Origin: an uncultured delta proteobacterium
GTDB lineage: Bacteria; Myxococcota; UBA727; VGSZ01
Assembly (NCBI GenBank): GCA_963775425.1
Contig: CAVZJB010000011.1
Coordinates: forward strand, 352,001-416,000
Direction: 5' to 3'
Length of the DNA: 64,000 bases
Of this stretch, positions 1 through 64,000 are shown piece by piece; within the stretch, counting starts at the first letter, position 1, and every line of letters begins with the position of its first letter. The position numbers were made by a program, and so were the translations under genes. Below the pieces are notes generated by a model. The model had not been told where the DNA came from. It was given only the letters and a program-made list of their open reading frames with translations, and made no database searches.

Positions 1-1235
<1,235 letters not shown>

Positions 1236-1239
<4 letters not shown>

Positions 1240-1541
1240 AGCGCGTTCCCCGTCTCGAAGACGCGGCCGAGGAGGACGCCGACGCGCGTCGCCTCGTCGG
1301 GCCGCGCGTCGTGCGGCGTGGTGTAGTCGAGGCGCACCTGAACGCGTCCGGTGGCGACGACGACGATGACGCGGTGCTTGGTGTCCATCTCTTCGAAGGT
1401 GGCGAGCCCGAAGGATTCGGTCTTCAACGGAACGCCCGCGTCATCGAACGCGTCGATGAGCGCGTCCGTCAGGGCGCCGGGACGAATGTCGCAGCGCCAC
1501 GCCAATCCGGTCCGACAGCCGTGATCCTTCTCGAGACGCAC
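1236..1541 (-). CDS. Small hypothetical protein (101 aa)
   Basis: Fills the gap between the V4R gene and the kinase, stop overlaps the kinase start, globular-looking composition. Confidence 0.7.
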
Positions 1542-1553
1542 GCGCCCCCCGGC

Positions 1554-2813
1554 TCAGGTTCGCTCCACGACGACTTCGCAGGCGGCGTCCCCGCGGCTGA
1601 TGCACTTGGTCTCGCGCACCGTCCACGGGACGCCCTTGCGGAACAGCTCGTTGTAGAAGTCCTGCGTGAGGTGCGGCTTCTCGGTCCACGGCACGCGCTC
1701 GGCGAGCTGCATGACGGCGAGCGCGGCCCCCTGAAGGAAGAAGCACATGCCCTGCTTGGCGGGCCCCTCGCGCGTGAGCCAGTAGGAGCTCTCGTACGTC
1801 GACGGCGTCTTCATCACGAGGCGCTTGCCGGGCACGAGCTCCTCCAGCGTCCAGTGGCCGAAGCCGAGCGCGCGCCCGATGGCTGCGCAGCCGGTGACGA
1901 TCTCGGTGGCGTCGCCCTGGATGGGGCCCACCATGCCCTCCCACTCCGGTGACAGGAGAATTCCGCCGAACGTGTTGAAGACGCACACGTGGCCGGACTC
2001 CCGCAAGAGCGCCTCGATCACCGGCAAGCTCGCAGGCGCGTGCTTGGCCACGTGGTTCCAGGCGTCGTAGGAGATGCGGTTGTAGTAGGTGGCGAGGTGG
2101 AGCGTGACGAACACGCCGAACGCCTCGACGAGCCCGCGCTCGTCGCCGGCGACGCCGCCGGCGAAGTCGCGCAGGCCTTTCGCGATGGCGGCGATGCGCT
2201 CCTCGTGGAGCCCGGAGAACGACGGCTTGAGGATGGCGCGCGTGGCGGCGACGCCGACGTCGGCCTCGGGGGCCTCCGCGGTGCCGGGCTTGAGGGTGAA
2301 CTCGCAGCGCGGTGCACGCATCGCGATGCACTGCGTCTCGGTGCAGCCCATGGACTCGCGCGGGAGGTTGTAGGCGACCTCGGTGGCCGCGGCGAGCCAG
2401 CCGGCGGCCATGGCGTCGGCGGGGTTCCGGCGCCGCACCGCCGCGCCGTACTTCTCGTGCCAGGCATAGCCGTAGTGCAACCACGAGCCGCGGCCCTCAC
2501 CGCCGGTGGGCTGCGTGAGGATCTCGAGGCGTCCATGCCCCATGGCGGCGAACAGCGCGGACGCGACCTCGAGGCGCTCGGTGGGCGTCACGAGGTCGAG
2601 CCTCTTGATGAGGCTCCCGAGCAGGTGATACGCGGCGTCGCGCGCGGCGCGCGTCCGCAGCGCGGCGCCCTGCTCCTGCCCGAGCGCATCGTCGATGGTC
2701 TGGTCGAGGAACAGGTTGAAGTGGTGGCAGTGGTAGATGACGGGCGCATCGGCGAGGAAGGCCAAATCGTGCTCAGGCAGCAAGCTGCGCGTTGCCAGGA
2801 TGCGGTCCAACAT
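1554..2813 (-). CDS. Tandem V4R (4-vinyl reductase)-domain protein
   Basis: Two V4R-like halves: ...AMGHGRLE...AGWLAAA...ETQCIAMRAPRCEF and ...ALGFGHW...CFFLQGA...ETKCISRGDAACEV; N-terminal YHCHH motif. Confidence 0.8.
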   Translation of the reverse strand: MLDRILATRSLLPEHDLAFLADAPVIYHCHHFNLFLDQTIDDALGQEQGAALRTRAARDAAYHLLGSLIKRLDLVTPTERLEVASALFAAMGHGRLEILTQPTGGEGRGSWLHYGYAWHEKYGAAVRRRNPADAMAAGWLAAATEVAYNLPRESMGCTETQCIAMRAPRCEFTLKPGTAEAPEADVGVAATRAILKPSFSGLHEERIAAIAKGLRDFAGGVAGDERGLVEAFGVFVTLHLATYYNRISYDAWNHVAKHAPASLPVIEALLRESGHVCVFNTFGGILLSPEWEGMVGPIQGDATEIVTGCAAIGRALGFGHWTLEELVPGKRLVMKTPSTYESSYWLTREGPAKQGMCFFLQGAALAVMQLAERVPWTEKPHLTQDFYNELFRKGVPWTVRETKCISRGDAACEVVVERT

Positions 2814-2872
2814 GGAGGCCTCTTCACTTTCACTTGCGGGCGGACGTGAGACGGAAAAACCTGCGAACGGGT

Positions 2873-3457
2873 TCAGACGTGGAGCTCCTCGAGGCCGAGG
2901 ATGTCCCGCACGGTGTTGGCGACGAGGCTCGTCTGCGCCTCGGTGAACGCCTCGGGGGCGTTGAGCACGTCCATCGGGATGCCCGTGCGCAGAGAAACGC
3001 GGAGCAGCGCGGCGTGCGGATCGGGAGCGTAGCGCCGCAGGTAGTCGATGACGCGGACGCTCTTGGGCCGCTCTTCGGGCTTGAAGCTCGGCAACAGCGG
3101 CGCGAGGCGCTCGAGCGTGCGCTTTACATGGATGCGCACCATGCCGAGCGGCGTATCGCTCTTCATGACGAAGCCGGCGACGAAGTCGCCGGGCAGCTCG
3201 CGCAGGATGACGAGGCGGCCGCCGGCCTCGATGGTGACCTGCATCTCGTCGGTGTGCCCGAGCGCGCGCAGGCCTTCTCGGTTGGCGCGAATGAGATCCC
3301 CGAAGTACGAGGCGACGTCCTCGGGCTCGAAGGTCTCTTCTTCGTGCTTCCAGGCGTCGAACATCAGACAGTCGGGCATGACCGTGAGGATCAAGCCGCG
3401 GATGCCGCCGACGTCCTGAACGAGGGGAGCGAGTGAAAGTCTGCTGGGTGCGTTCAT
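2873..3457 (-). CDS. Roadblock/LC7 (MglB-like) domain protein with helical C-terminal extension
   Basis: DVGGIRGLIL...QVTIEAGGRLVILREL...GFVMKSDTPLGMVRIHVKRTLERL matches the Roadblock pattern. Confidence 0.8.
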   Translation of the reverse strand: MNAPSRLSLAPLVQDVGGIRGLILTVMPDCLMFDAWKHEEETFEPEDVASYFGDLIRANREGLRALGHTDEMQVTIEAGGRLVILRELPGDFVAGFVMKSDTPLGMVRIHVKRTLERLAPLLPSFKPEERPKSVRVIDYLRRYAPDPHAALLRVSLRTGIPMDVLNAPEAFTEAQTSLVANTVRDILGLEELHV

Positions 3458-3464
3458 CGTCTAC

Positions 3465-4523
3465 TCACGCGGAACGGGGTTTTGCGCCGGGGATCGCGGC
3501 GACACTGTGGAACGATTTTCGGATGGCTTTGATGAGTCGGCCTTCGAGAGCGTCGGCGAGCACGAGGCCGATGCCGAAGCGGATGTGGTCGGCGTCGACC
3601 CATACGAGCTGCAGGACGTTTCGCTCGTCGAGCTCGAGCGCGAAGCTGCCTTCGTTGGTGCCGAGGAGGACGCGGCGGGACTCCACGAGCGCGCGATCGA
3701 TCAGCGCGGACACCGCGAGCAGATCCTCCGTGGCGTGACGGTTGGCCACCTCGAGGCCTTCGTCGTCGACGACGAAGGCTGCGTAGGCGCCGGTGGAGCC
3801 CATCAGCCAGTGCACGAAGACCTCGAGCTTCTCGGCGAACGTGCCTTGCAGGATGGACGACAGCGACACCGACGGACTGACGCGGCCGCCCGTGAGCGGC
3901 GACAGCTCGCCTTCGTCGTCCGGTTCGGAGATCTGCGCGCCGATGGAGCGCGGCGGCGGAGGCGGCGGAACCGGCACCAGCTTCGGCGTCGTGGCGTTTG
4001 CCTTCGCGGGCGCGGCGGGCTTGTCCGCGGGCGCCTTCCGCGCTGCCGCCGCCCGGCGCAGCGCCGCGGGATCGAGGCCGATGGCCGCGGCGTCGATCTC
4101 GACGCTCCGGAACGACGGGCGCTGCCAGGAGGCGGAGCTGTTGGTGGTGGGGCCCGAGGTCGAGCGCACCGCAGGCTTCGCCGTCGCGGCCGGCATCGCC
4201 GGGCCGGGCGCAGCGGGCATCGGCGGCAGCGTCGGCGGCGCGGGCACGACGCCCGTCGCGCCGGGCACCGCGCCGGACACGACGCGCGGCGGCGCGAGCA
4301 TCGGCGGGGCGCCGAGCGGCGGCGGCGGTCCGAGCGGGGGAGGCGCCGGGACGTCGCCGTGCGCCAGGTGCGCCGCGGCCGACGGCGTCGGCGGCGTCGA
4401 CGGCGTCGACGGAAAACGTACGCGCGCCGGTGTGGCGACGGGCGCTGCGCCGCCGCGCCCTTGCAGACGCGCCGCCAGACCCGCGAGGGCGGCCGGGTCA
4501 GTCCACGAGAGGGATAGGCGCAT
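3465..4523 (-). CDS. Pro/Ala-rich protein with C-terminal Roadblock/LC7-like domain
   Basis: Long low-complexity N-terminal half, then WLMGSTGAYAAFVVDDEGLEVA...LLAVSAL...; start ATG 4523 or GTG 4529. Confidence 0.7.
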   Translation of the reverse strand: MRLSLSWTDPAALAGLAARLQGRGGAAPVATPARVRFPSTPSTPPTPSAAAHLAHGDVPAPPPLGPPPPLGAPPMLAPPRVVSGAVPGATGVVPAPPTLPPMPAAPGPAMPAATAKPAVRSTSGPTTNSSASWQRPSFRSVEIDAAAIGLDPAALRRAAAARKAPADKPAAPAKANATTPKLVPVPPPPPPRSIGAQISEPDDEGELSPLTGGRVSPSVSLSSILQGTFAEKLEVFVHWLMGSTGAYAAFVVDDEGLEVANRHATEDLLAVSALIDRALVESRRVLLGTNEGSFALELDERNVLQLVWVDADHIRFGIGLVLADALEGRLIKAIRKSFHSVAAIPGAKPRSA

Positions 4524-5304
4524 TGTCACGGTCCTCGGGTCGAAGAAGCTGGAGCCGTCCCTCGAGCTCGGCGGCGAGCTGGTCGAAGGTGGCTGCGACG
4601 ACGGGCGGGCGCCGGCCGAGGAGCCCCACGGGGACGCCCGCGGCGCTGGCCTCGAGAAACGCAGCGTCGCGCGGAATGGTGGTCTGCATGGCGAGCTCGC
4701 CGAGCTGCGTCCACAGCTCGTCGGCCACCGACAGCGAGGCGGACACGCGCATCTGCAGCATGACGAGCACGAGCCCGGTGAGCTCGACCTTCACGCCTTC
4801 GTCGCGGATGGCGTTGATGACTTCGAGGAGCTGCGACAGCGAGCGCAACGCGATGGGCTCCGCCTGCACAGGCGAGAGCACGTGGCCCGACGCCCGAATG
4901 GCGCCGAGCGTGATCCCTTGAAAGCCGCTCGGCGTGTCGAAGAGCACGACGTCGAAGCGCCCCATCGCTTCATCGATGAGCCGCGTGAGCACGCGTCCAT
5001 CGGCGAGGAAGGCGCCGAAGCCCGGCGTGTCCTGCGGCGCCACCTGTCCGACGGGCAGGAGCGACAGCTCCGCGATGCGCGTGCTCGCCAGGGTCTCCGC
5101 GAGCGCGCGCCGCCCGGAGGCGTACTCGGCGAGGCCCGCGGCGCCGGCGAGCTTCTTCGAGAGGGACAGGCCGATGGCACCCTGCGGATCGGTGTCGACG
5201 ATGAGCGTGCGCCAGCGACGCTTGGCGAGCGCGAAGCCGAGGTTCAACGTCACCGTCGTCTTGCCGACGCCGCCCTTCTGGCTCGCCACGGTGACGACTC
5301 GCAT
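4498..5304 (-). CDS. ParA/MinD-family ATPase
   Basis: MRVVTVASQKGGVGKTT deviant Walker A, IVDTDPQG, FDTPS; ATG 5304 overlaps the upstream TGA. Confidence 0.93.
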   Translation of the reverse strand: MRVVTVASQKGGVGKTTVTLNLGFALAKRRWRTLIVDTDPQGAIGLSLSKKLAGAAGLAEYASGRRALAETLASTRIAELSLLPVGQVAPQDTPGFGAFLADGRVLTRLIDEAMGRFDVVLFDTPSGFQGITLGAIRASGHVLSPVQAEPIALRSLSQLLEVINAIRDEGVKVELTGLVLVMLQMRVSASLSVADELWTQLGELAMQTTIPRDAAFLEASAAGVPVGLLGRRPPVVAATFDQLAAELEGRLQLLRPEDRDNAPIPLVD

Positions 5305-5942
5305 CAGTGATCCTCCGGACGGAGCCGCGTCTTCAGCCGCTCGATGTTGTGTTGCACGCGCCTGTCGGTGGGCTTGAGGCGCGCGCACGCCGCGAAGGAC
5401 TCCATGGCGCGCGGGAAGTCGTGGCGGAGATACGCCTGCGTCCCTGCGCGAAAGAGCTCCTCGTAGGCTTGCTGGCTGTCGTCGTCGAGAGGCGACGAAT
5501 CCGCGGGGCCCGCAGGGACGGGCGCGGGCGGCATGCTCATCCGCGACACCGTGTCGTGGCTCGCGGGCACGGCGGCCGGCCGCCCGAGGTGCACGACGCG
5601 CTCGAGCCGCGCCGCTTCGATGGCCGCGCCGGCGGCGGGGTCGACGGCGGCGTCGTCGAGGCCGGCGTCGCGCTTCACCGACTTCTGCGGCACCGCGTCC
5701 GCGCTCAGCGCGCGCAGGTGCGCCGACAGCGTGGCGACGTTTTGCAGGAGCGACCACGCCTCGTCGCCGCGCGCGCCGGGCACCTCGGCGTGCCACAGCG
5801 AACCGCCGTGGACGACGACGCTGCCGAGCTCGAACGGGCCGTACGCGAGCTCGAGGGCCACCGTCTCTCCACGACGTTTCAAGTGCGTCACGAGGTGTTG
5901 CAGTGTGATCTGCGTCAAAACGGAATCAACGTACGGGTACAC
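5304..5942 (-). CDS. DUF4388/PATAN-like domain plus C-terminal TPR protein
   Basis: LTQITLQHLVTHLKRRGETVALEL...GSVVVHGGSLWHAEVPGARGDEAW resembles PATAN/DUF4388; ELFRAGTQAYLRHDFPRAMESFAACARLKPTD is TPR-like. Start uncertain (5942 or 6008). Confidence 0.65.
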   Translation of the reverse strand: MYPYVDSVLTQITLQHLVTHLKRRGETVALELAYGPFELGSVVVHGGSLWHAEVPGARGDEAWSLLQNVATLSAHLRALSADAVPQKSVKRDAGLDDAAVDPAAGAAIEAARLERVVHLGRPAAVPASHDTVSRMSMPPAPVPAGPADSSPLDDDSQQAYEELFRAGTQAYLRHDFPRAMESFAACARLKPTDRRVQHNIERLKTRLRPEDH

Positions 5943-6061
5943 ACAATCGACGGTCAAGCTGAGACGGCGGGTCCTTTCGCACGTCTCGTTCGATGAAGAA
6001 GCGGTCACCGTTTCCCCGGAAAGCGGGGCGACGAAACGGCGTGCTCGTCGATGGTGTTACG

Positions 6062-6511
6062 ATGCGCCGCGTGCCGCAGGTGGAAAACGAGCTCCTGCTG
6101 TCCGCCGCGCCCGCGGCGGTGTGGGCGACGCTGATGGACACCGCCGGCTATCCCGCGTGGAACCCGAGGCTGCGCCGCGTCGACGGCACGTTGCGCGCCG
6201 GGGGCGTGGTGACGCTCCACTACGAGCAAGATCGCCCGTGGATGCCGCGCCGTTACGTGGTCGACGTCGACGCGTGCGAGGCCGGGCGCGAGCTTCGCTG
6301 GAGCGGCCCGCGCAACGCCGCGCGCTCGCTCCTGCGCGCGTCGCATTGGTTTCGGCTCGAGCCCGCGCCGGGCGGGGGCTCGCGCTTCGTGCACGGCGAG
6401 CGTTTCGAGGGCGCGTTGGCGGCGGCGCTGTGGCCGCTGATCGGCGCGTCGGTCGCGCGCTCGCACGCGGCGGTGAACGAGGCCCTCGAGCGGCGCTGCG
6501 CCGCCGCGTGA
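6062..6511 (+). CDS. SRPBCC/polyketide cyclase family protein
   Basis: APAAVWATLMDTAGYPAWNP, ELRWSG, HWFRLEP, HGERFEG. Confidence 0.85.
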   Translation: MRRVPQVENELLLSAAPAAVWATLMDTAGYPAWNPRLRRVDGTLRAGGVVTLHYEQDRPWMPRRYVVDVDACEAGRELRWSGPRNAARSLLRASHWFRLEPAPGGGSRFVHGERFEGALAAALWPLIGASVARSHAAVNEALERRCAAA

Positions 6512-6562
6512 GGGGACGGCGCACCCGCGGGCGGCCGCGGGCGCGTGTGGCACAATGCCTGG

Positions 6563-7414
6563 ATGCGCAGCGCTCTTGTCCTCTCCGCCCTGCTCTCGCT
6601 CACCGCGTGCCACGACAACACCCCCGCCTCCGACGTGCGCGGCAACTACGCCATCGCGTTCGACGACCGCCTCACCATCAAGCTCGACGTCGGCGGCGCC
6701 AAGCAGGAGCAGACGGGCACCGAGCACGACGTCGTCAGCTTCCAGGTGAACGGGCAGCCGGTGACGCTCGACCTCGGCGCGTTCTGCGCCAAGGAAGAGG
6801 TGAAGTGTCCGTCCGAGGTCCTCTGGAACCAGGTGTCCATCGACCAGCCGAACATCGCCGCGCACAACCCGAACACCCACGTGTTGAACGTCATCGACAA
6901 CCGGGTGCACGAGCCGCCCCCGGGCGTCGCCGCCGACGTGGTCGCCGGCCTCGTCGACGCCAACGACAAGCTCACGCTGCTCGTCGGCGGCGACTCGCGT
7001 GGCAACGGCGACTGCGGCCTCCTCGCGCTCTCCATCGCCGAGGGCCGCTTCACGCACGAGGGCGAGGAGGTGGTGCAGGAGCCGGCGGCCTCGGCGGACG
7101 CGGGCACCGGCGACCTCGACGGTGGGAGCGCCGGCGCCGCCGACGCCGGCTTCGTCTCCCACGTCACCTTCCCGACGGGCGCGCCGGTGAACGGCGTCGC
7201 CGAGGGCACGCTGCGCGTCGGCTACCTCGGCCTCTGCGCGTTCGGCCCCGCGGTCCTCGGCGCCACGCTCGAGCTGTCCACGGGCTACACCGGGACGCGC
7301 ACCGGTGAGCTCGATCCGCCGCCGTTCACGCCCGTCGATCCGGAGTCCGTCCCCGACGGCACCGTCGACGCAGGCACGCCCGACGTCGACGGGGGCACGC
7401 CCGACGCCGGCTGA
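6563..7414 (+). CDS. Hypothetical lipoprotein
   Basis: MRSALVLSALLSLTAC lipobox; DAG-type acidic low-complexity tail. Confidence 0.8.
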   Translation: MRSALVLSALLSLTACHDNTPASDVRGNYAIAFDDRLTIKLDVGGAKQEQTGTEHDVVSFQVNGQPVTLDLGAFCAKEEVKCPSEVLWNQVSIDQPNIAAHNPNTHVLNVIDNRVHEPPPGVAADVVAGLVDANDKLTLLVGGDSRGNGDCGLLALSIAEGRFTHEGEEVVQEPAASADAGTGDLDGGSAGAADAGFVSHVTFPTGAPVNGVAEGTLRVGYLGLCAFGPAVLGATLELSTGYTGTRTGELDPPPFTPVDPESVPDGTVDAGTPDVDGGTPDAG

Positions 7415-7447
7415 GCGCACGGGACGCCCGCGGAGAGAGCGACGCGA

Positions 7448-8620
7448 TCAGGGATCGCGCGTCGCGTATCGCACGGTTCGGTTGGTGGTGGTGTACGCGA
7501 GGTGCGGCTTTCCGTCGACGACGGCGAGGGAGACGGCGCCGGCGGCGTCGTCGCCGACGTCCTCGGCGACCCAGGTGTCGGACGCGCGAGACCGCGACGC
7601 CACGTGCACCTGACCGCGCGCGGCGTCGACGCTGGCGACCCAGAGGTGGTCGCCGTCGCACGCGATGGCGACGTCGCCGGGCGCACGCGCCAGGGCGAGC
7701 CCGCTGACGGCGGTTTCGGGAGCGCCGGCGGTGTCGCCGGAGATGCTGGCGACCTGCAGGTTGCCGATCTGTCGGAAGACGACGAACGGGGCGTCGAGAC
7801 AGAAGACGGCGTCGATGCTCCCGCTGGCGTTGTCCTGCACCACGATGTTCGTCGCGCTTCCGGCGAGGTAGGCGAGGGTCAGCGTCGAGAGGTCGAGGTA
7901 GAAGCGATCCACCTCCTGGTTGACGTCGTCGAGCACCAGCCCCAACGACGTGATGTCGCCCGAGGACTGCAGATAGAGGTGCGCGTCGTGCGTGTCGTCG
8001 AGGATGGCGTCCTCGATGCTCTGGTCCCCGCTCGTGGGCTTCGTCACCCAGCTCGCCGTGACGCTGCCCGCTGCGTCCCTGACCACGCGCACCTCCGCGC
8101 CGCGCTCGTCGCCGGGGTTGTCCTGCGCGTAGGTGCGGGTGGCAAGGAGCGCGTCACCGAGGTCGACGGCGAAGACATCGGCGCCGTTCGCGAGCGTGCG
8201 CTCGGCGGCGGCGTGGATGACGCCGTCGCTGCTCCGCGCGGCGTCGAAGGCGCGGAGGCAACCCGTGTCCGGCTGGACGACGACGCTGTGAACACCCTCG
8301 AGCGGACGCCAACGCGCGAGCGCGCAGTCCCTCTCGATCATGAGGACGTCGACGTCCGCGCCGTCGATGAGCACGCGCGGCACCGAGTCCTCGGCGATCA
8401 ACGCCGCGGTGTCATCGATGTACGTGTAGGGGCTCGGCGGCGGCGGCGGTGGTGGCGGCGGCGGCGGCGGCGTCGCGACTTCGCAGGAGCCCTCGCGGCA
8501 CGCGAGCCCACCCGGACAGTTCGCCGCCGCGTTGCAGGGAAGGCCCACACCGTCGCCGAAGTAGCAGCCGGATCCCGCCGCGAGCAGGAAGAGGAGCGAG
8601 AGCGGGAGCGCGCGCGTCAC
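7448..8620 (-). CDS. Lipoprotein: Cys motif, poly-Pro linker, probable beta-propeller-like domain
   Basis: GTG 8620 overlaps upstream stop; LLFLLAAGSGC lipobox-like, CNAAANCPGGLACREGSC, poly-Pro, SLAVVDGKPHLAY...VRYA repeat. Confidence 0.75.
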   Translation of the reverse strand: MTRALPLSLLFLLAAGSGCYFGDGVGLPCNAAANCPGGLACREGSCEVATPPPPPPPPPPPPSPYTYIDDTAALIAEDSVPRVLIDGADVDVLMIERDCALARWRPLEGVHSVVVQPDTGCLRAFDAARSSDGVIHAAAERTLANGADVFAVDLGDALLATRTYAQDNPGDERGAEVRVVRDAAGSVTASWVTKPTSGDQSIEDAILDDTHDAHLYLQSSGDITSLGLVLDDVNQEVDRFYLDLSTLTLAYLAGSATNIVVQDNASGSIDAVFCLDAPFVVFRQIGNLQVASISGDTAGAPETAVSGLALARAPGDVAIACDGDHLWVASVDAARGQVHVASRSRASDTWVAEDVGDDAAGAVSLAVVDGKPHLAYTTTNRTVRYATRDP

Positions 8621-9438
8621 CCGTCTCCCGGCAACAACGCCCACGGCACCAGCGCGGCCCCGCCGGCAACCAGGACCCCCGCGACGATGGCGCCGGCGAG
8701 GAGCAGCGGCTGGGCGTTCATGGCGCTTTGTTTGTCCGCCCCCGACGAGTTGCTGTCGCTGAGGACGCCGCTCGACAGGACAGCGCCCGTGGCGGTGCCG
8801 CCGCCGATGAGCACCCCGGTGCCGAGCGCGGCGGCGCCGACGCCGAAGAGCGGCCATGACACGGCCCCGGGCGCCGTGGTCGCCGGTGCCTCCATCGTCG
8901 CCCCTGTCGCCGCCCCCATCGTTGTTGACGTCGTCGCCCCCATCGTTGGGGTCGTCGTCGCCCCCAACGTTGTTGTCGCCGTCGCCCCCGCCGTCTTCTG
9001 CGTCGTGGCCGTCGTGGGTGGCGTCGTCGATGTCTCGCGTGGCGCGGGCGGGGCGGGCGGCGCCGCGCGATCCGCAGGCGCGTCGAGGGGCGGCGGGGCG
9101 GCGGTGACGACGGGCGCCGGGCAGCGTTTCCGTGTCGGCCCGAGCGCGCGCATGTGATCGGCGGCGCGCGCGGCGACGGAGGCGTCTTCGATGGCGGAGA
9201 ACGCCTGGCGCGCGGCGTCGCTGTCGCCGGCGCGCTCGAAGGCGAGCCCCGCGTTCAACAACAGGCGCTCGTCGTGGGAGATGTCGAACGCGCGCCGGAA
9301 CGCCGCGGCCGCGTCGCAGTCGTGGTGGAGGTGGAGCGCGTCGAACGCTTCGGCTTCGGCGTGAGCGGCCTCCGCGCGGGCGTTGGGCGGCAACGAGGAA
9401 TCCGATGTCACCCACGCCGCGAGCACGAGGGGGATCAT
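8617..9438 (-). CDS. TPR-like protein with Thr-rich linker and C-terminal hydrophobic segments
   Basis: MIPLVLAAW start with ATGA overlap; AAAAFRRAFDISHDERLLLNAGLAFERAGD TPR-like; two hydrophobic helices at the C-terminus. Confidence 0.75.
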   Translation of the reverse strand: MIPLVLAAWVTSDSSLPPNARAEAAHAEAEAFDALHLHHDCDAAAAFRRAFDISHDERLLLNAGLAFERAGDSDAARQAFSAIEDASVAARAADHMRALGPTRKRCPAPVVTAAPPPLDAPADRAAPPAPPAPRETSTTPPTTATTQKTAGATATTTLGATTTPTMGATTSTTMGAATGATMEAPATTAPGAVSWPLFGVGAAALGTGVLIGGGTATGAVLSSGVLSDSNSSGADKQSAMNAQPLLLAGAIVAGVLVAGGAALVPWALLPGDG

Positions 9439-10112
9439 GGGCGGTCGGCCTCCGTGAACACGCGCACGAAGTCGTCCTTCGGCGGCGCGGCCGGCGGCGC
9501 CGCGGCGACGCGTGGCCGCGTGGCGTGCGCAGCGCGCGGGTGCCGCTCGACGGCGCGGGGCCGCGCGCGGGTCGCCGGGTCGGCGGCGAGGGCGGCGAGC
9601 GGCGGCGGGTCGCTCGCGAGAGCCGCGCGCGGCGGGGCGTCGGCGAGGGCCGCGAGCGGCGGCGGGTCGTCGGCGAGGGCCGCGAGGGGCAGGGCCGCGA
9701 GGGGCAGGGCCGGTGCCGGCTGTGCGATCGGCTCGAGGGCGAGCGTCTCGACGGTGGGCGCCGGGGTCGCGGCGGGAGCCGGGGTCGGCCCTCGAGCGGG
9801 GGCGGCGGCCTGTTGCGCGGTCGCCGGCGGAACAGTGGAGGCCGCGAGCGCGAGCGCGGCGCCGAACGCGACGAGCGCGAAGCCGGCCGCCATGGACACG
9901 ACGTGGCGCGGCTTGAGGCGCGGTCGGCCGGCGGCGGCGACGACGACCCGCGACCTCGTCGTGGGCCGGCGCCGGGGCACGAGGAAGGTGCGCGTGTCCT
10001 CGCTGCGGCCAAAGGAGAAGATCAGCGTGCGCACGTCCTGGATGGTGCGCGGGCGCTCCACGCGCTCGGTGTGCTCGTGCTTCGGGTCCGAGGAAGAGTC
10101 CACGTCCGCCAT
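9435..10112 (-). CDS. Hypothetical single-pass membrane protein with Ala/Pro-rich C-terminus
   Basis: MADVDSSSDPK start next to GGAGG; one hydrophobic helix; PLAALA repeats; stop overlaps next gene. Confidence 0.55.
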   Translation of the reverse strand: MADVDSSSDPKHEHTERVERPRTIQDVRTLIFSFGRSEDTRTFLVPRRRPTTRSRVVVAAAGRPRLKPRHVVSMAAGFALVAFGAALALAASTVPPATAQQAAAPARGPTPAPAATPAPTVETLALEPIAQPAPALPLAALPLAALADDPPPLAALADAPPRAALASDPPPLAALAADPATRARPRAVERHPRAAHATRPRVAAAPPAAPPKDDFVRVFTEADRP

Positions 10113-10345
10113 CCTCCAACGTTTTCGGTGCGCGCCGCGAGCGGGGCGCGTGGCATCGGTCGATCGCATGGTGAGGAGCGGGAGGTGCGGGTAGGCAGGC
10201 GCCGCGCGACCGCATCCCCACGCGGGGTGGGACCACGGCGCGCGAGTAGGTGCGGAGACCATCGGCCGGTTCGTCGACGGTCCCGGCGGCGCATCCTCCG
10301 AAACACCCAGCGTCCAACGAGCTTTTTTCCCAGAGGGGTTTTGCC

Positions 10346-11047
10346 ATGACTGTCGGACGGAGCGGATCGCATCACGCGGCGCACACCACGGCTCACACCG
10401 CCAGCCACCACGGGCCCGGTGGCCACCACGACCACCATCACCACGGCGTCCACGAGCATGAGGGGCGCTTCCACAAGGGCGAGGGTGCGCACGCGCTCTC
10501 GACGACGGGCAACACCCCGGGGCACGCCCACGCGCTGTCGACGAGCACCGGCAGGTTCGACGGTGGCATGCGCCAGGGCGACCGCTTCGTCCACAACGGC
10601 GGCTTCAACGGCGGCAACCCCGTCAGCAACAGTCGGCCGGTGAGCCTCGCGCCGCCGGCGATGCCGAGCTCCCCGAACATCAACGACAACGCCAACTTCG
10701 ACATCAACGACCTCCTCGCCGGCCTCTTCCCCGGCGGGCAGACGGACACAGGCACGCCGACGACGCCGCCGATGGCGACGCCACCGAGCCGCATCGTCCC
10801 CGCGGCGCCGCACGTCCCCACGGTGCCGCGCACGCCCAGCGCGCCGTCGGTGCCGTCGACCCCTCAGACCCCTTCGACGCCCACCAACCAGATCCCGCGC
10901 GACCCGCCGGAGCCGTCGTCGCCCCAGACGCCGCCGTCCACGACGCCGCTCCCGCACATCCCTCCGCCGACCGGCTCGCGCGACCCCGTCGTCAACGCGT
11001 CGCCCGGTCTGCGCAGGCTCACCCCGGTGCCCGGCCTCCCGCGCTGA
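10346..11047 (+). CDS. His-rich / Pro-Thr-rich low-complexity protein
   Basis: ATG after GAGGGG; GC3-rich codon use; HHAAH...GGHHDHHHHGVHEHE N-terminus, Pro/Thr/Ser-rich C-terminus. Confidence 0.6.
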   Translation: MTVGRSGSHHAAHTTAHTASHHGPGGHHDHHHHGVHEHEGRFHKGEGAHALSTTGNTPGHAHALSTSTGRFDGGMRQGDRFVHNGGFNGGNPVSNSRPVSLAPPAMPSSPNINDNANFDINDLLAGLFPGGQTDTGTPTTPPMATPPSRIVPAAPHVPTVPRTPSAPSVPSTPQTPSTPTNQIPRDPPEPSSPQTPPSTTPLPHIPPPTGSRDPVVNASPGLRRLTPVPGLPR

Positions 11048-11102
11048 GGCGGTGGCGGCCGCGTGACGGCCGGCGCGGCCGGACTCGCTGTATCGTGCGC
11101 AC

Positions 11103-13100
11103 GTGTACGCGCTGCTGCTCGTCGCGCTTGCGGCCGCCGCCCCCGTCGAGCTTTCCCTCGACCCGGCGACCCTCTCCCTCGAAGGGCACCTCGAGGTCCT
11201 CCACGACGACGCCCTCGCCCTGCGCTTCGACGACGCCGCGGCGTCGGGTGACTGGCGCGCGACGCCGCACCCGGCGACGGGCGGCCCCGTGGGCGCGCTC
11301 TGGCTGCGCGCCACCGTGCACAACCCGACGCGCGCGCCGCTCGACGTCTGGCTCGCGTCCGAGGACGAGACCGTGTGGCGCTTCGACGCCCGCGTCGACG
11401 GCGGCCCCGTGCGCTCGACGGGCCGCGCCCTCGCGGGGGCGGAGCGCTCGGTGCCCGCACGCAAGCCCGTGGTGGCGCTGCGCGTGCCGCCGGGGACGCA
11501 CGCGCTGCTCGCCCGCCTCGAGGCGCGGACGTCGCCGGCGCAGGCGGCCCTGACCATCGGCAGCCCCGCCGCGCTCAGCGCCGAGCTCGATCGCGACAGC
11601 CTCGTCCTCGGCGTCATGTACGGCGCGCTGCTCATCATGGCCGTGTACAGCTTGTTCCTGTCGGTGCTCGTGCGCGACCGCAAGCACGCGCTCTACGCGG
11701 CGTACGTCGCCAGCGTCATAGGCTGGCTCGCCTACACCGACGGCACGTTGCACTTCCTCGGCGTCACCGGCGACCTCGTCGGCTCGCAGCGCGTGTTCGT
11801 CGTCGTGTCGCACGCCGTCACGGTGCTCGTGATCCTCTTCGCCCGCAGCGTCCTCGAGACCTCGCGCCTGCCGCGCACCGACCGCGTCCTGCGCGCCGCC
11901 GCCTGGTCGATCGGCGCGCTCGCCGTCTGGGGCCTGTTGGCCCCGGGCTTCGCGCAGCTCACGGCGTTCGCGCTGGTGTCGCTCGCGGCCGTCCTCGTCG
12001 TCGTCGTGGCCGCGGCCCGCCGCTGGCGCGCCGGGTACTCGCCCGCCGCGTATTACCTGCTCGGGTGGCTGATGCTCTTCCTGCTGCTCGCGCCGCTCGC
12101 GGTCATCCAGCTCGGCGCCGGCGCCGGCCTGCCCATCTGGGCGTGGCCGCTCGGCTTCGTCATCGAGGTCGGCTTCGCCGCCGCCGCCATCGCCGAGCTC
12201 GCGCGCCTCGATCGCGCGCGCGTCGAAGCCCTCAACCGCGCGGGCACGCGCTTCGTCCCGTTCGAGTTCCTCTCGCTCCTCGGACACACCGACCTCACCG
12301 AGGTGCAAAAGGGCGACAACGTCGCGCAGGAGATGTCGATCCTGTTCTCGGACATCCGCTCGTTCACCACGCTCGTCGAGGGGCGCACGCCGGAGCAGAA
12401 CTTCGCCTTCATCAACGACTACCTGTCGTGGATGGAGCCGCCCATTCGCGAGCACGGCGGCTTCATCGACAGCTACGAGGGCGACGCGGTCATGGCGCTC
12501 TTCGCCGGTCGCGCCGACGACGCCGTCCGCGCGGGCATCGGCGACCTGCGCGCGCTCCACCGCTACAACGCCGAGCGCGCGGCGCGCGGCGAGCCCAGGA
12601 TCCGCATCGGCGTCGGCGTGAACACGGGCGCGCTCATGCTCGGCACCATCGGCGGCCGCGAGCGCATCAAGTGCGGCGTCATCGGTGACCCCGTCAACCT
12701 CGCCGCGCGCATCGAGGGGATGACCAAGCAGTACGGCGCGATGCAGCTCATCTCGAGCGACACCCGCGACCGCCTCGTCGAGCCCGGCGCGTTCACGCTG
12801 CGCGAGCTCGACACGGTGGTTGCCAAAGGGAAGTCGACGGCGGTGACGGTGCTCGAGGTGCTCGACGGCCTCGAGGACGAGGAGCGCGCCGCCAAGGTTG
12901 CGACGCGCGCGCGCTACGCCGAGGGCCTGGCGCTGTACCGCGCGGGCGAGCTCGCCGGTGCGCGCCCGTGCTTCGAGGACTGCGTTGGGGCCTGGGCCGG
13001 CGACACCGCCGCGTGCCTCCTCCTCGAGCGCATCGCCACGCTCGAGGCGGAGGGCGTGCCGCCGGACTGGAGCGGCACATGGACGCTGCGCACCAAGTAG
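11103..13100 (+). CDS. 7TMR-DISM sensor-type class III adenylate/guanylate cyclase
   Basis: Signal peptide, extracellular domain (LWLRATVHN), about 7 TM helices, SILFSDIRSFT, GDAVMALF, GVGVNTG, GDPVNLAARIEG. Confidence 0.92.
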   Translation: MYALLLVALAAAAPVELSLDPATLSLEGHLEVLHDDALALRFDDAAASGDWRATPHPATGGPVGALWLRATVHNPTRAPLDVWLASEDETVWRFDARVDGGPVRSTGRALAGAERSVPARKPVVALRVPPGTHALLARLEARTSPAQAALTIGSPAALSAELDRDSLVLGVMYGALLIMAVYSLFLSVLVRDRKHALYAAYVASVIGWLAYTDGTLHFLGVTGDLVGSQRVFVVVSHAVTVLVILFARSVLETSRLPRTDRVLRAAAWSIGALAVWGLLAPGFAQLTAFALVSLAAVLVVVVAAARRWRAGYSPAAYYLLGWLMLFLLLAPLAVIQLGAGAGLPIWAWPLGFVIEVGFAAAAIAELARLDRARVEALNRAGTRFVPFEFLSLLGHTDLTEVQKGDNVAQEMSILFSDIRSFTTLVEGRTPEQNFAFINDYLSWMEPPIREHGGFIDSYEGDAVMALFAGRADDAVRAGIGDLRALHRYNAERAARGEPRIRIGVGVNTGALMLGTIGGRERIKCGVIGDPVNLAARIEGMTKQYGAMQLISSDTRDRLVEPGAFTLRELDTVVAKGKSTAVTVLEVLDGLEDEERAAKVATRARYAEGLALYRAGELAGARPCFEDCVGAWAGDTAACLLLERIATLEAEGVPPDWSGTWTLRTK

Positions 13101-13178
13101 GGGCCCGATCGCTGGGGGCGCGCCGGTGACGACGCGGCGCGGGCGTCGTAGCGTCCGGCGCCAAGCACGAGGTGAGAG

Positions 13179-14030
13179 ATGATCCTGGTCGTAGGAGCCA
13201 CGGGACAGATCGGCGGTGAGCTCGTTCGCCTCCTCACGGCCGCGAACGCGGCTGTGCGCGCGCTGACGCGAGACCCGGAGAAGGCGGCGCACCTGCCCGC
13301 GGGCGTCGAGCGCGTGCGCGGCGATCTCGGGGCGCCGGAGACGCTCGCCGTGGCGTTCGCCGGCGTCGACAAGGCGTTCGTCATGGCGCACGCCACGCCG
13401 CACATGCAGGGGCACGTGAAGAACGCGGTGGCGGCGGCCAAAGGAGCCGGCGCGCGCCACATCGTCTTTCTCTCGAGCTACTCCGTCGAGCACCTGCCGT
13501 CGTCTGCCCTCGGCCGCTGGCACCGCGCCGGCGAGGACGAGGTGGCCGCCTCGGGCATCGACTTCACGTTCCTGCGCCCGGGCAACTTCGCGTCGAACGC
13601 CTTGCGCTGGGGCGAGACCATTCGCGCGCAGGGCGCCGTGTTCGACGCGAGCGCCGGCTCGCGCTCCGCGCCCATCGACCCGCGCGACATCGCCGCCGTC
13701 GCCGCGGCCGCGCTCACCTCCGACGGCCACGCGGGGAAGTCGTACACGCTGACGGGCCCGGAGGTGATGACGGCGCGCGAGCAGGTCGACGTCGTCGCGC
13801 GCGTGCTCGGCAAGCCGGTGCGCCACGTGCCGGTCCCCATCGAGGGGGCGCGCGCGGGGATGCTCAAGGGCGGCATGCCCGAAGTCATCGCGGACGCCGT
13901 GCTCGAGCTCGTGAAGGGCGGCGACAGCCTCGCCGAGCCGCTGTTGACCACGGCCGTGCGCGACGTCGCCGGCCGGGAGGCGCACACGTTCGAGACGTGG
14001 GCGCGCGACAACGTGCGCCACCTGGCGTGA
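13179..14030 (+). CDS. NmrA-like / atypical SDR NAD(P)H-binding protein
   Basis: MILVVGATGQIG Rossmann motif, FTFLRPGNF, IDPRDIA, YTLTGPE. Confidence 0.9.
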   Translation: MILVVGATGQIGGELVRLLTAANAAVRALTRDPEKAAHLPAGVERVRGDLGAPETLAVAFAGVDKAFVMAHATPHMQGHVKNAVAAAKGAGARHIVFLSSYSVEHLPSSALGRWHRAGEDEVAASGIDFTFLRPGNFASNALRWGETIRAQGAVFDASAGSRSAPIDPRDIAAVAAAALTSDGHAGKSYTLTGPEVMTAREQVDVVARVLGKPVRHVPVPIEGARAGMLKGGMPEVIADAVLELVKGGDSLAEPLLTTAVRDVAGREAHTFETWARDNVRHLA

Positions 14031-14077
14031 GCGCTCCCGCGGCGGGACGCGCGCGCGACGCGTGATAGGGTCGGCGG

Positions 14078-15694
14078 GTGCAGACGGGCGAGCGGCTCGG
14101 GGACTACGCGCTGCGGCGCGAGATCGGTGAAGGGGGCATCGCCGCCGTGTTCTTCGCCGAGGACGCGCGCGGCGCCGACGTCGTCATGAAGGTCCTGCGG
14201 CCGGAATTCGTCGCGCAGCCGGCGATGGTCTCGCTGTTCCTCGGCGAGCCGCGGGCGCTGCAGGCGGTGGAGCACGAAAACACCGTCGAGGTCACCGACG
14301 TCGTCGCCGACGCGCCGCGGCCGTACTTCGTCACGGAGCTCCTGCGCGGGCGCACGCTCTCGGAGCTGCTGAAGGGCGGACCCATCCCGTTGGCGCGGGC
14401 GCTGCGCATCGTGCGGCAGGTGGCGGTGGTGCTCGCGCACGCGCACGACGTCGACGTCGTGCACAGGAACCTGAAGCCGTCGAACGTCTTCCTCGTGCGC
14501 AAGGCCGGCAGGGCCGACTTCGTGAAGCTCCTCGAGCTCGGCGCCACGCGCATGCAGAGCCACGAGGGCAAGCCCGTGCCCGGCACCGTGATCGGGACGC
14601 CGGCGTACATGGCGCCCGAGCAGCTCCGCCAGACCGCGGGTGATCACCGCGTGGACATGTATTCGTTCGGCGTGTTGCTGTTCGAGCTCGTCGTCGGGCG
14701 CAAGCCGTTCGTCGGGGACCTCGCTGAGACCGTGCGCCAGCACCTCCTGGTGACGGCGCCGCGGGCGCGCTCGATGGCGCCCGACCTGCCGCAGGCCCTC
14801 GACGACCTCATCGCGCAGTGCCTCGAGAAGGACCCGGCGGCGCGGCCACCGTCGATGCACGAGGTGTCGCTCGCCCTCGGCGTCCTCGCCGACAACGCCG
14901 GCCCCGCGAAGGTGGGCGACGAGGGCCCAGGCGCGTCGGTCGCCGTTCCAAAGAACACCAGCGGCTTCACCACCGTGGCCGCGGACGTCACGGTGGCGCC
15001 GGCGGCGGTGTTCGACGACGAGGAGCCGAGCTTCCCGTCGGTCACCGACGAGATCCCGGCCGTGCGCGACACCGTGGAGGACAAGCCGGTGGTGAGCGTG
15101 CCACCGGCCGCCGTGGCGCCGTCGCGCCCGGCGCCCCCCATGGCGCCGATCGGCCGGCAGCGCGCGGGGGTGGCCGGCTTGCGCTGGCCCGTCGTCGCCG
15201 CGGCGCTCGTCGCCACCGCCGCCGTCGCCGGGGGGATCGGCGCCGCGGTGGCGTGGCGCGCGGCGTCCCCGTCGACGGTTCCCCCGGCGGCGGGGCAAGC
15301 GACGGACGGGCACCCCACGCAGGCGCCCTCGACGGCGGCGCCCCCCACGACGGCGCCCCCCACGACGGCGCCCCCCACGACGACGCCCCCCACGACGGCG
15401 CCCCCCACGACGGCGCCCCCCACGACGGCGCCCGACGCGCCCGGGGCCGCGGACGCCGCGGGTGGCTCCCCGTCGGAGCCGCTGGTCGCGTTCGACTCCG
15501 TGCCACGCCACGCGCAGGTGTGGATTCGCATGGACCACCGCATCCGGCTGCTCTGCAAGACGCCTTGCTCGTTCGCGCTGCCGGCGGGAAAGAAGATCCT
15601 CGTCGAGCTCCGACTGGACGGATACCGCAGCGCCCAGCGCACCCTCACCGTCGCCGAGGGCGCGCACTTCCGCGGCACGCTCCGCCCCCGCTGA
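14078..15694 (+). CDS. Membrane Ser/Thr kinase-like protein (probable pseudokinase) with C-terminal PEGA-like domain
   Basis: GEGGIAAV, VVMK, HRNLKPSN, VKLLELG, GTPAYMAPE; TM helix; FDSVPRHAQV...CKTPC...LDGY. Confidence 0.88.
   Translation: MQTGERLGDYALRREIGEGGIAAVFFAEDARGADVVMKVLRPEFVAQPAMVSLFLGEPRALQAVEHENTVEVTDVVADAPRPYFVTELLRGRTLSELLKGGPIPLARALRIVRQVAVVLAHAHDVDVVHRNLKPSNVFLVRKAGRADFVKLLELGATRMQSHEGKPVPGTVIGTPAYMAPEQLRQTAGDHRVDMYSFGVLLFELVVGRKPFVGDLAETVRQHLLVTAPRARSMAPDLPQALDDLIAQCLEKDPAARPPSMHEVSLALGVLADNAGPAKVGDEGPGASVAVPKNTSGFTTVAADVTVAPAAVFDDEEPSFPSVTDEIPAVRDTVEDKPVVSVPPAAVAPSRPAPPMAPIGRQRAGVAGLRWPVVAAALVATAAVAGGIGAAVAWRAASPSTVPPAAGQATDGHPTQAPSTAAPPTTAPPTTAPPTTTPPTTAPPTTAPPTTAPDAPGAADAAGGSPSEPLVAFDSVPRHAQVWIRMDHRIRLLCKTPCSFALPAGKKILVELRLDGYRSAQRTLTVAEGAHFRGTLRPR
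15332..15433. repeat. 15-bp coding tandem repeat (TTAPP)n, about 6-7 units
   Basis: ccccccacgacggcg repeated. Confidence 0.9.
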
Positions 15695-15751
15695 CGGCGT
15701 CGTCGGCGGCTCCGCGCGTCGCGCCGGAAAATACAGTAGAACCGGAGCGCC

Positions 15752-18700
15752 GTGCGCTCCCTCGCCGACGGACTCAGCGTCGCTCTCGACGTTCCGCGCT
15801 TCATCGCACGGCCCGCGCTGCGCGCCGCGTTGTGGCACGCGGTCTTCGTCGGCGCCGTCACCATCATCAAGAGCGGCACCAACGCGCTCTACCTCGCGCG
15901 CGAGGACCCCGCGCGCCTCCCGCTCCTGTACGTCGCCGTCGCCGTCGTCGTCCTCCTCGTCACCTCGGGGCTCGCCCGCCTCCTCGCGCGCCGCTCGCCC
16001 GCGCAGGTGCTCACCGTCGGCGTCATCGGCGCGGGCGTCGCCCTCATCGCAAGCACCGCCGCCGCCGCCGCCGGCCTCCCGGGCGCGGAGGCCGTCGTCT
16101 ACGTCGTCGGCGAGGCCGCCGCGACCACGGGCAGCGTCCTGTTCTGGGCCCGCGTGATGGACGCCTTCGCCGCGCGCGACAGCAAGAAGGTGGTCGGCCT
16201 CGTCGGCGCCGGCGGCATGTCGGGCGCCGCCGTCGGCGGCCTGCTCATTCGGCTCATCGCCGACAGCGCCGGCGTCGTCATCCCCATGATCGCCTCCGCC
16301 GTCGCCTTCATGGTCGCGCTGCCGCTCCTGCGCGCCCTCCGTTCGCGCGGGGAGCGCGTCGGCAGGAGCGACGCCGAGCTGCTCCCCGCGGTGCGCTACC
16401 TCGGCGGCCGCGGCTACCCCATCGCCGTCGCCACCCTCGTCGTGCTCCTCGCCGCCACCGGCGCCGCCACCGACTTCGTCTTCCGCACGGCCGTTGCGCA
16501 CGCGCACACGGAGACGGAGATGGCCGCGCTCTTCGGCACGCTGAACGCGGTGGTCGGCGTCGTCGTCGTGTTCTTCCAGGTGTCTTTGACCTCGCGCCTG
16601 CTGTCGCGCGTGGGCGTGTTCTCTTTCGTCGCCATCGTCCCCACGCTCCTCGTCGCCACCAGCGTCCTCGCCGTCGCGCTCCCCGGCGGCGGCTTCTCCA
16701 TCATCGTCGTCATGAAGGGCATCGAGATGGCCGGCGCCTACTCGCTCAACCAGACGGCGGTGTCGCTCCTGTACAACCCCATGCCCGGCGAGCTGCGCTC
16801 GCAGGTGCGCACGCTCATCGACGGCGCCATCAAGAAATCCGGGGCCGCCGGCGCCGGCCTCGTGCTCGGCGCCCTCGCCGCGTTCTTGCCGCTCCTCGTG
16901 GGGAGCTGGCTCGTGGCGCTGGCGGCCGGCGCCACGCTCGTGCTCTTGCCCATCCTGCGCACGCGCTACCTCGACGCCCTCGACGACAAGCTGGGCCAGC
17001 GAAAGAAGATCCGCCCGGGCCCCATCGATCCCTCGGACAAGGTCACGCGCACCGCGTTGCGCACCCTCCTGCTGGCGGACGACCCGGAGCGCGTGCTCGG
17101 CGCGCTCGGCGCGCTGGGGCCGCGCTACACGCTCACGACGGAGGAGATCGCGACGCTCGTCGAGAACAAGGACGAGCGCGTGCGCACCGCAGCGCTCAAG
17201 CACGTGCCGGTGGCGCCCGACGATGTGCTCACCGCGCGCCTCCTGCAGATCGCCAAGGCGCACGGGCCGCGACGTCCGCGGGCGGAGGCGGTGCGCGCCC
17301 TCGCGCGGCTGCAGGGCAAGAACGCGCCCGCGGTGATCGGGCAGTTCCTCGACGACGACGAGCCCGGCGTGGTGGCCGCCGCCCTCGAGGTGTCCTTGAA
17401 GGCGGCGCGCGACGCGGAGATCGAGCTCATCAAGGCGGGCGTCACCAACGACGACGAGGACACCATGACGGGCGCCCTCACCGCCAACATGCGCGCGCGC
17501 CACAAGCTCCAGAGCATCCTCGTCGACCTCCCCCAGCGCTCGCTCGCCTGGCGCCGCGAGATCGCTCGGCTCCTGGGGGCGCTCGACGACGCCCGCTACG
17601 ACGGCTTCCTCGCGCAGCTCATCGGCGACGACGACGCCACGGTTCGCTCGCTGGCCATCGACGCCGCCGGCCGCGAGCGCCACGCCGCCCACGTGCCCCT
17701 GCTCATCTCGCACCTCGGCGATCGGCGCGTGCGCGTGCAGGCGGCCCGCGCCCTCGCGCGCTACGGCGAGGACGGGGTGGAGCCGCTCAAGGCCGCCCTC
17801 GACGACCGCCAGCTCCCCTTGATGGTGCGCATCCACGTCCCCCGCGTCCTCGAGGCCGTGGGGACGGAGAGCGCGGCGCGCGCGCTCCTGTTTTCGAACC
17901 CCAGGGACGACGCCTACCTGCAGCAACGCATCGCGGCGTCGCTGGTGGGCATCGTCGCGTACGAGCCGGGGACCCCGGTGGACAAGAAGCGCACCGACGA
18001 GGCTATCGGGCGCCGCCTGGTGGCCTCCGCCGCGTACGACGACGCCCGCCGCGAGCTGGAGGCGGACCCGACGGCGGGGCTGTCGCTGCTGAAGCACGCG
18101 GTGCGCGATCGCTGTGCGCAAAACCTCAAGATCGCGCTCGACCTGCTCGGCATCCACCGCGGGCTCGCGCGCATGCAGACGGTGCACGCGGGGCTCGTGA
18201 GCGGCAAGGAGAGCGCCCGCCACGACGCCATCGAGCTGCTCGACGCGGCGCTCTCCGGGGACCCCCTGCGGGAAGATTTCCTGTCGCTTTTGGAGCGGAC
18301 CCCGAGGACGACCACGATCGATGACGCGCGCAAACGCGCGCTGAAGCTCTGTCGGTCCAAGGACCCCTTGCTGCGCGGCATCGCGCGCCGCACCATGCGC
18401 TTCCTCGGCGACGACTCGCCGGAGGTCTCGGGCACGTCGCCCGCCGTCGGCCCCGGCGCCGTGGAGCTCGAAGGAGAGGACATGCCCGAAAACCTCGTCG
18501 AGCGCCTGTTTCTCCTCGAGCACGTCGATCTGTTCGAGGGGCTGTCCACCGACGACCTCTCCGCCATCGCCTCCATCGCCACCGAGCACGCGCTGCCGGC
18601 GGGCTCGCCCCTGTACCAGGAGGGCGAGAGCGGCACCCAGCTCTACGTGATCATCGAGGGCGACGTGGAGCTGACGCGGGCGGGCCGCCACGTCATGAAG

Positions 18701-18952
18701 CTCCGGGCCGGCGAGAGCGCCGGGCAGGTGAGCTTCCTCGATCGCGGGCCGCGGCCGGTGACGGCGCGGGTGTCGGACAAGGCGCCGGCGCGGTTCCTCG
18801 TCGTCGAGCGCGACATCTTCATGGACCTGCTCGCCGACCGTCCGGGCTTGATGCACGCGTTCTTCGGGGTGCTCGCGGCCCGGCTGCGGACGCTCATCGA
18901 GCGCGACGCGGCGGACCCCGCGGGCCGGCGGCGGGTGCCTACATCCGTATAG
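15752..18952 (+). CDS. Npt1/Npt2 (TLC)-type nucleotide transporter fused to HEAT repeats and a cNMP-binding domain
   Basis: About 12 TM helices with K..E....YSLNQTAVSLLYNPMP..LRSQVRTLIDG, HEAT-like repeats, LFEGLS...YQEGESGTQLYVIIEGDV...GQVSFLDRGPRPVTA. Confidence 0.85.
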   Translation: MRSLADGLSVALDVPRFIARPALRAALWHAVFVGAVTIIKSGTNALYLAREDPARLPLLYVAVAVVVLLVTSGLARLLARRSPAQVLTVGVIGAGVALIASTAAAAAGLPGAEAVVYVVGEAAATTGSVLFWARVMDAFAARDSKKVVGLVGAGGMSGAAVGGLLIRLIADSAGVVIPMIASAVAFMVALPLLRALRSRGERVGRSDAELLPAVRYLGGRGYPIAVATLVVLLAATGAATDFVFRTAVAHAHTETEMAALFGTLNAVVGVVVVFFQVSLTSRLLSRVGVFSFVAIVPTLLVATSVLAVALPGGGFSIIVVMKGIEMAGAYSLNQTAVSLLYNPMPGELRSQVRTLIDGAIKKSGAAGAGLVLGALAAFLPLLVGSWLVALAAGATLVLLPILRTRYLDALDDKLGQRKKIRPGPIDPSDKVTRTALRTLLLADDPERVLGALGALGPRYTLTTEEIATLVENKDERVRTAALKHVPVAPDDVLTARLLQIAKAHGPRRPRAEAVRALARLQGKNAPAVIGQFLDDDEPGVVAAALEVSLKAARDAEIELIKAGVTNDDEDTMTGALTANMRARHKLQSILVDLPQRSLAWRREIARLLGALDDARYDGFLAQLIGDDDATVRSLAIDAAGRERHAAHVPLLISHLGDRRVRVQAARALARYGEDGVEPLKAALDDRQLPLMVRIHVPRVLEAVGTESAARALLFSNPRDDAYLQQRIAASLVGIVAYEPGTPVDKKRTDEAIGRRLVASAAYDDARRELEADPTAGLSLLKHAVRDRCAQNLKIALDLLGIHRGLARMQTVHAGLVSGKESARHDAIELLDAALSGDPLREDFLSLLERTPRTTTIDDARKRALKLCRSKDPLLRGIARRTMRFLGDDSPEVSGTSPAVGPGAVELEGEDMPENLVERLFLLEHVDLFEGLSTDDLSAIASIATEHALPAGSPLYQEGESGTQLYVIIEGDVELTRAGRHVMKLRAGESAGQVSFLDRGPRPVTARVSDKAPARFLVVERDIFMDLLADRPGLMHAFFGVLAARLRTLIERDAADPAGRRRVPTSV

Positions 18953-19031
18953 ATGAGACGCGAGGGCCGTCGGGTTTCCCATCCGCGCGGACTTGTGCGA
19001 AACCAGTGTCAGCTTCCGAGGGTGACGGGCG

Positions 19032-19745
19032 ATGACGACAGCGCGCGAGAAGCTCTACGAGGAGATGGTGGTCATCGTGGCCACGCCCGCGGGCCCCGGC
19101 GCCGACGCCGAGATGCGCAAGCTCATGTCGCGCTATCGCGTGCAGACCAAGCCCGGCGTCGACATCCCCCCCGGCACCACCGCGCGCGACGCGCTCGGTG
19201 AGCGCCTGCTCGGCTTGTGGCGATCGCCGCAGCCGGACCTGAACGCCAAGATCGGCAGCGCCATCGACGAGTTCCGCATGCAGCTCAAGTCGTCGTCGTC
19301 GCCGCCGTCGAAGGTGCCGCAGCCGAGCGCCGCGCGCCCGCGGCCGCCCGGGATGGGCCCGCCGGTGCCCGCCGTCGAGGACGACGACGATCGCCGCGCT
19401 CCCGCGCCGTCCGCGCCGCCGCCGCGCAACGACGGCGCGCGCGCGCCCGTGGCCGCGCTCGGCGTCGGCGACCCTCCGCCGCCGGCGCCCGCCGCGCGCA
19501 GGCCCGGACGCGCCGTCGCCGAGCCCGTCGCCGGCGGTCCGCGCAAGCGAGGGCGCACACGCGGCGAGTGCCCGAAGTGTCACTCGATGGGCGTCGTCCT
19601 CGCGCGCAGCTACTCCGGTGACGAGTACTTCAGCTGCATCTACTGCGGCTGGCAGGCATACAAGCCCACCGAAGACGACGATCCCAACGCCTCTCTCGCC
19701 GTCCGCTTGCTCGGCCAGTCGCCCAGCGAGACCTCGCGCGACTGA
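19032..19745 (+). CDS. Hypothetical protein with C-terminal Zn ribbon
   Basis: Helical N-domain, Pro-rich linker, CPKC...CIYC. Confidence 0.75.
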   Translation: MTTAREKLYEEMVVIVATPAGPGADAEMRKLMSRYRVQTKPGVDIPPGTTARDALGERLLGLWRSPQPDLNAKIGSAIDEFRMQLKSSSSPPSKVPQPSAARPRPPGMGPPVPAVEDDDDRRAPAPSAPPPRNDGARAPVAALGVGDPPPPAPAARRPGRAVAEPVAGGPRKRGRTRGECPKCHSMGVVLARSYSGDEYFSCIYCGWQAYKPTEDDDPNASLAVRLLGQSPSETSRD

Positions 19746-19791
19746 GCGCTCCCGACGTAGTCTCTGCTCGCACGACGACGAGGAGAGGCTC

Positions 19792-21210
19792 ATGGCTCGC
19801 GGAGGACGTCCGCTCACCGCCGAATCCCTGACGGAGGAGATCCGCTTCCTCCTCAAGACGCTGATGCGCGACGACCTCTTCGGCGAAGAGGTGTCGCTCA
19901 CCGAGGCCGAGAAGCTCCTCGAGAGCTCGCTGTCCGTGGGCTTCGTCGAGTACTGCGCGTTCCTCAAGCGCCACGCCTACGTCGACATCGACCGCGGCCG
20001 AAACACCATCGCCGCGCTGCCGCGCGGAAAGAACGTCGCCGAGGGCGGCAGCGATCCCTCGCTCACGCCCACGCTCGCGGCGCACTTCAGCAAGCAGCTC
20101 GACGGCGCCAAGATGCACGTCCTCGTGGCGCGAGACGAGCCGCGCGTGGTCGCCGTCTCCGAGGGGCGCTCCGATCACGCGCGCTCGGAGCGCTCCGTGC
20201 CCAAGCCGGCGTCGGCCGGCATCGTCCCCGGCCAGCAGCCCGTGTCCATCGCGCTCGACGCCATCGCGGTCGAGCGCTACCCGCTCGGCGAGGCCATCGG
20301 GCAGGGGAGCCTGGGCCCCGTGTATCGCGCCCGCGACAGCGTCCTCGAGCGCAACGTCGTCGTGAAGGAGGTGCGGCACATCTACGAGCTGGTGACGTAC
20401 CTGCCGCGTGAGGAGCTCAGCAAGCGCGTGCGCGACGCGGTCATGGCGCAGGCCAAGCTCGATCACCCGCACATCCTGCGCGTCCTCGACGTCAACTTCG
20501 TCGGCGACTACCCGACCATCACGCTCGAGCGCGCCGTCGGCGGCTCGCTGCGCGACCGCATGACGCGCGGGCCGCTGCCGGTGCCCGTGGTGCTTCGACT
20601 CATCTTGCAGGCGAGCTACGGCCTGCACCACGCGCACCGCCACGGCGTCATCCACGCGGGCATCAAGCCGGAGAACGTGCTGTTCGACGCCGCCGGCAAC
20701 GTGCGCCTCGCGGACTTCGGGCTCGCGCGCGCCGCGGAGCGCTTGTCCGACGACACCACCAGCGCACCGCCGGTCTACATCGGCAACGGCAACCCGAGCT
20801 ACATGGCGCCGGAGCAGCTCCACCGCGCCCAGGTCGGCAAGGCCGCCGACGTCTACGCGCTCGGCATCCTGTTGTACGAGCTGTTGACGGAGACGCTGCC
20901 CGGCCGCCGCTCGCCGATGCCGTCGTTGACGCCGCGGGTCGCGGAGGCGCTCGGCGGCCCCGGCTCCCGCGCCGTCGACGACCTCTTCGACAGGATGACC
21001 CGCGACCCCGTCTCGGAGCGCTTCCCTGACTTCGACGAGGTCCTCGCGGCGCTCTACGCCTGTCTGCCCGAGGGCGGCAGCCTCGGCCGCGGCACGCTCT
21101 TGCTCTACGAGGAGGACCCGATGCCGCCCGGTCCGCTCTCCGCCGAGGGCGAGGCCGTCCAGGAGGTCACCGCCACCGACGGCGAGATGCCGCCGGGGGC
21201 GTCGGCGTAG
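19792..21210 (+). CDS. Cytoplasmic Ser/Thr kinase-like protein (probable pseudokinase) with N-terminal wHTH-like domain
   Basis: AGGAGAGG RBS then ATG 19792; GQGSLG, VVVK, IHAGIKPEN, ADFG, YMAPE, DVYALG. Confidence 0.85.
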   Translation: MARGGRPLTAESLTEEIRFLLKTLMRDDLFGEEVSLTEAEKLLESSLSVGFVEYCAFLKRHAYVDIDRGRNTIAALPRGKNVAEGGSDPSLTPTLAAHFSKQLDGAKMHVLVARDEPRVVAVSEGRSDHARSERSVPKPASAGIVPGQQPVSIALDAIAVERYPLGEAIGQGSLGPVYRARDSVLERNVVVKEVRHIYELVTYLPREELSKRVRDAVMAQAKLDHPHILRVLDVNFVGDYPTITLERAVGGSLRDRMTRGPLPVPVVLRLILQASYGLHHAHRHGVIHAGIKPENVLFDAAGNVRLADFGLARAAERLSDDTTSAPPVYIGNGNPSYMAPEQLHRAQVGKAADVYALGILLYELLTETLPGRRSPMPSLTPRVAEALGGPGSRAVDDLFDRMTRDPVSERFPDFDEVLAALYACLPEGGSLGRGTLLLYEEDPMPPGPLSAEGEAVQEVTATDGEMPPGASA

Positions 21211-21215
21211 CCTCG

Positions 21216-22232
21216 CTACGGCACGATGAGCCCCGCGCCGACCGACGCGTTGAGCGTCGCCTGGTCGAGCGTCACGGTCTGTCCGCCGTCGATGATGTTT
21301 CCATCGGTGTCGATCTCGCTCATGCGCACGCCCGTGAGCTCCATGCGCGCGCGGCCGTGGGGATCGTCCGTGACCGGGTTGTCCGTGCGCACGGCGCCTG
21401 CCACCGCGACGAAGCTGCGCGTGTTCACGCGCGCCGCGGTGTCGACCTCGTCGAGGTAGACGTCGACGGGCCCGCCGGCGAGGGGCACGTCGGTGCCCAC
21501 GGCGACGGACTCGGGCACGGCGAAGAGGAACTGCCACGCGAGGGCGCCCGATGCGCACCGATCCGACGAGCCCATGAACCACGTCGGCCCGTCTGAGAGA
21601 GGCCGGATCTCGCCGTCAACGAGGCCGATGTACCGCACGGGTTGCTCACCGGCGACCGTGAAGGTGCCGATGACGGAGCCCGCCGCGGGATCGCCGTCGT
21701 CGATGTTCGACTGGGGGAGTTGACGGTCCACCGTCGCCGTCATGTCGATGGAGACCACCTTGTCGTCCTCGTCGCAGTCGGAGGTATAGGTGGCCTCAGG
21801 GACGCGCACGTGGACGGTGGCGCCCTCGTCGAGAGACCCTTCGACGACCTCCACCGTCGCTGCGAGCGCGCGGTAGTCCTCCTTGTCGAACAGCACGGTG
21901 ACGTCCGGCGTGCCGTAGGGCACGGCCGGCGCGCTCCCCTTCACGAGATCGTCGAAGTCGATGAAGACCGCGATGTCCGGGTCGTCCACGTAGGCGCTCA
22001 TCACGAGCTTCTTCCCGGGGACATACTCGTCGGCGCTGGCGTCCGTCGAGGCCGCAAGACGCACGAGATCCCAGGTCTGACCGTCGACGGTGATGGTGCC
22101 TTCCGCCGGCGACGATCCGTCGGCCGGCTTCTGGTCTTGCTGGTTTTTCGGCGGCGCGCACGCCCCGGCGATGCACACGCACGCGGCGATGACGCAACGG
22201 CCAGTCATGCCGAACCCTGGTAGCGCTTTCAC
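21216..22232 (-). CDS. Hypothetical lipoprotein
   Basis: GGAGGT RBS 6 nt before GTG 22232; CVIAACVCIAGAC lipobox-like; acidic beta-rich body. Confidence 0.75.
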   Translation of the reverse strand: MKALPGFGMTGRCVIAACVCIAGACAPPKNQQDQKPADGSSPAEGTITVDGQTWDLVRLAASTDASADEYVPGKKLVMSAYVDDPDIAVFIDFDDLVKGSAPAVPYGTPDVTVLFDKEDYRALAATVEVVEGSLDEGATVHVRVPEATYTSDCDEDDKVVSIDMTATVDRQLPQSNIDDGDPAAGSVIGTFTVAGEQPVRYIGLVDGEIRPLSDGPTWFMGSSDRCASGALAWQFLFAVPESVAVGTDVPLAGGPVDVYLDEVDTAARVNTRSFVAVAGAVRTDNPVTDDPHGRARMELTGVRMSEIDTDGNIIDGGQTVTLDQATLNASVGAGLIVP

Positions 22233-22278
22233 ACCCTCACCTCCCGATCGCTCGCTGGAGCGCGACCAGCGCTGTGCT

Positions 22279-22294
22279 TGCATTCCAAGTGCCA
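22279..22294 (-). promoter_or_regulatory. Putative sigma-54 (-24/-12) promoter
   Basis: Minus strand TGGCACTTGGAATGCA versus consensus TGGCAC-N5-TTGCW, with correct GG/GC spacing, about 47 nt upstream of the lipoprotein start. Confidence 0.6.
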
Positions 22295-22428
22295 TATGCG
22301 CGGTTGCCGGCACCGCGCTGCTCGGGGCGACGCTTCGGGGAGGAGCGGTGCGAAGACACCCGTGACGCCGCGCCTTCCGGCGCTCGATGCGCGGGGGAAC
22401 GCGAGCCTCCGTGCCGTCGCGAGCGCCG

Positions 22429-25400
22429 CTATTGGACGTTCGTGGTCATGTCGTAGAAGTTGTCGCCATCGTCGAGGAACTCGTGGACCTCGACGAAGTA
22501 GTCGCCGGCCGTCGTCACCGCGAAGTCGATGTCCTCGGTGCCGTCGGTGCCGAGGCTGCTCGCGACCTGCGTGCTGCTGCCGGGGCCGTACAGGCGGATG
22601 TCGATGTCCTTGTCGCTCGAGTGCACGTAGTCGACATGCACCACCACGTGTTTTCCGGCCGCCACCGACTTCAAGACGAAGAAGTCGTGGTCCCCGGGGC
22701 AGATGCGCATGTTCGCGAACGACTCCGGCGACGTGGTGGACAGCTCCGTGGCCTCGGTGGTGACGTCGTCGTTTCGGAACGTTTCGTCGGTGGTGGTGGA
22801 GGTGGTGGCGCTCCACGTGTCGAAGCGATCGTTCACGCACGACGATGCCGGTGGGTCGTCGAGGGTGATGCCGATGCCGTAGGGCTCCGGCGTGCTGCGG
22901 AAGCCCTCGGCCATGATGAGGTACGTCCCCGCCTGGTTGATCATCCCCGACACGCGGTCCTGCTTGTTGGTGGCGAACGAGCGGGCGAGCGTGCGCGTGA
23001 GTCCCGACGTGCCCTTGGGCTCGAGCACGCCCACGTCGACGTCGTCGGCGGGATCGAACGCGAGCTGCACGGTGACGAGCTTGTCCGCCGGCAGCGCCAC
23101 CGAGAACCAATCCTGATCGAACTGGGCGCACGACATCAAGGCGCCCACCTCGTAGCTGCCGTCCTGAAGACCGGTGGCGTCGAGGGCGAACGCATCCACG
23201 GCGCGCTCGTTGGGGTCGGCGCCGTCGTCGACGCAGCGGCCGTCGCCGGGGGTGATGGAGGGCGTGAGCGTGTAGGCGATGCGGTCCGCGCTTCCACCGG
23301 TGACGCGCAGCGCGTAGCGGCCCGCGGGGAGCCCCGAGGCCTGGATGCGCCGGTTGCCGCCGCTCGCGGTGTCGTTGCGCGCGACGCTGCCGTCGGTGGC
23401 CGACACCAGCGAGAACGTCAGGCCGTCCCCCGCGAGCACGGCGTCGAGGGAGTCGCCGCTTTGCAGCTTCAACAGGTAGAAGTCGTCGTCGCCGGGGCAG
23501 CGCACCGCCGACAGCGCGTTTCCGCCGATGGGCGTGGCGCGCGACACGGCGTTGTTGTCCTCGAAGCCGTCGTCGGGCGAGCAGCCCTGCAGCGTGGCCT
23601 CCATGGTGTACGTGTTGAGCGCGCCGGAGAAGCCGAAGATCTCCGCGGTGTACGTGCCGGCGTCGAGCTGCCGCACGATGATCTCGTCGTCGGTGACGCT
23701 CACCGACGACGTGACGGTGCCGCCGGCGGCGTCCACGAGGCGCATGTCGAGGTCGCCGTTCGCGTGGGTGAAGCGCGCGTGGACCGTCACCGTCGACTGA
23801 AACGGCAGCGTGAACGTGAAGAAGTCGGTGTCGTCGGCGCAGACGCGGCCCGCGAGCGGCGTGCCGTCGAGCCCCAGCGTGCGCGGGGCCGCCAGCGAAT
23901 CCGGCTCGATGCCGCCCTCGTCGCACGGATCGGGCACCGGCTCCGGCGTGAGCGTGACACGCACGGTGTAGCTGGTCTGCGTCGACGCGCTCGAGCCTTG
24001 CACGACGACGCGGTAGCCGCCCGCGACGAGGTCGGGGGCGCTCATCGTGGTGCCGGTGGCGATCTGCGCGCCGTCCGACGCGCGCACGAGCCGGGCCGTG
24101 ACGTTCGACCCCGTCACCGTGATGGCCGCGTCGTCGAGGGCGGCGGCGGCGAAGCGGAACTGGTCGACGTCGCCGGGGCAGATGGTGCCGCTCGCGGGCG
24201 TGCCGGGCTGAAGCGACAGCGCCTGGGCGTCGGTGTCGTTGGGCTCCGCGTCGGTCTGGTTGCACACGGGCGGCGACGCCGTGGCGTTCACCCGCACCGA
24301 GTACGTGATGTCGCCGCCGGTGGCGGAGACGCGGGCGAAGTACGCGCCCGCCGTGACGCCTGCGAGCGTGGCCGGCTGGCCTGCCGCGGGCGCGGTGGCG
24401 AGGACGTTGCCGTTTGCGTCGAGGAGCGAGAGCGCCAGCGTGCCGGCGCCGTCGCCGGGGACCACCGCCGCTTCGACGTTGTCGCCGGCGGCGGCGGTGA
24501 AGCGGAAGAGGTCGACGTCGGTGCCGCAGATGGCGCCGGAGTGCAGCGCGTCGTCGGCGGCGATGGAGACGGCGGCGCCGGTGGTGTCGTTGGGCTCGGC
24601 GTCGAGCTGCGTGCACGTGCTCGGCGCGCTGACGTCGACTGAGAGCAGGTAGTCGGCGTTGGCGTCGGCACCGTCGCCGCGGACGATGAGGCGGTACTGG
24701 GCCTGGGCGAGATCGGGCGCGGTGAGCGAGAGCGTGTCGTCGTTCACGGGAGTGGCGGTGGCGATGACGCCGCCGCCGGGGCCCTCGAGGACGAGCGTCA
24801 GCGGGCCGGCGCCCTGGACGGTGAGCGTGGCGACGACGGTCCCCGCGGCGTCGACGAGGAACTCGTCGATGTCGCCGGGGCAGATGGCGCCCTCGTGCGC
24901 GCCGCCGGAGGCGATGGGCAGGGCGTCGAGCCCGTCGTTGGGCTCGCTGGCGTCGTCGTCGGTGCAGCCGGCGACGCAGGTGTTGGTGGTGGTGTCGCAA
25001 ACGCCGCTCGCGCAGTTGGCGGGCCCAAGGCACTCGACGCAGACGCCGCGGCCGGGATCGCAGACGCCGTCGATGCAGTCGTCGTCGGTGGCGCAGCTCT
25101 GGGTGGTGGTGCAGGTGGAGGTGGCCTGGTTGCACAGGGCGCCGCCGGCGCAGTCGCCGTCGCTCAAGCACTCGACGCAGCCGCCCTTGATGGTGTCGCA
25201 GTGCTGGCCGCCGCTGCAGTCGCCGTCGGTGGAGCAGCCCTGCACGGGATCGACGCAGTCGTGGGAGAACGCGTTGCAGACCTTGCCCGGGTCGCAGTCG
25301 TCGCTGGTGAGGCAGTCGACGCAGCGCCCGCTCTCCTCGTCGCACAAGCCCTGGAGGCAGCCGCTGCCCGCCGTGCACGGCGCGACGCAGGCGCCGTCCT

Positions 25401-25584
25401 GGCAGACGTCGGGAGCCGCGCAGGGCTGGTTGACGTCGTCGCACGCCTTCCCGTCACCGGGCTGGACGTTGGAGGGGTCGCAGGCGGCGACGACGATCCC
25501 GAGGAGGGCGGCGGCGCAGACGGAGAGGGCGAGGCGTGCGGAGTCGATCACCGCCGCATTCGACCGCGCGCGGAGGCCGGCCAC
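22429..25584 (-). CDS. Large surface lipoprotein: Cys-rich repeats plus about 7 PPC-like (pre-peptidase C-terminal) repeats
   Basis: VVAAC lipobox; CVECLSDGDC-type repeats; EPND...G.IC.GD.D.F repeats. Start may be GTG 25551. Confidence 0.85.
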   Translation of the reverse strand: MAGLRARSNAAVIDSARLALSVCAAALLGIVVAACDPSNVQPGDGKACDDVNQPCAAPDVCQDGACVAPCTAGSGCLQGLCDEESGRCVDCLTSDDCDPGKVCNAFSHDCVDPVQGCSTDGDCSGGQHCDTIKGGCVECLSDGDCAGGALCNQATSTCTTTQSCATDDDCIDGVCDPGRGVCVECLGPANCASGVCDTTTNTCVAGCTDDDASEPNDGLDALPIASGGAHEGAICPGDIDEFLVDAAGTVVATLTVQGAGPLTLVLEGPGGGVIATATPVNDDTLSLTAPDLAQAQYRLIVRGDGADANADYLLSVDVSAPSTCTQLDAEPNDTTGAAVSIAADDALHSGAICGTDVDLFRFTAAAGDNVEAAVVPGDGAGTLALSLLDANGNVLATAPAAGQPATLAGVTAGAYFARVSATGGDITYSVRVNATASPPVCNQTDAEPNDTDAQALSLQPGTPASGTICPGDVDQFRFAAAALDDAAITVTGSNVTARLVRASDGAQIATGTTMSAPDLVAGGYRVVVQGSSASTQTSYTVRVTLTPEPVPDPCDEGGIEPDSLAAPRTLGLDGTPLAGRVCADDTDFFTFTLPFQSTVTVHARFTHANGDLDMRLVDAAGGTVTSSVSVTDDEIIVRQLDAGTYTAEIFGFSGALNTYTMEATLQGCSPDDGFEDNNAVSRATPIGGNALSAVRCPGDDDFYLLKLQSGDSLDAVLAGDGLTFSLVSATDGSVARNDTASGGNRRIQASGLPAGRYALRVTGGSADRIAYTLTPSITPGDGRCVDDGADPNERAVDAFALDATGLQDGSYEVGALMSCAQFDQDWFSVALPADKLVTVQLAFDPADDVDVGVLEPKGTSGLTRTLARSFATNKQDRVSGMINQAGTYLIMAEGFRSTPEPYGIGITLDDPPASSCVNDRFDTWSATTSTTTDETFRNDDVTTEATELSTTSPESFANMRICPGDHDFFVLKSVAAGKHVVVHVDYVHSSDKDIDIRLYGPGSSTQVASSLGTDGTEDIDFAVTTAGDYFVEVHEFLDDGDNFYDMTTNVQ

Positions 25585-25614
25585 CCTCGGTAGAAGATCC
25601 GACCCCGTCGACGG

Positions 25615-25760
25615 GCTGATCAGCGACCGGAGGGAGCGGCCGCGCTGATCAGCGACCGGAGGGAGCGGCCGCGCTGATCAGCGACCGGAGGGAGCCGGCC
25701 GCGCTGATCAGCGACCGGAGGGAGCGGCCGCGCTGATCAGCGACCGGAGGCAGCGGCCGC
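25615..25760. repeat. 29-bp tandem direct repeat x5 (no spacers)
   Basis: gctgatcagcgaccggagggagcggccgc; unit 3 has a 1-bp insertion, unit 5 has one mismatch and overlaps the 3' end of the C26 gene. Confidence 0.95.
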
Positions 25761-26480
25761 CACGAGGGCGGCGTAGATGGCGCGCTGGGCGGGCTCGCGC
25801 ATGGCCTCGGGGTGCCACTGGACCGCGACGAAGAACCGCAGCTTCGGATCCTCGAAGGCCTCGACGACGCCGTCGGCGGCGCGCGCGCTCTCGACGAGGC
25901 CGGGCGCGAGCGCCTTCACGGCCTGGTGGTGCGTGCTGTTGACCGGCAGCCGGTCGGGCCCGCCGGCGGCGGAGACCAGCGCGCGCAGGCGCGTGCCGGG
26001 GCTGAGCGCGACGTCGTGGCAGGGCTCGTCCTTCCGGCCCTTCTGGCTGTGACCGGCGTTGTCCGGCTTTTGCGCGTCGAGGTCCTGCCACAGCGTGCCG
26101 CCGCGGACGACGTTCATGAGCTGCATGCCGCCGCACACGCCGAGCACCGGGATGCCCTTGTTCTCCGCGCGCACGAGCAGGCCCCACTCGAGCGCGGTGC
26201 GCTCCGGCAGGAGCTTGCCGAGCGCTTCGTGCGGCTGCTCGCCGTAGTGCGCCGGGTCGACGTCGAAGTCGCCGCCCGGGAGCACGAGCGCGTCCGCGAG
26301 CGCCACGAGCTGATCGAGCGCGCCCGCGTCGTCGACGATGGGCGGGATGAGCGGGAGCCCGCCGGCCTCGAGGATGGCGTCGGCGTACTCGCGCTGGCTC
26401 ACCAGACGCGGCTGCGGACCGCGCCTGGTCTCCTGGGTCTCGAGGTCGGGCGGCAGAAGGACGACGGGGCGGCGGCTCAC
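25737..26480 (-). CDS. Gamma-glutamyl-gamma-aminobutyrate hydrolase family (peptidase C26, PuuD-like)
   Basis: LPGGDFDVDP, PVLGVCGGMQLMNV..GGTL.QD, VNSTHHQAV, VQWHPE. Confidence 0.92.
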   Translation of the reverse strand: MSRRPVVLLPPDLETQETRRGPQPRLVSQREYADAILEAGGLPLIPPIVDDAGALDQLVALADALVLPGGDFDVDPAHYGEQPHEALGKLLPERTALEWGLLVRAENKGIPVLGVCGGMQLMNVVRGGTLWQDLDAQKPDNAGHSQKGRKDEPCHDVALSPGTRLRALVSAAGGPDRLPVNSTHHQAVKALAPGLVESARAADGVVEAFEDPKLRFFVAVQWHPEAMREPAQRAIYAALVAAAASGR

Positions 26481-26580
26481 GCGCCGAATCTATCCCCGCG
26501 GCGCGGGCGCCGTCACCGTCCTCGCCGCCCGCCGCGCTCCGGCAAACGACGCGGCCGAGCGCTTCGACTATCGTCGCGCG

Positions 26581-29500
26581 ATGTTCCGCTCCGTGGGCGT
26601 GAAGGCGGCGTTCCTCTTCGGGAGCGGCTTTTGCGCGCTCGTGTACCAGACGATGTGGTTGCGCGCGCTGCGCACGGTGTTCGGGGCGTCCACGCCGGCG
26701 AACGCGGCGGTGCTGTCGGTGCTCCTGGGCGCCTTCGCCGTCGGCAGCGCCGTCTTCGCGCGCCGCGCGGAGCGAACGTCGCAGCCGCTCAGGCTCTATG
26801 CCCGCCTCGAGATGGGCGTCGCGGCCTCCGCCGCGCTCTCCCCGTTCCTCGTCGATGGCGTGCGCGCCGTGTATCTGGCGCTCGGCGGCTCCACCACGCT
26901 CGGCGCCGGCGCCACCGCCGCGCGGCTCGTGCTCTCCGTCTTCGCCCTCGGCGTGCCCGCCGCGCTCATGGGCGGGACGTTCCCGGCCATGGCCCGCGCC
27001 GCCGGCGACGCCGCGCGGGAGACGCGCAAGCCGCTCGCGCTCTTTTTCGGCGCGAGCACGCTCGGGGCCGTCGTGGGCGCGGCCGCATCGACCTTCGCGC
27101 TCCTCGAGATCTATGGCGTGCGCCGCTCGATCTGGATCGCGTGCGCCGCCAACGCGCTCGTCGCCGTCGTCGCGCGCAACCGCGCCAGATCGTCACGGCC
27201 CGTCGCCGCGATGCCGCGCCCCGAGGGAGGCGCCCCGCGGGCGCGGCGGCTCTTCGTCCTCGTGGCGGCGTTCCTCACGGGCCTCTCGTTCCTCCTGCTC
27301 GAGCTCGTCTGGTACCGCTTGAGCGCGCCGCTCCTTGGCGGCTCCGCGTACACCTACGGCATCGTCGTCCTGCTCGCGCTCTTCGGTGTCGGCGCCGGCG
27401 GCCTCGCCTTCGCGTTCTTCGGTCCGCGCCGGCCGACGCCCGCGGGCTTCGCCGTCACCTGCGCGCTCGAGGCCGCGCTGGCCCTCGTCCCCTACGCGCT
27501 CGGCGACGACCTCGCGCGGCTCGCGTACTTCTTGCGTGCGCTCGCGAGCCCGGCGCTGTCCTCCATGGTCGCCGGCCAGGCCGTGCTCGCCGCCATCCTC
27601 GTGGTGCCGCCGGCCCTCGTCGCAGGGTGGCAGTTCCCGTCGCTGCTCTCCCTCGCGGGGGACGGCATCGAGGGCGCCGCCGTCGACAGCGGCGACGTCT
27701 ACGCCAGCAACACCGCCGGCTCGCTCCTCGGCGCCCTCGCCGGCGGGCTCGGGCTGTTGCCGCTCCTGTCGGCGCCCGGCGCGTGGAAGCTCGCGGCGCT
27801 CCTCCTCGTCGGCGCCGGTCTGTTCGCGGCCACGCGCCCGCGCGTTTCGTCGCCCGCTGAGCGCGCGCGCGTGGTCGCGTTCGCCGCGTTGGCGCTGGTG
27901 ACGACGTCGTTGGCGTTCGCGACCGGGCCCACCGCGCTGTGGCGGCAGTCCGGTGTCGGCGCCGGCCGCGCGCACCTGTGGGCCGAGACGTGGAACGACC
28001 TGCACGCGCTCACGTACGACGCGCGCCGCTTGACCGACCAGCGGGAAGGCCTGGAAGCAGGGCTCGGCTTTCGCACCATGGCCACGCACGGCGAGGCGCT
28101 CCTCGTGAACGGCGCGTCCGACGGCGCCACGTTCGGCGACGAGGGCACGCACGTGGGCCTCGGCCTGGTGCCCGCGCTCATCCATGGCGCGCCCAAGCGC
28201 GCCCTCGTCCTGGGGCTCGGCACGGGGCAGACGGCGGGGTGGTTGGCGGCCGTGCCGACCATGGAGCGCGTCGACGTCGCCGAGGTCGAGCCCGCGCTGC
28301 TCGACTTCGCCGCGCGCACCGCGCTCACCAACAAGGACGTGATGCACGACCGCAAGGTGAACATCGTGGTCGCCGATGGCCGCGAGGCGTTGGCGACGTC
28401 GAAGGGCGGCTACGACCTCATCGTGAGCGCGCCCTCGAGCGCGCCCCGCGCAGGCCTCGCCGGATTGTCCGCGCTCGAGCTCTACCAGACGGCGCGCGGA
28501 AAGCTCGCGCCGGGGGGCATCTTCGCGCAGTGGATGCCGGCGGATGCGGTCGACCTGGCCACGATGGAGACGGTGCTGGCGACGTTGTCGGCGGTGTTTC
28601 CCGACGTCACCATCTTCCGCCTCGGGCCCGGCGACGTCTTGTTGCTCGGCCGCACCTCCAAGGCGCCCCTCGACGTGCCGCGCCTGCGCGTGACGCTCGC
28701 GCGCGAGCCGTATCGTTTCTTCGTCGAGCACATGTTGTGGCAGACCGACGTCGAGGGCCTGCTGTCGCGCGTCTGCGGCAACGACGCGTTCGTGCACCGC
28801 CTCGCGGCGCGCGCGGGGGGCATGAGCACCGACAATCGGCCCGCGCTCGACAACGGCGTCCGCCGGAGCCTCGCCGACGCGTTCGACGAGATGCGCACGC
28901 AGAGCCGCCTGCTCGGCGAGGACCTGCCCGCGCTCAGCGAGCCCGTGGACCGCGCCGCCGTCGACCGGCAGGCGGGGCGCGTCTACACCGCGGAGGGCTC
29001 GCCGGCGCCGCAGGGCGTGGGCGATCCCGTCGAGCGCGCGTGGGCCGCCAGGCAATACGCGAGGGCGGCGGCGCTCGCCGCGACGCGGCCGGCACACGAC
29101 AGCGTCGGCGCGCTCATCCGCGCCCACGCCGGCGCCGTCGGCGGGGGCCGCCCCGCGGCCGGCGACCTCGACGCGCTCGTCGCCGCCGGCTTCGCCACCG
29201 ACGTCGCCTTCATCCGCGTCGACGCCGCCGTCACCGACGGCGACGGCGCGCACCTGCCCGCGCTCGTCGACGCGGCGGTGGCGGCGCTCGCGCGCGATCC
29301 GTGGGTGAACCAGGTGATCCTCGCGAGCGTCCTCGAACGGGTGCCGCGCGCGGCCATGTCACCGGAGCAAGCCCTCGCCGTGGCGCGGTCCCTCTCGACG
29401 CCGCTGCCCGGCAAGGCCGCCTTCGTCGCCCGCGTGACGTGCGTCCACGAGCTGCTCATGCGTGCGCCCGCGTCGATGCCCGGCTGGTGCGCCGGCGTCT

Positions 29501-29664
29501 ACGGCTCCATCGAGCCGGACCCGCTGTGGACGGAGTCGTGGCTGCGAGGCCGCGCCGCCTGCTACAGCACCCACGACGCCGCGCGCGTCGGTGGCGCGCG
29601 CGCCGACCTCGCCGCGTTCCTCGCGCACCAGGCGCCGACGCTGAAAGACGCCCTGGCACCTTGA
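26581..29664 (+). CDS. Fused multi-TM / spermidine synthase-like protein
   Basis: SGFCALVYQTMW, LMGGTFP, YASNTAGSLLG membrane region; ALVLGLGTGQT, VDVAEVEP, ADGRE, LAPGGIFAQW SAM-binding domain. Confidence 0.88.
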   Translation: MFRSVGVKAAFLFGSGFCALVYQTMWLRALRTVFGASTPANAAVLSVLLGAFAVGSAVFARRAERTSQPLRLYARLEMGVAASAALSPFLVDGVRAVYLALGGSTTLGAGATAARLVLSVFALGVPAALMGGTFPAMARAAGDAARETRKPLALFFGASTLGAVVGAAASTFALLEIYGVRRSIWIACAANALVAVVARNRARSSRPVAAMPRPEGGAPRARRLFVLVAAFLTGLSFLLLELVWYRLSAPLLGGSAYTYGIVVLLALFGVGAGGLAFAFFGPRRPTPAGFAVTCALEAALALVPYALGDDLARLAYFLRALASPALSSMVAGQAVLAAILVVPPALVAGWQFPSLLSLAGDGIEGAAVDSGDVYASNTAGSLLGALAGGLGLLPLLSAPGAWKLAALLLVGAGLFAATRPRVSSPAERARVVAFAALALVTTSLAFATGPTALWRQSGVGAGRAHLWAETWNDLHALTYDARRLTDQREGLEAGLGFRTMATHGEALLVNGASDGATFGDEGTHVGLGLVPALIHGAPKRALVLGLGTGQTAGWLAAVPTMERVDVAEVEPALLDFAARTALTNKDVMHDRKVNIVVADGREALATSKGGYDLIVSAPSSAPRAGLAGLSALELYQTARGKLAPGGIFAQWMPADAVDLATMETVLATLSAVFPDVTIFRLGPGDVLLLGRTSKAPLDVPRLRVTLAREPYRFFVEHMLWQTDVEGLLSRVCGNDAFVHRLAARAGGMSTDNRPALDNGVRRSLADAFDEMRTQSRLLGEDLPALSEPVDRAAVDRQAGRVYTAEGSPAPQGVGDPVERAWAARQYARAAALAATRPAHDSVGALIRAHAGAVGGGRPAAGDLDALVAAGFATDVAFIRVDAAVTDGDGAHLPALVDAAVAALARDPWVNQVILASVLERVPRAAMSPEQALAVARSLSTPLPGKAAFVARVTCVHELLMRAPASMPGWCAGVYGSIEPDPLWTESWLRGRAACYSTHDAARVGGARADLAAFLAHQAPTLKDALAP

Positions 29665-29703
29665 CCCGGCGGCGGGCGCGCCGCCGCGACGCACGCGGCC
29701 CGC

Positions 29704-30978
29704 TCAGCGCGGGGCGGCGGCGAACGCGAGCGACATCCGGCGGCACATGAAGCGCGGGTCGTCGACGTCGAGGGCGCTGACGGCGGCGACGAGCCGGGCG
29801 CCGGCGCGGGCGCAGTCGGCGACGCGCCCCGGTGTCGTCACGCCACCGATGGCGACGACGGGGAGCGGTGCGAGCTTCGTTCGCCGCGCCAGCGCTTCGA
29901 GGCCGACCACGGGCGCGTGCCCCGACTTGGTCGGGGACGCGAACACCGGCCCGACCGCGACGAGGTCGGCGCCGCCGTCGGCGCACGCGTCGAGCAGCTC
30001 GGGCTCGGTGTGGCTCGAGGCGCCGACGAGCGCGTCCGCGCCGACGATGCGGCGGGCGAGCTTGGGCGGCATATCGGTCTGGCCGACGTGCACGCCGTCG
30101 GCGTCGGCGGCGACGCACAGATCGGGGCGATCGTTCACGATGACGGGGACGCCGTACGGCCGGCACCGCGCCAGGAGCGGCTCGAGCAACGCGAGCACGT
30201 CGCGGTCGGCGAAGCCCTTGGCGCGCAACTGCACCATCGCCACGCCCCCCTCGACGAGGGCCGCCGCGCGCCGCTCGAGCTCGTCGAGGAGGGCTTGCGC
30301 CTCGACGCGATGCACGGGGCTCGACAACAACGGCACGGCGCCGTGCGCCGTCGACGACGGCTCCGCGTGCGGCGCCACCACGGCGTACAGGCCCGCCGGC
30401 ACGCGAGCGGCGGGCGGCGCGAGCGACGCGGGGAGCGGCTTCTTCTGCGCGCGGCACGCGGCGCGCATCCCGTCGTCGAGCGCCTGGACCAGGCCGGGCG
30501 TCGACGCGCCGCGCGCGAGAGGGACCACGTGCGCGAGCGTCTCTTCGACGTACGCGTCGAGCTTGTCGCGGCTCGGCGCGAGGTGGAGCTCGCCGAGGTT
30601 GTGCAGGCGATCGCACACCTTCACCAGGCGCAGCGCGTCGTCGGCGCCGTCGGCGAGGCGCGCGTAGTACGCCGCGGTGGCCTCGGGCCCCTTGCCGGTC
30701 TTGGTCAACAGCTCCACGCGCCGCGTGACCTCGGCGCCGAACCGCGCGCGCAGCTCGGCCGCGTCGATGCCGACCTCGTTGTCCTCGAGGACGTCGTGCA
30801 AGAGCGCCGCCGCCCGTGTGACGTCGTCGACGGCGATGCCGCACGCGGGCCCGACGTCGTCGATGAGCGTGCGCACGGCCTCGGGGTGGCGGATGTACGG
30901 CGCCCCGTGTCGTCGCGTCTGGCCGTGGTGCGCTTCGTACGCGATGGCGCGCGCTCGCTCGAGAGGGATGGCCTCCAT
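29704..30978 (-). CDS. thiE: Fusion: RelA/SpoT-type HD hydrolase (Mesh1/SAH-like) plus thiamine-phosphate synthase
   Basis: AHHGQTRRHGAPYIRHP, ALLHDVLED, VKVCDRLHNL; then VQLRAK, IVNDRPD, GVHVGQTD, GASSH, GPVFASPTK, VAIGG. Confidence 0.88.
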   Translation of the reverse strand: MEAIPLERARAIAYEAHHGQTRRHGAPYIRHPEAVRTLIDDVGPACGIAVDDVTRAAALLHDVLEDNEVGIDAAELRARFGAEVTRRVELLTKTGKGPEATAAYYARLADGADDALRLVKVCDRLHNLGELHLAPSRDKLDAYVEETLAHVVPLARGASTPGLVQALDDGMRAACRAQKKPLPASLAPPAARVPAGLYAVVAPHAEPSSTAHGAVPLLSSPVHRVEAQALLDELERRAAALVEGGVAMVQLRAKGFADRDVLALLEPLLARCRPYGVPVIVNDRPDLCVAADADGVHVGQTDMPPKLARRIVGADALVGASSHTEPELLDACADGGADLVAVGPVFASPTKSGHAPVVGLEALARRTKLAPLPVVAIGGVTTPGRVADCARAGARLVAAVSALDVDDPRFMCRRMSLAFAAAPR

Positions 30979-30981
30979 GTG

Positions 30982-31728
30982 TCAGCCGCCGCCGATGAGT
31001 CGGCGCGCGTTGCGCTCGTGCGCGGCGCGGAACGCTTCGAGCGCGCGGATGTCCCGGAACCCGTCGACGCCGAGGGTGCGCCAACCGAAGAAGTCCGCGG
31101 GGTCCTGGAAGGAGACGCCGAGGTTCTGCGCGAAGAGGCGGTCGGCGTCGGAGTGGTCGTCGCCGCGCTCGCCGTCGGGCTCGATCTCCCTCCTGGTGTA
31201 CGCGGAGTCGCCCACCATGAACGAGTGCTTCTTGTCGATGACCGCGTGGTCGCCGAAGGTCTCCTTGAGGAAGGTCTCCAGAGACAGCGCCATCCCCACC
31301 GCGGGCTTTCGGTGAGAGTCCTTCCTCTCGGCGAAGTCGACCCAATGGACGTCGCCGCCGCCCTTGCGGATGAGCTCCACGGTCTCTTCGAGCGCGGCGT
31401 CGGCGTCCTCGAGGGAGATCCTGCCGGCGGAGACGCCGGCCTGGTTGGAGACGATGGCGATGAGGTAGCCCTCGCGGCTCAGGCGCCCGAGGGTGCGCGC
31501 GACGTTCGGCAGGAGCGCGACGTCGCCGGGGCCGTCGGCGGTGGCGCCGCCCGAGAGCGCGACGCGCAGCGTGGCGTCGGCGTCGAAGAAGGCGACCTTC
31601 ACGGGCCCCTTCCCGGGCGCCAGGTAGGTGGCGGCGAGCCTGCGACGGGCGAGGCCGTCGACGGCGCCCGCGGACGGGCGGGTCGGGACGTCGGCGACGA
31701 CGTGGGGTGCCAGGCGATCGATGCGCAT
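30982..31728 (-). CDS. HAD-IIIA hydrolase, polynucleotide 3'-phosphatase (PNK3P)/GmhB-like
   Basis: FFDADATL, IVSNQAG, RKPAVGM, SFMVGDSAY, HSDADRLFAQNLG..F..P..FF. Confidence 0.85.
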   Translation of the reverse strand: MRIDRLAPHVVADVPTRPSAGAVDGLARRRLAATYLAPGKGPVKVAFFDADATLRVALSGGATADGPGDVALLPNVARTLGRLSREGYLIAIVSNQAGVSAGRISLEDADAALEETVELIRKGGGDVHWVDFAERKDSHRKPAVGMALSLETFLKETFGDHAVIDKKHSFMVGDSAYTRREIEPDGERGDDHSDADRLFAQNLGVSFQDPADFFGWRTLGVDGFRDIRALEAFRAAHERNARRLIGGG

Positions 31729-31833
31729 GCGAGGTCTCCGCACAGGACGATAGCCCATCCCCGCGGGCCGCCGGCGCTCACCGGGCGCAGGCGAGGTTTG
31801 GCACCGCCCCACGTCGTGGCTAAGGTCCCGCCC

Positions 31834-33717
31834 GTGGACCGCCGGCCGCTCCTGGTGTCGCTCATCGCCCCCGCCGTCAGCGTCGTCGTCGCCGTCGTCG
31901 TCGCCGTCGTCGCCGTCGGTGTCGCCGGCGGCTGCACGAGCGCGCGCTCGACGCCGGCGGCATCGACGCCCCCGGCCGTCGGGACGGCGCCCCCGCAGGC
32001 AGCGCCGTCGACGCGGCCCACGTCCCGCGCGCCCGCCGTCGCCCCGCCCGAGACGCACATCTTCGCGAGGCTCGACGAGCCCAAGGCCGCACGCATCCTG
32101 TGGACCGCCAGCGTGCAGGGGTACGTCGAGCCCTGCGGCTGCACGGGCGATCCCCTCGGCGGCGTCGCCCGCCTCGCCGCCGCCGTGAAGGACGCCAAGC
32201 GCGCGACGGATGGTCGCGTGCTCCTCCTCGACGCCGGCGACCTCCTCTTCGAGCACGAGAGCGACAACGCGCCGCTCGACGCATGCCAGGCCGGCGCCCG
32301 CGACGACCTCCTCGTCGACACCTACGGCAAGCTCGGCCTCGCGGCCACGGTGCTCGGCCCCCTCGACGACGTGCGCGGCGCCGAATTCCGCGACGCGCGG
32401 CTCCACAAGGCCGGCATCGTCACCGTCGGCGTCGACACGCCGCGCGCGCTCGTCGCCGGCGCCGCGCGCGCCGTGAGCGTCGTGCGCGTGCTCGGCGACG
32501 TCGGCGTCGGCGTCACCGCGTTTCGCGTCGACGCGCCCGGGGGCGCCTCCGACGGGACGACCGCCGTCGTGCAGCGCGCGCACGACGCGCTCGCCGCCGA
32601 GGTGCGACGCCTCGCGACGCAAGCGGGCACCAGCGCCGCGCGACACCTCGACGTCATCGTGGTGCTCGCGCAGGCGCCGCGCGCGATCACCAAGCGCGTG
32701 GTCGCGGGCATCCCGGGCATCGACATCGTCATCCAGGGCAGGGCCCCCGGCGAGGTGCCGCTGCCACCGGAGGCGCTGGGAGGCGGCGCCGTGCTCGTCG
32801 CGGCGGGGATGCAGGCGCAATACGTCGGCGTCCTCGAGCTCCACCTCGCGGGGCGCACGGCGGGCGCGCCGCTCGCCCTCGACGACGCCGAGGCCAAGGC
32901 CGACGCCGACAAGAAGGTGCTCCGCGTGCGCATCAAGGAGCTGAAGAGGCAGGTCGACGACGCCGACGGCGCGCGCAAGGAGTTCCTCGCCGGGCGCCTC
33001 GCGACGGCCGAGGAGCAGATGAAGGCGCTCGACGCAAACGGGCCGTCGACAACGGGGCCACGGGTGAAGGTGCGGGCGCTGCCCCTGGCGCGCGGCTTCC
33101 CCGAAGATCCCGGCGTGAAGGCCGCCCTCGACGCCTACACCGCGCGCATCCCGTCGCTGGTGACGTCGTGCGAAGCCGGGGCCACGTGCGTGCCCGCGCC
33201 GAAGGACGCGGCGACGTGGGTGGGGGCCAAGGCGTGCAAGGGCTGCCACGAAGAGCAGTACGCGTTCTGGAAGAAGCAGCTCGTGAAGCTGCCGGGGAAG
33301 GACGACAACGGCCGCCCCATCACGCGCACCGAGGGCCACGTCCACGCGTGGGACACGCTCGTCGCCGACGGCAAGCAGAAGGACCGCAGTTGCGTCGGCT
33401 GTCACAGCGTCGGCTTCGACGCGCCGGGCGGCCCCTGTAAGACCGGCGACGTCGTCGCCCGCGGCCTCGCCGCCGTACAATGCGAGAGCTGCCACGGCCC
33501 CGGCAGCTTTCACGTGGAGAGCAGCGCGCCCGAGGACATCGTCGGCAAGCCCGACGAAGCCCGCTGCCGCACCTGCCACCGCGTCCCGCACATCCCCACC
33601 ACGGAGAGCTTCGTGATGACAGACCGCTTGAAGCTCATCCTCGGCCCGGGGCACGGCGAGAAGCGCTTCCGTGCGCTCGAGGCGGCCACCGCCGGCGGCG
33701 CGGAGGGCACGCGATGA
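31834..33717 (+). CDS. Lipoprotein: UshA/5'-nucleotidase-like domain plus tetraheme cytochrome c (c554-like)
   Basis: VAGGC lipobox-like; GYVEPCGC...LGGVAR...LLDAGDLLF; four CxxCH motifs (CKGCH, CVGCH, CESCH, CRTCH). Confidence 0.85.
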   Translation: MDRRPLLVSLIAPAVSVVVAVVVAVVAVGVAGGCTSARSTPAASTPPAVGTAPPQAAPSTRPTSRAPAVAPPETHIFARLDEPKAARILWTASVQGYVEPCGCTGDPLGGVARLAAAVKDAKRATDGRVLLLDAGDLLFEHESDNAPLDACQAGARDDLLVDTYGKLGLAATVLGPLDDVRGAEFRDARLHKAGIVTVGVDTPRALVAGAARAVSVVRVLGDVGVGVTAFRVDAPGGASDGTTAVVQRAHDALAAEVRRLATQAGTSAARHLDVIVVLAQAPRAITKRVVAGIPGIDIVIQGRAPGEVPLPPEALGGGAVLVAAGMQAQYVGVLELHLAGRTAGAPLALDDAEAKADADKKVLRVRIKELKRQVDDADGARKEFLAGRLATAEEQMKALDANGPSTTGPRVKVRALPLARGFPEDPGVKAALDAYTARIPSLVTSCEAGATCVPAPKDAATWVGAKACKGCHEEQYAFWKKQLVKLPGKDDNGRPITRTEGHVHAWDTLVADGKQKDRSCVGCHSVGFDAPGGPCKTGDVVARGLAAVQCESCHGPGSFHVESSAPEDIVGKPDEARCRTCHRVPHIPTTESFVMTDRLKLILGPGHGEKRFRALEAATAGGAEGTR

Positions 33718-34985
33718 CCGAGACCCTGCTGTCCGTCGACGAGGCGCGCGCGCGCATCCTCGCCGCGCTGTCCCCGCTGTCGCAGGAGACCGTGCCCGTC
33801 GCCGACGCCGGCGGCCGCGTGCTCGCGGAGGCGTTGCACAGCCGGCGCGACCTGCCCGCGTTCGACAACTCCGCCATGGACGGCGTCGGCGTTCGCGTCG
33901 CCGACGTCGCGAGCGCGTCGCCGTCGTCGCCGGTGCGCCTCGCGCTGTCCGGGTCGTCGCTGGCGGGCGCGGCGCCGCCCGGGGAAGGAGCGGGCGGGCT
34001 CGCGGCGGGGAGCGCCGCGCGCATCATGACGGGCGCCCCGGTCCCCGCCGGCGTCGAGGCGGTGGTGATGCGCGAGCAGACCTCGGAGGCGGAGGTCGCC
34101 GCCGGGTTCGTCTCGGTGCTCGCGCCGGCGGCGCCGGGCCAGAACGTGCGGCGCCGCGGCGAGGACGTGAGGGCCGGCGACGTCGTCGGCCGCCCCGGCG
34201 ACGTCGTCACGCCGGCGCGGCTGAACCTGCTCCTCGCGGCGGGCCTCACGAGCGCGCGCGCGGTGCGCCGCCCGTCCGTCGCGGTGCTCGCGTCCGGTGA
34301 CGAGCTCGTCGAGGTCGGTGAGCCCCTCGGCCCCGGCGACGTCGTCAACAGCAACGCGCACGCCGTCGCCGCCGCCGCGCGCACGGCGGGCTGCGACGCG
34401 CACCTGCTCGGGATCGCGCGCGACACGCTCGAAGACCACGTGCGCATGCTCGAGGGCGCGTCGCGCTTCGACGTCGTGTTGACCATCGGCGGCGTCTCCA
34501 TGGGCACGCACGACTTCGTGCGCCCCGCGCTCGAGAGGCTCGGCGTCACGCTCGACCTGTGGCGCGTGGCGATGAAGCCGGGCAAGCCCGTGGCGTTCGG
34601 CGCGTTCCCCGACGGCCGCGTGGTCTTCGGGCTGCCGGGCAACCCGGTGAGCGCCATGGTGAGCTTCGAGCTCTTCGTGCGTCCTGCGCTCGCGCGCCTG
34701 CAGGGGAGGGCCGCCACGGTGCGGCCGTTGTGGCCCGCGATCCTCGTCGACAGCGACGTGAAGAAGAGGCCCGGCCTCGAGCATTGGGCCCGCGGCAGCG
34801 CCCGTCTCGTCGACGGCAAGCTCCACGTGCGCGTCCTCGAGGGGCAGGGCTCGCATCGAATCTCGGTGCTCGCCCGCGCCAACGCCCTGGTGCGTTTCCC
34901 CAGGGACGGCGCCGGCGGTGTCGCCGGCGACGCCGTCGACGTGCTCCTCCTCGACGACCCGCTCACCGCTGCGGACCTGACGTAG
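33714..34985 (+). CDS. moeA: Molybdopterin molybdotransferase MoeA
   Basis: PAFDNSAMDG, IMTGAPVP, SGDEL, GGVSMG..DF, MKPGKP, GLPGNPVSA; ATGA overlap with upstream gene. Confidence 0.95.
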   Translation: MTETLLSVDEARARILAALSPLSQETVPVADAGGRVLAEALHSRRDLPAFDNSAMDGVGVRVADVASASPSSPVRLALSGSSLAGAAPPGEGAGGLAAGSAARIMTGAPVPAGVEAVVMREQTSEAEVAAGFVSVLAPAAPGQNVRRRGEDVRAGDVVGRPGDVVTPARLNLLLAAGLTSARAVRRPSVAVLASGDELVEVGEPLGPGDVVNSNAHAVAAAARTAGCDAHLLGIARDTLEDHVRMLEGASRFDVVLTIGGVSMGTHDFVRPALERLGVTLDLWRVAMKPGKPVAFGAFPDGRVVFGLPGNPVSAMVSFELFVRPALARLQGRAATVRPLWPAILVDSDVKKRPGLEHWARGSARLVDGKLHVRVLEGQGSHRISVLARANALVRFPRDGAGGVAGDAVDVLLLDDPLTAADLT

Positions 34986-35029
34986 GGCGGCGGCTTGTCC
35001 GCCGCGTCGCCGGGAGCCGGGCGCCCCCG

Positions 35030-35566
35030 TCACCCGAGGGCGCGGCGGTAGCGGAGCTCCACGAGGCCGGCGGCGGCGCTGTCGGCGGACACCACGCGCG
35101 ACGCGCCGTCCACGCTCCAGCCGTGGGACTCGTAGAACCGCCGCGCGCGCGGGTTTTCGTCGAGGACCCACAGCGCCGCCTCGGAGAAGCCGAGCGCCGC
35201 GAGGGCGCGCTCGGCCTCGACGAGGAGCGCGTGGCCGGCGCCCGCGCCCCACTGCGACGCGGCGACGTAGATGGCGTAGAGCTCGCCGGCGCCGGCCATG
35301 TCGCCGTCGCGGCTGTTGCCCACCGAGGCGAACCCCATGATGGCGCTCTCGGCGCTCTCGGCGCTCTCGGCGACGAGGACGCGGCCGTCGCTCCGGGCGA
35401 GCGCGCGCTCCCACATCGCGCGGCGCTGCGCTACGTCGAGCGCGGCGAGCGCCTCGTCGGCGACCACGCCCCGGTACGCGTCGCGCCACGCCTGCACGTG
35501 GACCGCCGCGAGCGCGGCGGCGTCGTCGACGCGCGCCGGTCGGATGTGAAAGGGCCTCTCGCTCAC
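35030..35566 (-). CDS. GNAT family N-acetyltransferase
   Basis: IRPARVDDA...HVQAWRDAYRG, ELYAIYV...GAGAG, LWVLDENPRARRFYE..GW. Confidence 0.9.
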   Translation of the reverse strand: MSERPFHIRPARVDDAAALAAVHVQAWRDAYRGVVADEALAALDVAQRRAMWERALARSDGRVLVAESAESAESAIMGFASVGNSRDGDMAGAGELYAIYVAASQWGAGAGHALLVEAERALAALGFSEAALWVLDENPRARRFYESHGWSVDGASRVVSADSAAAGLVELRYRRALG

Positions 35567-35613
35567 GCGCCCATCCTCCCTCGGGCGCTCCGGCCGGCAA
35601 CCGGGCTCGGGCC

Positions 35614-38133
35614 TTACGCGACGCGCGGCGCGGCCCGGCGCGCGACGGCGCGGGCCAGGGCGCGCGTGACCAGGGCGAGGCCGAGGAGCGCCGCGGTGTC
35701 GACGACGGCGTCGCTGCCGCGGGGCCAACGCGTGTGCGCGCGTTCGAGCCAGGCGCGCGCGCGCTCGGGCAACACGTGCGCCGCGATGGAGCGCGGGGGC
35801 GCGCCGCGCGCGGCGGCGGCGAAGTCGGGGGCGGGGCAGTCGCGGCCAAAGTCGCCGGCGAACGGGACCCACGCGCCCTCGCGGACGTAGCGGTCGTAGT
35901 AGACGTCGGCGCGCTCCGGCTCGCGATCGATCAGGTACGACGTCGCCGCGCACAACGTCGCGGCGAACGCCTGCGATCGCGGCGGCAGCTCGTCGGCGGC
36001 CGCGCCCGCGAGCGCGGCGGCCACCGCCCGGTAGTGAAAGCGGACGAGCGGGTGCACCGCCGTCGCCGCCACGCGGAGCTCCTCGTCGTAGCTCGCGAAC
36101 GGCGGCCGCGGCGCCATCACGTCGAGGCGCTCCGGCAACGCCCGCGCCGTCGCGCCCCTTGCCGTCGTGGCCGCGCCGCCGCTCGCGTCGTCGTCGTCGC
36201 TGCGGCGCCACGGTTGGACGTCGCCGCTGAGCGTGGAGGCGCCGAGGTCGAAGGTGCCGCCGTACACGGCCCAGTCGGGGTCGAGCTCGGTCCCGCTGAT
36301 CTCCATGCCGCGCTTGCGCAGGAGCGTCGCCGCCTCGAAGCGCGCCTGCGCCTCGCCGATCCGCGGCGCGCCTGCGGACGCGTCGTCGGCGGGCGCGCCC
36401 ACGATGGTCGCGCGCACGATCGCGCCCGCATCGCCGCGGGCGAGCGCGCGGCCGTAGCGGGCGGCGTCGGCGCGCAGCGCGTGGTCGTCGAAGTACGCGA
36501 GCGCGTCGTCGACGCGGCCCTCCCGCACCAGGCGCCGCGCCAACAGCGCGCGCAGCCGCTCGAACGGCTTGGGCGCGTCGTCGCCCCAGGGGTTGTGCAG
36601 GGGCTCGAGCGCGCGAGGGGCGTGGACGTGGACGAAGCGCACGAGCTCGTCCGTGGTCATCACGCGCTCGGCGACGTACGCCGCGTCGAGCCAGTAGTCC
36701 TCGCCGCCGGAGAGCAAGAGCGAGAGCGCCTCCGCGTACTCGCGGCGATCGAGGGCGAGCACCGCGCGCTCGCTGTCGACGCGCGCGCGGGGCGCCAGCT
36801 CCTCGTAGCCCCAGTCGTCGGCGTGCCAGACCTCGCCCCAGCGCCGGGCCTCGGGGAACGCCGCCGCCGCCGCCGCGAGCAGCCGCCGCGCCGCTTCGTC
36901 GTCGCCGTCGCGGAGCGCGAGCTTGGCCTCGATCCACCTCGCCAGCGCGCTGCGGGGGCCGGCCAGGCGGGCGAAGCCCTTGGCGTACTCGTACTCGCCG
37001 GCGCCGTACGCGACCGCCGCGAGCCGGTCCGCCGCCTCCATGCGCACGAGGCCGCGCTTGTCGACGAGGCGGATGAGCCGTCCGAGCCGCGCCGGCTCCA
37101 CCGCGGTGTGGGCCGTGAAGAGGGCGGCGGCGACGAGCCGCTGCACCACCGGGTCCCCGATGTTCCTCTCGAGCGCCGCGTCGTCGCGCAGCAACCGCCG
37201 CGCGAGGAACGAGAGCGACGCGCGCCCGCTCACCGAGCCGAGCGCGGCTTGCTCCGCATACAGGTGCACCGCGCGGGCGATCGCGCTGTCTCCGCCCGCC
37301 GTCCCCGCGGCCGCCCGGGCCCGTCGCGCGGCGCCGACGCCCGCGGCACTGTCGCTGCGCTCGCGCGCGCTCCCGTCGTCGACGCGCTCGTCGTCGGCGC
37401 GCTCGTCGTCGGCGCGCGCGGGCGCGGAGGGCGCGAGGTCCTCGAGGCCCCAACGCCACGCCGCGGAGGGGAGCACGTCGCGGGCCTCCTCGCCGAGGCT
37501 GAACGCGGCGAGGCCGAGGGTGTCGGCGAAGCCCGCGCGGGCGAGCGCGCGGGTGCGGCGGAGCCAGGTGACGTCGCCGGTGGCTTGTCCGATCATGAAC
37601 GCAGCCCACGTCGAGCGCGCCTGTCGCTCCTGCGCCGGGAGCGCGAGCAACGCGCGCCACGACTTCACCGCGGCGCCGGTGTCGCCCTGGTGAAACGCGC
37701 GCGCGCCCGCGTCGTACAGCGCGCGCTCGCGCTCGCCGCCGCCGTCGCGCGCGTGCGGCGGCTCGGCGCCCTCGACGACGACGTACGGGAACGACGGCGT
37801 CACGAGGTGCGCCGCCTCCCACGCGAAGTTGCCCTCGACGAGCTCGCTCATCGTCGTCTTGCAATCGAGCAGCAAGCGGTGCGGGAACTCCGGCCCGCAC
37901 GCGCGCGCCCGCCCGCTCGCGAGCGCACCGACGACGACGACGACGACGACGACGACGATCCCGGCGCCCGCCCCGCGCACGCGGCGCGGGCCCCGCGCCG
38001 GCAGTCCTTGCGGCGGCTCGCGCCCGCGGGGCAAGCCCGCGCCCGACGGCGCGCGCGCCTGCGTCGTGAAGCGCGCCGGCTCGGTCATGGGGTGGGCCGC
38101 TGTGGCGCGCGTGTCGCTCGCGTCATCGCGCAT
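35614..38133 (-). CDS. Large TPR-like exported protein, probable partner of the DUF3142 gene
   Basis: Hydrophobic segment then ACGPEFP; helical repeats; YWLDAAYVAERVMTTDEL, GMEISGTELDPD, RFHYR. Start uncertain. Confidence 0.75.
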   Translation of the reverse strand: MRDDASDTRATAAHPMTEPARFTTQARAPSGAGLPRGREPPQGLPARGPRRVRGAGAGIVVVVVVVVVGALASGRARACGPEFPHRLLLDCKTTMSELVEGNFAWEAAHLVTPSFPYVVVEGAEPPHARDGGGERERALYDAGARAFHQGDTGAAVKSWRALLALPAQERQARSTWAAFMIGQATGDVTWLRRTRALARAGFADTLGLAAFSLGEEARDVLPSAAWRWGLEDLAPSAPARADDERADDERVDDGSARERSDSAAGVGAARRARAAAGTAGGDSAIARAVHLYAEQAALGSVSGRASLSFLARRLLRDDAALERNIGDPVVQRLVAAALFTAHTAVEPARLGRLIRLVDKRGLVRMEAADRLAAVAYGAGEYEYAKGFARLAGPRSALARWIEAKLALRDGDDEAARRLLAAAAAAFPEARRWGEVWHADDWGYEELAPRARVDSERAVLALDRREYAEALSLLLSGGEDYWLDAAYVAERVMTTDELVRFVHVHAPRALEPLHNPWGDDAPKPFERLRALLARRLVREGRVDDALAYFDDHALRADAARYGRALARGDAGAIVRATIVGAPADDASAGAPRIGEAQARFEAATLLRKRGMEISGTELDPDWAVYGGTFDLGASTLSGDVQPWRRSDDDDASGGAATTARGATARALPERLDVMAPRPPFASYDEELRVAATAVHPLVRFHYRAVAAALAGAAADELPPRSQAFAATLCAATSYLIDREPERADVYYDRYVREGAWVPFAGDFGRDCPAPDFAAAARGAPPRSIAAHVLPERARAWLERAHTRWPRGSDAVVDTAALLGLALVTRALARAVARRAAPRVA

Positions 38134-39457
38134 CTGTCCCTCCTGTGGTGGCGACGGCGTCGCGCGCCGGCGCACTCGATGTCATCGGGCGCACCCAGCC
38201 GACGGCCCTCCTTTCGCCGACGCGCAGCCGCGGCGGCGACGGCGAGACGAACGCCGCACCGCCGGCGGACGGCTCGAACGCGTAGCCGGAGACGCCGTCG
38301 CCGACGAGCGCGCCGTCCCCCGTCGCGCCGCCCCCCGTCGCGCCGTCGCCCGTCGCGCCGTCCCCCGTCGCGCCGAGCTCCACGCGCGGCGGCGCGGTGA
38401 CGTCGACGTTGCCCGTGTTCCTCACGAAGACGTCGACGCCGTCGCGCTCGACGGCCACCGCGGGGTGCACCTCGCCGGCGCGGACGGCTTGAAGCGTCTG
38501 GAAGCTCCACGCGCGCACGTCGCCGCCGACGGGCAAGCGGAACCACACCACGCCAGCCAGCGGCGCCGGCGGGTCCTCCTTGAGCGAGGACAGGAGCGCC
38601 GCGACGTCGGCGGGTTCCGCCCACGCCGCGCGCACCCGCGCCGGCAGCGTCCGCGGCGCTTCGCTCTCCACCGCGACGACGCGGCCGGCGTCGTCGAGGC
38701 CGAGCGCGGAGCCGTACGCGGGCAGCGCCACGAAGAGCCGGCGCTTCCCCGAGGCGAGCGCGCTGTGCCTGGCGAAGGCGTCGATGGCCGCGCGCGCCCG
38801 CCGCGCGGAGAAGAGCCCGTCGGTGGGCGCGTCGACGGAGTGGACCTGGAGCACGACGGCGTCGGCGGCGCCGATCAAGCGGTCGAGCGCGGGCGACGGC
38901 GCCCACGAGGGCAGCGCCGTGATCGACACCGGCAGCGGCGCCACCGCCGCCTTCACCGCGGCGACGACGCCGGCGTAGGCGCGCAGCCGCGCGGCGGCGC
39001 AGTCATGGTCGAGCTCGACGCCGCGCACGTCCGCCCCGGCGCGGCGAAAGCGCGCCACCGCGTCCTTTGCCTCGGCCACGACGACGCGGGCGTCGGCGAC
39101 GCGCGACCCGTCGACCCGCACCACGGGGATCACCGGCTTGCCCTTCAGCACCGAGAGCGCCGCCGCCGGCGACGGCAGCCGCACCGCCGCCTGCGGGACG
39201 GCGGCGTCGGGCGGGATCTCCGACGCGAGCACCCGCAGGCCGTCGAACGCGCGCCCGCGCTCGCGCACGGCCGCGACGACGCGCGGGGTCCAGGCCCGCT
39301 GCCACACGTAGGCGTCCTCGCTCAGCCGCGCCGGGGCCTCCTCGCTGCTGCAGGCCGCGACGACGACGACGGCGATGACGACGGCGGCGAAGGCGACGCC
39401 GGCGCGGACGCGCGTGGGCGGGGAAGAGCAAGACGCACAGGAGCGAAAGCGCACCAA
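38123..39457 (-). CDS. DUF3142-domain lipoprotein (GH18-like barrel)
   Basis: AYVWQRAW, GVELDHDCAAARL, SITALPSW, VLQVHSV, VALPAYG, GVVWFRLP..GD.RAW. Confidence 0.8.
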   Translation of the reverse strand: MVRFRSCASCSSPPTRVRAGVAFAAVVIAVVVVAACSSEEAPARLSEDAYVWQRAWTPRVVAAVRERGRAFDGLRVLASEIPPDAAVPQAAVRLPSPAAALSVLKGKPVIPVVRVDGSRVADARVVVAEAKDAVARFRRAGADVRGVELDHDCAAARLRAYAGVVAAVKAAVAPLPVSITALPSWAPSPALDRLIGAADAVVLQVHSVDAPTDGLFSARRARAAIDAFARHSALASGKRRLFVALPAYGSALGLDDAGRVVAVESEAPRTLPARVRAAWAEPADVAALLSSLKEDPPAPLAGVVWFRLPVGGDVRAWSFQTLQAVRAGEVHPAVAVERDGVDVFVRNTGNVDVTAPPRVELGATGDGATGDGATGGGATGDGALVGDGVSGYAFEPSAGGAAFVSPSPPRLRVGERRAVGWVRPMTSSAPARDAVATTGGTDAR

Positions 39458-39586
39458 AGCGGAAGGAGGGCTCGACGCCCGATATTCCGGATCGCCCCCG
39501 CTTTCCTCGCTTCCATCGCGGGCCGCCGTTGTCGTCGACGTTGGCTCGGCGAGGCCCGAGGGCGCGCCGGCGTGTTAGCTTCGCGC

Positions 39587-40212
39587 ATGGCCCTGCCGGT
39601 TCTCGTGCTCGCGCTGCAGGCGCTCGTCGGCGCCGGACCCGCCACCGTGGACGAGCGCATCGATCGCGCCCAGGCTGCCCTCGCGGCCCTCGAATACAAC
39701 GAGGCGGCGGACGACCTCCTCCTCGTGCTCGCGGATCCCGCGGCCACCGACGCACAGAAGCTCCGCGCGAACATGATCGCGGGCATCGCCAACCGCGTCA
39801 TCGGCCGTGACGTCGATGCCCGCATCAACTTCCGCTCCGTGCTGGAGCACGACCGCGACGCCAGGCTGCCCGACGGCACCGCGCCCAAGGTGGCCGCGTT
39901 CTTCGAGATGGTGCGCCAGGAGCTCGAGGCCGACCGCGCAGCCGTACCGGCCGCACCCCCGACGCCGTCGGCGCCGCCGGCGGCCGACAAAGCCGCGGCG
40001 ATCCCGTTCGCGGGGCTGACCGCCGGCGCGGGCGTCGTCGCCGTCGCCGCCGGCGTGTCGGGGGTCGTCGCGGCGGAGCTCACCGCCGCCGACCCCACGG
40101 CGCTCGGCGCCGATCGCGAGGCCGCCATCGAGGGCGGCCGGGTCTTCGTCGCCCTCACCGCCGTCGGCGTCGCTGCCGCCGCGGTGGGCGGTGTGTGGTG
40201 GGCGCTGTCCCC

Positions 40213-40216
<4 letters not shown>
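39587..40216 (+). CDS. TPR-like exported protein with C-terminal hydrophobic hairpin
   Basis: Signal-like N-terminus, helical body, P...APKVAAFFEMVR, two hydrophobic helices. Confidence 0.75.
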
Positions 40217-41718
<1,502 letters not shown>

Positions 41719-41725
41719 GCCTCGA

Positions 41726-42832
41726 TCAGCGGGGGAGGCGAAGCATCAAGCGGGCGGTGCCGAGCTGAAGCACGGCGTGACCCTGGGGGACGAGGCGCTC
41801 CCCGAGCTCCACGATCTGCACCGGCTCCTTCGCCACATGGAACGAGAGCGTGGTCTTGCTCCCGCTCGCGTCGCCGCCGACCTGGTAGGGCATCGGGCGA
41901 TCGCTCTCGATCACGACGTCCTTCACCAGGAAGTCGTGCAGATGCGGGTGCCGGAAGGAGCCCTTCCACACGCGCGGCCAGAGGTTCGCGAGGATCACGG
42001 GGATCGGGATGGAGCCGACCCGGAGCTGGACATAGCCGGGCTTGCGGTCCGCGAAGGGGAACATCGTGAAGCCGTAGCCGAAGTAGGGGATGGCGCCGAC
42101 GGAGGCGATGGGCGCCTGGCCTTCGAACAGCACCTCGCCGGCGGGGATGACCTGCTCGACGTCACCCTCGGGCGTCGACACCATCTTCACCGCGGGGCTC
42201 TTCGACGTCACGCGGATGCGCGGGAGGTCCGCCTTGAGCTCGTTCGGCACCGTCTTGAAGAGCATGGCGCCGAGGTAGCCCCACACGCTCTCGACCAGCC
42301 GCCGGCCGAGCGGCGACCTGGCGAGCCGCTTCTTGAGCCACATGTAGTCGTTGAGCACGGCGCCGTCGTACCCCATGCCCGCGAACGGGGTGAGCACGCC
42401 GTCCTCGGTCTCGAGGAGCTGCACCGCCCTGTCGGCCATGGGGCCCTTGTTGACGATGTGGTTGGCGTCGATCACCGCGCCCTGGGCGCCGACGCAGCGG
42501 GCCATGGCGTTGCCGGTGCCGAGCTTGAGCACGCCCACCGCCGGCATCTCCAGCGACTCCTTCGAGCACACCGCGCGCAGCATCTCGAGCGAGGTCACGA
42601 GCGTGCCGTCGCCGCCGCCGAGGAAGACGCGGCCGTAGCCGCGGCGCGCGATGGTGCGCGTGAAGACCTCGGCGTCTTCGAGAGTGCGGGAGAGGAAGAG
42701 GTCGCCCGCGGGGACGATCTCGGCGAGCGCCTCGATGAGCCTGTCGTTCACCGCGCGCGCATTGGCGTTCAAGAGAAACGCCGAGCGGCGGGCGAAGGGG
42801 CGGTCCAGGGCGGCGGAGACGGGGAAACCCAT
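41726..42832 (-). CDS. Diacylglycerol/lipid kinase family protein
   Basis: LLNANA, GGGDGT, LKLGTGNA, GMGYDG, YQVGGD. Confidence 0.9.
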   Translation of the reverse strand: MGFPVSAALDRPFARRSAFLLNANARAVNDRLIEALAEIVPAGDLFLSRTLEDAEVFTRTIARRGYGRVFLGGGDGTLVTSLEMLRAVCSKESLEMPAVGVLKLGTGNAMARCVGAQGAVIDANHIVNKGPMADRAVQLLETEDGVLTPFAGMGYDGAVLNDYMWLKKRLARSPLGRRLVESVWGYLGAMLFKTVPNELKADLPRIRVTSKSPAVKMVSTPEGDVEQVIPAGEVLFEGQAPIASVGAIPYFGYGFTMFPFADRKPGYVQLRVGSIPIPVILANLWPRVWKGSFRHPHLHDFLVKDVVIESDRPMPYQVGGDASGSKTTLSFHVAKEPVQIVELGERLVPQGHAVLQLGTARLMLRLPR

Positions 42833-43100
42833 ATGGCCGGAAGTACAGCAAGATGGGGGCCCACGCGCTTGCCTGGCCCCCGGTTTCCCCTGAAACACCT
42901 TTTATATCAGGATGTTATCTGGTGCGACCTCACCCGACACGAGCGGGCGGCGGAGGGCTCCGGTTGGCACCCGCGGGTACCAACCATGCGCACGCCGTTA
43001 CGCAGTGCGTCCTCGCGCCCCCGCGGCGGGCGCTCCTCGGTTGACACATCGCGCATGGCGAGGTCCGGTGGCGTTCCGTTTTTCGAAGGATCCGAAGGAC

Positions 43101-43352
43101 ATGGTCACCATCCGCCTCGCCCGCGCCGGCGCCAAGAAGAAGCCGTTTTACAAGGTCGTCGTCGCCGATCAGCGCTTCCCCCGGGACGGCCGCTTCATCG
43201 AGCAGGTCGGCACCTATGATCCCCGCGAGAGCGAGCACGGCGTGAAGCTGCAGCTCGACCGCATCGAGCACTGGGTCGGCAAGGGCGCGCGCCCGTCGGA
43301 CACGGTGCGCGACATCGTCGCCGTCGCCAAGTCCGCGCTGCCGAAGGCCTGA
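43101..43352 (+). CDS. rpsP: 30S ribosomal protein S16
   Basis: [41 protein letters not shown]...GARPSDTV. Confidence 0.98.
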
Positions 43353-43705
43353 TGAAGGGCCTCGTCGAGGTTCTGGCCAAGGCGCTGGTGGACAACCCCG
43401 CGCCCGTGGAGGTCTTCGAGGCGGGCACGCCCGAGGACGCCGTCTATCGTTTGAAGGTCGCCCGCGATGACCTCGGCAAGGTGATCGGCAAGAAGGGCCG
43501 CACCGCCAAGGCGTTCCGCACGCTGCTCGCCGCGGCGGGCGCCAAGCAGAACGTCCGCGTCACGCTCGAGATCCTCGAGCCGGAGGGCGCGCAGCCGCTC
43601 GCCGCGACGGCGGCGCCCGGCGAAGCCAACCCCGACGCGCCCGCCGAGGACCCCGGCGGCGACGACGGTGGTGAGCCCGGCGGCGCCCGGCGCGACGACG
43701 AGTAG
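43352..43705 (+). CDS. khpA: KH-domain RNA-binding protein KhpA
   Basis: LVDNP...DLGKVIGKKGRTAKAFRTLL; conserved position after rpsP. Confidence 0.93.
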   Translation: MKGLVEVLAKALVDNPAPVEVFEAGTPEDAVYRLKVARDDLGKVIGKKGRTAKAFRTLLAAAGAKQNVRVTLEILEPEGAQPLAATAAPGEANPDAPAEDPGGDDGGEPGGARRDDE

Positions 43706-43711
43706 AGATCC

Positions 43712-44254
43712 ATGGCGGCGCGCATCGTCCCCACCGCCGGCGTCACGCCCGACGGCTGGGTGTCGCTGGGCGTGGTCGCCCGTGCGCACGGAATCCGTGG
43801 CGCGTTGAAGTTGCACCTGTGGCACGAGCAGAGCGCGGTCCTGCGCGGCGGACTCGAGGTGCGCATCGGCGACGTCGTCAGGCGCGTCGCCACCTACGCG
43901 GCGGGCATCCTGGCCGTCGACGGCGTGCCGGATCGCACGTCCGCGGAGGCGCTCCAGGGACAGGAGGTCTTCGTGCTGCGCGCCGACTTCCCCCTCGACG
44001 AGGGCAGCGTCTACCTCGTCGACCTCGTCGGCGCCGAGGTCGTCGACACGCAGGGCAAGAAGCTCGGCACCGTCGCCGGCTTCTCCGACAACGGCGCGCA
44101 GCCGCTCCTCCTCGTCCACGGCCACGGCAAGGAGGTCATGGTGCCGTTCGTCGACGCCATCGTGGAGTCGGCGGACAAGGAGCGCGTGGTGTTGAAGCCG
44201 CCGGCGGGCATGTTCGAAGACGCCGACAATCTCGACGACGAGACGCGCGCGTGA
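43712..44254 (+). CDS. rimM: Ribosome maturation factor RimM
   Basis: GVVARAHGIRG, DRTSAEAL, YLVDLVG, MVPFV; synteny. Confidence 0.93.
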   Translation: MAARIVPTAGVTPDGWVSLGVVARAHGIRGALKLHLWHEQSAVLRGGLEVRIGDVVRRVATYAAGILAVDGVPDRTSAEALQGQEVFVLRADFPLDEGSVYLVDLVGAEVVDTQGKKLGTVAGFSDNGAQPLLLVHGHGKEVMVPFVDAIVESADKERVVLKPPAGMFEDADNLDDETRA

Positions 44255-45015
44255 CACTCAAGATCACCGTCCTCACGCTCTTTCCCGAGAGCCTGAGCTC
44301 CATCCTCGAGGCGAGCATCCTCGGCCGCGCGCGCAAGGACGGCCACGTCGTCGTCGACACCGTCGACATGCGCGACTTCTCGACCAACAAGCACCGCACC
44401 GTCGACGACACCCCCTCCGGCGGCGGCGCCGGCATGATCCTGCGCGTCGACGTCGTGAAGGGCGCGCTCGATCACGTGACCGCCGCCCAGGGTGCGCGCC
44501 GCCGCACCGTCCTCGTCGACGCGCGCGGCGCCCCCTTCGACCAACGCGCCGCTCGCCGCTACGCCGCGCTCGACGAGCTGGTCATCGTGTGCGGGCGCTA
44601 CGAGGGCGTCGACGCGCGCGCCGAGGCGTACGTGGACGAGGTCGTCTCCGCCGGCGACTTCGTGCTCACGGGCGGCGAGCTCGCGGCGCTCCTGATCATC
44701 GACGCCGCCGCGCGCCTGTTGCCCGGCGTCCTCGGGAACGAGGCGTCGAGCGCGCACGAGAGCCACGGCGAGGAGGGGCTCCTCGAGCACCGGCAGTACA
44801 CGCGCCCCGTGACCTTCGACGGCCGCTCCATCCCGCCCGTGCTCATGTCGGGCAACCACAAGCTCATCGACGCGGCCCGCAGGAAGGACGCCCTCCTCGT
44901 CACGCGCCGCCGCCGGCCCGAGCTGCTCGTGCGCGCGCGGCTCACCGCCGGCGACGACGCGCTCCTCGGCGACGATGACGTCGAGGGGCTCGCGCCGGGG
45001 GAGGCGTCGGCGTGA
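44251..45015 (+). CDS. trmD: tRNA (guanine-N1)-methyltransferase TrmD
   Basis: VLTLFPE, VDDTPSGGGAGM, CGRYEGVD, GDFVLTGGE, SGNH. Confidence 0.97.
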   Translation: MTLKITVLTLFPESLSSILEASILGRARKDGHVVVDTVDMRDFSTNKHRTVDDTPSGGGAGMILRVDVVKGALDHVTAAQGARRRTVLVDARGAPFDQRAARRYAALDELVIVCGRYEGVDARAEAYVDEVVSAGDFVLTGGELAALLIIDAAARLLPGVLGNEASSAHESHGEEGLLEHRQYTRPVTFDGRSIPPVLMSGNHKLIDAARRKDALLVTRRRRPELLVRARLTAGDDALLGDDDVEGLAPGEASA

Positions 45016-45593
45016 CCGGGCGCGTCGCGGTTGCCCTGGTGCATCACCCGTGTCTCGACAAGCACGGCGAGATCTACACCACGTCCATCACCAACCTCGA
45101 CGTGCACGACATCGCGCGCGGCGCCACCACCTACGGCGTCGACGCGTTCTACGTCGTCACCCCCGTGAGCGCCCAGCAGAAGATGGCGCGGGCCATCGCC
45201 GCGTATTGGGAAGAGGGAGCGGGCCGGAAGCGAAACCCGGATCGCACCACCGCCATGCGCATCGTGCACGTGGTGGCGTCGGTGGAGGACGCGCGCGCCG
45301 CGGAGACCGCCGCGCTCGACGGCGCCGCGCCCCTCGTGGTGGCGACGTCGGCGAAGGAGCAGGGCGCGACTCCTTGCGCGTCGTTGCGCGCGCGCCTCGA
45401 AGCGGAAGACGGGAGCGCGCCCGCGGGGGCGCTCTTTCTGTTCGGGACCGGCCACGGCCTCGCGCACTCCCTCGTCGACGGCGCGGACGTCGTGCTCGAG
45501 CCCTTGCGGGGGCGCCCCGAGAAAAACGGCGGCTACAACCACCTGAGCGTGCGCTCGGCGGTGGCCATCTTCCTCGACCGCCTCCTCGGCTGA
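45012..45593 (+). CDS. SPOUT-class RNA methyltransferase, TrmD-associated
   Basis: VALVHHP...TTSITNLDVHDIAR..TYG, LFGTGHGL, YNHLSVRSAVAIFLDRL. Confidence 0.9.
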   Translation: MTGRVAVALVHHPCLDKHGEIYTTSITNLDVHDIARGATTYGVDAFYVVTPVSAQQKMARAIAAYWEEGAGRKRNPDRTTAMRIVHVVASVEDARAAETAALDGAAPLVVATSAKEQGATPCASLRARLEAEDGSAPAGALFLFGTGHGLAHSLVDGADVVLEPLRGRPEKNGGYNHLSVRSAVAIFLDRLLG

Positions 45594-45669
45594 GGCTGAC
45601 GAAAAACAAGGCTCGTAGCAGCACTCGGCGAAGCCGCCCACAAGGTGGCTCGCCGCGCGGAGTACGTGG

Positions 45670-45796
45670 CGAGGCACGTCGGCGCGCAAGAACCGCTGCA
45701 GGTTGTGAGGAAACGGCGGGTCCGAGCGGTGTTGTGATCCCGCTATCAGCGCACGTGGCGGGTTCGTGCGGGTCGTGTGCGCGCCGAGGTGCCTCG
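45670..45796. other. Long inverted repeat / possible structured RNA
   Basis: 45670-45688 pairs with 45778-45796 (18/19 bp); internal hairpin cccgctat/gtggcggg. Confidence 0.55.
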
Positions 45797-45838
45797 ATGC
45801 GACGTCGGCTGCCGAAGGCTGGACAACGTCGCCACCGC

Positions 45839-45927
45839 CGGAGCGGAAAGGAGCGGAGAGCTCGGCGCCCCGGCGCTCAACTCGGCGCGCGTCTTCGTCG
45901 CCGAGCTCGCAGCTCCTTTCCGCTCCG
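45839..45927. terminator. Large hairpin between convergent genes (terminator or REP-like)
   Basis: 45839-45867 pairs with 45899-45927 (27/29 bp), 31-nt loop; no U-tract, so function uncertain. Confidence 0.5.
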
Positions 45928-45976
45928 CCATCGGGCCAGCCCTCGTCGCCACTCGCGGCGCGAGCCGGCGCGGATC

Positions 45977-47371
<1,395 letters not shown>

Positions 47372-47499
47372 GCGACGAGCTTAGCACCGTGCGAGACCTG
47401 GCCGCTCGTCGGCGTCCGCGGTGTCCGCGGTGTCGGTGCGGCCGGTCGTGAACGGCGGGGCACAGCGAGCTGCGACGAGCCAATGGACCTCGTCCGCTC

Positions 47500-48522
47500 T
47501 CAGCGGATGCGCGTCCAAGCCGACAGCGATCCCGTGGGGCCGTCGACGCCGACGTCGTAGTCCGCGCGGCGGTTCTTCTGCTCGTCGGTCTCGTCGGGCG
47601 TGTCCACCTTCAAGAGATCCTCGCCGAAGCCGCGCGCGTAGATGGCGACCTTCACGCCCTTGTTGGCGAACCAACGCGCGATGGCCTCCGCGCGCCGCTC
47701 GGAAAGCGCGTGGTTCGACGACGACGAGCCCACGGTGTCGGTGAAGCCGGAGACGAACAGCTTGATGGAAGCGCCCGTCACCTTCACCGCCGTGGAGTAG
47801 CGCTTGATGGCGGTCTCGAGCTCCGGCAAGGCCTTGTTGAGCTTGGGCTCCTCGCTCGCGCGAACGTCGGCCTTGCCGGTCTCGAACTCCACCTCCTCGT
47901 GCGGGATGGAGATGTTGTAGGGGAACGAGTCCGACGACTGCGTCGCCGTGCTCGTGTCGGTGATGACCGTGTGGATGCGCAGCACCGGTCCGTCGGCGAG
48001 AGGCGTCCACGACACCGTCAGCGGCGTCCCCGCCTTGGCGCCGCCGAAGTCCTGCGAGGTGGTGGCGATCTCTTTTCCGTCGTCGCCGTACACCGCGACG
48101 TCGATCTTCTGCGTGTCGTGCTCGCTGGTGAAGGTGATGGAGCGCTCTTCGAGCTTCACCTCCTTCACGGCGAAGCGGAAGCCGGAGAGCACCTCGGTGG
48201 CGAACGCGAGCGGCATGGAGCCCGATGTGCCGTCATCGAAGACCACCGACAGAGAGCCCTTCCACGAGGCTTTGCCCGCCCTCTTCTGCGGAAGCGTGAA
48301 CACCAGCTCGCCGCCGCGCTCCTTGGGCCCGAGCCGCTGGTGCGCGCGCCCGGCGACGCTCCGCACGTCGAGCGTGCACGACCTCAAGTCCTTCTTCACC
48401 TTCACCGTCACCGTCGGCTGCTTGCCCACGGGGACGCTCGGGCTCAGCTCGAGCTCGACGTCGTTCGCCCGCGCACCGAGAGCGACACCGAAGACGAGCG
48501 CGGCTACACACACGTTGCGCAT
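47500..48522 (-). CDS. OmpA-family (peptidoglycan-binding C-terminal domain) protein
   Basis: Signal peptide; VEFETGKADV, VSGFTDTVG, NHALSERRA, RGFGE, NRRA. Confidence 0.9.
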   Translation of the reverse strand: MRNVCVAALVFGVALGARANDVELELSPSVPVGKQPTVTVKVKKDLRSCTLDVRSVAGRAHQRLGPKERGGELVFTLPQKRAGKASWKGSLSVVFDDGTSGSMPLAFATEVLSGFRFAVKEVKLEERSITFTSEHDTQKIDVAVYGDDGKEIATTSQDFGGAKAGTPLTVSWTPLADGPVLRIHTVITDTSTATQSSDSFPYNISIPHEEVEFETGKADVRASEEPKLNKALPELETAIKRYSTAVKVTGASIKLFVSGFTDTVGSSSSNHALSERRAEAIARWFANKGVKVAIYARGFGEDLLKVDTPDETDEQKNRRADYDVGVDGPTGSLSAWTRIR

Positions 48523-48569
48523 GGCGTCGTCATACCACGAAGGCTGCACGTCGACGACGGCGGCACGGG

Positions 48570-49901
48570 TCAGCGAATGGTCACGGCGATCTCGTAGGGG
48601 AGGGCGCCCGTGAAGCCGGAGCTGCCCTTGGCCACGGCGACGAAGAACCGTCGCGCCGCCGTGCCGTTGTTCCTCAGGGACGCGTCGCGCGGCGACGAGC
48701 CGGTGCCGTCGACGAACGCGCACGCGCCGTAGGCCGACGCGCGGCTCGCCACTTCGCCGCTCGCGTCGAGGATGGCGATGCGCGTGTTGAACGCGTCGCA
48801 GTCGGTGGCGTCGCTCGTGGGGATGACCTCGACGCGCGCGCCGCGGCCGGGGGCGACGTCGAGGCCGTACACGTCGACGTCGTCGACGCTGTCGATGGAT
48901 CCCGACATGAACACGTCGCGTCCGTCGGCGGCCGCGAGCTCGGCGGTGGCGGTGGTGCCGTTGGGCTCCACCTCGCGCCCGCGATCCTCGAGGACGGCGA
49001 GCTGCTCGTGGAAGCCGGGGATACGGTCGGTGCGATCGAACTGGGTGACGGCGACCCAATAGGTGCCTGCCGGCAGGCTCTCGGTCATCACCGCGCAGCT
49101 CCCGATCCCGTTGAACGCCGCCTCCCGCAGGAGCGCGGCGTCGGGGTTGTTCGCGTTCACGCTGTCGCTGAACAGGCCGAAGAGGCTCGCGGGCGCGCCG
49201 GTGATGCAGTCGTCGGCGCCGCCGGCGTCGAACATCTCGATGCGCACGACGGACGGCCGGGCGAGCGCCAGCCAATAGGCGTCGTCCTCGGACCAGTCGG
49301 GGCCTCCGGTGGGATCGCGGCGCAGGTCGATGCTGCCCTTGAGGCTGAATTGGGTGTCCGACAGGTGCAGCGCGTTCGGGTCGGGGAAGTCGTTGAGGTT
49401 GCGCTCGTTGACGGCGCGGTCGAGGTGGCAGGTGGAGGAGCAGCCGTCGCCGCTCACGCGGTTTCCGTCGTCGCAGGCCTCGAGCGGATCGACCGCGCCG
49501 TTGCCGCAGAGGGACGGCAGCACGGGATCCACCGCCGGCTCGCCCTCGCCCTCTCCCTCGCCTTCTCCTTCTCCCTCTCCCTCTCCCTCTCCCTCTCCTT
49601 CACCTTCACCTTCGCCCTCGCCGACGAGGAAGCCGGTGGTGTCGTCGCCTTCGCCCTCGCCTTCGCCTTCGCCGCTGTCGCGCGGGATCAGCTGCTCGCC
49701 CTCGCCCTCGCCGGCGCCTGCGTCGTTCGCGCCGGGACGCGCGGGGGAGGCGGGGCGGCAGATGCCGGCGCCGTCGTCGCACACCTCGCTGCCCGGGCAG
49801 GCCTCGCCGTGCTGGCACGGGGTGATGCCGAGGAACACCTCGCACCCGCCGCTGAGGGCGGCGGCGGCGGCGACAAGGAGGGCGAGGGAGCTCGGGCGCA
49901 T
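48570..49901 (-). CDS. Lipoprotein with Cys motif, (GE)n linker, myxobacterial Cys-rich repeat (DUF4215-like) and PPC-like domains
   Basis: LSGGC lipobox; CGNGAVDPLEACDDGNRVSGDGCSSTC; EVEPNGT...DDVDVY. Confidence 0.82.
   Translation of the reverse strand: MRPSSLALLVAAAAALSGGCEVFLGITPCQHGEACPGSEVCDDGAGICRPASPARPGANDAGAGEGEGEQLIPRDSGEGEGEGEGDDTTGFLVGEGEGEGEGEGEGEGEGEGEGEGEGEGEPAVDPVLPSLCGNGAVDPLEACDDGNRVSGDGCSSTCHLDRAVNERNLNDFPDPNALHLSDTQFSLKGSIDLRRDPTGGPDWSEDDAYWLALARPSVVRIEMFDAGGADDCITGAPASLFGLFSDSVNANNPDAALLREAAFNGIGSCAVMTESLPAGTYWVAVTQFDRTDRIPGFHEQLAVLEDRGREVEPNGTTATAELAAADGRDVFMSGSIDSVDDVDVYGLDVAPGRGARVEVIPTSDATDCDAFNTRIAILDASGEVASRASAYGACAFVDGTGSSPRDASLRNNGTAARRFFVAVAKGSSGFTGALPYEIAVTIR
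49539..49714. repeat. Three interrupted (Gly-Glu)n coding arrays
   Basis: ctctcc/ctcgcc/ttcacc hexamers. Confidence 0.88.
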
Positions 49902-50152
49902 CCCGATGATCTTCGGAGCCCTCGACCCGATCGTGCCTGAGCGTGTCGACCGACGCGAGCGCGCCCTACACCGTCCCCGCTGTCGTCGTCAGCGCGCCGC
50001 CGAGACGCAGGGGGGTGGCACGGCAGGGCGGGGGTCGGCGACGGACCAACGGAGATCGACCCCGTGTGCGGCAATGTGTGACCCCCCACGCACCGGCTGG
50101 CCGCGGGGAGGCCCGTGGTAGCGTGCGCGCGCATGCGCGAGGGAAGCGTTTG

Positions 50153-50635
50153 ATGTCGACGTGGTTCTTCGCCGTCGCGCTGGTCGTCGCCGTGGGAGGG
50201 GCGGCCGCGGTGGTGGCCTTCGAGAGCCCCACCCGCAGCGCCGCCGGCCTCATCACGCTGGTGGTCGGGGTGGCGGCGGCGGCGGGCGCCGCGGGCGCGC
50301 CGCTGGTGCCCGGCTTCGTCCTGTGGGTCGGCGGCGGCGGGATCGGGGTGCTCCTGCTCGGCGCGGTGCTGTTGTTGAACCTCGGCGAAGACGAGCGCGG
50401 GCGGCGGCGCTTCCGCCTGCGCGCGGGCCTCGCGCTGCCGCTGCTGGCCATCCTGTGGGCCGCGTTGGCGGCGCCGCTCGTGAGCGCGGTGCCGGACGCG
50501 GCGCCGGCGACGTTGACGTCGGGGCAGGTGGCGCAGGTCGTGTTGAACGACCTCGCGCTGCCGTTCACCGTGGGGCTCGTCGCGCTCGCAGTGGCGCTCG
50601 TCGTCGCCGTAGCCCTCGTCAGGCGGCGCACATGA
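50153..50635 (+). CDS. nuoJ: NADH-quinone oxidoreductase subunit J-like (divergent)
   Basis: SPTRSA, GGGIGVLLLGAVLLLNL, LPF; first of a J-K-L-M-N series. Confidence 0.7.
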   Translation: MSTWFFAVALVVAVGGAAAVVAFESPTRSAAGLITLVVGVAAAAGAAGAPLVPGFVLWVGGGGIGVLLLGAVLLLNLGEDERGRRRFRLRAGLALPLLAILWAALAAPLVSAVPDAAPATLTSGQVAQVVLNDLALPFTVGLVALAVALVVAVALVRRRT

Positions 50636-50949
50636 CGCCGCTCGAGCACATCCTCTTCACGGTCGGGGTCGGGGCGGGCGTCGCGCTCGTCGTCATCGGC
50701 TTCGGCGGGATCCTGCTGCGCCGCTCGGTGCTCGTCGTCGTGATGAGCGGCGCGGTGTCGATGCTCGGCGCGGCGCTGACGCTGGTGCTGCTCTCGGCGT
50801 CGCGCGGCGATGCCCGGGGCGTCGCCGTGTCGATGTTCATCGTCCTGCTCGCGGCGGTCTGGTCGCTGGCCGGCGCGGCGGTCGCGCTCGCCACGTATCG
50901 CCGCCGCGGCACCGAGAACCTCGACGAGCTCCGGGAGCTCCGAGGATGA
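50632..50949 (+). CDS. nuoK: NuoK-like (divergent)
   Basis: 105 aa, 3 TM helices, GILLRRS, YRRRGTENLDELRELRG. Confidence 0.8.
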   Translation: MTPLEHILFTVGVGAGVALVVIGFGGILLRRSVLVVVMSGAVSMLGAALTLVLLSASRGDARGVAVSMFIVLLAAVWSLAGAAVALATYRRRGTENLDELRELRG

Positions 50950-51011
50950 CGCGCGCTACGACGACGTGCCCGCGCGCGACGACGACGGCGCCGGCGACGA
51001 GGGCGACGTGA
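50946..51011 (+). CDS. 21-aa mini-ORF bridging nuoK and nuoL
   Basis: ATG overlaps nuoK TGA; its TGA overlaps nuoL GTG; MTRATTTCPRATTTAPATRAT. Confidence 0.35.
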   Translation: MTRATTTCPRATTTAPATRAT

Positions 51012-53017
51012 TCGGCTTTCACGACGACCGGCTCGCGCTCGTGTTCTACGCGCCGTTGCTCGCGGCGCTCGTGGTGTTCGCGTTCGCGCGGGCGCCGTGG
51101 CTGTGGGCGCGCATCGTCGTCGCGTTCGCCGGCCAGGCCGTCGCGCTCATCGTCGCGCTGGCGTCGGCGCAGAAGATCCTCGTGCGCGGGGGCTTCGCCC
51201 TCGTCGACATCGACGGCTGGTCCGGCGCGCGCATCGACGGCGTGGACCCGCTCGGCCTCGTGCCCGCCATGCTCACGCCCGGCACCGCCCCGCTGCTCGT
51301 CGGCGTCGCGGTCGCCGGCCTGCTCGCGTTCTGGTTGCTCGTGCCCGCGGCGCTCGAGGCGCGCTCCTCGGCCCCCCTCGCCGCGGTGCTCTCGGCCACG
51401 GCGTTCACGGCGATGCTCGTGGTCGCGCGCCGCATCGAAGGCGTGTGCGCCGCGTTCGCCCTCGCGGGCCTCGCGGGCTTCGCGCTCCTGGTCTCCTTCC
51501 GCCCGGCGCGCACCGACGTCGAGGGCGCGCTCCGCGCGTTCCTCCTGCAGCGCGCCGGCGACGCGCTCCTCCTCGGCGCCGTCTTCATCGTCGGGGCCGG
51601 CGCCGGCGGGCTCGACCTCGAGAAGCTCCCCGAGAGCGCGCCCCTCATCGACCCGTGGACGCGCGCGGCCAGCGGCCCGCTGCAGGGCTTCCCCGCGAGC
51701 GACATCTGGCTCCTCGTCGCCGGCCTCGTCGTCGCTGCGGCGGCGACGCGGCTCGCGTTCGGCCCGCTCCTGCCCCTCGTGCGCGACGCCGTCGGCGTCC
51801 CGGGCCCCGCCGTCGGCCTCGCCCACGGCGCCTGCTTCGTCGGCGCGGGCCTCATCCTGCTCGTGCGCACGACGCCCATCCTCTGGCTCGCGCCCGGCGC
51901 GCTCGCCGCCCTCGGCTGGATCGCGGCGGCGTCCACCGTCGTCGCCGGCCTCGTCGCGCTCGCCGGCCGGGACCTGGTGCGCATCGACGTGCACCTGCTG
52001 TGCGGCTTCGGCGCGCTGGCCGCGTTCGCGCTCGGCTGCGCCGACCTCGGCACCGCCGGGCTCGCGGTCACCGCGCTGCTCGTCGCAGCGGTGCCGCTCT
52101 GCGCCACCACGGGCGTCGTCGTCGACGCCACCGGCCGCGCCGACCCCCACGGGCTCGGCGGCCTCGAGAAGTCGTTGCCGCGCACGCACACCGCGCGCCT
52201 GCTCACCACCGGCGGGCTCTTCGGGGCGCTGCCGCTGTTCGCAGGCGGCGCGATCGTCGCGCAGTCTTTGGCGCGCGCGCTCTTTTCGCCGTGGCTCGGG
52301 CCGTGGGCCGGCGGGCTCGTCGTCGCCGGCGCCGCCGTCCTCGCGCTCGCGGCGTTCCGTCCGCTGCACCTGGTGTTCACCGGCTCCGGCGAACGCGAGC
52401 CGCTGTCGCGGACGGCCGTGGAGCCCCGCTTGCTGCGAACGCTGCCGCCGCTCCTCGTGGCGCTGCCGCTGCTCGGCGCAGGCTTCCTCCACATCCCCGA
52501 CGGCGTGCTCGCGATGCTGCCCGTGCGCGTCAGCTACATCTCGCCGGCGGGGTCCCTGTGGCTGCCCGAGCGGGCCGTGCTCCACCCGCTGCGCGAGCAC
52601 GTCCTCGCCGCGTGGCGGCCGCCGCACACGGGGCCCGTCACCGTCGCGCTCGTCGCCTTCGCCGCCTTGACCGCCGCGTGGCTCGTGTCGGTGGCGCTCT
52701 ACAAAAACGGCCCGCGCAAAGCCCACGGCAAGCTCTTCGGCGGCGCGCGCAGGCAGAGGGTCGTCGCCCTCCTCGCCAACCTCGCCGGCCGCGAGAGCCA
52801 GGTGGCCAAGGGGGTCGGCGAGAGCGCGGCGCGGCTGTCGCGCCTGATCGCCACCAACCTCGCCCCGGGCGTGCTCGACACGTTCCTGCGCCGCATCCCC
52901 GCGTTGCTCGGCGTGGTCGCCGGCGCCGTCGTCCGCTTCGTGGCCAACGGCAGCGCCCAGCGCGGCGTCGTCGTCGCGCTGCTCGTGCTCGCGGTGCTCC
53001 TGTGGGTGCTGCGATGA
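51008..53017 (+). CDS. nuoL: NuoL/MrpA-like antiporter subunit (divergent)
   Basis: RAFLLQRAGD, DAVGVPGPAVGLAHGACFVGAG, LGGLEKSLP, FRPLHLVFTG, ANGSAQR. Confidence 0.75.
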   Translation: MIGFHDDRLALVFYAPLLAALVVFAFARAPWLWARIVVAFAGQAVALIVALASAQKILVRGGFALVDIDGWSGARIDGVDPLGLVPAMLTPGTAPLLVGVAVAGLLAFWLLVPAALEARSSAPLAAVLSATAFTAMLVVARRIEGVCAAFALAGLAGFALLVSFRPARTDVEGALRAFLLQRAGDALLLGAVFIVGAGAGGLDLEKLPESAPLIDPWTRAASGPLQGFPASDIWLLVAGLVVAAAATRLAFGPLLPLVRDAVGVPGPAVGLAHGACFVGAGLILLVRTTPILWLAPGALAALGWIAAASTVVAGLVALAGRDLVRIDVHLLCGFGALAAFALGCADLGTAGLAVTALLVAAVPLCATTGVVVDATGRADPHGLGGLEKSLPRTHTARLLTTGGLFGALPLFAGGAIVAQSLARALFSPWLGPWAGGLVVAGAAVLALAAFRPLHLVFTGSGEREPLSRTAVEPRLLRTLPPLLVALPLLGAGFLHIPDGVLAMLPVRVSYISPAGSLWLPERAVLHPLREHVLAAWRPPHTGPVTVALVAFAALTAAWLVSVALYKNGPRKAHGKLFGGARRQRVVALLANLAGRESQVAKGVGESAARLSRLIATNLAPGVLDTFLRRIPALLGVVAGAVVRFVANGSAQRGVVVALLVLAVLLWVLR

Positions 53018-53166
53018 GCGGCGCCGCCCCCGGGTCCGCGACCCGCCCCGTCGACGCGCGCGCCGTGGCTCGCGCGGTATCTCCCGCCGTGCCTCCGGCC
53101 GTGTCTCCCGCCGTGCCTCCGGCCGTGTCTCCCGCCGTGCCTCCGGCCGGAGGGCCGCCCTCGTGA
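53014..53166 (+). CDS. 50-aa mini-ORF bridging nuoL and nuoM
   Basis: ATG overlaps nuoL TGA; its TGA overlaps nuoM GTG; contains (VSPAVPPA)x3. Confidence 0.35.
   Translation: MSGAAPGSATRPVDARAVARAVSPAVPPAVSPAVPPAVSPAVPPAGGPPS
53077..53148. repeat. 24-bp tandem repeat x3
   Basis: gt(a/g)tctcccgccgtgcctccggcc. Confidence 0.92.
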
Positions 53167-54785
53167 TCCCCGGCCTCCCCGATCCCTGGATGCTGCTCGT
53201 CGTCGCGGCGCTCCCCGTGGCGGGCGCGCTGTTCGCGCTCGTGATGCCCGGGGGCGACCGGCTCGCGCTGCGCTACGCGGGCATGGGCACGTCCGTCGCC
53301 GCGGGCATCGCGGGGCTGCGCGCCGCGTTCCTCGCCGTCAGCGCGCCCGTCGCCCTCGACGTCGGCGGCGTCCGCCTCTCTCTCGACGGCCTCTCCGCGC
53401 CGCTGTTGCTCTCGCTCGTGGTCGCCGCGCCCATCGCGCTGCGCTCGGGCGCGCCGCGCATCTTCGAGCGCACGCAGTTCTACGTCGTCACCGTGCTGTT
53501 CGCCGAGGGGCTCCTCGCCGCGGCCATCGTCGTCGACGCGCCGCTTTTGCGCCTCGCCGCGGCCAGCATCGCGGCGGTGCCGCTGTTCGCGCTCGTGGCG
53601 TTGTTCGGCGGGCCGCAGCGGGGGAGCACCACGCTGTCGGCGGCGATGATCTGGCTCTTCGTCGACATCGTGGCGCTCGCGGTGGTGGCGTGGCTGGCGG
53701 CGCGCGCCGGCGTCGACGCGTCGCGCGCGAGCGTCACCGACCTCGCCACGGCGGCGCGCGCGCTCCCGCACTGGCTGTCGCCCTGGATCTTCCTCGCGCT
53801 GGTGGCGCCGGGGCTCGTGCGGCTCGCGGCGGGGCCGTTCTCCGTGTGGCTCGCGTCGTTCCTCGACGAGGCGCCGGTGAGCGCGGCGGTGCTCGCGGCG
53901 TGCGGCGCGGCGCCGCTGGGCGTGCAGATCACGCTGCGCATCGCGGTGCCCACGTGTCCGCAGGGGCTGCTGGCGGTGCTCCCGTGGATCGCGGGCATCG
54001 GCGCGCTCTCGGTGGTGCTGTCGGGGATCATCGCGCTCGGCGAGCGCGACCTGCGACGCTTGCTCGCGCAGCTCCTGCAGGCGGCGGGGGCGACGTCGGC
54101 GGTGGCGCTCCTGAGCCTGGGCGACGACGCCGTCGCCGCGGGCGCGGTGCACGTCGTCGTCACCGGCGCCGCGGCCACGCTCGCGCTGACGTCGGTGGAG
54201 GCCGCCGAGCGGCGCTTCGAGACGCGTGACGTCGTCGAGCTCGCGGGGCTCGGCGGCGCGACGCAGCTCCTCGCCGCGTTCTTGATGCTCGGCCTCGTGA
54301 TGCTCGTGGGCCTGCCGGCCGTGGGCGCGGGGACGACGCTGTGGGCGGTGGCGTCGTCGGTGACGCGCGCGCCCGGGCTTTCGGCGTCGGGCGTGCAGCC
54401 GCTCTCGTCGGCGTGGCTGGCGGCGGCGCTCGCCGGCGGCACCGTGCTCGGCGCCGCGGGTGTCGCGGCCGCGGCCCGTCGCATCCTCGCCCCGCCGCCG
54501 CGCCGGTCGCGCCGCGCGCGTCCCCTCGAGCGGCTCACGGCGGGGCAGTCGGCGCGCCTCTTCGTCCCGGCGATCGTCGCCGTCGCAGCGGGCCTCGCCG
54601 CCGGCGTCCTCCTCGACGGCGCCCGTGGCAGCGCCGCCGCGCTCGCCGCCGAGGCGCGCGCGGGCGCCGGCGTCCACGTCGTCGACACCCCCCCGTTCGC
54701 GCCCCCCTCGAGCGCGCCCGCGGACGCGTCATCGGGATCGTCGTCGGACGCGTCGTCGGGATCGTCGCCGGGGGCCGCGCGATGA
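53163..54785 (+). CDS. nuoM: NuoM-like antiporter subunit (divergent)
   Basis: LSLDGLSAPL, LFGGPQR, PFSVWL...EAP, DLRRLLA, ERRFETRD...LAGL, VGLP. Confidence 0.75.
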   Translation: MIPGLPDPWMLLVVAALPVAGALFALVMPGGDRLALRYAGMGTSVAAGIAGLRAAFLAVSAPVALDVGGVRLSLDGLSAPLLLSLVVAAPIALRSGAPRIFERTQFYVVTVLFAEGLLAAAIVVDAPLLRLAAASIAAVPLFALVALFGGPQRGSTTLSAAMIWLFVDIVALAVVAWLAARAGVDASRASVTDLATAARALPHWLSPWIFLALVAPGLVRLAAGPFSVWLASFLDEAPVSAAVLAACGAAPLGVQITLRIAVPTCPQGLLAVLPWIAGIGALSVVLSGIIALGERDLRRLLAQLLQAAGATSAVALLSLGDDAVAAGAVHVVVTGAAATLALTSVEAAERRFETRDVVELAGLGGATQLLAAFLMLGLVMLVGLPAVGAGTTLWAVASSVTRAPGLSASGVQPLSSAWLAAALAGGTVLGAAGVAAAARRILAPPPRRSRRARPLERLTAGQSARLFVPAIVAVAAGLAAGVLLDGARGSAAALAAEARAGAGVHVVDTPPFAPPSSAPADASSGSSSDASSGSSPGAAR

Positions 54786-56251
54786 CGCCGACGACGCTCC
54801 AGGCGATCTTCGCGCCGGCGATGTGGCTCGGCGCCGCGCTCCTGTGCCTGCTGTTCGAGGCCGCGGGGACCCCCGTGGGGGCGCGCAAGCGCGGGGCGCG
54901 CACGCACCTCGCGTGGATCATCGGCCTCACCGGGGGCGTCATCGTCGTCCACGCGCTCACCAGCTGGGCCGCGGCGGCCACGCCCGCGTCGAGCGCCACC
55001 GGGCTCATTCACGACCGCGGCGGCCTCCTCGCCTCCGCGGGGATCGCGCTCCTCGTGATCGCCGCGCACACCGCGGCGGTCCCCGGTCTGCGCGGGATGG
55101 GCGAGGAGCGCGGCGAGATGAGCGCCGCCTTCGCCGCCGTCGGCGCCGGCTTCAGCCTCGTGGTCATCTCCGCAAACCTCCTGTCCTTCGCAGCCGGGCT
55201 CGTCCTCGTCGTCGCCGCCGTCTCTTTGGTGGCCGCGCCCGATCGCGACGGTCCCCACGGGATCGAGGCGGCCACCAAGGCCGTCGTCGGCGCCGGCCTC
55301 ACCTTCGCGCTCTTGTCGCTCGCGCTCGTCTTCGTCTTCACCGCCGCCGGCGACGCGAGCCCCGCGGGCCTCGGCCGCGCCTTGCAGACCGACGCGTCGC
55401 TCGCGCTGCCCGCCGTGGTCCTCGTCGTCGTCGTGTTCGCCCTCATGCTCGGCACGGTGCCGCTGCACCAGAAGTTCGTCGACGTCGCCCACGGCGCCTC
55501 CGCGGCGTCCTCCGGCCTCCTCGCCGGCGGCGCGCTCCTCGCCGGCGGCTGCGCCGCGCTCCGCTTCGTCGACGGCATCGCGCTCGCGGGCCCGCGCCCC
55601 GAGCTCGCCCAGGGCTTCGCCGTCCTCGCCGCGCTCACGCTCATCGGCGCGCCCATCGCGTCCCTCGACCAGACGCGCATCGCCCGCGTGGTCGCCTACG
55701 TCGTCGTCGTGCCCGGCGGCCTCGTGCTCGCGGCGGCGGCGGCGCAGACGGCGGACCCGTCGGGCGCGGTGGCGGCGTGGCGCGCGGGGACCGCCGCCGC
55801 GCTCACGGGCGCGCTCGGCGCCTCGGCCGCGCTCCTCGGGATCCTCGTGCCGCAGCTCGACCCCTCGTCGACGTGGGAGGACTGGGCGGGCTTCGGCCGT
55901 CGCCGCCCGGTGATGGCCGCGCTCCTCGTCTACGCCGTGGCCACCGCCGCCGGCGTCCCCGGCACCGCGGGCTTCGTCGCCCGCCTCGAGGTCGCCCGCG
56001 CGTGCGTCGACGCCCACCTCGACGCCCTCGCGCTCATCGCGGTGGCGAGCGCCGCCATCGGCGCCGCGCCCCTCGTGCGCCTCGCGCTCTTCCTGTTCGC
56101 CAAGCACCAGCCGCCGGCGAAGAAGAAGGAGCCGCCGCGCATCCGCCGGCCGCTCTTGATGGTGTCGTTCACGCTGCTGGTGGTGCTCGCCGCGGTGATC
56201 GCCATCGCGCCTTGGCTGCTCGACGGCGTGCTCGAGGCCGCGCGCCGCTGA
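54782..56251 (+). CDS. nuoN: NuoN-like antiporter subunit (divergent)
   Basis: RGE, EAATK, VPLH...DVAHGA, AGFGRRRP, AGVPGTAGF. Confidence 0.78.
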   Translation: MTPTTLQAIFAPAMWLGAALLCLLFEAAGTPVGARKRGARTHLAWIIGLTGGVIVVHALTSWAAAATPASSATGLIHDRGGLLASAGIALLVIAAHTAAVPGLRGMGEERGEMSAAFAAVGAGFSLVVISANLLSFAAGLVLVVAAVSLVAAPDRDGPHGIEAATKAVVGAGLTFALLSLALVFVFTAAGDASPAGLGRALQTDASLALPAVVLVVVVFALMLGTVPLHQKFVDVAHGASAASSGLLAGGALLAGGCAALRFVDGIALAGPRPELAQGFAVLAALTLIGAPIASLDQTRIARVVAYVVVVPGGLVLAAAAAQTADPSGAVAAWRAGTAAALTGALGASAALLGILVPQLDPSSTWEDWAGFGRRRPVMAALLVYAVATAAGVPGTAGFVARLEVARACVDAHLDALALIAVASAAIGAAPLVRLALFLFAKHQPPAKKKEPPRIRRPLLMVSFTLLVVLAAVIAIAPWLLDGVLEAARR

Positions 56252-56284
56252 CCAGCGCCCGGAGGGAGCGGCCGCGCTCGATCA
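56247..56284. repeat. Dispersed copy of the 29-bp repeat at 25615
   Basis: gctgaccagcgcccggagggagcggccgc (2 mismatches to the unit) plus the start of a second unit; lies between convergent stop codons. Confidence 0.8.
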
Positions 56285-56662
56285 CGCGCACAGGCGGGAG
56301 ACGGCGTCGACGACCGCGCCCGCGCCGGCGCCCTTGCCGAGGACGCAGGCGCAGCCGACGTCGACGGCGAGCACGTTGAGCTCGTCGCCCGGGTGCTCGG
56401 TGTAGATGACGACGGGGATGCGCTGCGTCTGCGGGTCGGACTTGAGGCGGGCGGCGGCGGCGAGGCCGTCGAGGCGGGGCATCGCGAGGTCCATGATGAT
56501 GACGTCGGGGTGGCGCTCGAGCGCGGCCTTCACGCCGGCGGCGCCGTCGAGCGCCACGGTCACGGCGAAGCCGGCGTCGGCGAGCGCCGCGAACAAGCCG
56601 TCCACGGACTCCGGGAAGTCGTCGACGACGAGCACGAGCTTGACCGTGGACCCGCCCTGCAT
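56282..56662 (-). CDS. Single-domain response regulator (receiver)
   Basis: VLVVDD, PDVIIMDLAMPRLDG, IPVVIYT, conserved K. Confidence 0.9.
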   Translation of the reverse strand: MQGGSTVKLVLVVDDFPESVDGLFAALADAGFAVTVALDGAAGVKAALERHPDVIIMDLAMPRLDGLAAAARLKSDPQTQRIPVVIYTEHPGDELNVLAVDVGCACVLGKGAGAGAVVDAVSRLCA

Positions 56663-56752
56663 CCCCCGAGGGTAGGGGGGCCGCAGGGGGAGATCGAGGT
56701 TGCCCCGGCGAGTGGCTCGGACTAGACCAAGACCGATTTTCCGAGGTTCTCC

Positions 56753-57016
56753 ATGGCCCGTGTCACCGTCGAAGACTGCCTTACCGAGCTCGACAACCGC
56801 TTCGCGCTCGTGCTCCTCGCCACCGGCCGCACCCGGCAGCTCATGAAGGGCAGCCGCTCGCTGGTGGAGAACCAGAAGAACAAGGAGCCGGTGGTGGCCC
56901 TCCGCGAGATCGCCGCGGGCAAGGTGCGCTTCGATCGCCCCGTGAGGAGCGTGCTCGCCAAGCGCCTGAGCGAGCTGCAGGCCGAGTACGAGGCCGCGCA
57001 CGGGATGCCCATCTAA
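56753..57016 (+). CDS. rpoZ: RNA polymerase omega subunit
   Basis: [10 protein letters not shown]...NRFALV...RQL...[13 protein letters not shown]. Confidence 0.97.
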
Positions 57017-57019
57017 GCG

Positions 57020-57829
57020 TTGCACCCGAAGCAGCAGCTCGAGGGCACCGGGATCCGGCCGAAGAAGTCCTTCGGCCAGAACTTCCTCGCCGACGACGTC
57101 CACCTCCAAAAGATCGCCCGGCTCGCCGTCGCCCGCGCGAAGGACGACGCGCGCACCATCGTCGAGATGGGCGCGGGCCTGGGCGCGCTGACGGCGCACC
57201 TGTTGGCGTTGGGCGCCACGGTGCACGCCGTGGAGCGAGACCGCGAGCTCGTGCCCCTGCTGCGGGCCCGCTTCGACGGCGCCGCGGGCCTGACGGTCCA
57301 CGAGGACAACGCCCTCACGTTCCCGCTCGAGGTCATCGCCGGCGGCGGCGCGCTCGCGGGGAACCTGCCGTACCACCACGCCGCGCAGCTCGCCGGGCGC
57401 GCGCTGTCGGCGTGGCCGCGCATCGGGGGCGCGTGCTTCCTGGTGCAGCTCGAGGTCGGCGAACGGATGGCGGCGTCGCCGGGGACCAAAGAGTACGGCT
57501 CGCTGACGGTGGCGCTGCAGTCGCGCTTCGACGTCTCGCTCGCGCACACCGTGCCGAAGGGTGCCTTCTGGCCGGTGCCCGACGTCGACGGCGGCGTCGT
57601 CGTCATGGACGCGCTCGCGTCGCCTCGCGGGGCGCCGCATGAGCTGGCCCGCCTCGAGGAGCTCGTGCGCGCGGCGTTTCAGCAGCGGCGAAAGACGGTG
57701 CGCAACGGCCTGAAAGGCGTCTTCGGGGCGGGCGTCGACGACGCTCTCGCCGCCGCGGGCATCGCGCCGCAGGCGCGCCCCGAGGACATCGATGTGGCTT
57801 CCTGGGGCCGGCTCGCGGCGCTGCCCTGA
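57020..57829 (+). CDS. rsmA: 16S rRNA m6,2A dimethyltransferase RsmA/KsgA
   Basis: PKKSFGQNFL, VEMGAGLGALT, GNLPY, YGSLTV, FWPVPDVD, AFQQRRKT. Confidence 0.95.
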   Translation: MHPKQQLEGTGIRPKKSFGQNFLADDVHLQKIARLAVARAKDDARTIVEMGAGLGALTAHLLALGATVHAVERDRELVPLLRARFDGAAGLTVHEDNALTFPLEVIAGGGALAGNLPYHHAAQLAGRALSAWPRIGGACFLVQLEVGERMAASPGTKEYGSLTVALQSRFDVSLAHTVPKGAFWPVPDVDGGVVVMDALASPRGAPHELARLEELVRAAFQQRRKTVRNGLKGVFGAGVDDALAAAGIAPQARPEDIDVASWGRLAALP

Positions 57830-57865
57830 GGCGGGTCGCAGCCTCAGGGAATGCTACATGGGGGG

Positions 57866-58699
57866 ATGCCCGAGGGCCCCGAGGTCGAGACCGTCCGAAG
57901 CACGCTCGCCCCGCTGCTGGTCGGCCGCACCCTGGGCCGCGCCGTCGTCGGCCGCCGGGCGCTGCGCACGCCCGTGACCAGCCGCGTGCTCGGCAGGCTC
58001 CGCGGAAGGCGCGTCATCGACGTCGACAGGCACGGCAAGGCGCTGTTCATCGTGCTCGACCAGGGCGGCCTCCTGGTGCGCCTTGGCATGACGGGCAGGC
58101 TCCTCGTCGTCGACGACGGCGCCGCGCTCCACCCGCACACCCACGTTCGCATCGCCCTCGATCCGGGCGAGCTCCGCTACGTCGACGTCCGTCGCTTCGG
58201 CGAGGTGGTCCCCTACAAGGACGCCGCCGCCCGCGCGGCCCTCACCGCGGGCATGGGCCCCGACGCCCTCAGCCTCGACGCCGGCGGCCGCGCCCGCGTG
58301 CGCGCCGGCCTCCGGAAGACCACCAGGGCCCTCAAGGACGCGCTGCTCGACCAGGGGCTCCTCGCCGGCGTCGGCAACATCTACGCGGCCGAGATCCTCT
58401 GGACGGCGCGCCTGTCCCCGTGGCGGGCCGCGCACACCCTCGACGACGGCGAGGCGGCCCGGCTGCTCGACGCCACAACGGGCGTCCTCGCCCAGGCGGT
58501 GAAGCGGCGCGGGACGAGCTTCTCCGACTACGTCGACGCCACCGGCGCCCCCGGCGACAACGCCGCCCACCTCGCGGTCTTCCAGCGCGAGGGGGAGCCG
58601 TGCCCCGCCTGTGGCCGGCCCGTCAAGCGGGCGGTACAGGGGGCCCGGAGCACGTTCTATTGCGCGGCGTGTCAGCGTGCCCGCCCGCGTCGTTGTTGA
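57866..58699 (+). CDS. mutM: Formamidopyrimidine-DNA glycosylase
   Basis: MPEGPEVE, LGMTG, DVRRFG, LLDQ...GVGNIYA, CPAC...CAACQ. Confidence 0.96.
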   Translation: MPEGPEVETVRSTLAPLLVGRTLGRAVVGRRALRTPVTSRVLGRLRGRRVIDVDRHGKALFIVLDQGGLLVRLGMTGRLLVVDDGAALHPHTHVRIALDPGELRYVDVRRFGEVVPYKDAAARAALTAGMGPDALSLDAGGRARVRAGLRKTTRALKDALLDQGLLAGVGNIYAAEILWTARLSPWRAAHTLDDGEAARLLDATTGVLAQAVKRRGTSFSDYVDATGAPGDNAAHLAVFQREGEPCPACGRPVKRAVQGARSTFYCAACQRARPRRC

Positions 58700-58718
58700 G
58701 CTAACCTGCGACCCTTCG

Positions 58719-61700
58719 ATGAGCTTGGTGTTCGGCAAATACGAGAAGATTCGGCGCATCGCCCAGGGCGGCATGGGGGAGGTCTTCCTCGCGCGCCAGA
58801 CCGGCGTGCTCGACCGCCTCGCCATCCTCAAGAGCCTGCGCGCGGACCTGGCGCAGGAGCACGAGTTCGTCGAGCAGTTCCTCGACGAGGCGCGGGTGGC
58901 GGCCACGCTCAACCACCCGAACATCGTCAGCATCTACGACGTCGGCGAGACCGGCGGCACCTACTACATCGCCATGGAGTACGTGCCCGGCGAGGACCTC
59001 TCCAAGCTGTGGTACGCGGCGGCCAAGGCGGGCGTGGGCCTGCCGTTCCAGGTGTCGGTGCGGGTCTGCTTCGAGGCCGCGCTCGGGCTCGACCACGCGC
59101 ACAAGGCCAAGGACGTCCGCGGAAACCCGCTCAACATCGTCCACCGCGACGTGAGCCCGCAGAACATCATGGTCCGCGGCGACGGCGTGGTGAAGCTCGT
59201 GGACTTCGGCATCGCCAAGGCCGCCAACAAGTCCTCGCGCACGCAGACGGGGATGGTGAAGGGCAAGCTGCAGTACATGTCGCCGGAGCAGGTGCGCGGC
59301 GAGGCCCTCGACGGGCGCAGCGATCGAATTCTCGCTCGGCGTCGTGCTGTGGGAGATGTGCACGGGGCGCCGGCTGTTCAAGGCCGACACCGAGATCAAC
59401 ACGCTGCAGAAGATCCTGCAGTCGCCCATCCCCAAGCCGTCGGAGCACGTGCCCGGCTTCCCGCCGGAGCTCGAGGCCACCATCCTGCGTATGCTCCAGC
59501 GCGACGTCGACAAGCGCTTCAAGAACCTCGGCGAGGTCGCCGCGGACCTCAAGGGCTACCTCGACCGCGCGTCGCTGTCGTCGGGGGAGACCACCGTCGC
59601 GGGCTTCGTGCAGCAGATCCTCGGGCCCGAGCTCGAGGAGCGCATCCGCGACCTCACGCCCATGGAGCCCACCGAGCACGCGGCGCCCTACCCGCAGCCC
59701 AACGAGCGCACGGGCAAGCAGAAGGCGCAGACGTCGCCGGCGATGCAGGCGCAGGTGGCGCCCAACGACGGCCCCACCGCCATCGTCGCCGAGGACGACC
59801 TCGGGCGCATGTCCAAGGGGCCGCAGGGCGAGTGGGCGGTGCGCAAGGTGGACGGCAAGGTGATGCACTTCACCGAGATGTCCACGCTGCACCAGTGGAT
59901 CCTCGACGGTCACGTCGCCGGCGACGACTCGTTCTCCACCGACGGCAAGACGTGGCGCAAGGTGTCCACGGCCGCGCAGTTCCAGAAGTTCCTCGAGATC
60001 GCCGTCGCCGCCAAGCAGGTGGCGCAGAAGACGGGCTCGCGCCCCGCTGCCGACGTCGACAACCCCTCCACGCTGCCGCTCGTGATCCCGCCCGCGGGCG
60101 CGGGGGACCCGGTCACCGAGTACTCGCTCGGCGAGCTGCCGGCGTCAAAGACCGGGACCTGGGGCGCGCCGGAGATCGCGCTCGTCGTGGCGCAGGCGCG
60201 GGAGCGCGAGGCGCAGGCGGCGGAGAAGGCGGAGAAGGCGGCGCCGCCTCCCGACGGGCTCACGCCCACCACGCGCGCCGGCAACGACGCCGCCGCGGCC
60301 GTCGTGCTCGAGCGCCCGACGGCGCCGCCGCGCGCCGCGCGCGTGCCCACCATCGTGTGGATGCTCGGCGGCATCGTGGTGGCCCTCGCGCTCGTCGTCG
60401 GCGGGCTCGCCGCGTTCGATCCGGGCTTGCTCGTGGCGCTCGTCGGCAACACGCCCGACGACGGCGAGGTCAGACAGGCGCTCACCGCCGCCCGCACCGA
60501 CGACCCGCAGGCGCTCGACGCGCTCTTGAAGCGCGCCGACACCGCGGTGAAGGCGGCGTCGCCGTCGGCGGACACGCTCGCCGCCGCGGCCATCCTGCAT
60601 GTCGCGCGCGCGCGCACCGACGACGACACCGTTCGCATCGCCGCGATGCTCACGGCGCTCAAGGACGATGGCCCGCCCGTGTCCACCAAGAGCCCCGACG
60701 CGCACCTCGAAGCCGCCTACAAGCTCGCGACCAACGCGCTCGCGCCCGCCGACGGCGAGAAGGGCACCGCGGGCGCACAGCTCGCGATGGCGAAGTACCA
60801 CGCGGAGAAGGGCGCGCTCACGGAGCTGAACGCCGACGCCGACGCCGCGCTCGCCGCCGCCAAGGGAAAGCCGTTGGAGCCCGTCGTCACCGCGGAGCTC
60901 GCCGTCATCCGCGCGCTGCTCGACGGCCGCACCGCGCTCGCCTCCACCGACGCCGCCGCCGTGCGCGCCGCGGCGGTGAAGGTCGGCGCGCTCAACGAGC
61001 CGCGCGCGCGCGTGCTCACGGCCATGCTCCACGCCCGCGCCGCCGCCGTCGCCGACGACGATCAGGCCAAGGCGGACCTCGCCGCCGTGCAGAGCGAGGC
61101 GCAGCTCCTCACCGAGAGCGCCGCGGGCGATCCGCGGCCGGCGCTGCTCGCGCGCCTGGCCAAGCGGCTCGACAAGGTCCTCGCCGACAAGGCGAAGGAC
61201 AAGACCGACAAGACGGACAAGACGGACAAGACGGGCAAGACCGACAAGACGGACAAGACGGACAAGACGGACAAGACGGGCAAGACCGACAAGACGGACA
61301 AGACCGACAAGACCGACAAGAAGGCCGACGTCGCCGCCGCCGTCGACGCGGGGCCGCCGCCGCCGCCGCCGCCGGAGACGTTCGAGAGCGCGATGGAGAA
61401 GGCCAAGCACGCGCAGCGGCGCGGCTCCCCCAAGTCGGCCGCGTATTGGGCCAAGAAGGCGCTCGAGCTCAAGCCCGGCGCCGTCGAGGCCGAGATCGTC
61501 ATCGGTTACTCGTACATCGACGGCGGCGTCCCCGGCAGCGCGCGCGACGTCTTCAAGAAGATCCTCGCCAAGGACCCGAGGAACTGCGCGGCGAGCTTCG
61601 GCGTCGCCAAGGCCGACGAGGACGACGGCAAGACCACCGACGCGCGCAACGGCTATCTCAACTTCGTGGAGCTCTGTCCCGACGACAAAGACGCCGGTCT

Positions 61701-61731
61701 CGCCAAGGCCGAGGCCGCCAGGCTGGAGTGA
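58719..61731 (+). pseudogene. Membrane Ser/Thr kinase (kinase, GYF_2-like, TM, helical, TPR) split by a +1 frameshift near 59326; real lesion or sequencing error
   Basis: 58719 frame gives GGMGEV, HRDVSPQN, DFG, YMSPE; removing one base in gatcGaattc restores DQFSLGVVLWE and joins ORF 59344..61731. Confidence 0.8.
61198..61320. repeat. 9-bp coding repeat (DKT) x13 plus partial
   Basis: gacaagac(c/g) units with GKT at units 5 and 10. Confidence 0.93.
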
Positions 61732-61732
61732 C

Positions 61733-63094
61733 ATGCACGCAATCCTCGCGGCCGCGCTGATCCTCTCGGCGAGAACGCACGACAAGCCTCCCGTGGAAGG
61801 ACCGCCGAGCGATCTCGTGCGTGAGGTGGTGAAGAGCCTCGAGGCGTCGTCGGTCGAGCGCGTGTCCCTCGAGAAGTACGCGCGCTTCGGCCTCGACGCG
61901 CTCGCGCGCCACGACCCGTGCCTCAAGCGCGTCCCGGGCGGGGACAGCATCGCGCTCGTGTGCGGCGCCGAGAAGCTGTCGGCCCCGTGGCCGCCGCCCA
62001 ACAGCGACGCCGTGGCCATCCTGTTGTCGAACGCCATCCGGCTCGTCGACGAGGACCACGCCGTGCGCAGCGATCGCGAGCGCGCAGTGGCGCGCGGCCT
62101 CTCCCGCGCCGTCGACGATCCGTTCACCGCGTACCTGCCGCCGGAGATGGTGGCGGCGGTGACGTCGCACCAGACGGCGATGTTCGGCGCCACGCCCGGC
62201 GTCGAGGTCTGGCCGCGCGACCCCACCAAGGTGCGCGAGGTGCGCCGCGACTCCGACGCCGCGCGCGTCGGCATCGAGGCCGGCGACGTCATCCTCGCCA
62301 TCGACGACGCCAGCGCCTCCGACCTGACCTTCCCGGAGATCGCGGCCAAGCTTCAGGGCGCCAACGAGAGCGTCGTGCGCATCACCATGAAGACGGCCCA
62401 CGGCACCAGGCCGTTCACGGTGGCGCGCACCATGCTGCCCGAGAGCGACGTCGTCACGCGCCAGCTCGACAACGGCGTCCTCTACATCATGTTGCCCGTG
62501 TTCAAGCAGGGCATCGCCAAGAAGATCAAGCAGGTGCTTTGGGACGTGCGGCCGCGTGGCGTCATCCTCGACCTGCGGCACAACGGCGGCGGCCTCGTCC
62601 CCGAGGCCACGCAGCTCGCCGATCTCTTCATGAAGGACGGCGTCATCGCCGGCACGCGCGCGGGGCCGGGGCGCCCCACCGAGGACTACGTCGCGCATAG
62701 AGACGAAAACGACGTCGACAGCCCGCTCGTCGTGCTGATCGACGGCGGCACCGCGTCGGCGTCGGAGCTGTTCGCGATGGCGATGAAGGAGCGCAAGCGC
62801 GCCGTGGTGCTCGGCACGCAGACCGCGGGCAAGGGCAGCTTCCAGCGCCAGATCCACATGCCCGACGGCGGCGTCCTGCGCGTGACCGCCGGCTACTACG
62901 TCGGGCCGCTCGGGCACCGCCTCGACGACCACGGCGTCACCCCCGACCGCTTCCTGGCCCCCGCGCGCTCGAAGACCGTGTTCGAGGGCGGGGACGCGGC
63001 GAGCGACTCGTGGATCCTCAGCGCCCTCGACGCCCTCCAGGGCCAACGGCCCCCGCAGGGCATCATGGTCTCGGGCGCGGGCCCCGCCCCGTAG
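61733..63094 (+). CDS. S41 family C-terminal processing peptidase (PDZ + S41)
   Basis: DPFTAYL, GIEAGDVILAID, ILDLRHNGGG, TASASELFA, TAGKGS. Confidence 0.92.
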   Translation: MHAILAAALILSARTHDKPPVEGPPSDLVREVVKSLEASSVERVSLEKYARFGLDALARHDPCLKRVPGGDSIALVCGAEKLSAPWPPPNSDAVAILLSNAIRLVDEDHAVRSDRERAVARGLSRAVDDPFTAYLPPEMVAAVTSHQTAMFGATPGVEVWPRDPTKVREVRRDSDAARVGIEAGDVILAIDDASASDLTFPEIAAKLQGANESVVRITMKTAHGTRPFTVARTMLPESDVVTRQLDNGVLYIMLPVFKQGIAKKIKQVLWDVRPRGVILDLRHNGGGLVPEATQLADLFMKDGVIAGTRAGPGRPTEDYVAHRDENDVDSPLVVLIDGGTASASELFAMAMKERKRAVVLGTQTAGKGSFQRQIHMPDGGVLRVTAGYYVGPLGHRLDDHGVTPDRFLAPARSKTVFEGGDAASDSWILSALDALQGQRPPQGIMVSGAGPAP

Positions 63095-63222
63095 TCGCGA
63101 CGTCGCTGAGGTCGAGCGTCGCGCCGCACGGGTGCGCCGTCGTGCAGGTGCGCCCCGTCGCACGCTGACCGCTCGTTCCGCCGGGTGCGCCGGCATCGGT
63201 ACGCTTCCTCGAGGAGGTCGCC

Positions 63223-63696
63223 GTGTCCGCACGTCGCTGGCGGTGGGTGCACGTCATGTTCGTGGTCGGTGTCGTCGGCAAAGGCGTCGACGGCGTGCTC
63301 GAGGTCGTCGGCGGGGCGCTGCTCGCGTTCGCGACCTCCGCGCAGATCCAGCGGGTGGTGCACGTGCTGACGGGGCCCGAGCTGAGCGAAGACCCCACGG
63401 ACCTCCTCTCGCACGCGCTCCGTCGCGCGGCGGCGCACATCGACGTCGACATGAGGACGTTCGGTGCCATCTATCTGGTGAGCCACGGGGTGATCAAGAT
63501 CGGCCTCGTCGCCGCGCTCTTGAAGAAGCGCCGCTGGGCGTACCCCGGGGCGATGGCCGCGTTCGGGCTGTTCGTCGCGTATCAGCTCTACCGCTGGTCG
63601 CTGACGCACGGGGCGTGGCTGCTCGTGCTCAGCGCCCTCGACCTCGTCGTCATCGCGCTCACGTGGCTCGAGTACCGCCGGCTGCGCGACACGTGA
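63223..63696 (+). CDS. DUF2127-family membrane protein
   Basis: KGVDGVLEVVGG, ELSEDP.D, YLVSHGVIK, WAYP, YQLY, LTWLEY. Confidence 0.85.
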   Translation: MSARRWRWVHVMFVVGVVGKGVDGVLEVVGGALLAFATSAQIQRVVHVLTGPELSEDPTDLLSHALRRAAAHIDVDMRTFGAIYLVSHGVIKIGLVAALLKKRRWAYPGAMAAFGLFVAYQLYRWSLTHGAWLLVLSALDLVVIALTWLEYRRLRDT

Positions 63697-64000
63697 TCAC
63701 GGAAGCCACGAGCGGGCGCCCGCGCCCCACGCGAGGATCGCGCGCTCGAGCGGACCGGTCCTTTTGTGCAGCGCGCCGAGCATCGTCGACGATGTCGCCG
63801 ACAGCGCGTCCGCCCACGCGGTCCTCCCGGTGATGCGCGTGGCGGCGATGGCGAGCGCGGAGGCGCCGCTGCCCCAGCCGCCGACGATGGGGCCGCTGAC
63901 GGCGTCGGCCTTGCGCTTCACGCCGCGCGGCCACTCGCGGCACGCGGCCATGCCGAGGGAGAGCCCCACGGGCGAGGGATCGCCGCACATGTCGTCGACG
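63697..64000 (-). CDS. 3' part of a hypothetical protein starting beyond the window
   Basis: Frame open to the window edge; REWPRG...ADAVSGP..GG.G.GASA; stop abuts the DUF2127 stop (TGATCA). Confidence 0.55.
   Translation of the reverse strand, partial: VDDMCGDPSPVGLSLGMAACREWPRGVKRKADAVSGPIVGGWGSGASALAIAATRITGRTAWADALSATSSTMLGALHKRTGPLERAILAWGAGARSWLP

Follow-up and report, generated by a model that had tools for sequence, protein, structure and literature searches.

To our knowledge, an RSH hydrolase domain is either part of a long Rel/SpoT enzyme or forms a protein by itself, the small alarmone hydrolase. These domains carry six motifs, HD1 to HD6, which consist of Arg, His, His-Asp, Glu-Asp, Asp-Arg/Lys and Asn, respectively (excerpts of PMC9293644). 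RelSeq binds the guanine mainly through the main chain, both of the HD1 loop and of N148 and T151, and the 5'-phosphates are in the solvent (excerpts of PMC13299517). In thiamine synthesis, ThiD2 is an HMP-phosphate kinase that refuses toxic analogues (excerpts of PMC12345177, citing Thamm et al. 2017). Some Nudix hydrolases act on HMP-PP, such as the E. coli HMP-PP pyrophosphatase, or on oxy-/oxo-thiamine diphosphates (excerpts of PMC5389931).

The window, which is the whole stretch of 64,000 nucleotides that was analysed, contains a gene that joins an RSH-type HD hydrolase domain to a thiamine phosphate synthase (ThiE). The gene and its parts are as follows.

29704..30978, minus strand: whole HD-ThiE fusion gene (ORF, Pfam/NCBIfam domains, AlphaFold2 model)
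30421..30978, minus strand: RSH-type HD hydrolase domain, residues about 1-186 (Pfam HD_4, Rel alignment, Foldseek)
29707..30411, minus strand: ThiE barrel, residues about 190-424 (Pfam, NCBIfam, ThiE alignment, Foldseek)
30304..30381, minus strand: insertion after the first barrel strand, residues 200-225 (alignment, AlphaFold2)

The reading frame has 424 codons between an ATG start and the stop at 29704-29706. It contains no internal stop, in agreement with the single uninterrupted ORF of the initial annotation. In the 424-residue protein, the RelA/SpoT-type HD hydrolase (Pfam HD_4) is N-terminal and the TMP-TENI domain is C-terminal. AlphaFold2 modelled the two-domain chain with a pLDDT of 94.9 and a pTM of 0.93, and both domains are predicted to pack as one rigid body. 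The only poorly modelled stretch, residues 207-212 with pLDDT below 50, is located in the insertion at residues 200-225, which is longer here than in relatives (alignment columns 286-326). The fusion had been unfamiliar to the initial annotation as a characterised architecture. Our literature searches likewise found no published description of it, though the architecture could be listed in the supplements of the RSH classifications PMC3153485 and PMC7229694.

Sequence and fold both place the N-terminal half among RSH hydrolases. The Pfam HD_4 match covers residues 9-153 (30520-30954) at 44 bits against a cut-off of 27.2 (E 2.5e-11), and the NCBIfam spoT_relA subfamily model (TIGR00691) matches the N-terminus of the fusion only. 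Alignment to T. thermophilus Rel (6s2t) assigned HD1 to R22, HD2 to H31, HD3 to H61-D62, HD4 to E65-D66, HD5 to D123-R124 and HD6 to N127. The motifs quoted earlier are all present, as H17..Q20.R22..G25.P27Y28..H31P32, H61D62..E65D66 and K120..D123R124.H126N127. Only four of the 61 family members, all of them N-terminally truncated sequences, do not have the complete set of six HD motifs, which is intact in the other 57. Conservation in the family alignment extends beyond the binding residues to the catalytic Glu-Asp pair and all metal ligands. The base-stacking Arg of HD1 and Asn of HD6 are retained in every full-length member. The AlphaFold2 model has the helical HD fold of Rel and Mesh1; in Foldseek its N-domain matched 7ohg (E 8e-7), Mesh1 5vxa (E 1.6e-6) and 6s2t. 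Two base-proximal residues of RelSeq, S46 and T151, are replaced by H24 and E130, which are family-specific and nearly invariant. Since the guanine contacts in RelSeq are mainly main-chain, these side chains are compatible with a purine nucleotide. A different substrate is also conceivable with His and Glu at these positions.

The C-terminal half has the features of a canonical ThiE. Pfam TMP-TENI matches residues 231-403 (29770-30288) at 166 bits (E 7e-49), and the NCBIfam equivalog-domain model for thiE (TIGR00693) gives 154.7 bits, above its cut-off of 145.1. Q250, R252, K254, N282, D283, D302, S321, T350 and K351 are kept in an alignment with ThiE of B. subtilis, M. tuberculosis and P. furiosus. 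These nine align to B. subtilis Q57, R59, K61, N92, D93, D112, S130, T158 and K159, which we take to be the residues that bind pyrophosphate, Mg and thiazole phosphate. The substrate and Mg positions are kept in the fusion and in 60 of 61 family members overall, so that the ThiE motifs are indeed intact. The model of this half is a TIM barrel. It matched 3o15, 2tps, 1xi3 and 3o63 in Foldseek at E about 1e-11 to 1e-10, with TM 0.75-0.85 on the target.

The rest of the thiamine pathway (thiC, thiG, thiD and thiL) is present elsewhere in the genome. The window itself has no other thi gene among the 50 called ORFs scanned with Pfam (three short ORFs were left out), as had been claimed. The contig of the fusion carries thiG, thiC and a second TMP-TENI gene about 110 kb away; thiD and thiL are located elsewhere, and thiL scores above its cut-off. 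The presence of thiL makes a TMP phosphatase role for the HD domain unlikely. In this genome, the one whose context was inspected, the second TMP-TENI gene adjoins thiC. This thiC-adjacent paralogue scores only 79.5 bits with TIGR00693 (cut-off 145.1), and the second copy lacks equivalents of Q250, N282-D283 and D302 in all six genomes checked. This absence of Mg-binding positions leaves the fusion as the one canonical and sole intact ThiE of the clade. ThiD2 was matched neither in the fusion protein nor in the genome. The single long RSH of the genome combines an intact hydrolase domain with just one synthetase domain, which is the only RelA_SpoT domain in the genome and is on a different contig. 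The HD domain of the fusion is only 31% identical to that of this long RSH.

The architecture is common to 52 protein clusters, which are 35-63% identical, and in the sampled genomes it is limited to two families (f1 and f2) of one Myxococcota order. No fusion was found outside these two families among 401 sampled Myxococcota genomes. The best 150 of 72,777 profile matches include no independent HD_4 and ThiE fusion; the two-stretch matches among them are tandem ThiE-ThiE, double HD_4, ThiE-ThiF, ThiE-HAD, ThiE-ThiD, GNAT-ThiE and similar. When genome contigs were searched with generic RSH motifs, 79 of 80 loci were ordinary RSH genes and one (L010) was a true fusion. Public databases give family proteins no label beyond 'thiamine phosphate synthase' or 'HD domain-containing protein', so the predicted second activity is overlooked. 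A protein atlas contained no usable match. No stop separates the domains in relatives, the domains of the main family are without inactivation, and several assemblies carry the fusion. These sequences support a fusion that is real, evolutionarily conserved and equipped with intact catalytic motifs in both halves.

Rare relatives retain the two-part architecture with one half degenerate. P0151 has a dead HD domain and an intact ThiE, and P0145 has an intact HD domain and a degenerate ThiE. When the degenerate N-domains are scored in isolation, significant HD-likeness is confined to that of P0151 (26.6 bits); those of P0160, P0165 and P0277 score no better than ThiD2 controls. Among the matches listed for the whole-chain model of P0151 against solved structures, all are TIM barrels over residues 175-390. 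A degenerate HD-like domain next to an intact ThiE in a few relatives suggests that the hydrolase activity is dispensable in some lineages. A quick-version tree is compatible with the HD-less orthologues being either basal or secondary losses. In one genome (G003), an HD-less ThiE adjoins a Peptidase_C26-like gene, the same arrangement as that of the fusion in relatives.

The genes around the fusion are as follows.

30982..31728, minus strand: PNK3P-type HAD phosphatase gene, upstream of the fusion (PNK3P, 88.7 bits)
25737..26480, minus strand: Peptidase_C26 / class-I glutamine-amidotransferase-like gene (Pfam, relatives' context)
31816..34985, plus strand: Cytochrome_C554-like lipoprotein gene (31816-33717) and moeA (33714-34985) (relatives' context)

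The stop codon of the PNK3P gene is 3 nt before the ATG of the fusion, which makes co-transcription probable here. The gene is not beside the fusion in five relatives. Among the 38 genomes of the order only two were found to have it, and in one of these (G031) it is on a different contig. As it touches the fusion in this genome only, the phosphatase was rejected as a functional partner. In four relatives the Peptidase_C26-like gene immediately follows the fusion in the same orientation, whereas here the two are kept apart by a 1027-aa gene on the opposite strand (26581-29664). The Cytochrome_C554-like gene and moeA are conserved beside the fusion in relatives, as a pair in divergent orientation to it. 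No thi or stringent-response gene is beside the fusion in any relative examined, and gene context lends a link between alarmones and thiamine no support.

We tentatively favor a bifunctional protein, a housekeeping ThiE joined to an active Mn-dependent pyrophosphohydrolase that most likely acts on (p)ppGpp-like nucleotides. The C-terminal half would make thiamine phosphate from HMP-PP and thiazole phosphate, with release of PPi. The N-terminal half would be a catalytically competent RSH-type hydrolase, presumably Mn-dependent, that most likely cleaves the 3'-diphosphate off (p)ppGpp or (p)ppApp-like nucleotides. The fusion would then be a second alarmone hydrolase alongside the single long Rel/SpoT of the cell. 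If the two domains form the predicted rigid body, each may respond to changes in its partner. The need for Mn, the choice of substrate and a possible coupling of the halves are inferred. The fusion by itself may hint at a link between alarmone and thiamine metabolism or at a clean-up of thiamine-related pyrophosphates, as the initial annotation had proposed. The bifunctional reading has to explain why a second hydrolase is kept without obvious need, as the hydrolase domain of the long RSH is already intact. A further argument against it, by analogy, is the ThiD2 domain in the same N-terminal slot of the nearest ThiE relatives, which favors a thiamine-pathway substrate. The gene neighbourhood, the replacement of S46 and T151 and the few relatives with a degenerate HD-like domain also weigh against this reading.

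This analogy leads to a second explanation, in which the HD domain was recruited to thiamine metabolism and hydrolyses a pathway or damage pyrophosphate, as a flux valve or in proofreading beside ThiE. Candidate substrates are HMP-PP or a toxic analogue diphosphate, thiamine di- or triphosphate, and adenosine thiamine triphosphate. ThiD2 is an HMP-phosphate kinase, and its position suggests that fusions in this slot tend to act on the pyrimidine substrate of ThiE. The Nudix enzymes that act on HMP-PP and on oxy-/oxo-thiamine diphosphates (excerpts of PMC5389931) provide precedents, as does a Nudix-plus-TMP-TENI model (NF006530). H24 and E130 beside the base pocket and the apparent hydrolase competence of the long RSH are consistent with recruitment as well. 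However, HD1 Arg and HD6 Asn are kept in all full-length members, and without regulation it would be futile to hydrolyse HMP-PP right beside its consumer, ThiE. The fusion has no thi gene next to it, and the excerpts of the RSH literature (PMC9293644, PMC13299517) mention no RSH-type HD domain with a non-nucleotide pyrophosphate as its substrate. We consider this explanation rather unlikely.

In a third explanation, the HD domain is mainly a ligand sensor. (p)ppGpp or a related nucleotide would switch ThiE allosterically, and hydrolysis would be secondary and reset the switch. Stated more narrowly, occupancy by (p)ppGpp/(p)ppApp and its hydrolysis at the N-domain would allosterically gate the only ThiE of the cell. 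Both forms appear improbable to us. A sensor fits the predicted rigid two-domain body (pTM 0.93) and an architecture that outlasts the loss of either half, as in P0151 and P0145. RelA retains an inactive HD domain, and the relatives with one dead half recall it. A TPP riboswitch was detected in none of 11 f1 genomes, and none was found at E<=1 around thiG-thiC or the fusion, which suggests that another control mechanism is needed in f1. However, one f2 genome with the fusion has a TPP riboswitch directly upstream of thiC, so the fusion is no simple riboswitch replacement. A genome without the HD domain (G027, family f6) is likewise without a detectable riboswitch, and related genomes are non-independent samples. 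The conservation of the catalytic Glu-Asp pair and the metal ligands, rather than binding residues alone, also argues against a primary sensor. If a switch did operate, control at the protein level would make cofactor production track the stringent response in a lineage without a detectable TPP riboswitch, and the few relatives in which one half is dead would descend from such a switch as pseudo-enzymes.

An artefact, whether from an assembly or frameshift error or from mis-called read-through of two genes, is effectively ruled out: a 1-nt frame change inside the long RSH gene of the same assembly indicates that indel errors are possible in this genome, but both domains are in one protein in 52 clusters from many independent assemblies and sources, in one frame in eight other genomes (f1 and f2) and in one stretch of the full-length profile match in 20 representatives at 50% identity, and the closest stand-alone HD protein found is only 37% identical.

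Under the bifunctional reading that we favor, as under its rivals, an RSH-type hydrolase domain is joined to a vitamin-biosynthesis enzyme of which the genome has no other intact copy. Should the HD domain act on alarmones, the fusion would provide direct evidence, at the level of the protein, that thiamine supply and the stringent response are connected. Activity on a pyrophosphate of the thiamine pathway would instead extend the RSH hydrolase fold to a new class of substrates and reveal a new step of damage control or flux control.

Among known systems, the HD domain is closest in sequence to the long RSH enzymes (T. thermophilus Rel 6s2t/7ohg, RelSeq 1vj7). It shares with them the six HD motifs, an equal HD1 loop length and the helical fold, and T. 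thermophilus Rel is its best sequence match (65 bits). Unlike them, the fusion has no synthetase, TGS or ACT domain in Pfam, and a ThiE barrel follows the HD domain. The small alarmone hydrolases (Mesh1, RelH, PaSAH) also have an RSH hydrolase domain without a synthetase. The likeness to Mesh1 proposed in the initial annotation stands for the fold, as 5vxa matches with TM 0.76 on the target and 28% identity to the N-domain. It does not extend to closest kinship, because long Rel/SpoT hydrolase domains score higher (65 vs 51 bits) and bacterial small alarmone hydrolases give 31-42 bits. The small enzymes are single-domain proteins, whereas the HD domain here is fused to a 235-residue ThiE in all 52 clusters. 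According to excerpts of the literature, bacterial and metazoan small alarmone hydrolases have an insertion in the loop after HD1, which is absent from the HD domain of the fusion.

The ThiE half resembles canonical ThiE (2tps/3o15, 3o63, 1xi3) in its TIM barrel, in passing TIGR00693 and in all binding positions checked. It differs in the added N-terminal domain of 190 residues, which is predicted to be catalytic. In addition, the gene is outside any thi operon and has no detected TPP riboswitch. Its nearest ThiE relatives outside the order are ThiD2-ThiE proteins (PRK02615 type) of cyanobacteria, planctomycetes and others. These carry an accessory enzyme domain in the same N-terminal position, but theirs is a ThiD2 HMP-phosphate kinase of roughly 124 residues (PF17792) and that of the fusion is an HD hydrolase. 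Model NF002727 matches the fusion at positions 159-333 only, with 153.7 against a cut-off of 335. Thiamine Nudix enzymes and Nudix-TMP-TENI proteins (NF006530), as far as the available excerpts describe them, also associate or fuse a pyrophosphate-cleaving hydrolase with a ThiE-type domain. Nudix-TMP-TENI differs from the fusion in having an unrelated hydrolase fold, another domain order and another clade.

The fusion is encoded as one uninterrupted reading frame in DNA with a G+C content of about 74%:

29704-30978, minus strand: HD-ThiE fusion gene, single ORF of 424 codons

Pfam analysis assigned residues 9-153 to HD_4, the RelA/SpoT homologue hydrolase domain (44 bits versus a cut-off of 27.2), and residues 231-403 to TMP-TENI (166 bits). 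Among NCBIfam models, the protein scores above the thiE equivalog-domain cut-off (154.7 versus 145.1 bits), and the spoT_relA match is confined to its N-terminus. Translation and alignment confirmed the three HD motifs quoted in the initial annotation. An AlphaFold2 model built from an alignment of 38 relatives has a mean pLDDT of 94.9 and a pTM of 0.93. In this model the N-domain is all-helical to about residue 177 and the β/α barrel starts at residue 196. The sole weak loop is at residues 207-212. In Foldseek searches, the barrel resembles the solved ThiE structures 3o15, 2tps, 1xi3 and 3o63 (E about 1e-11 to 1e-10), and the N-domain resembles T. thermophilus Rel (7ohg, 6s2t) and human Mesh1 (5vxa). 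No solved structure spanning both domains is found among the Foldseek matches listed. The interdomain interface is as predicted from one monomer model.

Sequence analysis indicated that both halves look catalytically competent. A section of Bisiak et al. (2022, PMC9293644) describes the RSH hydrolase motifs as HD1 Arg (base stacking), HD2 His, HD3 His-Asp, HD4 Glu-Asp (nucleophilic attack), HD5 Asp with Arg/Lys, and HD6 Asn. In the HMMER alignment to T. thermophilus Rel, these correspond to R22, H31, H61-D62, E65-D66, D123-R124 and N127 in the fusion. Among 61 family members (P0001-P0052 and P0136-P0144), the eight core HD residues are identical in 57, and the N-terminus is missing in the other four. 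The loop after HD1 has the same length as in long Rel enzymes. Unlike the small alarmone hydrolases covered in the same section of PMC9293644, the fusion contains no insertion after HD1. The position of S46 in RelSeq, a long RSH of solved structure, is His in 56 of the 57 family sequences covering it, and that of T151 is Glu in 60 of 61. In the RelSeq-pppGpp structure, as a passage of PMC13299517 describes it, it is mainly main-chain atoms at these two positions that hold the guanine, and the 5'-phosphates are on the solvent side. The His and Glu replacements are therefore compatible with a purine nucleotide, and could tune the specificity of the HD domain. The fusion HD is only 31% identical to that of the long RSH in the same genome, so it did not arise by recent duplication.

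The ThiE half retains Q250, R252, K254, N282, D283, D302, S321, T350 and K351. They align with Q57, R59, K61, N92, D93, D112, S130, T158 and K159 in B. subtilis ThiE, which we take to be the pyrophosphate-, Mg- and thiazole-phosphate-binding positions. All nine are retained in 60 of the 61 family members, the one exception being a Ser-to-Thr change. The genome assembly (8.26 Mb, 18 contigs, 94.55% complete) encodes a second TMP-TENI gene outside the window:

G000:C11:492388-492990 (locus L002, 1432-2124), minus strand: second TMP-TENI gene, 230 aa, directly downstream of thiC

The thiG gene sits just upstream of thiC. The second copy is below the thiE cut-off, with only 79.5 bits. In the alignment to ThiE, His-Thr replaces its Asn-Asp Mg site and no D112 equivalent is present. 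Equivalents of Q250, N282-D283 and D302 are absent from the second copy in six of six genomes (G000, G001, G028, G029, G033 and G003), and are retained by the fusion or its orthologue in all six. Judged by these residues, the fusion is the sole canonical ThiE of the genome, and the second copy is probably a TenI-like thiazole tautomerase, not a ThiE. The thiD and thiL genes are located elsewhere in the genome, and a genome search found no ThiD2.

The fusion is genuine and conserved, yet limited to one clade. A search against 5.8 billion proteins gave 239 matches at E<=0.001 among 8000 candidates scored. Among the 120 listed, the best 52 proteins, including the query, are 35-63% identical across almost the full length. 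Domain profiles built from the fusion alignment found both HD and ThiE in all 52, among them P0032, a fragmentary sequence from a 1-kb contig. In source records, whose bins carry the label Deltaproteobacteria or Myxococcota, 'thiamine phosphate synthase' is their only name. A full-length profile run on 1.84 billion proteins (50% clusters) gave 72,777 matches. In the best 150, 20 representatives match end to end in one stretch, and those ranking below them match in the ThiE region only. The window's order, which is its entire class, has 38 species genomes in families f1-f6. Both halves occur in a single frame in f1 (G028, G029, G031, G033, G034, G035), the window's family, and in f2 (G001, G002). 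At E<=1e-30, G036 matches in the HD half only and G032 and G037 in the ThiE half only; all three assemblies are fragmented. In this search of the order, families f3 and f6 match in the ThiE part only, and no match to either half was found in G030 (f1), the small-genome family f4 (21 genomes) or f5 (2 genomes). Across the phylum, 16 of 401 sampled genomes match at E<=1e-35; 11 of these belong to f1 or f2, and in the remaining five only the ThiE part matches. Among stand-alone HD proteins the search turned up no close homologue, with 37% identity for the best match.

In a quick maximum-likelihood tree built from 121 ThiE domains, a branch with SH-aLRT support of 94 separates the 52 fusions and the HD-less proteins of G003 (f3) and G027 (f6) from 67 other ThiEs. 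The G003 locus has the same synteny as the fusion loci, and the N-terminus of its ThiE has just a short helical extension. A single origin of the fusion would be compatible with this tree, with placement within the fusion side unsettled. Variants with one degenerate half were also found. P0145, named 'HD domain-containing protein' at NCBI, retains every HD motif and has lost ThiE positions (Q250L, R252Q, K254R, N282D, D283G, T350D, K351T). Degenerate-HD variants are rare, with four clusters found. P0151, P0160, P0165 and P0277 retain all ThiE positions and have N-domains without HD3/4 and HD5/6 motifs. The isolated N-domain is significantly HD-like only in P0151 (26.6 bits against the HD profile's second half); P0160, P0165 and P0277 are tied to HD only through similarity to P0151. 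P0152 (502 aa, 8.9-kb metagenome contig) has a fusion-family HD (243 bits, HD profile) followed by Cytochrome_C554 instead of ThiE. Since the cytochrome gene is the fusion's usual divergent neighbour, P0152 may reflect chimeric assembly or rearrangement. Fusions involving ThiE appear to be frequent. In the best 150 of the 72,777 matches, tandem TMP-TENI pairs occur in many proteins of about 400-460 aa (P0146, P0147, P0148, P0150, P0153, P0154, P0156 and others), and ThiE is also joined to ThiF, HAD hydrolase, GNAT acetyltransferase, DcpS_C/HIT-like and TenA-HAD-ThiD regions.

In G028, G029, G001 and G033, moeA and a cytochrome-c554-like lipoprotein gene lie on the divergent side, followed by the fusion and Peptidase_C26, with fusion-Peptidase_C26 gaps of 9, -4, -4 and 20 nt, respectively. 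This arrangement is free of moaA. Other genes are found near the fusion in the window:

30982-31728, minus strand: PNK3P-type HAD 3'-phosphatase gene, ending 3 nt before the fusion start codon
26581-29664, plus strand: gene for a protein of 1027 aa whose middle holds a spermine/spermidine-synthase-like domain
15752-18952, plus strand (also L104, 1316-4429): gene for a protein (about 1040-1070 aa) carrying HEAT repeats and, at its C-terminus, a cyclic-nucleotide-binding domain

The PNK3P-type gene is probably co-transcribed with the fusion. It was found in only 2 of the 38 genomes, so its adjacency is treated as incidental; it is not beside the fusion in G028, G029, G001 or G033, and looks like a recent insertion. 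The 1027-aa gene separates the fusion from Peptidase_C26, its neighbour in relatives, which indicates another lineage-specific insertion. At most about 11 kb separates the HEAT-repeat gene from the fusion in the window, and the two are also near each other in G001. Genes for three Ser/Thr kinases and one 7TMR-DISM adenylate/guanylate cyclase are present in the window as well.

Control of thiamine genes in f1 is not explained by a TPP riboswitch (RF00059). None was found in the 11 f1 genomes (G000, G028-G037), or at E<=1 around thiG-thiC or the fusion in the f1 loci L002, L009 and L090. Riboswitches were found in 1 of 2 genomes in f2, 1 of 1 in f3, 8 of 21 in f4, 1 of 2 in f5 and 0 of 1 in f6. 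The association of the fusion with riboswitch absence is imperfect because fusion-bearing G001 has one directly upstream of thiC, and the genomes, being related, are not independent samples.

The window's genome encodes a single synthetase domain. Its HD_4 domains number two, one in the long RSH and one in the fusion. The count of HD_4 genes is likewise exactly two in fusion-bearing relatives, and one in G003. The hydrolase motifs of the long RSH are intact. This sole long RSH (contig C16) has a 1-base frame change at about L003 1480-1500, exactly at the hydrolase-synthetase junction; in four relatives the gene is uninterrupted (729-811 aa). The change could be an assembly indel; otherwise it is a recent lesion, which would separate an HD-only part of the enzyme from a synthetase-TGS part.

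Stated most cautiously, the fusion is a bifunctional protein, with a housekeeping ThiE as C-domain and a predicted active, metal-dependent RSH-type pyrophosphohydrolase as N-domain. We tentatively favor (p)ppGpp- or (p)ppApp-type nucleotides as its likeliest substrates, by homology. The main alternative, cleavage of a thiamine-pathway or damage-product pyrophosphate, seems unlikely. It would be in keeping with Nudix precedents and with ThiD2, which is fused to ThiE at the same position; many of the 67 other ThiEs have an N-terminal ThiD2. A passage of PMC12345177, citing Thamm et al. (2017), describes ThiD2 as an HMP-phosphate kinase that refuses HMP and toxic HMP analogues. A mainly regulatory, ligand-sensing N-domain would fit the rigid two-domain AlphaFold2 model and the pseudo-enzyme variants, but is quite improbable and leaves the conservation of the full catalytic set unaccounted for.

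Our literature search found no publication on an HD_4-ThiE fusion, and none is mentioned in the main texts of Atkinson et al. (2011, PMC3153485) and Jimmy et al. (2020, PMC7229694). Since each domain comes from a well-known family, the fusion represents a new architecture, not a new kind of system.

Follow-up and report, generated by a model that had tools for sequence, protein, structure and literature searches.

A divergent nuoJKLMN-like gene cluster without the relay residues of complex I in uncultured Myxococcota, and its putative dispersed partner genes

Known relatives and the locus

Whether the buried Glu/Lys chain of respiratory complex I is a mere proton wire or also a coupling element continues to be debated, and the same Lys/Glu network is common to complex I and the Mrp antiporters (CPA3), which are redox-free assemblies of NuoL/M/N-like and NuoK-like proteins. 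Proteins resembling NuoL and NuoM have also been repurposed, as in cyanobacterial NdhF3/D3 with CupA and in DabB with DabA; in both cases the proton-pathway residues are kept and a carbonic-anhydrase-like partner adjoins. A further branch of the superfamily is formed by the Ehr/Mbx-type complexes, in which the large subunit no longer has its catalytic ligands. Their function is not settled; Ehr complexes are still taken as redox enzymes joined to Mrp-like pumps (PMC6349859).

In the stretch of 64,000 nucleotides analyzed here (the window; part of contig CAVZJB010000011.1 from an uncultured member of the Myxococcota), five stop-free, co-oriented and partly overlapping genes occupy positions 50153-56251 of the plus strand and read in the order nuoJ-K-L-M-N-like:

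50153..50635, + strand: nuoJ-like gene, 160 aa; PF00499 41.1 bits (cut-off 33.2)
50632..50949, + strand: nuoK-like gene, 105 aa; PF00420 53.8 bits (cut-off 26.1)
51008..53017, + strand: nuoL-like gene, 669 aa from GTG 51008; PF00361 34.1 bits (cut-off 21.5)
53061..53149, no strand: 24-nt tandem repeat, 3.7 copies, within the L-M gap; Tandem Repeats Finder score 143
53163..54785, + strand: nuoM-like gene, 540 aa; PF00361 41.3 bits (cut-off 21.5)
54782..56251, + strand: nuoN-like gene, 489 aa; PF00361 74.7 bits (cut-off 21.5)

The K start overlaps the J stop and the N start the M stop, by 4 nt each; the 145-nt gap between L and M is absent in relatives, where the two genes abut or overlap, and the public gene call sets the nuoL-like start at GTG 50966, giving 683 aa. 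All five window proteins exceed the Pfam gathering scores (PF00499, PF00420, PF00361), and the top NCBIfam models for the five genes are, in order, NuoJ, K, L, M and N; the curated NCBIfam cut-offs are not reached by any of them (24 bits vs 154 for NuoJ; 43 vs 101 for the K-like protein, with a second model at 42.8 vs 57; 82.5 vs 556 for NuoL; 84.8 vs 263.8 for NDH_I_M; 113.3 vs 332.6 for NDH_I_N). The five genes are thus real and intact, and their products are homologous to NuoJ-NuoN at great divergence. Two statements of the preliminary description, namely that the genes are full length, in canonical order and stop-free, and that no nuoA-I/H or hydrogenase genes adjoin, hold with identical coordinates: the cluster is flanked by housekeeping genes (rpsP-KH-rimM-trmD-like and rpoZ-ksgA-mutM-like), and in these flanks, part of which was scanned with Pfam, we found no nuoA-I or hydrogenase genes beside the cluster, nor a DabA- or CupA-like partner among the scanned genes.

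The likeness to the membrane arm of complex I (NDH-1) extends over Pfam families, gene order and subunit sizes, and NuoL is the best structural match. The AF2 model of the L-like protein (pLDDT 81, pTM 0.84) retrieves with Foldseek E. coli NuoL at the top (7p64_L; E 5e-21, TM 0.71/0.78) and NuoL chains as its best matches; its core is modeled confidently and has helix breaks in TM7 (250-251) and TM12 (406-411), as in NuoL, and its C-terminal part (594-669), with a last TM helix, is predicted to be helical at pLDDT <50. A stand-alone JKLMN set is superficially similar to Mrp as well, but Mrp models score below Nuo models for every window subunit, and the Lys/Glu network is missing from the window set. 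An Mrp antiporter was also considered and rejected as an identity for the locus, which has five genes only, without MrpB, E, F or G or anything matching the C-terminal part of MrpA.

Relay residues in subunits J to N

A difference from complex I resides in the residues themselves: the window set is devoid of the Glu pair of K and of the Glu, Lys and His residues of TM5, TM7, TM8 and TM12 in L, M and N. Residues were called from MAFFT alignments with the canonical subunits of the same genome and from phmmer matches to solved chains. The J-like protein does not retain the TM3 Tyr of canonical J or the Glu preceding it. In the K-like protein the TM2 Glu is replaced by Ala and the TM3 Glu by Trp (against its own canonical NuoK and Paracoccus NuoK, 8qby_K); among ten divergent sequences, the window and nine orthologues, the TM2 Glu persists in one (genome G017) and the TM3 Glu in none. 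Relative to E. coli NuoL (3rko_L), the L-like protein carries E144 to Ala and K229 to Arg and has lost H334, H338, K342, K399 and D400, where E144, K229 and K399/D400 are E. coli positions counted in the alignment and H334, H338 and K342 are labels that we take to denote the aligned NuoL His-His-Lys sites. The M-like protein has Ser for the TM5 Glu, Arg for the TM7 Lys (9/9), Pro for the TM8 Lys (9/9) and Leu for the TM12 Glu, and the N-like protein, compared with E. coli NuoN (3rko_N), has E133 to Val, K217 to Met, K247 to Leu and K395 to Arg (E133 and K395 counted in the alignment, K217 and K247 presumably the corresponding NuoN labels).

The preliminary description, made by eye, had reported the absence of both NuoK Glu residues, of the TM5 Glu, HAFFK and FSKD in NuoL with Arg for the Lys of KSAQ, of a Glu, a Lys and a further Glu in NuoM, and of the LE Glu, FK Lys and GKF in NuoN. 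Every one of these substitutions is upheld, with only small shifts in which residue opposes the lost one; neither proper alignment nor matching to solved chains recovered the Glu and Lys residues.

The pattern is shared well beyond the window. The derived states are common to 9-11 orthologues per subunit. In the L family, each of the 24 full-length representatives has Arg at TM7 and is without the Glu of TM5, the Lys of TM12 and the His-His-Lys stretch (the next three matches past these 24 are canonical). The loss is therefore not due to chance. In three places, TM7 of L, TM7 of M and TM12 of N, Lys has given way to an invariant Arg (in N, 9/9 and also genome G018); the remaining relay positions hold hydrophobic residues (A, V, L, I, M, W, F) or, at M TM8, an invariant Pro. 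Since G018, at 39% G+C, retains both the three arginines and the Pro of M TM8, the arginines are a product of selection and not of G+C content. Several structural motifs are retained, among them the GGL loop and the tail at the C-terminus of K, and 37 of the 72 conserved positions of the M-like protein are family-specific. The invariant arginines and the family-specific M positions would also suit a working non-canonical transporter.

Distribution, age and selection

The JKLMN-like genes, confined to a small group of Myxococcota, form a small and old family under purifying selection. The order J-K-L-M-N within one operon recurs in 10 related loci and also in G018, orthologues are full length in four families, and J-like orthologues at 6 loci are 31-51% identical. 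In genome G035, M- and N-like ORFs lie side by side. The L-like protein of G018, whose JKLMN cluster is present, has only 419 aa and is missing half of the antiporter core, and that of locus L061 seems even smaller.

Might these genes simply stem from a nuo operon duplication and be relics in decay? Their very low family scores and the disappearance of every functional residue would be expected of relics; however, no stops or frameshifts occur in 10 orthologous loci, start and stop codons overlap, and the same derived residues are fixed in four families and 24/24 representatives. Within one genus, dN/dS ranges over 0.11-0.47 for the divergent genes and 0.14-0.27 for genuine nuo genes. The NG86 values for G004-G006 are.40 (J),.27 (K),.31 (L),.24 (M) and.23 (N) in the divergent set against.14 (J),.27 (K),.21 (L),.22 (M),.19 (M2) and.20 (N) in the canonical set, and those for G002-G006 are.22 (D-like),.33 (C-like) and.21 (H-like); because dS is compressed by extreme GC3, only the comparison with canonical genes counts, not the absolute figures. 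As the divergent genes evolve like their genuine nuo counterparts in these genomes, with no neutral decay, we consider the relic explanation hardly credible, and the earlier contention that the genes are retained rather than decaying pseudogenes stands.

Putative partner genes at other loci and their possible assembly

The preliminary description had called the cluster an orphan and had left the existence of a separate canonical nuo set to be checked. A canonical set is indeed encoded in the same genome, and the term orphan is correct for the locus and incorrect for the genome, which carries divergent nuoA-B-C-D-like genes on another contig (C6) and a nuoH-like gene on a third (C16), their divergence equal to that of JKLMN. 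In the C6 operon the A-like protein is alignable with NuoA, the B-like protein scores 21 bits with PF01058 (below the cut-off of 27), the C-like 112 bits with PF00329 and the D-like 113 bits with PF00346; there follow an MscS-like gene (MS_channel_2nd, 27 bits), a gene for a 404-aa membrane protein and a Na+/H+-exchanger-family gene (Na_H_Exchanger, 73 bits). The H-like gene stands alone behind two M16 peptidase genes and reaches 101 bits with PF00146, against 397 for the canonical copy.

These likely partners also differ from the Q-module of complex I. None of the four N2 cluster cysteines is found in the eight B-like sequences from families f1, f3 and f4; both His and Tyr sites of the D-like protein, which we take to be the quinone head-group ligands of NuoD (in role and numbering), are altered in 10/10; and the H-like and A-like proteins are without the acidic residues of the E-channel. 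The loss of the N2 cluster is not family-wide, since the G018 B-like protein keeps all four cysteines, possibly a trace of an ancestral redox role. The group 4 [NiFe] hydrogenase relatives of the Ehr/Mbx type, which are without Ni-Fe ligands, are likewise stripped of large-subunit ligands; the present set differs from them in that its B-like protein (f1, f3, f4) has no cluster cysteines, the pump residues are gone and the genes lie in three loci. An Ehr or group 4 hydrogenase identity was rejected, for the D-like protein prefers NuoD (131 bits) over HycE (85 bits) and Mbh (68 bits).

In a survey of 41 genomes, full-length D-like genes occur in f1 (10/10), f3 (2/2), f4 (1/1) and genus g12 (2/2), with nothing comparable elsewhere among 401 genomes of the phylum; the L-like gene occurs in the same families, so that JKLMN and D-like have a common narrow phyletic range. 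Genus g4 has K-L-M-N-like and B-C-D-like genes, no J-like match, and no H-like gene that could be found in any of five genomes (88-96% complete); the H-like protein is thus not a constant partner. No E, F, G or I partner genes lie within the three loci. For J, K, A-like and H-like proteins together, complex prediction gave 0.48 for the H-like partner (best of three controls, 0.01), with contact agreement of at least 84% and partner pLDDT of at least 64 in the complex runs. Of 157 solved complexes, 116 reached the mark, as did 2 of 215 mismatched pairs; only 18 of the 157 reached it with a score of 0.60 or less, and both passing mismatches fell in that range. The prediction weakly favors association, and as complex I is already solved the pass may mirror likeness only.

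Taken together, the coincidence of the D-like and JKLMN ranges and the presence of divergent A-B-C-D-like and H-like genes in the genome point to the membrane arm of a dispersed paralogue rather than to a stand-alone arm: JKLMN probably supplies the membrane arm to a third paralogue of complex I, the remaining core subunits of which are encoded at two further loci. Given that none of 13 loci (flanks up to 10 kb) joins JKLMN to A/B/C/D/H-like genes, the assembly rests on co-occurrence in related, non-independent genomes and on one weak prediction. It would comprise JKLMN, the A-B-C-D-like operon products and the H-like protein, all stripped of redox and proton-relay sites. On a more tentative footing, such an assembly could keep the architecture of complex I with neither electron transfer nor canonical lateral proton pumping and could then serve as a non-catalytic membrane platform or conformational regulator, and we regard the entire chain of reasoning, from dispersed paralogue down to a non-catalytic role, as evenly poised between right and wrong. 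The data favor none of the roles proposed in the preliminary description (scaffold, assembly factor, different transporter) over the others. The channel and exchanger genes in the ABCD-like operon hint at a connection with the homeostasis of ions or of the envelope. A bolder and rather unlikely version is a complete complex I look-alike of ten subunits (A, B, C, D, H, J-N) without cofactor sites or relay, whose long-range conformational frame has been reused; it might sense or relay mechanical or electrostatic signals along the membrane and thereby gate the co-encoded MscS-like channel and cation/proton exchangers, or might carry a new substrate past the three buried arginines.

Different readings of the same data deserve consideration. 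The set might still translocate ions or solutes by some other chemistry, for instance as a secondary transporter or channel that relies on the three buried arginines and further family-specific residues and follows Mrp-like logic with another substrate such as an anion, a possibility that we hold to be a minor one: invariance of the three arginines and of the M TM8 Pro even at 39% G+C, persistence of the TM7 and TM12 breaks in the L model, the many family-specific conserved positions and the ion-handling genes of the ABCD-like operon all speak for it, while the hydrophobic nature of the other relay sites removes the hydrated lateral axis, Arg is no proton shuttle at physiological pH, and the shortened L of G018 and, it seems, of L061 is hard to square with a working L channel. 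Less probable still is the view of the preliminary description, whereby J-K-L-M-N is a module of its own, in which case the A-D-like and H-like proteins would belong elsewhere. It draws on the isolation of the cluster, since further complex I genes are lacking within 10 kb at 13/13 loci, on the failure to find the H-like gene in genus g4 and on the weakness of the complex prediction; it has to contend with the narrow range that JKLMN and D-like share among the 401 genomes, with the stripping of both gene sets in the same manner, and with the structures of complex I, in which, to our knowledge, J and K do not form a stable unit without A and H. An alternative non-pumping arm swapped onto the canonical peripheral arm, yielding an uncoupled NADH:quinone oxidoreductase, could obtain that arm from the canonical nuo genes of this genome, but the divergent set has A-, B-, C-, D- and H-like genes of its own, and genome G013 (96% complete) keeps the divergent set, four queries (PF00146, PF00361, canonical NuoL and D-like) finding only divergent matches and no canonical NuoH, L, M, N or D; we deem such a swap very improbable.

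The interest of the proposed dispersed paralogue lies in what nature has removed: the Glu/Lys chain is gone from every subunit, and in most lineages the N2 and quinone ligands as well, yet selection has long kept the proteins, their order, the helix breaks and three arginines. If the parts assemble, they would illustrate what the complex I scaffold is capable of without its chemistry, would offer a structural control for studies of mechanism, and would bring a respiratory complex into the small circle of multisubunit pseudo-enzymes known from bacteria. If the look-alike proposal is true, a respiratory complex would for the first time have a ‘pseudo-enzyme’ version, in effect a mutant of complex I that nature has altered at all sites. 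Our literature searches found no published description of a charge-stripped complex I paralogue. Under current annotation, these uncultured Myxococcota would be assigned additional proton-pumping capacity in error and, in genomes such as G013, a complex I that four queries did not find. The public labels of these genes read ‘NADH:ubiquinone oxidoreductase subunit’ or ‘proton-conducting transporter’.

A conserved membrane arm without the canonical proton relay

The draft genome under study (G000; 8.26 Mb, approximately 73% G+C; the window is G000:C11:352001-416000) carries five genes that resemble nuoJ to nuoN, here called J to N, all of them intact, devoid of stop codons and arranged in canonical order, as the preliminary description had claimed.

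Genes of the nuoJKLMN-like cluster (window coordinates)
50153-50635, plus strand: J, stop-free
50632-50949, plus strand: K, stop-free, overlapping J by 4 nt
51008-53017, plus strand: L, stop-free (start at 50966 in a public gene call)
53061-53149: tandem repeat with a 24-nt unit, 3.7 copies and 92% matches, filling most of the 145-nt gap between L and M
53163-54785, plus strand: M, stop-free
54782-56251, plus strand: N, stop-free, overlapping M by 4 nt

The gap between L and M is absent from related genomes. In gene order the products match the Pfam families PF00499, PF00420 and three times PF00361, every score being weak yet above the gathering score, and their top NCBIfam models are NuoJ, NuoK, NuoL, NuoM and NuoN, respectively, at bit scores of 24 against a curated cut-off of 154 for J, 43 against 101 for K, 82.5 against 556 for L, 84.8 against 263.8 for M and 113 against 332.6 for N. 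Taken together, these assignments identify J-N as homologues of the complex I membrane arm that keep the canonical order and stand very far from its ordinary members. The closest ESM Atlas clusters were generic NuoL/Mrp clusters and one unnamed cluster of 55 members. A promoter and terminator scan of positions 49700-56800, rendered uninformative by the G+C content, returned no promoter-like site and three terminator-like sites against 1.6 expected, none of them at the operon end.

The membrane-buried Glu, Lys and His residues of the complex I proton pathway were assessed by aligning every product both to orthologues and to the canonical subunits that the genome itself encodes, tabulating the key columns and cross-checking them by phmmer against solved chains. 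Proper alignment of the window genes does not recover the Glu and Lys residues that had been described as missing from K, L, M and N; their sites are replaced. K has Ala opposite the TM2 Glu and Trp opposite the TM3 Glu. In L, E144 has become Ala and K229 Arg, K399 and D400 are lost (numbers counted on the aligned solved chain), and the His-His-Lys stretch, which we take to be H334, H338 and K342, is now hydrophobic. The substitutions in M are TM5 Glu to Ser, TM7 Lys to Arg, TM8 Lys to Pro and TM12 Glu to Leu; those in N are E133 to Val and K395 to Arg (again counted on the aligned solved chain), together with Met and Leu at two further Lys sites, presumably K217 and K247, respectively. J retains neither the canonical TM3 Tyr nor the Glu before it. 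The canonical copies in the same genome retain every tabulated residue with two exceptions, located in the second NuoM of contig C16 and in the NuoL of contig C13.

These losses are general among the orthologues tabulated for K (10), L (11), M (9) and N (9), apart from a retained TM2 Glu of K and an Asp at the TM5 site of M in the related genome G017, an Arg at the TM7 site of N in G013, and, in L, a retained TM8 His in 8 of 11 sequences and an acidic residue at the TM12 Asp site in 6 of 11. Invariant across orthologues are the Arg residues at TM7 of L, TM7 of M and TM12 of N, as well as the Pro at TM8 of M. Since Arg is retained in genome G018 at 39% G+C, it is selected rather than a by-product of high G+C, and base composition is thereby ruled out as the cause of the Lys-to-Arg replacements.

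When the L product was compared by phmmer with 1.84 billion cluster representatives, 934 matches were obtained at E<=0.001, 61 at E<=1e-10 and 16 at E<=1e-30. The L family comprises 24 full-length representatives, and in every one of them the TM5 Glu, the His-His-Lys stretch and the TM12 Lys are missing and TM7 carries Arg; the three matches that follow the family are canonical at all sites but one, two of them having Gly at the TM5 Glu site. Full-length L orthologues occur in 13 of 41 relatives, namely nine of ten in family f1 plus the genome itself, both in f3 and the single one in f4, and none were found in other families when 401 genomes from the phylum were sampled. In that sample 17 genomes match L at E<=1e-15, four of them through partial matches of 60-69 bits that we take for canonical NuoL. 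Family f6 is a fourth family with the cluster: its member G018 (2 Mb) has J, K, a short L, M and N, in which the derived residues recur, the three Arg and the Pro among them. The short L measures 419 aa (L053:7017-8276) and is missing the second half of the antiporter core, while retaining a C-terminal stretch that resembles the lateral helix and the last TM helix. In the related genome G035 the M- and N-like ORFs are adjacent, and at L061:8066-8688 the distance between K and M is only about 600 nt. The contig bearing this K-M-N-like locus L061 (49% G+C) belongs to a MAG titled as an archaeon, for which mis-binning seems likelier than transfer.

The AlphaFold2 model of L, computed from our alignment with orthologues and canonical copies (pLDDT 81, pTM 0.84), breaks its helices at the places of the discontinuous TM7 and TM12 of NuoL; its C-terminal stretch is helical with a pLDDT under 50. 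Foldseek placed NuoL, ND5 and NdhF chains on top (E. coli 7p64_L: E 5e-21, TM 0.71/0.78, about 20% identity), with an MrpA model at rank 42 and HycC at rank 46.

Divergent nuo-like genes elsewhere in the genome

Three weak matches in the genome, to NuoH, NuoD and NuoB, led to two more divergent loci, on contigs C6 and C16; the cluster therefore does not qualify as an orphan at genome level, in spite of having been so described. The C6 locus is a run of seven abutting or overlapping genes.

Divergent genes outside the cluster
C6, L033, minus strand: A-like gene, no Pfam match; aligns with NuoA and retains two NuoA motifs
C6, L033, minus strand: B-like gene, PF01058 at 21 bits, below the cut-off
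C6, L033, minus strand: C-like gene, PF00329 at 112 bits
C6, L033, minus strand: D-like gene, PF00346 at 113 bits
C6, L033, minus strand: MscS-like gene, fifth in the run
C6, L033, minus strand: gene of a 404-aa membrane protein with no assigned family, between the MscS-like and exchanger genes
C6, L033, minus strand: Na_H_Exchanger-family gene, seventh in the run
C16, L028:4473-9935 (locus span): H-like gene, PF00146 at 101 bits against 397 for the canonical copy

The residues of these products are likewise altered. The A-like protein is without the two acidic residues of NuoA TM2. The four N2 cysteines of canonical NuoB are missing from all eight B-like proteins of f1, f3 and f4, and all four are present in G018. 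In 10 of 10 D-like proteins two residues have given way to others, mostly Pro: the His that comes second in the N-terminal His-rich motif, and the Tyr within the Asp-Tyr motif. They are presumably the residues that bind the quinone head group, His38 and Tyr87 in T. thermophilus Nqo4. The H-like protein has Leu opposite E157 (E. coli number, counted), and the acidic residues of its TM5-6 loop are mostly changed. Separately, the D-like proteins of f1, f3 and f4 begin with roughly 60 extra residues (L033:9540-9723) that include a conserved motif rich in Pro and Asp; canonical NuoD does not have this N-terminal extension, and G018 largely lacks it.

Full-length D-like genes were found among the 41 genomes in 10 of 10 members of f1, 2 of 2 of f3, 1 of 1 of f4 and 2 of 2 of genus g12 of f6, and no comparable gene was found elsewhere among the 401 genomes sampled from the phylum; their range equals that of JKLMN, although related genomes are non-independent samples for such counts. 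The A-B-C-D order is retained in G006, G017, G013, G012 and G001, and B-C-D in G005, G003 and, together with a weak A-like match, G018. G002, G006 and G013 each have an MscS-like gene behind the D-like one, and in G013 the exchanger follows as well. On C16 a LolA-like gene is followed by two M16 (insulinase-type) peptidase genes, and the single H-like gene begins 10 nt behind the latter of these; G013, G006 and G002 show the same succession of ORFs of comparable size, the Pfam scan covering the G000 genes only. The H-like gene was found in none of five genomes of genus g4. Within flanks of up to 10 kb, no A-, B-, C-, D-, H-, MscS- or exchanger-like gene lies beside J-N at any of 13 loci; together with the housekeeping flanks, this bears out the described absence of nuoA-I/H neighbours.

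A complex prediction of J, K and the A-like protein with the H-like protein as partner gave a score of 0.48, the best of three controls reaching 0.01, which amounts to 'weak support': 116 of 157 solved complexes and 2 of 215 mismatched pairs attain the mark applied, and the passes at 0.60 or less number only 18 of the 157 solved complexes plus both of those mismatches. At least 84% of the contacts were common to the runs, with a partner pLDDT of at least 64 and our own alignments as input; since complex I is already solved, such a pass may show likeness only.

No stop or frameshift was found in the orthologues examined, and neighbouring genes overlap. Within one genus, NG86 dN/dS was 0.11-0.47 for the divergent genes (15 comparisons) and 0.14-0.27 for genuine nuo genes of the same genome pair (6 comparisons), with 0.22 for the D-like, 0.33 for the C-like and 0.21 for the H-like gene; because dS is compressed at about 95% GC3, absolute values are inflated and only the comparison with genuine nuo genes counts. 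NG86 returned no value in 1 of 48 comparisons. YN00 returned values in 5 of 48: three for divergent genes, at 0.069-0.086, and two for canonical genes, at 0.023-0.028. Between G000 and G006 the J-N-like products are 51-63% identical in amino-acid sequence, and the canonical J-N products 58-74%. The intact orthologues and the comparable NG86 ratios uphold the earlier view that the cluster is no decaying pseudogene.

A proposed dispersed paralogue of complex I

J-N are a conserved and selected membrane arm. We infer that they form part of a ten-subunit complex I paralogue that in most lineages would be unable to carry electrons, since the N2 ligands and the residues we take for quinone ligands are absent and no I, E, F or G gene lies alongside, and that could not run the Glu/Lys lateral proton pathway. 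The shared range, the retained gene orders, the matches in G013 and the complex prediction speak for the parts belonging together; the separation from J-N at all 13 loci, the H-like gene not found in genus g4 and the non-independence of the genomes speak against it. Such a paralogue may act without catalysis, as a platform or a conformational device whose targets might be the channel and the exchanger encoded alongside the ABCD-like genes. A rival that remains is a transporter working by new chemistry and built round the three buried Arg residues, a reading kept alive by the invariant Arg and Pro and by many family-specific conserved positions, whereas the shrinkage of L (419 aa in G018, about 600 nt between K and M in L061) favours the platform. 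Simple decay is contradicted by the intact orthologues and by dN/dS values near those of genuine nuo genes. An alternative arm for the canonical enzyme is contradicted by G013 (96% complete, 30 contigs), in which every match obtained with PF00146, PF00361, a canonical NuoL query and the D-like query was of the divergent kind.

With regard to known systems, the cluster is homologous to the membrane arm of complex I but lacks the functional traits that mark members of that enzyme, and it is not Mrp, given that Mrp-specific subunits are absent from it and that Mrp models score below Nuo models. Ehr and Mbx, which are regarded as still redox-active (PMC6349859), differ from the cluster. In literature outside subscription journals, including PMC6349859 and 10.1101/2025.03.13.643058, no account was found of a nuoJKLMN cluster standing as an orphan or of a complex I stripped of these residues; the three papers there that use the term 'nuoJKLMN' apparently deal with ordinary nuo operons. 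The predicted working of the cluster is unlike that of any described superfamily member.

Canonical nuo genes and flanks of the cluster

The genome does contain a separate canonical nuo set, consisting of a C16 locus and pieces on C12 and C13. The C16 locus (L013:9949-17709 and L014:1706-6455) reads A-B-C-D-I-H-J-K-L-M-M-N, with A and B placed via genome-wide Pfam matches and no E, F or G within it; the second of its two NuoM copies has Leu at the TM7 Lys site. C12 has copies of NuoG and NuoH at 114-118 kb and of A, B and D at 161-165 kb. A four-gene J-K-L-N cluster on C13 (L015:7237-11346), which has no NuoM and adjoins a family-A DNA polymerase gene, is canonical at its relay residues except for Thr at the NuoL TM5 Glu site. 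PF00361 has nine matches in the genome (four on C16, two on C13 and three on C11). On C11, about 30 kb before the window, L034:6347-11694 holds genes resembling the small and large subunits of a [NiFe] hydrogenase, a protease and HypA, which accounts for an extra PF01058 match on that contig; this group 3-like hydrogenase was rejected as a partner, its gene order and N-terminal sequences resembling those of a soluble hydrogenase with maturation genes.

The housekeeping genes around the cluster comprise, upstream, an rpsP-KH-rimM-trmD-like run (named by N-terminal sequences and synteny only), an RNA methyltransferase and three envelope or secreted proteins, and, downstream, a response regulator on the other strand followed by rpoZ-, ksgA- and mutM-like genes. 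The divergently oriented upstream gene (48570-49901, minus strand) encodes a secreted protein of 443 aa with long Gly-Glu repeats and a DUF4215 cysteine-rich repeat; 6-nt DNA repeats occupy positions 49539-49622 within its Gly-Glu part, and Gly-Glu repeat proteins of a similar kind are found elsewhere in the genome, e.g. at L015:11377-13800.
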